Positions 1 through 17,455 of a stretch of 17,455 nucleotides of DNA are shown piece after piece. The notes below the pieces were generated by a model, which saw nothing but the letters and a program-made list of their open reading frames with translations, was not told the DNA's origin and ran no database searches. The stretch is from Promethearchaeota archaeon (GTDB lineage: Archaea; Asgardarchaeota; Lokiarchaeia; Sigyniarchaeales; SOKP01). A program made the translations under genes and the position numbers. The stretch covers positions 1 to 17,455 of the forward strand of contig RDOE01000069.1 of the NCBI GenBank assembly GCA_011364975.1. The letters run 5' to 3'. The stretch's first letter is position 1; each line of letters begins with the position of its first letter.

Positions 1-1
1 A

Positions 2-1270
2 TTCCGTTGGAACTTTTAACATCTGAGCAAGCTCCTTATTATCGGAATTTGCAACTAATGGGGTGGAAAGTACAAGGAGATCATAAGAAATGAGCACCTC
101 ATCTCCTATAAATTCATTAAATACTCTTATAAGCTTGTCTTCTACATTAGGAACACGATCTACATCATATTTTACAAAAAGAATGCCTTTTTCTCGAGCC
201 TTCCTATAATAATCTTCATATTTTGTACCTGGAGTATATAAATCTCTAAAAAGTATTGTTACATTTGCTTCAGGTTTTTGTTCCTTAATAATTAAAGCAT
301 TTTTCAACGCAGTCATGCAACAGACACTAGCACAATAAGGTCGTTTGTCGTTTCTAGAACCCGCACATTGGATCATTACAATATTTTTCGCAGTGAGTTC
401 ACTTTTCATTAAAATAGGTTCTAATTCATACTGAGTTATGACTTTTTTCCCATCGTACCTAAATAACCCTTTTGGATCAGGAAGAGTGGATCCTACAGCG
501 ACAATAATCGCTCCTACTTCTAAATTTCGAACATTATTATCTTGTACAACCTCAACCTGGTAATTTCCAACAAAACCATCAATATTTCTTATTTTTGAAG
601 AAGTCATTATCTCTAAATTTGGCGATTTTTGCACATTTGAGATCATATTTGTTATGAACTCAGAAGCAATAATGTCATGCGGAAATAATTTGTAAAGTGA
701 ATTTAACCGTCCTCCTAGTTTATCTTCTTTTTCCACTAAATAAGTTTTAAATCCTTGTCTACTCAAATTTAAAGCTGCACTCATTCCAGCAACCCCACCT
801 CCAATAACGAGCGCTGCAGGGTTGATATCTACTTTAACCATATCTAATGGCTCTAATTTAATTGCTTTTGCCACACCCATTCTTACTAAATCCATAGCTT
901 TATTATATGCTCCTTCAGCATCCTTCATATGAACCCAAGTACATTGGTCTCTAATATTCACGAAATTAAATAAATATGGATTCAATCCTGCGTCAGAAAT
1001 ACATTCTCTGAATAAAGGTTCATGAGTTCTGGGAGTGCATGATGCTACGATAACCCTATTTAAATCATGTTCTTCAACTGCAGCTTTAATAGCAGTAAGC
1101 CCAGTTTCTGAACAAGTATATAAATTATCTTCACTATGAGTTACATTCGGCAAGGTACCAGCATAATCTGCCAACTTTTTACAGTCTATTAAACCCCCTA
1201 TATTGGACCCGCAATGACAAATGAATACCCCAACTCGAACATCTTCTTCTTTTTTTTCATTTTTAGACAT
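2..1270 (-). CDS. hdrA: Heterodisulfide reductase subunit A-like flavoprotein, second copy (N-terminal Fe-S domain + FAD domain); 3' end truncated by window edge
   Basis: Not in the ORF track; translated by hand from ATG at 1270: MSKNEKKEEDVRVGVFICHCGSNIGG...YTCS...VASCTPRTHEPLF...NIRDQCTWVH...ALVIGGGVAGMSAAL...IQCAGSRNDKRPYCASVCC. Frame stays open to the window start. GGTGA SD overlapping the upstream stop lies 7 nt before the ATG. Confidence 0.95.
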   Translation of the reverse strand, partial: MSKNEKKEEDVRVGVFICHCGSNIGGLIDCKKLADYAGTLPNVTHSEDNLYTCSETGLTAIKAAVEEHDLNRVIVASCTPRTHEPLFRECISDAGLNPYLFNFVNIRDQCTWVHMKDAEGAYNKAMDLVRMGVAKAIKLEPLDMVKVDINPAALVIGGGVAGMSAALNLSRQGFKTYLVEKEDKLGGRLNSLYKLFPHDIIASEFITNMISNVQKSPNLEIMTSSKIRNIDGFVGNYQVEVVQDNNVRNLEVGAIIVAVGSTLPDPKGLFRYDGKKVITQYELEPILMKSELTAKNIVMIQCAGSRNDKRPYCASVCCMTALKNALIIKEQKPEANVTILFRDLYTPGTKYEDYYRKAREKGILFVKYDVDRVPNVEDKLIRVFNEFIGDEVLISYDLLVLSTPLVANSDNKELAQMLKVPTE

Positions 1271-1277
1271 TATTTTC

Positions 1278-2594
1278 TCACCCTCCTCTTATTACTTCCG
1301 CGGCTCTAGCGGCTGCACCACTGGCTTCCGCAACAGAACGCGGTATATCCATTGGCTCATGAACACATCCACAGGTAAAGATCCCTTGTTTACTCGTTTC
1401 TACCGGTATATAAGGGGTTGTTTTTATAAAATTATAATCATTCAATTCTATTCCTAACACTTCCGCTAACTTTTCAATACCTTGAGGGGGTACAATACAA
1501 GTAGCTAGAACCACGAGATCAACAACCATCTGCTTCATCATATTATTATCTAAATCTTCATATACAATAATCGGATTTTCCTTTGAGTCAATTCTTATTT
1601 CCGCAATTTTACTTTTGATATATTGAATATTATATTCTGAAGCACCCCTATTAAGAAATGCTTGAAAGCCTTTTCCTCCAGCTCTCATATCGATATAAAA
1701 AACATAAGATTCTAAACTATTGTCATGCTCATAGGCAATCATAGCTTCTTTTGTCGTATACATGCAACATATCGAGGAACAATACTTTTCAGCACGATCC
1801 GAACGGGAACCAATACATTGAAGAAATGCAATCTTTTTTGGTGTCTCACCGTCTGAAAATCGTTTAAGATGGCCTCCTTGGGGTCCTGAAGCACATTCCA
1901 TGCGTTCAAATTCTAATGCAGACACCACATTTCTAAATTTTCCATACCCATAATTCTTTAAGGCATCAATCTCAAAATCTTCGATTAAACTATACCCTGT
2001 AGCTACTATGATAGAACCTATATTATCTAATTTAATTACTTCATCCTGTTGCTCGAAATCGATAGCTTCTCGTTCACAAGTCTTTTCACAGATTCTACAC
2101 GCATTTTTCGTGAACCATAGGCATTTTTCTTTATCAATAGTCATGATTGCGGGAACACCCTGTAAATAATACATATATATTGCTCTGCGTTTTCGTAATT
2201 CCCGATCGAATTCGTCTTCGACTCTCATAGGGCATTTTTCAGCACACAATCCACAATTAATACATTCGCTTTCTTTTACATAACGTGCTCTTTTCAAAAT
2301 ATCAACTGAGAAATTACCAGCCTCACCTTCCACTTTCTGAACTTCAGAATAAGAATATAAGGTTATATTAGGATGTCTATAGCATTCTGATAATTTCGGG
2401 GCTAAAATGCAGATCGAGCAGTCATTTGTCGGAAAGGTTTTGTCTAATTGTGCCATTTTTCCTCCGATACAGGGCTTTTTCTCCACCATGTCCACATGAA
2501 TACCCATATCGGCTAAATCTAACGCTGCTTGAATTCCGGCAATTCCACCACCTATAACTAAAGCACTCTTTGAGGATTTTTCCAATATTCTCAC
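1278..2594 (-). CDS. hdrA: Heterodisulfide reductase subunit A-like flavoprotein, first copy (FAD domain with 2x[4Fe-4S] ferredoxin insertion; lacks the N-terminal Fe-S domain and the C-terminal ferredoxin domain)
   Basis: ALVIGGGIAGIQAALDLA FAD motif, LDKTFPTNDCSIC, CINCGLCAEKCP, C..CRICEKTC, QCIGSR...YCSSICC, GIFTCGC..P.DI. GTG start at 2594 (TTG at 2585 is an alternative). Confidence 0.95.
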   Translation of the reverse strand: MRILEKSSKSALVIGGGIAGIQAALDLADMGIHVDMVEKKPCIGGKMAQLDKTFPTNDCSICILAPKLSECYRHPNITLYSYSEVQKVEGEAGNFSVDILKRARYVKESECINCGLCAEKCPMRVEDEFDRELRKRRAIYMYYLQGVPAIMTIDKEKCLWFTKNACRICEKTCEREAIDFEQQDEVIKLDNIGSIIVATGYSLIEDFEIDALKNYGYGKFRNVVSALEFERMECASGPQGGHLKRFSDGETPKKIAFLQCIGSRSDRAEKYCSSICCMYTTKEAMIAYEHDNSLESYVFYIDMRAGGKGFQAFLNRGASEYNIQYIKSKIAEIRIDSKENPIIVYEDLDNNMMKQMVVDLVVLATCIVPPQGIEKLAEVLGIELNDYNFIKTTPYIPVETSKQGIFTCGCVHEPMDIPRSVAEASGAAARAAEVIRGG

Positions 2595-2628
2595 TTACTT
2601 ATTAGTAATATTAATTTTATTAAAAAAT

Positions 2629-3504
2629 CTAAAATGTAATCCCAATACTTTCAAATAACACACTAGGTTTAATTCGATGAAAATTAAAGCCTAATTCATC
2701 TGGGTTGAACCCAAAGGCTAGTGCGATTAATTCTGATAGATAAAATATTGGTATATTATAATCACTATCTTCTTTCTTGCTTAATTCTTTCTGATTAAAT
2801 TCATATTGTTGATAGCATGCGGGACATACCACCACCACACAATTCGCTCCTGCAGTTTGAATTGCTTTCAATTTATTCTCAATCATTAATAACGATAAAT
2901 CCTTATCCGATTTTTCCACGGGATTACCACAGCATTCCATCTTTAACTCATAATCTACTGATTCAGCACCTAATACTTTAACTAATTCATCAATAGTATT
3001 AGGCTCGAAAGGATCGTCCCATTCTATTACTTCTGAAGGCCTTAAATAATGACAACCATAATGAACTGCTACTTTGAATCCTTCTAATGGTTTTATTACA
3101 TTTTCTTTGACCTTTTCTAAATTTTCGAAAAGGATTTGAGCAAAATGTTTCACATCAGTTTGGCCTTCATATGATTTTCCAATTTTCTGTAAATAGTTAT
3201 TTACTTCTTTTTTTACTTCTAAATTTTTTCTTAAAAAATAATTAACCCCTTTTAGTGTCTCAACACAGCCAGAACAAAACGAAATTACACCCCCGTTCTT
3301 ATTACATAAGCTTAAATTTCTTGCTCCCAACGCTAACCAGGTCTTATGATCAATCTGCTCAATTCCCGTAGGATCGGGACAGCAACTAAACCCATCGACA
3401 TCGTGTAGCTCAATACCAAGTTTTTCAAAAATTTTCCGAGAAGAAACCTCCAAATAAGGCAATCTTGCTGGAATTACGCACCCTAAAAATAAATCATATC
3501 CCAT
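2629..3504 (-). CDS. hdrB: Heterodisulfide reductase subunit B (two CCG domains)
   Basis: LFLGCVIP, FSCCP, CSGC, VAVHYGCHYLRP, MECCG and VCPACYQQ motifs; lies between hdrC and hdrA. Confidence 0.95.
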   Translation of the reverse strand: MGYDLFLGCVIPARLPYLEVSSRKIFEKLGIELHDVDGFSCCPDPTGIEQIDHKTWLALGARNLSLCNKNGGVISFCSGCVETLKGVNYFLRKNLEVKKEVNNYLQKIGKSYEGQTDVKHFAQILFENLEKVKENVIKPLEGFKVAVHYGCHYLRPSEVIEWDDPFEPNTIDELVKVLGAESVDYELKMECCGNPVEKSDKDLSLLMIENKLKAIQTAGANCVVVVCPACYQQYEFNQKELSKKEDSDYNIPIFYLSELIALAFGFNPDELGFNFHRIKPSVLFESIGITF

Positions 3505-3510
3505 ACCTCT

Positions 3511-4005
3511 TCATTCCCCCTTTTTTATATTTTTCTCAAAATTGGTTTCTTTCATTATTACTTTAAGTTCATCTACCGATGCTGTCTTAATTTCGGGTAA
3601 CCCTAGTTTTTTACGACGAGCAATTATCGCATTTGAATAAGGAATTGCAACTCCATTTTCCAGAACTGCTTGCCCTTGCGAATAAAAAGCCTCCGGGCAT
3701 TTCTTGGCTTCAAAACACCTATTTTTAATCAACGTAAAAATTTCCGTTAGTTCTACCTTTTGGGGACATAATTCTACACATTTTTGGCATGTAGAACATA
3801 ACCAAGGATTTGGGTCTTGGGTCTCTACCAATTTGTCCTTCAGCCCTAAAATTGCCTCTTCTATTATCTTTCGGGGATTATAAACTCCGTTCGTAATTAA
3901 CGCGACAGGACACCCCCCAGAACAGGTAGAACATTGGTAGCAATAGCTTAACGATGCGTTATGTTTTAGCACTTCATTTCTAAATTCAAAATTTATGACA
4001 CTCAT
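3511..4005 (-). CDS. hdrC: Heterodisulfide reductase subunit C (2x[4Fe-4S])
   Basis: CYQCSTCSGGCP and WLCSTCQKCVELCP motifs, C-terminal RRKKLGLP; 6 nt upstream of hdrB. Confidence 0.93.
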   Translation of the reverse strand: MSVINFEFRNEVLKHNASLSYCYQCSTCSGGCPVALITNGVYNPRKIIEEAILGLKDKLVETQDPNPWLCSTCQKCVELCPQKVELTEIFTLIKNRCFEAKKCPEAFYSQGQAVLENGVAIPYSNAIIARRKKLGLPEIKTASVDELKVIMKETNFEKNIKKGE

Positions 4006-4101
4006 GTCTACGTCTTTTTTTCCTTCTATTTTGATTTTGTAATATTTTCTTTATTTTAAATTTTATAACAATTCAATAATACTTTTTAGTCATAATTAAG
4101 G

Positions 4102-4135
4102 AATAGGAACAAAATTCACTAGAATAGTTCCCATT
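4102..4135. promoter_or_regulatory. Imperfect inverted repeat between the Cys-rich triplet and hdrC (operator or RNA hairpin)
   Basis: AATAGGAAC (4102-4110) ... GTTCCCATT (4127-4135) with an inner ATTC/GAAT pair. A TATA-like TTATAAAA on the minus strand at 4061-4068 lies between it and hdrC. Confidence 0.4.
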
Positions 4136-4185
4136 TTTTAACAATTATCCCCTAAATTTGAAATTAATGATTGTTTTTAATAGGT

Positions 4186-4464
4186 CTATTCTAAGTGTTT
4201 CTTTAAATCAATATATATCGGGATTTTCTCTCCCTTTTTCTGGATTTCTACCTTTAATAATCCGCTCTCGATAGACGTACTAAGGAGTTCCATGCCTTCC
4301 TCTGCGGATTCTTTAATCCCGGCACGTTCGGGACGCTTAGTTTTATTTTTTAAGCAGGTGTGAGCCTCGTCATATAAGTTACAATGCGAACAACAAAATC
4401 CTACTGGCATGTACCCAACTATAGAACATTGATCGAAGTTATCGCAATTACAATTATTGCAAAT
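4186..4464 (-). CDS. Small 8-Cys protein, paralog 3 (92 aa if started at ATT 4464); probable metal or Fe-S binding
   Basis: The track ORF 4186..4410 extends upstream in frame as (I)CNNCNCDNFDQCSIVGY-MPVGFCCSHCNLYDEAHTC, aligning residue for residue with the two neighbours. ATT sits at the paralogs' Met position, 6 nt after a GGTGA SD. Start position is inferred. Confidence 0.8.
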   Translation of the reverse strand: MCNNCNCDNFDQCSIVGYMPVGFCCSHCNLYDEAHTCLKNKTKRPERAGIKESAEEGMELLSTSIESGLLKVEIQKKGEKIPIYIDLKKHLE

Positions 4465-4470
4465 ACGCCC

Positions 4471-4725
4471 TCACCTTTCTTTATTTATAGTAGGAGTAAC
4501 TGTCTCCGCTTTTTCCTTAATCTGTTGTTTGACTTTGGTTTCTGAGACAATTTTTAAATGGTCCACATTACCACTTACATATTTCGCAGCGTAAATAATA
4601 TAATTTTCGCAGGTTAGTCTATTCTCATACCCGACACATTTTTCACAACAAAACCCGATGGGCATATTACCTAGAATAGAACAGCAATGATGCATTTCAT
4701 GCATACAATCACAATGATTACACAT
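4471..4725 (-). CDS. Small 8-Cys protein, paralog 2 (84 aa, extra His/Met/Cys insert)
   Basis: MCNHCDCMHEMHHCCSILGNMPIGFCCEKCVGYENRLTC; GGAGG SD upstream; shares motif with both neighbours. Confidence 0.88.
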   Translation of the reverse strand: MCNHCDCMHEMHHCCSILGNMPIGFCCEKCVGYENRLTCENYIIYAAKYVSGNVDHLKIVSETKVKQQIKEKAETVTPTINKER

Positions 4726-4741
4726 ATTTTATCCCCCTCCA

Positions 4742-4918
4742 TTAATTAATAATCGCAATGTGCACTGGGATTTCTTCTTTCCCGAAATTCTCTTCCTTTA
4801 CAAATTCAAAACATACTTCCCGAGCCTCTTGATGAACGCATTTTGGACAACAAAATGCCACTGGGAAATATCCGACTATTGAACAGCGCTCATAATTCTC
4901 ACAATCACAGTTGCACAT
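4742..4918 (-). CDS. Small 8-Cys protein, paralog 1 (58 aa; absent from ORF track)
   Basis: Hand translation: MCNCDCENYERCSIVGYFPVAFCCPKCVHQEAREVCFEFVKEENFGKEEIPVHIAIIN*; AGGT SD-like motif upstream; stop 16 nt before paralog 2. Confidence 0.88.
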   Translation of the reverse strand: MCNCDCENYERCSIVGYFPVAFCCPKCVHQEAREVCFEFVKEENFGKEEIPVHIAIIN

Positions 4919-4946
4919 TTTTTATGACCTTTTATACAGTTTTTTT

Positions 4947-4970
4947 AATTATGATTTTTTTATCATAATT
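4947..4970. promoter_or_regulatory. Perfect 9-6-9 inverted repeat, candidate operator of the Cys-rich operon
   Basis: AATTATGAT-TTTTTT-ATCATAATT, between the TATA box (5002-5010) and the ATG at 4918. Confidence 0.6.
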
Positions 4971-5001
4971 TTTTTTGTTATTATTAAGTTAGATAAATTC
5001 A

Positions 5002-5010
5002 TATTTAAAT
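5002..5010 (-). promoter_or_regulatory. Putative TATA box of the Cys-rich operon
   Basis: ATTTAAATA on the minus strand, about 85 nt upstream of ATG 4918; the same TTTAAATA core precedes several other genes in the window. Confidence 0.5.
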
Positions 5011-5016
5011 GTGTCG

Positions 5017-5165
5017 TATTTCGATCATATCGCAATGATACCTAGACTTTTTCGACTATTTCGATCAGTCAGATGAATCGAATGAAAAATATTATTCCTT
5101 TCCGATAATCCAAACATGATTCTATGATCAACTAAGTATAAATGATCAAAAATAGTTATTGATCT
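5017..5165. repeat. Cluster of five YGATC(A/T) motifs including an 11-bp direct repeat TATTTCGATCA
   Basis: GATC at 5023, 5063, 5126, 5144 and 5161; TATTTCGATCA at 5017-5027 and 5057-5067 (40 bp apart). Confidence 0.6.
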
Positions 5166-5341
5166 GCACAAAAATGAAAATATTGACGAATCTTGCACAT
5201 TTTTTGTTGATGATACAATCATGAAAATGGTGATTTTCTTGTAGACCGAAAAATTTCGAATAAAAATTCGCAAAAGAGTAATTAACTTATGATAAATAAG
5301 AAAAGTGTGAATAGATTAATATATCATGAAAAGGTGGATTT

Positions 5342-5575
5342 ATGGAATATCCTGGCAATATATTTCATATGAAAAAGACAGCCAAATACTTTTTTTTACC
5401 TGCAATGGTAATGTTAATATTATTAATTCTAGTTTTTTATAGTAATAGTTATAAATCAATTAAAGCGCTCGGACTTGAGATCGTGGGTAATGCAATTGTA
5501 GGCATGATTATAGCGCTAATAGTTTTAACAACTATGATGTGGATTTACTTTAATATAAAACGTAGAAATGAATAA
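5342..5575 (+). CDS. Small membrane protein (2 TM helices), unknown function
   Basis: Two long hydrophobic stretches with basic flanks; GGTGG SD-like motif before the ATG (ATG at 5369 is an alternative). Confidence 0.65.
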   Translation: MEYPGNIFHMKKTAKYFFLPAMVMLILLILVFYSNSYKSIKALGLEIVGNAIVGMIIALIVLTTMMWIYFNIKRRNE

Positions 5576-5669
5576 TTTTGAAACACTATAATTAAGCATA
5601 CCAATTAATAACAATTCTTCTTCATAATAAAATTAAAAAAAATATAAAAAAAAGTTTAGAAATTTGCAA

Positions 5670-6068
5670 TTATTTTTTTTCTTCTCTTATATAGAAAAAG
5701 ATGTCAAAAATTAACAATACAATCATAACGGTTGTATCAAGCCAATGAAATACAAGATTTGTTGCTGTACGTATTATATAGGTATTGGATGTGAGATTAA
5801 CGAGGATTAAAATTATCAAAAATGTTATTGCATATAACATCAACAATTTTACTTTTTCCCAGTCTCCCATTTTCAATCCAACTATTCCGGCGATTCCTAT
5901 TGCGAACAATATTCCCCCAAAAAGTCTCCAGAAATGAGGATCGAAAAATGGGGCTTCATTTACAGAATAGACCGTCTCAGGGAGGAATAGGTACATTATA
6001 CCATAGATGAAAGCGACGATAATATGAACTATTAATAAAATTTTATACTCTCTAGACATTTCTGCCAT
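5670..6068 (-). CDS. Four-TM membrane protein, unknown function
   Basis: Four hydrophobic segments, P..F.DPH..R.FGG motif; GGTG SD upstream. Confidence 0.85.
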   Translation of the reverse strand: MAEMSREYKILLIVHIIVAFIYGIMYLFLPETVYSVNEAPFFDPHFWRLFGGILFAIGIAGIVGLKMGDWEKVKLLMLYAITFLIILILVNLTSNTYIIRTATNLVFHWLDTTVMIVLLIFDIFFYIREEKK

Positions 6069-6391
6069 AAATATTACACCTTGAGGTTTGTGGTTAGATT
6101 AGATTTCTGAGGAATATTAATTCATAGGAGTATAAAAATGTTAACAAAAATGTAAAGATAATATCTCCCTAGTAATATTACATGAAGTTCAATATTACTA
6201 CTTGGTGCTTTATAGAAGGTTATTATACACAAAAAACTTTAAATACGCTATAATTAAAAAATATCCTTAAGAAAATTAAAATCTCATTTATTAAACAAAA
6301 CTGTGTTTTGGTAAGCAAAGTTGTAATCAATAGGTTTTGCAGAATTCTTTTTAATAAAACACACACTCATAAATAAGGTGGTTTATGAAAT

Positions 6392-7633
6392 ATGTCTAAT
6401 AATCAGTCGAGGATCTTAATGAACACAGAATTTAAAAGAACACGCTACCTTTTTCTTGATAATATAAAGGTCCTTTTTACCGTTCTAGTGATTTACTGGC
6501 ATGTAATGGTTACTTATGTAGAAGCAGGTTGGTGGTATTATAAAGAGGTTAATATAGTTGATCCTATAAGTTATATCTTCTTTCTACTTTTAACTTCAAT
6601 TGGAGGTGTGTTTCAAACCTCACTCCTGGGATTATTCTTTTTATTAGGGGGTTATTTTACACCTAAAAGTTATGATCGAAAAGGTGTTTGGAGCTTCTGG
6701 AAAGAACGACTTATTCGTCTTGGTATCCCTCTTCTTTTATATATCGTATTGATTAATCCTATTCTGATTTATAGCCTAGCCAAAATAGGGATTCCTCCCT
6801 GGAATACTTTACCAATGTCACAAGGGTCTTTAATAGATTATTATTTCAGTAGATTTTTCTCATGGGAAGCCTTCATTGACTTTTTATCGTTTGGGGGACC
6901 TATGTGGTTTCTCAGGGTTTTACTCATCTTTACTGCGGTTTATACTCTTTGGCGTCAAATTACCAAATTGGGCCCTGTACAACGAAAAATCCCAAAGCAA
7001 CTTTCTATCCCTCGCTACTCTTATTTACTCCTTTCAGCTCTTGGTCTAGGATGTCTTACTTTTATTGTTCGTATATTCTTACCTATAGATACCCGTCCAT
7101 TGGAAATACCATGGGGTCAACTCATTCAATATCTAATGATGTTCAGCATTGGGGTCATTTGTATTCGGTATCTATGGTTCGAAAAAATGACCAGAAAACA
7201 TGTCAAAATCTGGTTACTTACAATTGTAATTTCACTTATAGTAATTTACATCGATTTTATTATAGCGATTGCAATGGATGTAGATTTAATAGATTTTACA
7301 GGAGGAGCCAGTTTGCATGCTTTCCTATTTGCTATGGTCGATAATGTCATTTCTATGGGAGTTATTTTTATCTTAATTAAGGTTTTTTACGCAAAATTCA
7401 ACAAACAAGGACCTATACTACGGAAATTATCTGCTAGCGCATATCATATGTACCTCGTTCATCCCCTTGTGCTTGTCGCTTTATCCCTTGGATTTGCATC
7501 CTTAAGTCTTCTTCCTATTCTAAAAATAGGCATTGTATTTCCATTAGCAATACTCTTTTGTTATCTAATCAGTCATTATATTATCCAAAAACTACATTGG
7601 GAAAAGCACATAAGAGATTCTCAGAATAATTAG
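6392..7633 (+). CDS. Acyltransferase family 3 membrane protein (OpgC/MdoC-like)
   Basis: R..FLDNIKV...LVI..H, LFFLLGGYF..S..RKG...F...RLIRLGIP, GPMWFL..L and S.SAY.MYLVHP motifs; about 10 TM segments. Confidence 0.9.
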   Translation: MSNNQSRILMNTEFKRTRYLFLDNIKVLFTVLVIYWHVMVTYVEAGWWYYKEVNIVDPISYIFFLLLTSIGGVFQTSLLGLFFLLGGYFTPKSYDRKGVWSFWKERLIRLGIPLLLYIVLINPILIYSLAKIGIPPWNTLPMSQGSLIDYYFSRFFSWEAFIDFLSFGGPMWFLRVLLIFTAVYTLWRQITKLGPVQRKIPKQLSIPRYSYLLLSALGLGCLTFIVRIFLPIDTRPLEIPWGQLIQYLMMFSIGVICIRYLWFEKMTRKHVKIWLLTIVISLIVIYIDFIIAIAMDVDLIDFTGGASLHAFLFAMVDNVISMGVIFILIKVFYAKFNKQGPILRKLSASAYHMYLVHPLVLVALSLGFASLSLLPILKIGIVFPLAILFCYLISHYIIQKLHWEKHIRDSQNN

Positions 7634-7671
7634 AACTATATCTGAAATAAAATTTAGGGCTTACTATAAAA

Positions 7672-7680
7672 TTTTTTTTT
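7672..7680 (+). terminator. Oligo-T archaeal terminator candidate
   Basis: T9 tract 38 nt after the acyltransferase stop. Confidence 0.45.
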
Positions 7681-7826
7681 AATAATTACCTTATCTTACT
7701 TTCTTATTTTTTTTAAAATTCGACTTCAAAAGTAGCGGTTTCGAATAGAATTATTTAGTAGCATTCTCCCCAAATTTTTTGCAATATACCTTGTTAAAGA
7801 AGATCTTATCAGAATATAAACACAAC

Positions 7827-7887
7827 AAAAGGTTTAAATATAAAAAAAGATATTTGTTCTATATCGAACAGTTCGATCTCGAACAAA
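7827..7887 (+). promoter_or_regulatory. BRE/TATA promoter with two tandem 14-bp palindromic operators (probable MarR sites)
   Basis: AAAAGG-TTTAAATA (TATA 7833-7840), then GTTCTATATCGAAC (7856-7869) and GTTCGATCTCGAAC (7871-7884) covering the expected start site. Confidence 0.8.
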
Positions 7888-7914
7888 CAAAATTTATAAA
7901 AAGAGGAATTTAAT

Positions 7915-8253
7915 ATGGTAAATATAATTGCTTATTGCGGAATTAACTGTTCCGAGTGTCCTGCTTATTTAGCCACTCAAAAAGATGATTACGAAGAATT
8001 AAAAAAGGTTGCAAAGGAGTGGTCCAATGAATCGATGTCCTTTAAACCAGAAGAGATTTATTGTGATGGTTGTAACCAGGAGGAATGTATCTTTCGTTGG
8101 TGTAGAGAATGCCCTATAAGAAGCTGTTGTAGAGAGAAAGGTTTTAAAAATTGCGCATATTGTGAGGACTACTTCTGTGATAACTTAAAGATGACCTTTG
8201 ATAAAACTCCTTCAGCAAAAGAGAGACTAGACGAAATTCGAAAAAATTTGTGA
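7915..8253 (+). CDS. DUF3795-like Cys-rich protein
   Basis: IAYCGINCSECPAY...CDGC...C.IRSCC..KG..NCAYC...C pattern typical of DUF3795; GAGG SD. Confidence 0.85.
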   Translation: MVNIIAYCGINCSECPAYLATQKDDYEELKKVAKEWSNESMSFKPEEIYCDGCNQEECIFRWCRECPIRSCCREKGFKNCAYCEDYFCDNLKMTFDKTPSAKERLDEIRKNL

Positions 8254-8287
8254 TAACAAAATTACGTTAAATGAAGAGGCGAAAAGT

Positions 8288-8755
8288 ATGGAGTTAGAAG
8301 AAGTCAAAAAGTTAAGTGTAGAATTAATGCAGACCTCTAAAGCGGCCTATTTAACAACCATTGACGCTGAAGGATATCCTATAACAAGAGCAATGTTTAA
8401 TTTAAGGAATCAGGACCAATTCCCTGAATTCTCAGAGTTCTTTAATGGGTTGGGCAATGAATTCGAAATATATATCTCGACAAATACCTCCTCATCTAAA
8501 ACGGAGCATATTATGAGGAATCCTAAAATTTGTGTTTATTATTGCACCCCCGAAGATTTCAAAGGAGTCATGTTTGGAGGAGAAGGAGACATTATTGGAG
8601 ATATGAATATAAAGAAGAAAATATGGTTAGATTGGTGGGCAAAATATTATCCCAAAGGTTTAATGGATCCAGATTACACCCTTCTTCGATTAAAACCGAA
8701 AATAGCGCACTTTTATTACAGATTAGAAAAGGTCCAATTTGTGCCAGGTGAATGA
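8288..8755 (+). CDS. Pyridoxamine 5'-phosphate oxidase-like FMN-binding split-barrel protein (general stress protein 26-like)
   Basis: LTTID.EGYP.TRAM, STNTSSSK..HI..NPK..VY, W..YYP.G..DPDY.LL motifs. Confidence 0.88.
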   Translation: MELEEVKKLSVELMQTSKAAYLTTIDAEGYPITRAMFNLRNQDQFPEFSEFFNGLGNEFEIYISTNTSSSKTEHIMRNPKICVYYCTPEDFKGVMFGGEGDIIGDMNIKKKIWLDWWAKYYPKGLMDPDYTLLRLKPKIAHFYYRLEKVQFVPGE

Positions 8756-9219
8756 ACATAGAAAATATAAGGGAAGGAGGTTTTTTAATTACAAAAATCC
8801 AGCAATTGTCACAACGAATTTTGGCTAAAATGTTGAAAGAAAATGATATACACGATATTAGTGCCGCCCAAGGTAGAGTACTATTTCCACTTTGGATTGA
8901 AGACGATATTTCCTTCCAAGATCTTAAAAAAAAAACTTTATTGAGCAAGGCAACGTTATCTTATATGCTAGATCAGCTTGAAGAAGCGAGTCAAATAAAG
9001 CGAATTCGCTCAAACGACGATAAAAGAATCATAAACATAAAACTAACTAAAATGGATGAAGATTTAAAGCGAAAATTTTTTCAAGTCTCAAATCAGATGA
9101 AAAACATTTTCTATAAAGACTTTACTGAACAAGAAATTGATGATTTTGAAGAATATTTGGAAAAAGTTTTGGAAAACCTAACCAATTATCGTGATAAAAA
9201 CAAATCAGCAAAAGTTTAG
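8752..9219 (+). CDS. MarR family transcriptional regulator
   Basis: AQGRVLFPLW..D.IS...L...T.LSKATLS.MLDQLE....IKR.....DKR...I.LT winged-helix signature; ATGA overlap with the upstream gene. Confidence 0.92.
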   Translation: MNIENIREGGFLITKIQQLSQRILAKMLKENDIHDISAAQGRVLFPLWIEDDISFQDLKKKTLLSKATLSYMLDQLEEASQIKRIRSNDDKRIINIKLTKMDEDLKRKFFQVSNQMKNIFYKDFTEQEIDDFEEYLEKVLENLTNYRDKNKSAKV

Positions 9220-9234
9220 TAATAATTTTCAATA

Positions 9235-9243
9235 TTTTTTTTT
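9235..9243 (+). terminator. Oligo-T terminator candidate
   Basis: T9 tract 15 nt after the MarR stop, between convergent genes. Confidence 0.5.
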
Positions 9244-9267
9244 AATACTTCTTAATTACCAAAAGTT

Positions 9268-9867
9268 CTAAAATTCAAATTTAGTGAGATGGGGAAGATA
9301 ATTCAAATCAGGTTTTATGTGTACATTTGTATTTCTTATTCTTAACTCTTGCAGATTTATTAGGTGGTTTAGTCCCTTAATTTCTGAGATCGGATTATTA
9401 TTTAGACTTAAAAATTTAAGCTTACTTAACTTTTCTAACCCTTCTATAGTCTCAATTTGATTATCACTTAACTCTAATCTTTCCAAATTTGTTAATGTAT
9501 CTAAACCCTCTATTTTTTTAATCTTATTGAAACTTAAATCGAGGTTTTGTAGTTTTTTTAATTTTATTAAGCCTTTAATTACAGAAATTTGATTCCCTTT
9601 TAACTCTAATTCTTCCAAATTAATGAGTGAATCTAAACCACTAACCTCTGTAATTAGATTCAATTCTAGATGAAGTTTTCTTAAATCCACATTCTTATCT
9701 AAGGAAGTAATTTGGCTTATTTTATTCTTTTCAAGATATAATTCTCTTAAATTCTTGTACTTTTTTAAGCGCTTTATTTCATCTATACGATTAATCCCAA
9801 AGCTCTCTAAATAGATACTATTATTATCAATGAAAACTCTTCTTGTATTTACTTTTACATACTCCAT
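9268..9867 (-). CDS. Leucine-rich repeat protein (SDS22-like 22-residue repeats)
   Basis: About seven repeats of L..L..L..L.L..N.I..I.G, e.g. LDTLTNLERLELSDNQIETIEG; no signal peptide evident. Confidence 0.93.
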   Translation of the reverse strand: MEYVKVNTRRVFIDNNSIYLESFGINRIDEIKRLKKYKNLRELYLEKNKISQITSLDKNVDLRKLHLELNLITEVSGLDSLINLEELELKGNQISVIKGLIKLKKLQNLDLSFNKIKKIEGLDTLTNLERLELSDNQIETIEGLEKLSKLKFLSLNNNPISEIKGLNHLINLQELRIRNTNVHIKPDLNYLPHLTKFEF

Positions 9868-10211
9868 GTAATTATAACAAATATGCGGCTTATTGAATTA
9901 TTCTAGTTAAAAATATAAAACAAATATATTTTTAGACTATAATTTAAAGGATATTCTCTCTTTTGGATAATAGTTTTAATTACATTTAGTAATGGGGTTA
10001 TAATAATTTTGCAAACATTACTAGATAAAAAGCATCTTTGGTTTCATGGTTATTCTCACAAGGAATTTTTTGTTTTTCGGCATGATATTACTTTTAACTT
10101 ACTAATTTCCAAAAACTTTTATATTTCTATAACCATTTTTGATCATTAGATATTGAAAAATCATAAAATATTTAAAAAAACTATAATAATTATATAATTG
10201 AGTTTAAGAAA

Positions 10212-10631
10212 ATGGATGTTATTGATCTTAAAATATTAGAAGAATTAAAAAGCGATAGTCGGATGTCCTTTAATGATATCAGCGAACGAATCGGAAAGAC
10301 CGAAGCAACAGTGAGACGCCGTGTAAAAAAGCTTATGGAAGAAAATGTTATTAAGCGGTTTACTATTGAATATGAGCTTGATACTAAGCCTAAAACTTCC
10401 GCCACCATAAAAGTTGAGCCTGATTTTAAGGATATTAAGCGGATATTAGCTGAATTATCGAAAATTGAAGAAATTACTTCAATTTGGAGACTTTCAGGGG
10501 ATTGTGGATTATTAATGAAAGTTGATATCCCTTCAATAGAACAATTTAATCCGTTAATTGAAGACAAAATTTCTCCAATTCAAGGTATTAAGATTGTGGA
10601 AACTTGCTTTATAACCGATGTAATAAAATAA
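10212..10631 (+). CDS. Lrp/AsnC family transcriptional regulator
   Basis: MD.IDLKIL..L..DSR.SF..I...IG.TEATV.RRVKKL...VI..F HTH followed by a RAM domain (..LSGDC.L.MKV). Confidence 0.93.
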   Translation: MDVIDLKILEELKSDSRMSFNDISERIGKTEATVRRRVKKLMEENVIKRFTIEYELDTKPKTSATIKVEPDFKDIKRILAELSKIEEITSIWRLSGDCGLLMKVDIPSIEQFNPLIEDKISPIQGIKIVETCFITDVIK

Positions 10632-10759
10632 TTCGAGCTATTCCGAAAGATAAATTAAAAAATTTAAATAGTCACCCGTTTTTTAATTTTTTTTGCTACT
10701 AATACGAACAAGAGAAAATTTATTTCTAGAATAAATAATTTCAAATCTTAGTAGCGATT

Positions 10760-10933
10760 ATGAGTAGTGAGTTTAAGTTCAGTATTAATGGAGCTGTCTT
10801 ATCTTGCCCATTTTCACATGCATGTAATCTGCCCCAATCTCAAAATATATGTGGATTTCCAGAATATAAAATTTGTCCTGATTTTGAGACAAAAATACTT
10901 CATTTAAGAAGTAAATCAAGGAATCTTCATTAA
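10760..10933 (+). CDS. Small 4-Cys protein (57 aa; absent from ORF track), possible Zn-binding microprotein
   Basis: Hand translation: MSSEFKFSINGAVLSCPFSHACNLPQSQNICGFPEYKICPDFETKILHLRSKSRNLH*; fills otherwise empty space; CPF-x3-C-x8-C-x7-CPDF. Confidence 0.7.
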   Translation: MSSEFKFSINGAVLSCPFSHACNLPQSQNICGFPEYKICPDFETKILHLRSKSRNLH

Positions 10934-11020
10934 GGATTTTGATAAAGTCGCTCTATTTTACCTATTTTAAAAGGTTTTTGATGTTACATGCAAAATTAAT
11001 TAAAATAGTATCTTCCTTTA

Positions 11021-11713
11021 CTATAAAACCTCAGAACTTGTCAATAAGACCATTATGTAATCCGCAACAGCTTCAATCGAATCCGAAATCGCTTCAATAA
11101 TATCAAATACGTTACCAGCGGTGAAAGCAGTAAAATAATTTACATCATATTTAGTTTCATGAAGACTTTTTCGTAATTTAATATTAAGAATATCTACTTC
11201 GTGTTCATGCTGGTTAATTTGGCTAGCAAATTCTTTAATCTGCTTTCTTTTACCAAGTAGATCAATTACCATTTTATCTAATAAATCCACAGCCTTAACC
11301 GTGTTTTCCATCATTTCTAAAATAATAAGAATAGTTTGCTCACTGCTTTGTTCCCAGAATTCTCCCTCAATGGTAGTGATCCTGCGGGCTACCCCAGTGC
11401 AACAATTTGCCACATCATCCATACGCTTAATCAGATGTGATAAATTTTGACGAACACTTGGATTTAATTCTCCTTTTGAGATGTCTTTTTGAATTTCTCG
11501 CCTTAATTCATCAGCCTCACCTTCCAAAGTATCTACTTTTTCAAAAATTTGATCCGCTTTTTCAGGCTTTTTTTCTTTTAGAAGAACTTTAATTCCTTCG
11601 TCTAAAGTTTTTACGCATTTTTGTACTATTTGTGCATGTTTAATCGATTTTTCCAACGCATTAACTGCAGTTTCCCTTTTTAAAAACTCAATTAAAGATC
11701 CCATTCTTACCAC
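11021..11713 (-). CDS. DUF47 / PhoU-like phosphate transport regulator
   Basis: LEGEADELRREI...R..L..L..RMDDVA and EHEVD.L...EAISDSIE.VAD repeats; adjacent to PiT. Start GTG 11713 or ATG 11704. Confidence 0.9.
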   Translation of the reverse strand: MVRMGSLIEFLKRETAVNALEKSIKHAQIVQKCVKTLDEGIKVLLKEKKPEKADQIFEKVDTLEGEADELRREIQKDISKGELNPSVRQNLSHLIKRMDDVANCCTGVARRITTIEGEFWEQSSEQTILIILEMMENTVKAVDLLDKMVIDLLGKRKQIKEFASQINQHEHEVDILNIKLRKSLHETKYDVNYFTAFTAGNVFDIIEAISDSIEAVADYIMVLLTSSEVL

Positions 11714-11753
11714 TCTTCTTTTTATTAATACATTACATGTTTTTTATCATTTA

Positions 11754-12785
11754 TTAAGATAATCCGAATGAATAGAAACCAAAATAAATCAAACCTGCGA
11801 AAATTGCAGCAATCGGAAAAGTGAGAATCCAATAAGCTCCCATTTTTCCTAATGATTTCTTATCAATTTCTTTTTTCTGTGCAATACTTAACCCAATTAT
11901 ACAAAATACAATAACATGACTATGAGATATGGGCAAGCCAAATAAGGTTGCTATCATTAAAATGATAGCAGAACTAGTTTGCAGAATAAGACCCTCACTA
12001 GGACGGGCTTCAATCATCTGAGAAGCTAAATTTTTTATCACGAATCTAGCTGCAATATAAATTCCAAAACATGCAATAATACCACAAATAACAGCATAAA
12101 AATAATACTCTGCGATATTTAAAGAACCATTAGTTAATAATCCATAAAGGATGCCTAACGCTTCTCCAGAATTCGCGCCAACCCATATTTCCGCAAATAT
12201 AACTGCCGTTAATAATAACCATTTAAATCTTCTCTCAGAGTTTTCTATTTGGTTTAATCCTTTTAGCCGAGATAAATATACCTTAGCTAAAATTTTAAAT
12301 ATTACATATGTTATTAACAATCCAAAAAGCGGAGACAATATCCAACTTATCACTACGTTAAGAAGCTTCTCCCAGTTGAGAGCCGTTTCAGGATTTATTC
12401 CCCCTTGAAATAGAGAATATACTATTAAAACACCCACCACGCTTCCCATTAATGAATGCGTACTACTCAACGGAATTCCTGCAAAACTGCCAATTACTAA
12501 CCATACAATACTACTAATAAGCACTGTAAGTAACATAAACGTAGTATATTGTACTCCTTCTCCTAAAATATCGGCTCCTACCGTTTTAGCAACAAACCCC
12601 CCACTAAAAAATACCATTCCGCTTCCTATCGCGACACCTCCTAAAATTAAAGCTATTCTGAACTTAACAACTCTCGCACCAACTAATGCTGATAGCGTCT
12701 CATCATTAGCTCCAATAGAAAACGCAAGTCCAATTGCTAATACAATTAGAACGACAATAAGTATTGAATTTAAACCATCTGCCAT
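11754..12785 (-). CDS. pit: Inorganic phosphate transporter, PiT/PHO4 family
   Basis: GAND signature, P.SSTHS..GS..G, SW..SP, second repeat GANS, P.SHSH, W..T.P. Confidence 0.92.
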   Translation of the reverse strand: MADGLNSILIVVLIVLAIGLAFSIGANDETLSALVGARVVKFRIALILGGVAIGSGMVFFSGGFVAKTVGADILGEGVQYTTFMLLTVLISSIVWLVIGSFAGIPLSSTHSLMGSVVGVLIVYSLFQGGINPETALNWEKLLNVVISWILSPLFGLLITYVIFKILAKVYLSRLKGLNQIENSERRFKWLLLTAVIFAEIWVGANSGEALGILYGLLTNGSLNIAEYYFYAVICGIIACFGIYIAARFVIKNLASQMIEARPSEGLILQTSSAIILMIATLFGLPISHSHVIVFCIIGLSIAQKKEIDKKSLGKMGAYWILTFPIAAIFAGLIYFGFYSFGLS

Positions 12786-12808
12786 AATAACTCATGATTT
12801 TATAAGCT

Positions 12809-13477
12809 TTATTCAAAAATTAGATATTTAGTAGCAAGAAATTGAATATATTCAGAGAAATCCTTGATATGGTCTGCCAACATCATAATGCCTTCTATTA
12901 ATTCTTTTAAATATATAAAAGTCCTGGATAAGTAATCCATTTCGTAATTATACAGCCGGTTTAGTAAATCCCATTCTTCTTTTCTCATTCTCCGCCGTTC
13001 ATCCTTAATTTCTTCACTTATATCATGAGATTTGCTAAGATCAGTACCGATTGATTTTACAGCTGCTGCTAATAAGTTGGAAATCTTTGTAAGAGATTTT
13101 AAAATACTAGTAATTTGTAATTTAAAATTCTCATCAGGAAATATCGCTTTATATAACAGCATCTTATGGGCTAAATGTTCCCCAATATTCTTAATATCAT
13201 TAATCTTGGTAAAAAGCTTTAAGCGATCCGCCTTTGAAAACATTAGTTTGGATTTAAAGATTTTTGATTCAAACTTCTTTTTTATCTTTACTTCCGTATG
13301 GGTGTCAATTACATAATTCAAATTCTTCGCAAAATTACTAAAATCCTCTTCAACTAAATATTCAATTCCCTTAATCAATCTTAGGTTCTGGGCATTGATC
13401 GTACTCATAAAAAGTTTTGTTAACTCATCAATGCTAAGCTTTTTAAGCTCTTCGTCATCAATTTCCTTCATTTCCAT
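12809..13477 (-). CDS. Divergent DUF47 / PhoU-like protein
   Basis: All-helical, similar length to the other DUF47; DR..L...INDI and E......E...LADHI.D patterns; first gene of the pit operon. Confidence 0.7.
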   Translation of the reverse strand: MEMKEIDDEELKKLSIDELTKLFMSTINAQNLRLIKGIEYLVEEDFSNFAKNLNYVIDTHTEVKIKKKFESKIFKSKLMFSKADRLKLFTKINDIKNIGEHLAHKMLLYKAIFPDENFKLQITSILKSLTKISNLLAAAVKSIGTDLSKSHDISEEIKDERRRMRKEEWDLLNRLYNYEMDYLSRTFIYLKELIEGIMMLADHIKDFSEYIQFLATKYLIFE

Positions 13478-13895
13478 CCTTCAATGATATATATTAATAG
13501 TTTATGAGAGAAGAAATTTCAAATTACTTTAGTATAGAGTAATATAGTTCTATATAATTTAGATTTGAAATATAATTTTATGTTTTGATTATTAATCATT
13601 AAATATAGTCTGAATCACAAACTATTATGCTCCAGCTAAGTAATAGTAAGAAAATGACCATTTTAATTTCTCCTATATAATCTATATATTTTCTAATAGG
13701 CTCTCTTTAGAACAATTGGATTATAGACCTATTTCTGTAAACTTAGATCTGAAACCAAATCGCAGAAATTTTCTTATGATTAATCTACATCCAAATTAAA
13801 CGCATTCTAAATAAAATAAAGTTTAGTTATAACTTAAATAGAGTAGAAATAATTAACATTAATTCTGTTAGAAAACGTGTATTTTAATAAAACAA

Positions 13896-14204
13896 TTAAA
13901 TGAGATTCTTCTCAACTAAAATTTCATTTAATACAATATCCAAATCAATGTCGGAATTCTTAATCTTTTTAACTATTTTTCTTAAGCCATAGTCATTAAG
14001 AAGTAACTCAATCAAATTCTTGTATAAAGCAGCAATATTATCCTTACCCACTTCATAATAAATATCTTCTTCCTTGCCAGCTAATGTGATGTTTAGTACT
14101 TCATATAATCCTTTTATCGCTTCTTTAATGTTATCAAAATTCTGTTCTGCTTTATCTACCATATCATTTGTAAAATTTGTTTGAGTCATTTTTTTCATCA
14201 CCAA
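13896..14204 (-). CDS. Hypothetical helical protein (about 100 aa)
   Basis: Clean ORF with natural composition; TATA-like ATTTAAATA at 14225-14233 suggests a nearly leaderless start (ATG 14198 or 14189 more likely than TTG 14204). Confidence 0.8.
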   Translation of the reverse strand: MVMKKMTQTNFTNDMVDKAEQNFDNIKEAIKGLYEVLNITLAGKEEDIYYEVGKDNIAALYKNLIELLLNDYGLRKIVKKIKNSDIDLDIVLNEILVEKNLI

Positions 14205-14234
14205 GTTACTAGAAGAAACTAGACTATTTAAATC

Positions 14235-14580
14235 CGATCATTATTTGTTAGATTGTGATCAAATGGACATCTGGGATACCCATCCCATATGCCAAAACCC
14301 CAAAATCCGATGATCAAAATTATCAATAAAAGCGATCAATCTCAAGCAAGAAAACTAAAAAAATTTTTTGATTGACGAATATTATACTAATATGATAGCG
14401 AATTTCGACTTTCTCAAGCTTTTCGATCATTTGAGGGTCGAATTATTATGAAAAAACTAAATATTTGAGGATTTGATATCAATATTACTCTATTAAAAAA
14501 AGAAGAGATATAAGCTTTAAATATCAAAATACATATTCTAATGATCAAAAATTCTATTCGAACCTTTTTATAACCGATCT
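14235..14580. repeat. Cluster of seven YGATC(A/T) motifs in a divergent promoter region
   Basis: GATC at 14236, 14257, 14312, 14334, 14425, 14543 and 14576; six are followed by A. Confidence 0.6.
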
Positions 14581-14813
14581 ATTCAATTATTATTATTTCT
14601 ATAGAAAACGCAAATTAAAATTGTCATCAAACTCCCACTTAATGCGTTATTAATCGCATTGCATAATTGATAAAAAAAGAATTGCTCCTATCAATTTGTG
14701 GTTAAGAACGGAAAATATTAAATATATAAGAAGAATTAGTGAGTAATACTGTATGGATTTTAAATCTATACAGATGCGAATCCAAAATTATAAATAGTAA
14801 AGTGACTCAAAAA

Positions 14814-15128
14814 ATGCTTTTCATAACGTATTGGGAATTAAATCCAGATTTTGATCCCTCAGAGTTAGCTGAAATTGCTCAAACGCTCATGAGTAAGAAA
14901 CTCTATCCAGTCGAAGGTGTCAAACAAATAGGCTTTTATGTTAGCACATCAGATTATTGGGGAATTACAATAGAAGAAGCTCAGAATGAGGAACAAATGG
15001 CTAAAGGCTCAATGATGTGGAGATTGGCTAAACCAGGTTATATTAAGGTTATGAAAACAACTCCTGCCATGGACGCTACTAAAATAATCCCTCTAGTAAT
15101 GAAATTGAAAAAAGAAATAAAGGGTTAG
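14814..15128 (+). CDS. DUF3303-like small alpha/beta protein
   Basis: MLFITYWE...P.EGVK.IG.Y......GITI.EA......W......TPA pattern; ATG at 14814 (104 aa) preferred over the track's GTG at 14739. Confidence 0.75.
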   Translation: MLFITYWELNPDFDPSELAEIAQTLMSKKLYPVEGVKQIGFYVSTSDYWGITIEEAQNEEQMAKGSMMWRLAKPGYIKVMKTTPAMDATKIIPLVMKLKKEIKG

Positions 15129-15161
15129 AGTTAAGTTAATTCTATATAATTATAAAATTTC

Positions 15162-15173
15162 TTTTTTTTTTTT
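15162..15173 (+). terminator. Oligo-T terminator candidate
   Basis: T12 tract 33 nt after the stop at 15128. Confidence 0.5.
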
Positions 15174-15384
15174 AAAACCCATTTTAGAACCTAAAAGAGA
15201 CTAAGTTTTAAGCTTTACTTAATATTCCCGAAGTCATTACATTTACGGGTCTAACCAGTAATTCTTTTCACAATAAAAATTAGTATTAATATTAATTACA
15301 ATCATAATTAAAATTATTAGAGATATCAATAAATCATTTATTATAATATAGAGATGAATGGCTTAAACTTAGATTTTAGCTTAC

Positions 15385-15888
15385 TTATCTGATATTCCAG
15401 GTCATTGCACACTCTCCGACTCTTCCTTTCTGGACACCCTCAAATCTTAAATTTTTAAATCCAAATTTTCTTCTTACTTTATTCAAAATGCCCATAATAA
15501 CCTGAGGGAACATACAAGAAGGACTTCCATTGTCATGAAGCCTATAGTACGTATTAGCATAACACATCTTACAGGAATCTTGTTTTGCTAATAATTTTAC
15601 AACATTCCCCTCCGCATCTTTTTGAAAATCAACCTTAGCGTTGTCAGTAATAGCCCATTCCTTTTCTAAAAATTGTTGTAGTTTTTCAAGGAATGCATCA
15701 ATCGTTTCTATTCCTTCATCATCGAATTCATTTCCAATAGATCTTCCAATTTTAGTAAAAAATTCTCCTTTTTGCTCATGAGGAATAGCTTTCTGCAAAG
15801 CATACCATACTTTAAAGAATGTGCTATATGAAACAGTATCGAATTGTGTTGGTAACTTTCTTATTTCATCTTGTGTTAAGTTTCCCAT
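15385..15888 (-). CDS. Stand-alone V4R / MetOD1-like (H-NOX/Bet3-related fold) ligand-binding protein
   Basis: Helix with IG..IG, then C..C, C...P....G and a terminal C-x-x-x-W strand, matching V4R-type Cys spacing. The ORF is solid; the family call is by motif resemblance. Confidence 0.6.
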   Translation of the reverse strand: MGNLTQDEIRKLPTQFDTVSYSTFFKVWYALQKAIPHEQKGEFFTKIGRSIGNEFDDEGIETIDAFLEKLQQFLEKEWAITDNAKVDFQKDAEGNVVKLLAKQDSCKMCYANTYYRLHDNGSPSCMFPQVIMGILNKVRRKFGFKNLRFEGVQKGRVGECAMTWNIR

Positions 15889-16063
15889 ATTGCTTCAATT
15901 TATTTGTTTGATATACTAAAAGTGTTAGTAATCAAAAAGATTTTTTTTATATATTATAAAAAAAAAGCCAAGTATTGTTTTGGGTATTAATTATTTGATG
16001 GCAAACTATTCAATTTTTAAAATTACATTCTAAAACATTCCAATTTATTCAAATAACTAATCT

Positions 16064-17143
16064 TTACCTAAGTTTCTTTTTATTTCTTGCAATCTTAATC
16101 ATTAAGTCGATTGAATTTTCAGGGGGAATTATGCTTTGTTCTTTATTTTTTAGTTGGATTGCTTCTGAAGGACATTTCGATACACATACTCCACATCCTA
16201 TACATCGCTCTTTATTAATGGTTGAGGCATCTCCCGTGGTTATAGCATCCATTGGACAATAATTTGAACAAGTACTACATCCAGTGCATTGTTGCTCATC
16301 AATTTCAGCATAATAGTTGGAGGCAAATAATCGAGCAGGGTTTTCAAGCTTCTTAGCGTGAGAAAGAATACCACAACAACAATCACAACATAAACAGAAC
16401 CCTCCTGAACTTTTTACATTTCCTGGTTGAATTACAAGTCCGCTCTCTTCCGCTTTGTTCAATATCTCAAATGCTTCTGCTTTTGTGATCTCCCGAGCAT
16501 CTCCACGATCCAGGTAATTTTGGCTATTAACCATACATCGTTCTAGCATATTATGTTTACATTTAATTCCAATTAATTCTTTGGATTGAACGCATACACA
16601 TGGTGCAACTGCATAAGGGCCATCTACGGTCTCAAGAATTTTTCGTGCATTATCATAATCCTTAATAATATTCTCATGAGAAATAGCAGTATTAATAGGA
16701 ATAGTACGCATCTGTGGGATGCCCGTATCTTCGCCTAAAAACTCTCTAATAAACCGTTTTCCATATTCTTCACTTGCTTGTGCCATTTCTTTAGATAAGT
16801 GGTTAACATGGGTCTCAAAAAATCCAATTGCATATGGCAAATTTCCATAGGATATTTGGTTAGTTTTGGGATTTACTTCTTTAAATATTATCCTTTTTTC
16901 TACCATGGATTCCAATTTTCCTTTTGTTTCCTCAAGAGTTAATCCTATCTTTTTAGTCTGAGAGTAAATTCTATTCAGAGAAACAGGATTAAAATTGAGA
17001 TACATAGCCATTTTCGCTTCCTCAGGAGTAAAAAAAGCCTTCAGCACCTTCAAATCAGAATTATCTTCTGAAGAGGGAAAACCAATGGGCATTTTGTCGA
17101 GATGTTTTTGTAACTCTCGATATATAGCTTCATGTTCTTGCAT
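16064..17143 (-). CDS. 4Fe-4S dicluster protein with N-terminal winged-helix-like domain and Cys-rich central domain
   Basis: C-terminal CTGCSTCSNYCP and CIGCGVCVSKCP; central CVC...C...C and FCLCCDCCCG; N-terminal L..FTPEEA...L..MVEK.II. Confidence 0.9.
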   Translation of the reverse strand: MQEHEAIYRELQKHLDKMPIGFPSSEDNSDLKVLKAFFTPEEAKMAMYLNFNPVSLNRIYSQTKKIGLTLEETKGKLESMVEKRIIFKEVNPKTNQISYGNLPYAIGFFETHVNHLSKEMAQASEEYGKRFIREFLGEDTGIPQMRTIPINTAISHENIIKDYDNARKILETVDGPYAVAPCVCVQSKELIGIKCKHNMLERCMVNSQNYLDRGDAREITKAEAFEILNKAEESGLVIQPGNVKSSGGFCLCCDCCCGILSHAKKLENPARLFASNYYAEIDEQQCTGCSTCSNYCPMDAITTGDASTINKERCIGCGVCVSKCPSEAIQLKNKEQSIIPPENSIDLMIKIARNKKKLR

Positions 17144-17455
17144 CTAAGAGCCTTATTAATGTAATTTCTATTTTTAATTTTTATATGTAGATAAAATAGG
17201 GATCATCATAATTTAAATCTACTAATTCAAATCTAGGTTTTTCGCAACTTAATTTATATTAAGGCTAAAAATAAGAACAATAATGAATTAAACTATCCTT
17301 AGAATATGGATCTTAAAACCAATGCAATTTTATTCAATATTTTTCCTAATGCATAACCAGTTAATTCTAATATTAAAAAGAAAGGTTTAAAATAATAAGT
17401 TGCTTTCATAAACATAGTACTACTAAGGAAATCCGAGAAAATGCTATGAAACCTA

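Follow-up and report, generated by a model that had tools for sequence, protein, structure and literature searches.

The DNA studied here (the window, 17,455 nt of contig RDOE01000069.1 from a Promethearchaeota archaeon) carries three consecutive small genes, co-oriented on the minus strand in the order c1, c2, c3. The c1 gene (4742–4918) starts with ATG and encodes 58 aa; residues 1–36 (4811–4918) form an eight-cysteine (8-Cys) module and are followed by a short tail. The c2 gene (4471–4725) also starts with ATG, encodes 84 aa with the module at residues 1–39 (4609–4725), and ends with the stop codon TGA (4473–4471). The c3 gene (4186–4464), designated type L, encodes 92 aa, and its module (residues 1–37, 4354–4464) precedes a linker and a C-terminal beta-meander. 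These coordinates and translations match those of the initial annotation, which had been made from the sequence alone. Alignments A1 and A2 placed the same eight Cys residues in the N-terminal 36–39-residue module of all three proteins, with the common motif C-x1-2-C-x-C-x5-7-C-S-I-[VL]-G-x2-P-x-[AG]-F-C-C-x2-C-x8-C, and thereby bore out the shared motif described at first reading. The c2 module has the x7 spacing, a ninth Cys, and a GYENR signature.

The three genes lie upstream of hdrC-hdrB-hdrA-hdrA' on the same strand. The hdrC-like gene (3511–4005), 180 nt downstream of c3, encodes 164 aa with a 4Fe-4S dicluster domain (PF13183, E = 6.6e-11). The hdrB-like gene (2629–3504, 291 aa) encodes two CCG domains (PF02754, E = 4e-25, in two stretches). 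Both five-Cys sets of HdrB, C9, C41, C42, C77, C80 and C151, C191, C192, C227, C230, were invariant in the 26-row alignment A4. The hdrA-like gene (1278–2594, 438 aa) encodes a FAD/pyridine-nucleotide-disulfide fold with an inserted 4Fe-4S domain. The second hdrA-like gene (2–1270) is cut by the contig end; 423 aa are visible, and the protein has 561 aa in a relative (G036). The Pfam domains agree with the earlier naming of the downstream genes as hdrC, hdrB, and two HdrA-like flavoproteins. On the plus strand, 5.3 kb from the 8-Cys genes, lies a gene for an Lrp/AsnC-type regulator (10212–10631), assigned by its 72–86% identity to Lrp/AsnC neighbours of 8-Cys genes and by reading of the sequence, with Pfam support from homologues in three loci (L044, L045, and L083).

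Start Codon of c3 and Missed Gene Calls

The list of open reading frames lacked c1 and contained c3 only from an internal ATG at 4410, as a 74-aa product. This loss of one copy and truncation of another, pointed out in the initial annotation, can be explained. The c1 product of 58 aa falls below the default cut-off of 60 aa, and c3 was truncated because its true start is ATT (4462–4464), not ATG. The ATT lies 5 nt downstream of a Shine-Dalgarno-like site (GGTGAGG) and two codons after the in-frame TGA of c2. Most loci have ATG at the aligned position of the c3 orthologue, G018 and G010 have ATC, and G024 has TTG; ATT recurs as the start of a middle copy in G281. The ATT of c3 was unchanged in contigs of four sequencing runs, in which the strains differ at 6–11 other positions.

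We considered whether c3 is a pseudogene with a dead start and rejected this as the main reading. The 18 codons before the internal ATG encode the consensus module, and the ATT or ATC starts in other species and the retention of ATT in the contigs of the four runs also speak against it. Read-through or selenocysteine insertion at the TGA of c2, joining c2 and c3, was likewise rejected. The stops of c2-type orthologues vary between TAA, TAG, and TGA, so that no recoding is conserved, and the closest clade has a second in-frame stop between the two genes. In the databases, seven protein clusters (77–99% identity) are recorded only as 74-aa truncations. The locus is thus a case of small genes missed or truncated by automatic annotation, c1 by its length under common cut-offs and c3 by its ATT start.

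The Three Genes Belong to an Undescribed Protein Family

When c2 was searched against the own genome in six frames, only the other two copies matched (E = 2.5e-6 and 6.5e-4). Orthologues of c1 were present in five loci of relatives (58–61% identity over 57 aa), and positional orthologues of c2 in 11 loci (39–48% over 76–82 aa). The best 14 c3 homologues among the matches listed were 62–70% identical over the full length. The orthologues of each copy in other species were closer to that copy than its paralogues in the window were. Since each copy has orthologues in other species, the proposed old duplication is upheld. The synonymous sites were saturated, and dN in the module was 0.10–0.18 for c3, 0.25–0.44 for c2, and 0.17–0.21 for c1, with 0.10–0.29 against the nearest clade and at most 0.44 overall. 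These low values at saturated dS agree with the earlier proposal of purifying selection. Together, the own-genome matches, the orthologues across species, and the low module dN at saturated synonymous sites indicate that the likeness of c1–c3 exceeds chance.

These results indicate that c1–c3 are paralogues in a family of small cytoplasmic proteins (about 50–110 aa) that is undescribed and restricted to one lineage. Its hallmark is the N-terminal module, about 37 residues long, with the consensus M-C-N-x-C-x-C-x5-C-S-I-V-G-x2-P-x-G-F-C-C-x2-C-x8-C. As delimited here, the family has the module at residue 1, with C2, C5, C7, C13, C24, C25, C28, and C37, and with S-I-V-G and P-x-G-F between them. 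The family profile scored c1, c2, and c3 with E = 6.5e-23, 2.0e-22, and 2.0e-23, values that are circular as the profile was built from them. Genes of relatives, which give an independent test, scored down to 6.9e-23, and homologues thus exist in other Asgard genomes.

No match to c1–c3 was found in Pfam or NCBIfam at E ≤ 10, and no Pfam family was matched by more than two of 68 family members. A PDB profile search with the family and an Rfam scan of the whole window at gathering score returned no matches. Among 1.84 billion cluster representatives searched, 53 belonged to the family, all of them small; the members come from Asgard MAGs and are named "hypothetical protein" in databases, apart from one stray label. 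In the ESM Atlas, the whole protein matched only its own unnamed Promethearchaeota clusters (0.94), and the module alone had no usable match among named clusters. In full-text literature searches, judged by titles and abstract listings, no description of the family was found. The claim of novelty therefore holds, with the module lying outside every described family by the Pfam, NCBIfam, and PDB profile searches and by an hhalign comparison with the CCG domain (below).

All eight Cys were aligned in 183 of 207 distinct module sequences. In 11 others only the last Cys was unaligned, with a shorter spacing before it where checked; 12 are N-terminally cut gene calls, and one has lost four Cys. This single variant (P0050) keeps C5, C7, C13, and C25 and the type-L tail, and has lost C2, C24, C28, and C37. 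Other conserved positions are N3 (86%), S14 (96%), I15 (90%), G17 (94%), P20 (86%), G22 (89%), F23 (88%), and Y31 (86%); I15, V16, F23, and Y31 are conserved at 82–90%. The spacing varies around C2 (x1–x3) and around C37 (x5–x10). Genomes carry one to four copies, and the tails diverge fast, which would be unusual for an enzyme subunit of fixed stoichiometry.

The Family Is Linked to One hdr Cluster

The initial annotation had asked for recurrent linkage to hdr, and such linkage was found in relatives. A family member lay within about 600 nt of hdrC in 44 of 55 loci, co-oriented in 33 and divergent in 11. In a first draw of 35 loci (32 of the genus and three of other families), the number was 30, with 27 co-oriented and three divergent. 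Among 20 loci from the family's other genera, including one outside the taxonomic family, it was 14, with six co-oriented and eight divergent. Four more loci had hdr genes at 1.3–3.1 kb, and in one locus the 8-Cys gene was divergent to frhB-hdrA. These loci belong to kin, so that much of the synteny reflects common descent and does not count as independent. Three other families also showed the linkage, in genomes G049, G058, and G059. In co-oriented loci the distance to hdrC ranged from 87 to about 560 nt. No hdr gene was found within 6 kb in the two loci examined from genus g18, where the neighbours are an FMN reductase and a CxxCxxCC-domain protein, or in the 9.5 kb available from G056.

Type L, represented by c3, is the most widespread subfamily. 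All same-genus loci that were fetched contained one, always as the member closest to hdrC. The own genome contains five HdrB-like genes, and the 8-Cys family is restricted to one hdr paralogue cluster. In relative G036 this cluster consists of hdrC, hdrB, hdrA, hdrA', FlpD/MvhD, two fused hdrA-hdrA genes, and two more FlpD genes, together with genes for a Fer4_22 protein, a FAD/NAD/2Fe-2S protein, and FrhB; it is an Fe-S-rich electron-transfer machine. FrhB-like genes belong to the same clusters as the 8-Cys genes. By tblastn, 13 of the 55 loci of relatives, among them the distant G058, G059, and G268, had an orthologue or homologue of the Lrp/AsnC gene within 700 nt of 8-Cys genes. No maturase (radical SAM protein, cyclase, protease, or exporter) was found beside the 8-Cys genes in any locus examined. 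These results indicate that the 8-Cys genes either lead, or lie next to in divergent orientation, an electron-bifurcation cluster of the Flx/Hdr type (hdrC-hdrB-(frhB)-hdrA-hdrA'-mvhD and further genes), and that an Lrp/AsnC gene often flanks them on the opposite side.

The family was present in 103 of 134 genomes of one taxonomic family and in five of 265 genomes elsewhere in the phylum. The profile had matches in 109 of 400 genomes of the phylum. Five of 36 same-genus genomes had no member. Four of them (G020, G023, G028, and G030) also have no orthologous HdrB, with a best identity of 46–48% against at least 68% elsewhere, and the fifth (G025) has only 500 nt of contig upstream of hdrC. Searches of single-contig genomes from the neighbouring family gave no member. 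Outside the genus, orthologous hdrCBAA' (53–59% identity) occurs with no 8-Cys gene upstream in four genomes of that neighbouring family and one of a further family of the class (G044, G048, G050, G054, and G060). Evidently, the Hdr complex works without the 8-Cys family in these lineages.

The Module Also Occurs Inside an FrhB-like Subunit

In two 386-aa FrhB_FdhB proteins, P0135 (jgi; three members on two contigs) and P0136 (from an NCBI MAG labelled Candidatus Helarc...), the module is inserted between the N and C domains as a stretch of about 40 residues. Comparison of alignment A3 with P0135 by hhalign gave a probability of 97.3% (E = 1.8e-11). Loci encoding P0135 were not found in genome or metagenome contigs, and P0136 was not found in genome contigs or, at E ≤ 1e-60, in 400 genomes. 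In a further locus (L083), the module lies beside an FrhB-like gene and hdrCB is absent.

RNA-Library Cover and Predicted Structure

Two RNA-library runs, X19 and X20, yielded contigs of about 98% identity that cover 4330–4960 and thus c1, c2, and the start of c3. As both runs come from one study and RNA-library contigs can contain DNA, this cover is a hint of expression, in line with the transcription predicted for the 8-Cys genes. The contigs of both runs stop at 4959/4960, which would leave a leader of 4919–4960 upstream of c1 on the minus strand, and a contig of DNA run X2 extends past 4960 to 5078. The contig ends give a weak hint of a 5' end. No contig of the RNA runs lay over the 3' half of c3, the c3-hdrC spacer, or hdrC, an absence that proves nothing, and hdrB was covered only by a 52-nt piece with both ends loose, probably from another organism.

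AlphaFold2 with alignment A3 (68 rows) assigned the c3 module a pLDDT of 56–65 and no secondary structure. The module alone, with 91 rows, gave a mean pLDDT of 59.7, again with no secondary structure. The tail reached about 82. Its predicted beta-meander (residues 58–86; 4207–4293, minus strand) has three strands and is conserved in type L; a short helix comes after it. A Foldseek search of the c3 model against the PDB returned nothing at E ≤ 0.001, and the weaker rows fit a generic three-stranded meander only. Prediction of a complex of HdrB (A4), HdrC (A5), and c3 (A3), modelled free of metal, gave an ipSAE of 0.00 in both runs, with the partner's own fold uncertain, and so bears on binding in neither direction. 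Eight near-invariant Cys in about 37 residues that lack a confident metal-free fold would plausibly fit metal or Fe-S binding.

Discussion

We give an even chance to the reading that c1–c3 are metal-binding (Fe-S or Zn) accessory subunits or dedicated redox partners of a Flx/Hdr/FrhB-type complex. Such a role appears the most likely function because the genes are positioned at the cluster and the module is found inside an FrhB-like subunit. The proteins would bind metal, associate physically with the complex, and take part in electron transfer. The eight Cys, with no regular secondary structure predicted, would most likely form two four-Cys sites for Fe-S clusters or Zn/Fe ions, although their spacing fits no known Fe-S or Zn motif. 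The four-Cys loss in P0050 gives a hint of two sites. Behind the module lie subfamily-specific tails; the type-L beta-meander may be a docking or oligomerisation element.

A narrower version seems unlikely to us: that these microproteins are the dedicated protein-borne partner of an electron-bifurcating Flx/Hdr complex, either as the high-potential acceptor at HdrB or as a two-cluster "mini-ferredoxin". As an acceptor, the 8-Cys protein would stand in for CoM-S-S-CoB and be reduced at HdrB; as a mini-ferredoxin, it would be a new minimal two-cluster fold plugging into FrhB/HdrA. In this version, differing tails would let the paralogues pass electrons to different partners. The module thiols could instead cycle between dithiol and disulfide (or persulfide) as a redox substrate accepting electrons at HdrB, which we consider equally doubtful. 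The genes stand directly upstream of hdrC-hdrB in the window and in the 33 co-oriented loci, and HdrB keeps both of its five-Cys CCG sets. The own genome (99% complete) had no McrA, ComA, or DsrC family match, so that no known Hdr substrate system is evident. There is a precedent in passages of PMC5296606, where DsrC is postulated as the disulfide for Flx-Hdr of Desulfovibrio. However, near-invariance of all eight Cys points to structural metal ligands and not to a single redox pair, no flexible C-terminal Cys arm like that of DsrC is present, the module occurs beside or inside FrhB-like proteins in settings without hdrCB (L083 and P0135), and no re-oxidising enzyme is evident. The initial annotation had proposed an Hdr substrate and a possible heteromeric complex, neither of which gained support from any test. 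The five orthologous hdr clusters in other families that have no member upstream speak against an indispensable one.

Readings that place the proteins outside the electron path were also weighed. A Zn2Cys8 microprotein might act with Lrp/AsnC, or on nucleic acid, to control hdr by redox or metal status. The proximity of Lrp/AsnC genes in 13 loci, the common divergent arrangement with hdrC, and the tail of P0002, which matches part of the GerE/LuxR HTH (E = 2.5e-4), are consistent with this, and CxxC pairs are typical zinc knuckles. No zinc-finger or DNA-binding family is common to more than two of the 68 members, though, a module inserted in an FrhB-like redox enzyme is hard to explain in this way, and an Lrp gene adjoining an operon is most simply its own regulator; we regard such control as rather unlikely. 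Quite improbable, in our judgement, is a metal store, metallochaperone, or Fe-S scaffold that supplies Fe, Zn, or clusters to Hdr/Flx, for example for the non-cubane clusters of HdrB. The high Cys density, a copy number that varies as in dosage-type functions, and the adjoining cluster with its many Fe-S proteins would suit it. The conserved hydrophobic and aromatic core (S-I-V-G, P, G-F, and Y31) and the fixed spacing are unlike metallothioneins, whose eukaryotic model in Pfam (Metallothio_Euk) matched one of 68 members at E = 0.3, and the family is tied to a single hdr paralogue cluster although the genome has five HdrB-like genes. Tandem small paralogues with conserved N-termini and divergent C-termini could also recall RiPP precursors with a leader and variable cores, as in the Cys-rich SCIFF type. 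No radical-SAM protein or other maturase adjoins the genes in the window or in the loci annotated, NCBIfam gave no matches, the conserved part is itself Cys-rich and begins at residue 1, and in type L the tail, too, is conserved, with a predicted fold, so we hold this to be highly improbable.

Many anaerobes that are not methanogens have Hdr-type complexes. A strongly conserved, unannotated, metal- or thiol-rich microprotein that is tied to one hdr cluster and, in another lineage, integrated into an FrhB-like subunit is a concrete candidate partner of the complex. The relevance to non-methanogenic archaea in general that was first claimed is too wide. As the family hardly extends beyond one taxonomic family and was not found in the searched single-contig genomes of the neighbouring one, it offers no general answer for archaeal Hdr.

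Comparison with Known Systems

The proteins resemble clostridial-type 2x[4Fe-4S] ferredoxins in having eight Cys in a very small protein. The Cys loss in P0050 suggests 3+1 / 1+3 ligand sharing between two sites, which is the ferredoxin topology. The 8-Cys proteins differ in having an adjacent CC pair and no CxxCxxCxxxCP motif, none of the 68 members matched a Fer4 model at E ≤ 10, and no ferredoxin as short as 37 residues is known to us (about 55 aa). The initial annotation was right to set the module apart from ferredoxins, and also from the CCG domain of HdrB/HdrD (PF02754). The latter shares adjacent CC and CxxC pairs and the same gene cluster; its signature (CXnCCGXmCXXC, n and m about 31–39; CX31-39CCX34-36CXXC in HdrB here) is spaced quite differently, the family had no PF02754 match, and hhalign of A3 against HdrB (A4) gave a probability of 0.3%. 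Archaeal zinc-finger microproteins and cross-brace Zn2Cys8 domains are like the module in size, Cys count, and CxxC knuckles, and in a fold that would depend on metal. They differ in context, which here is redox enzymes and not information processing, and zf_C2H2_10 was matched by two of 68 members at E = 0.11 or weaker. No rubredoxin or zinc-ribbon model matched. The CxxC C25-C28 is invariant, the usual CxxC C2-C5 is replaced by CxC in c1 and P0038, and the structure models are too uncertain for a comparison of folds.

MvhD/FlpD (PF02662) is, as the 8-Cys proteins would be, a small Cys-ligated metalloprotein of hdr clusters that connects electron flow, and both occur free-standing or fused; an MvhD-HdrA fusion is stated in a passage of PMC5296606. 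It is a small [2Fe-2S] connector subunit. The 8-Cys module has no PF02662 match and one third of the size, and the relatives' cluster already encodes three FlpD proteins (PF02662, E = 1e-52).

DsrC (PF04358) carries two redox Cys on a C-terminal arm, whereas the eight Cys here lie in the N-terminal 37-residue module. The two have no sequence relation: PF04358 matched neither the family members nor the own genome, and it did match the control genome of E. coli. The likeness would be one of function. DsrC is reduced by the HdrD-like DsrK and is a postulated acceptor of FlxABCD-HdrABC. Passages of PMC5296606 postulate other disulfides such as DsrC for non-methanogenic Hdr homologues, and passages of PMC6470260 name Flx-Hdr among the postulated partners of DsrC. 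Judged by these passages, both DsrC and the 8-Cys proteins are small soluble Cys proteins genetically tied to CCG-domain disulfide reductases, and the 8-Cys proteins may occupy the same slot as the protein partner of an Hdr enzyme.

Three small eight-Cys genes in the window

The minus strand of the window carries three co-oriented small genes, c1 (4918-4742, 58 aa, ATG start), c2 (4725-4471, 84 aa, ATG start, TGA stop) and c3 (4464-4186, 92 aa, ATT start codon at 4464-4462), each preceded by a Shine-Dalgarno-like purine run. Residues 1-36/39, the module, were readily aligned among them. In c3 numbering, C2, N3, C5, C7, C13, S14, I15, G17, P20, F23, C24, C25, C28 and C37 are common to all three; c2 has two additional residues ahead of the fourth Cys and a ninth Cys. 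The initial annotation had described three eight-Cys genes, and their coordinates, orientation and aligned modules were confirmed. Its remark that the ORF track was faulty was also correct. The mechanical ORF list leaves out c1 at the default length cut-off and opens c3 at an ATG inside the gene (4410, 74 aa), because the codon at the module start is ATT and no ATG, GTG or TTG occurs at that position.

The frame of c3 is that of c2; c3 begins two codons past the c2 TGA, and GGTGAGG ends 5 nt ahead of the ATT. Four contigs from public DNA and RNA runs had 6-11 listed differences each from the window and none at 4462-4464; therefore, the ATT is not an assembly error. Near-cognate starts recur in the family. 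Orthologues of type L, the c3 subfamily, have ATC as their start codon in two other species (G018, G010) and TTG in two, and a middle copy in genome G281 starts with ATT, as does c3. Seven database clusters with 77-99% identity are on record solely as 74-aa truncations. Read-through of the c2 TGA was excluded by the stop codons of orthologues. The simplest reading is initiation at AUU/AUC after a strong ribosome-binding site. At 4462-4473 (minus strand), the c2 TGA, two codons and the ATT lie in one frame, with GGTGAGG overlapping the stop, and this layout suits termination-reinitiation coupling.

The stretch was found in 20 public runs, of which two, both from one study, are RNA libraries. 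As one 630-nt contig (4330-4959) and as two contigs (4366-4736 and 4736-4960), at ~98% identity to the window, the RNA-library contigs span the whole of c1 and c2, c3 codons 1 to 33-45 and a leader of 41-42 nt; a DNA contig reaches farther upstream. Transcription, strand and ends are beyond what contigs can prove, so this is only a hint of expression. When the window at 4919-4965 was compared with the regions upstream of the first family gene in loci L024-L058, a TTCACAAT/TAAAAATAA-like stretch was found in many relatives, where it precedes the ATG of that gene by ~22-40 nt. Possible roles are those of a promoter element or regulator site, and in the window the RNA-library contigs run through the stretch up to 4959/4960.

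Distribution and conservation of the family

For c1-c3, no match was obtained in Pfam or NCBIfam even at E<=10, and no PDB sequence was matched by a profile at E<=10. When 68 members were scanned singly, no Pfam family matched more than two. Alignment with the HdrB (CCG) alignment by hhalign gave a probability of 0.3%, the protein atlas returned only the family's own unnamed clusters, and a literature search by title/abstract found no paper on the eight-Cys family. The module had been called unrecognised, and this held against Pfam, NCBIfam and PDB sequences. This is a real family, and no catalogued one accounts for it.

A six-frame search of the window's own assembly (3.74 Mb, 99% complete) showed that c1-c3 are its only copies. 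A profile of the three modules gave strong matches (E<1e-7) in 31/36 same-genus genomes, with 1-4 clustered copies each, and also matched four genomes of other families. Across the phylum, the family is present in 109/400 genomes; within the taxonomic family to which the window belongs, 103 of 134 genomes carry it, against only 5/265 elsewhere. Against 1.84 billion cluster representatives, the profile found 53 proteins at E<=0.001, including two low-complexity repeats. Fifty-two are 49-110 aa long and one, a repeat protein, is 143 aa; the module begins at residue 1 in nearly all. A search with c3 against a 5.8-billion-protein collection gave 80 matches, none with a Pfam domain; those with a name read 'hypothetical protein' save for one stray JGI label, and NCBI records that carry a name come from Promethearchaeota or Thorarchaeota MAGs.

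All eight Cys were aligned in 183 of 207 distinct module sequences. The last Cys alone was unaligned in 11, where the checked cases (e.g. clusters P0021, P0039 and P0043) have a shorter spacing with the Cys present; 12 are calls cut short at the N terminus or lie at contig ends, and one has lost four of the Cys. Comparison of the window with its relatives showed saturation at synonymous sites, and the non-synonymous divergence of the module is 0.10-0.18 for c3, 0.17-0.21 for c1 and 0.25-0.44 for c2 (0.25-0.29 against the closest clade). Identity to orthologues is 62-70% over 92 aa for c3 (best 14 of the matches listed), 58-61% over 57 aa for c1 (5 loci) and 39-48% over 76-82 aa for c2 (11 loci), and identity to window paralogues, over the module only, is 46-47%, 47-49% and 46-49%, respectively. 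For each copy, the positional orthologues of other species are nearer than the window paralogues, and the duplications are therefore older than the divergence of the compared species. Judged from the low module dN and saturated synonymous sites, c1, c2 and c3 are all under purifying selection, as had been proposed together with an old triplication.

Linkage to hdr genes

Downstream of c1-c3, also on the minus strand, are hdrC-like (4005-3511, 4Fe-4S dicluster), hdrB-like (3504-2629, two CCG domains), hdrA-like (2594-1278, FAD fold with an inserted 4Fe-4S domain) and second hdrA-like (1270-2, truncated where the contig stops) genes. In HdrB, the two five-Cys sets show no variation across an alignment of 26 orthologue rows. 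We mapped 55 loci, comprising 35 from a first draw (32 same genus, 3 other families) and 20 from 12 other genera. The family gene was co-oriented and upstream of an hdrC within ~600 nt in 33 loci and divergent from it within that distance in 11. The hdr genes were 1.3-3.1 kb distant in four loci, and in one (G268) the family gene was divergent to frhB-hdrA without hdrCB. The contig ended at the critical side in three, and no hdr gene was found within the available sequence of three (two of genus g18, one G056). Five same-genus genomes lack the family; four also lack the orthologous HdrB, and the contig of the fifth stops 500 nt upstream of hdrC. Orthologous hdrCBAA' clusters in five genomes outside the genus had no family member upstream, which speaks against universality of the family.

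In the relative G036, the cluster comprises, in order, hdrC, hdrB, hdrA, hdrA', FlpD/MvhD, fused hdrA-hdrA (1009 aa), FlpD with HTH, fused hdrA-hdrA (1003 aa), FlpD, an unknown protein, a Fer4_22 protein, a FAD/NAD/2Fe-2S protein and an FrhB-like protein. From its domain content, it would be a Flx/Hdr-type bifurcating machine. This locus (L059, G036:C1:9000-28999) has three successive hdrA-hdrA'-FlpD modules; the hdrA halves are separate in the first (438 + 561 aa), as in the window, and fused in the following two, and one FlpD carries an ArsR-type HTH (E 9.4e-6). A second architecture, mostly single-copy, has an FrhB-like gene between hdrB and hdrA.

Other contexts were also observed. In genus g18 (L067 and L068; G189 and G187), a two-gene eight-Cys cluster lies away from hdr, and the L067 pair is flanked by genes for an NADPH-dependent FMN reductase and a PF03692 CxxCxxCC 'zinc- or iron-chelating' protein. 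In the distant genome G058 (L045 7572-9086), an eight-Cys pair and Lrp adjoin a class-I pyridine-nucleotide-disulfide oxidoreductase that has a dimerisation domain, and hdrB/hdrC-like genes come next; this is another disulfide-reductase context. A neighbouring family gave no eight-Cys match, but a different small ORF rich in Cys accompanies its orthologous hdrCBAA' cluster ~0.75-0.95 kb upstream of hdrC (86-94 aa, 6-7 Cys within a 45-residue stretch) and is conserved between G050 (L061 4852-5109, minus) and G054 (L065 2108-2389, minus).

An Lrp/AsnC regulator gene lies <=700 nt from family genes in 13/55 loci. The window orthologue (10212-10631) is 5.3 kb from the eight-Cys genes, past a block of unrelated genes. 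This block (5025-10200) encodes an 82-aa ORF without family, a 132-aa membrane protein, Acyl_transf_3, DUF3795 (itself Cys-rich), a PNPOx-like protein, MarR and a leucine-rich-repeat protein, the last assigned by reading the sequence. It looks inserted, because Lrp is only 360-670 nt from the eight-Cys genes in many relatives.

Module, tail and fused form

AlphaFold2 predicted the module essentially without secondary structure, both within full-length c3 (68-row alignment, pLDDT 56-65) and alone (91 rows, mean pLDDT 59.7). Such a model would be expected of a metal-held fold, as the metal is outside the method, and is not positive evidence for one. The conserved type-L tail (c3 residues 58-91) was predicted as a three-stranded beta-meander and short helix (pLDDT ~82). 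Type L was found in every same-genus locus fetched, always as the member closest to hdrC; in genus g28, each of 40 matched genomes has a single match, and the five members inspected are type L. The c2-type members have in common the x7 spacing, a GYENR signature and a basic end, and other subfamilies have a recurrent terminal F-C-L-K ... Y-P pattern. In P0002 (86 aa), the usual tail is replaced by a segment that resembles a GerE/LuxR helix-turn-helix in its C-terminal part (E 2.5e-4); this single case may be a chimeric or rearranged gene.

In one natural variant, seen in the single cluster P0050, the type-L tail is retained together with C5, C7, C13 and C25, and precisely C2, C24, C28 and C37 are missing. 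The variable spacings in the family are those around C2 and C37. Together, these patterns suggest two four-Cys sites with interleaved ligands.

A search for longer proteins found P0135 (386 aa), with FrhB_FdhB_N, FrhB_FdhB_C and 4Fe-4S domains. Compared with ordinary FrhB-like proteins of hdr clusters, it has a ~40-residue insert between the N and C domains, which contains the full Cys pattern and matched the family profile by hhalign (probability 97.3%, E 1.8e-11). Another cluster, P0136, shares 71% identity in the insert region, and its NCBI MAG is labelled Candidatus Helarc... Hence, the module can function as an integral domain within a redox enzyme of the very type that hdr clusters encode.

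Discussion

We infer, at about even odds, that the family provides a metal-binding accessory subunit or dedicated redox partner of an Hdr/Flx-type complex, because a selected microprotein family with eight near-invariant Cys and an FrhB-like domain-insertion form is persistently linked to one such cluster through several rearrangements and is absent together with it. The Cys module would be the cofactor site and the tail a docking element. A DsrC-like protein substrate of HdrB, for which passages of PMC5296606 and PMC6470260 offer a precedent, would fit this genome, where no McrA, ComA or DsrC match was found. However, the invariance of all eight Cys and the hdr orthologues that manage without the gene weaken this reading, and we consider it unlikely.

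A zinc-finger regulator acting with Lrp is less likely again, and a metal store or cluster chaperone ranks lower still. RiPP precursors are very improbable. The family is new yet of a familiar general kind, that of a putative small metalloprotein with Cys ligands that would be attached to a redox enzyme, and its taxonomic range is narrow.
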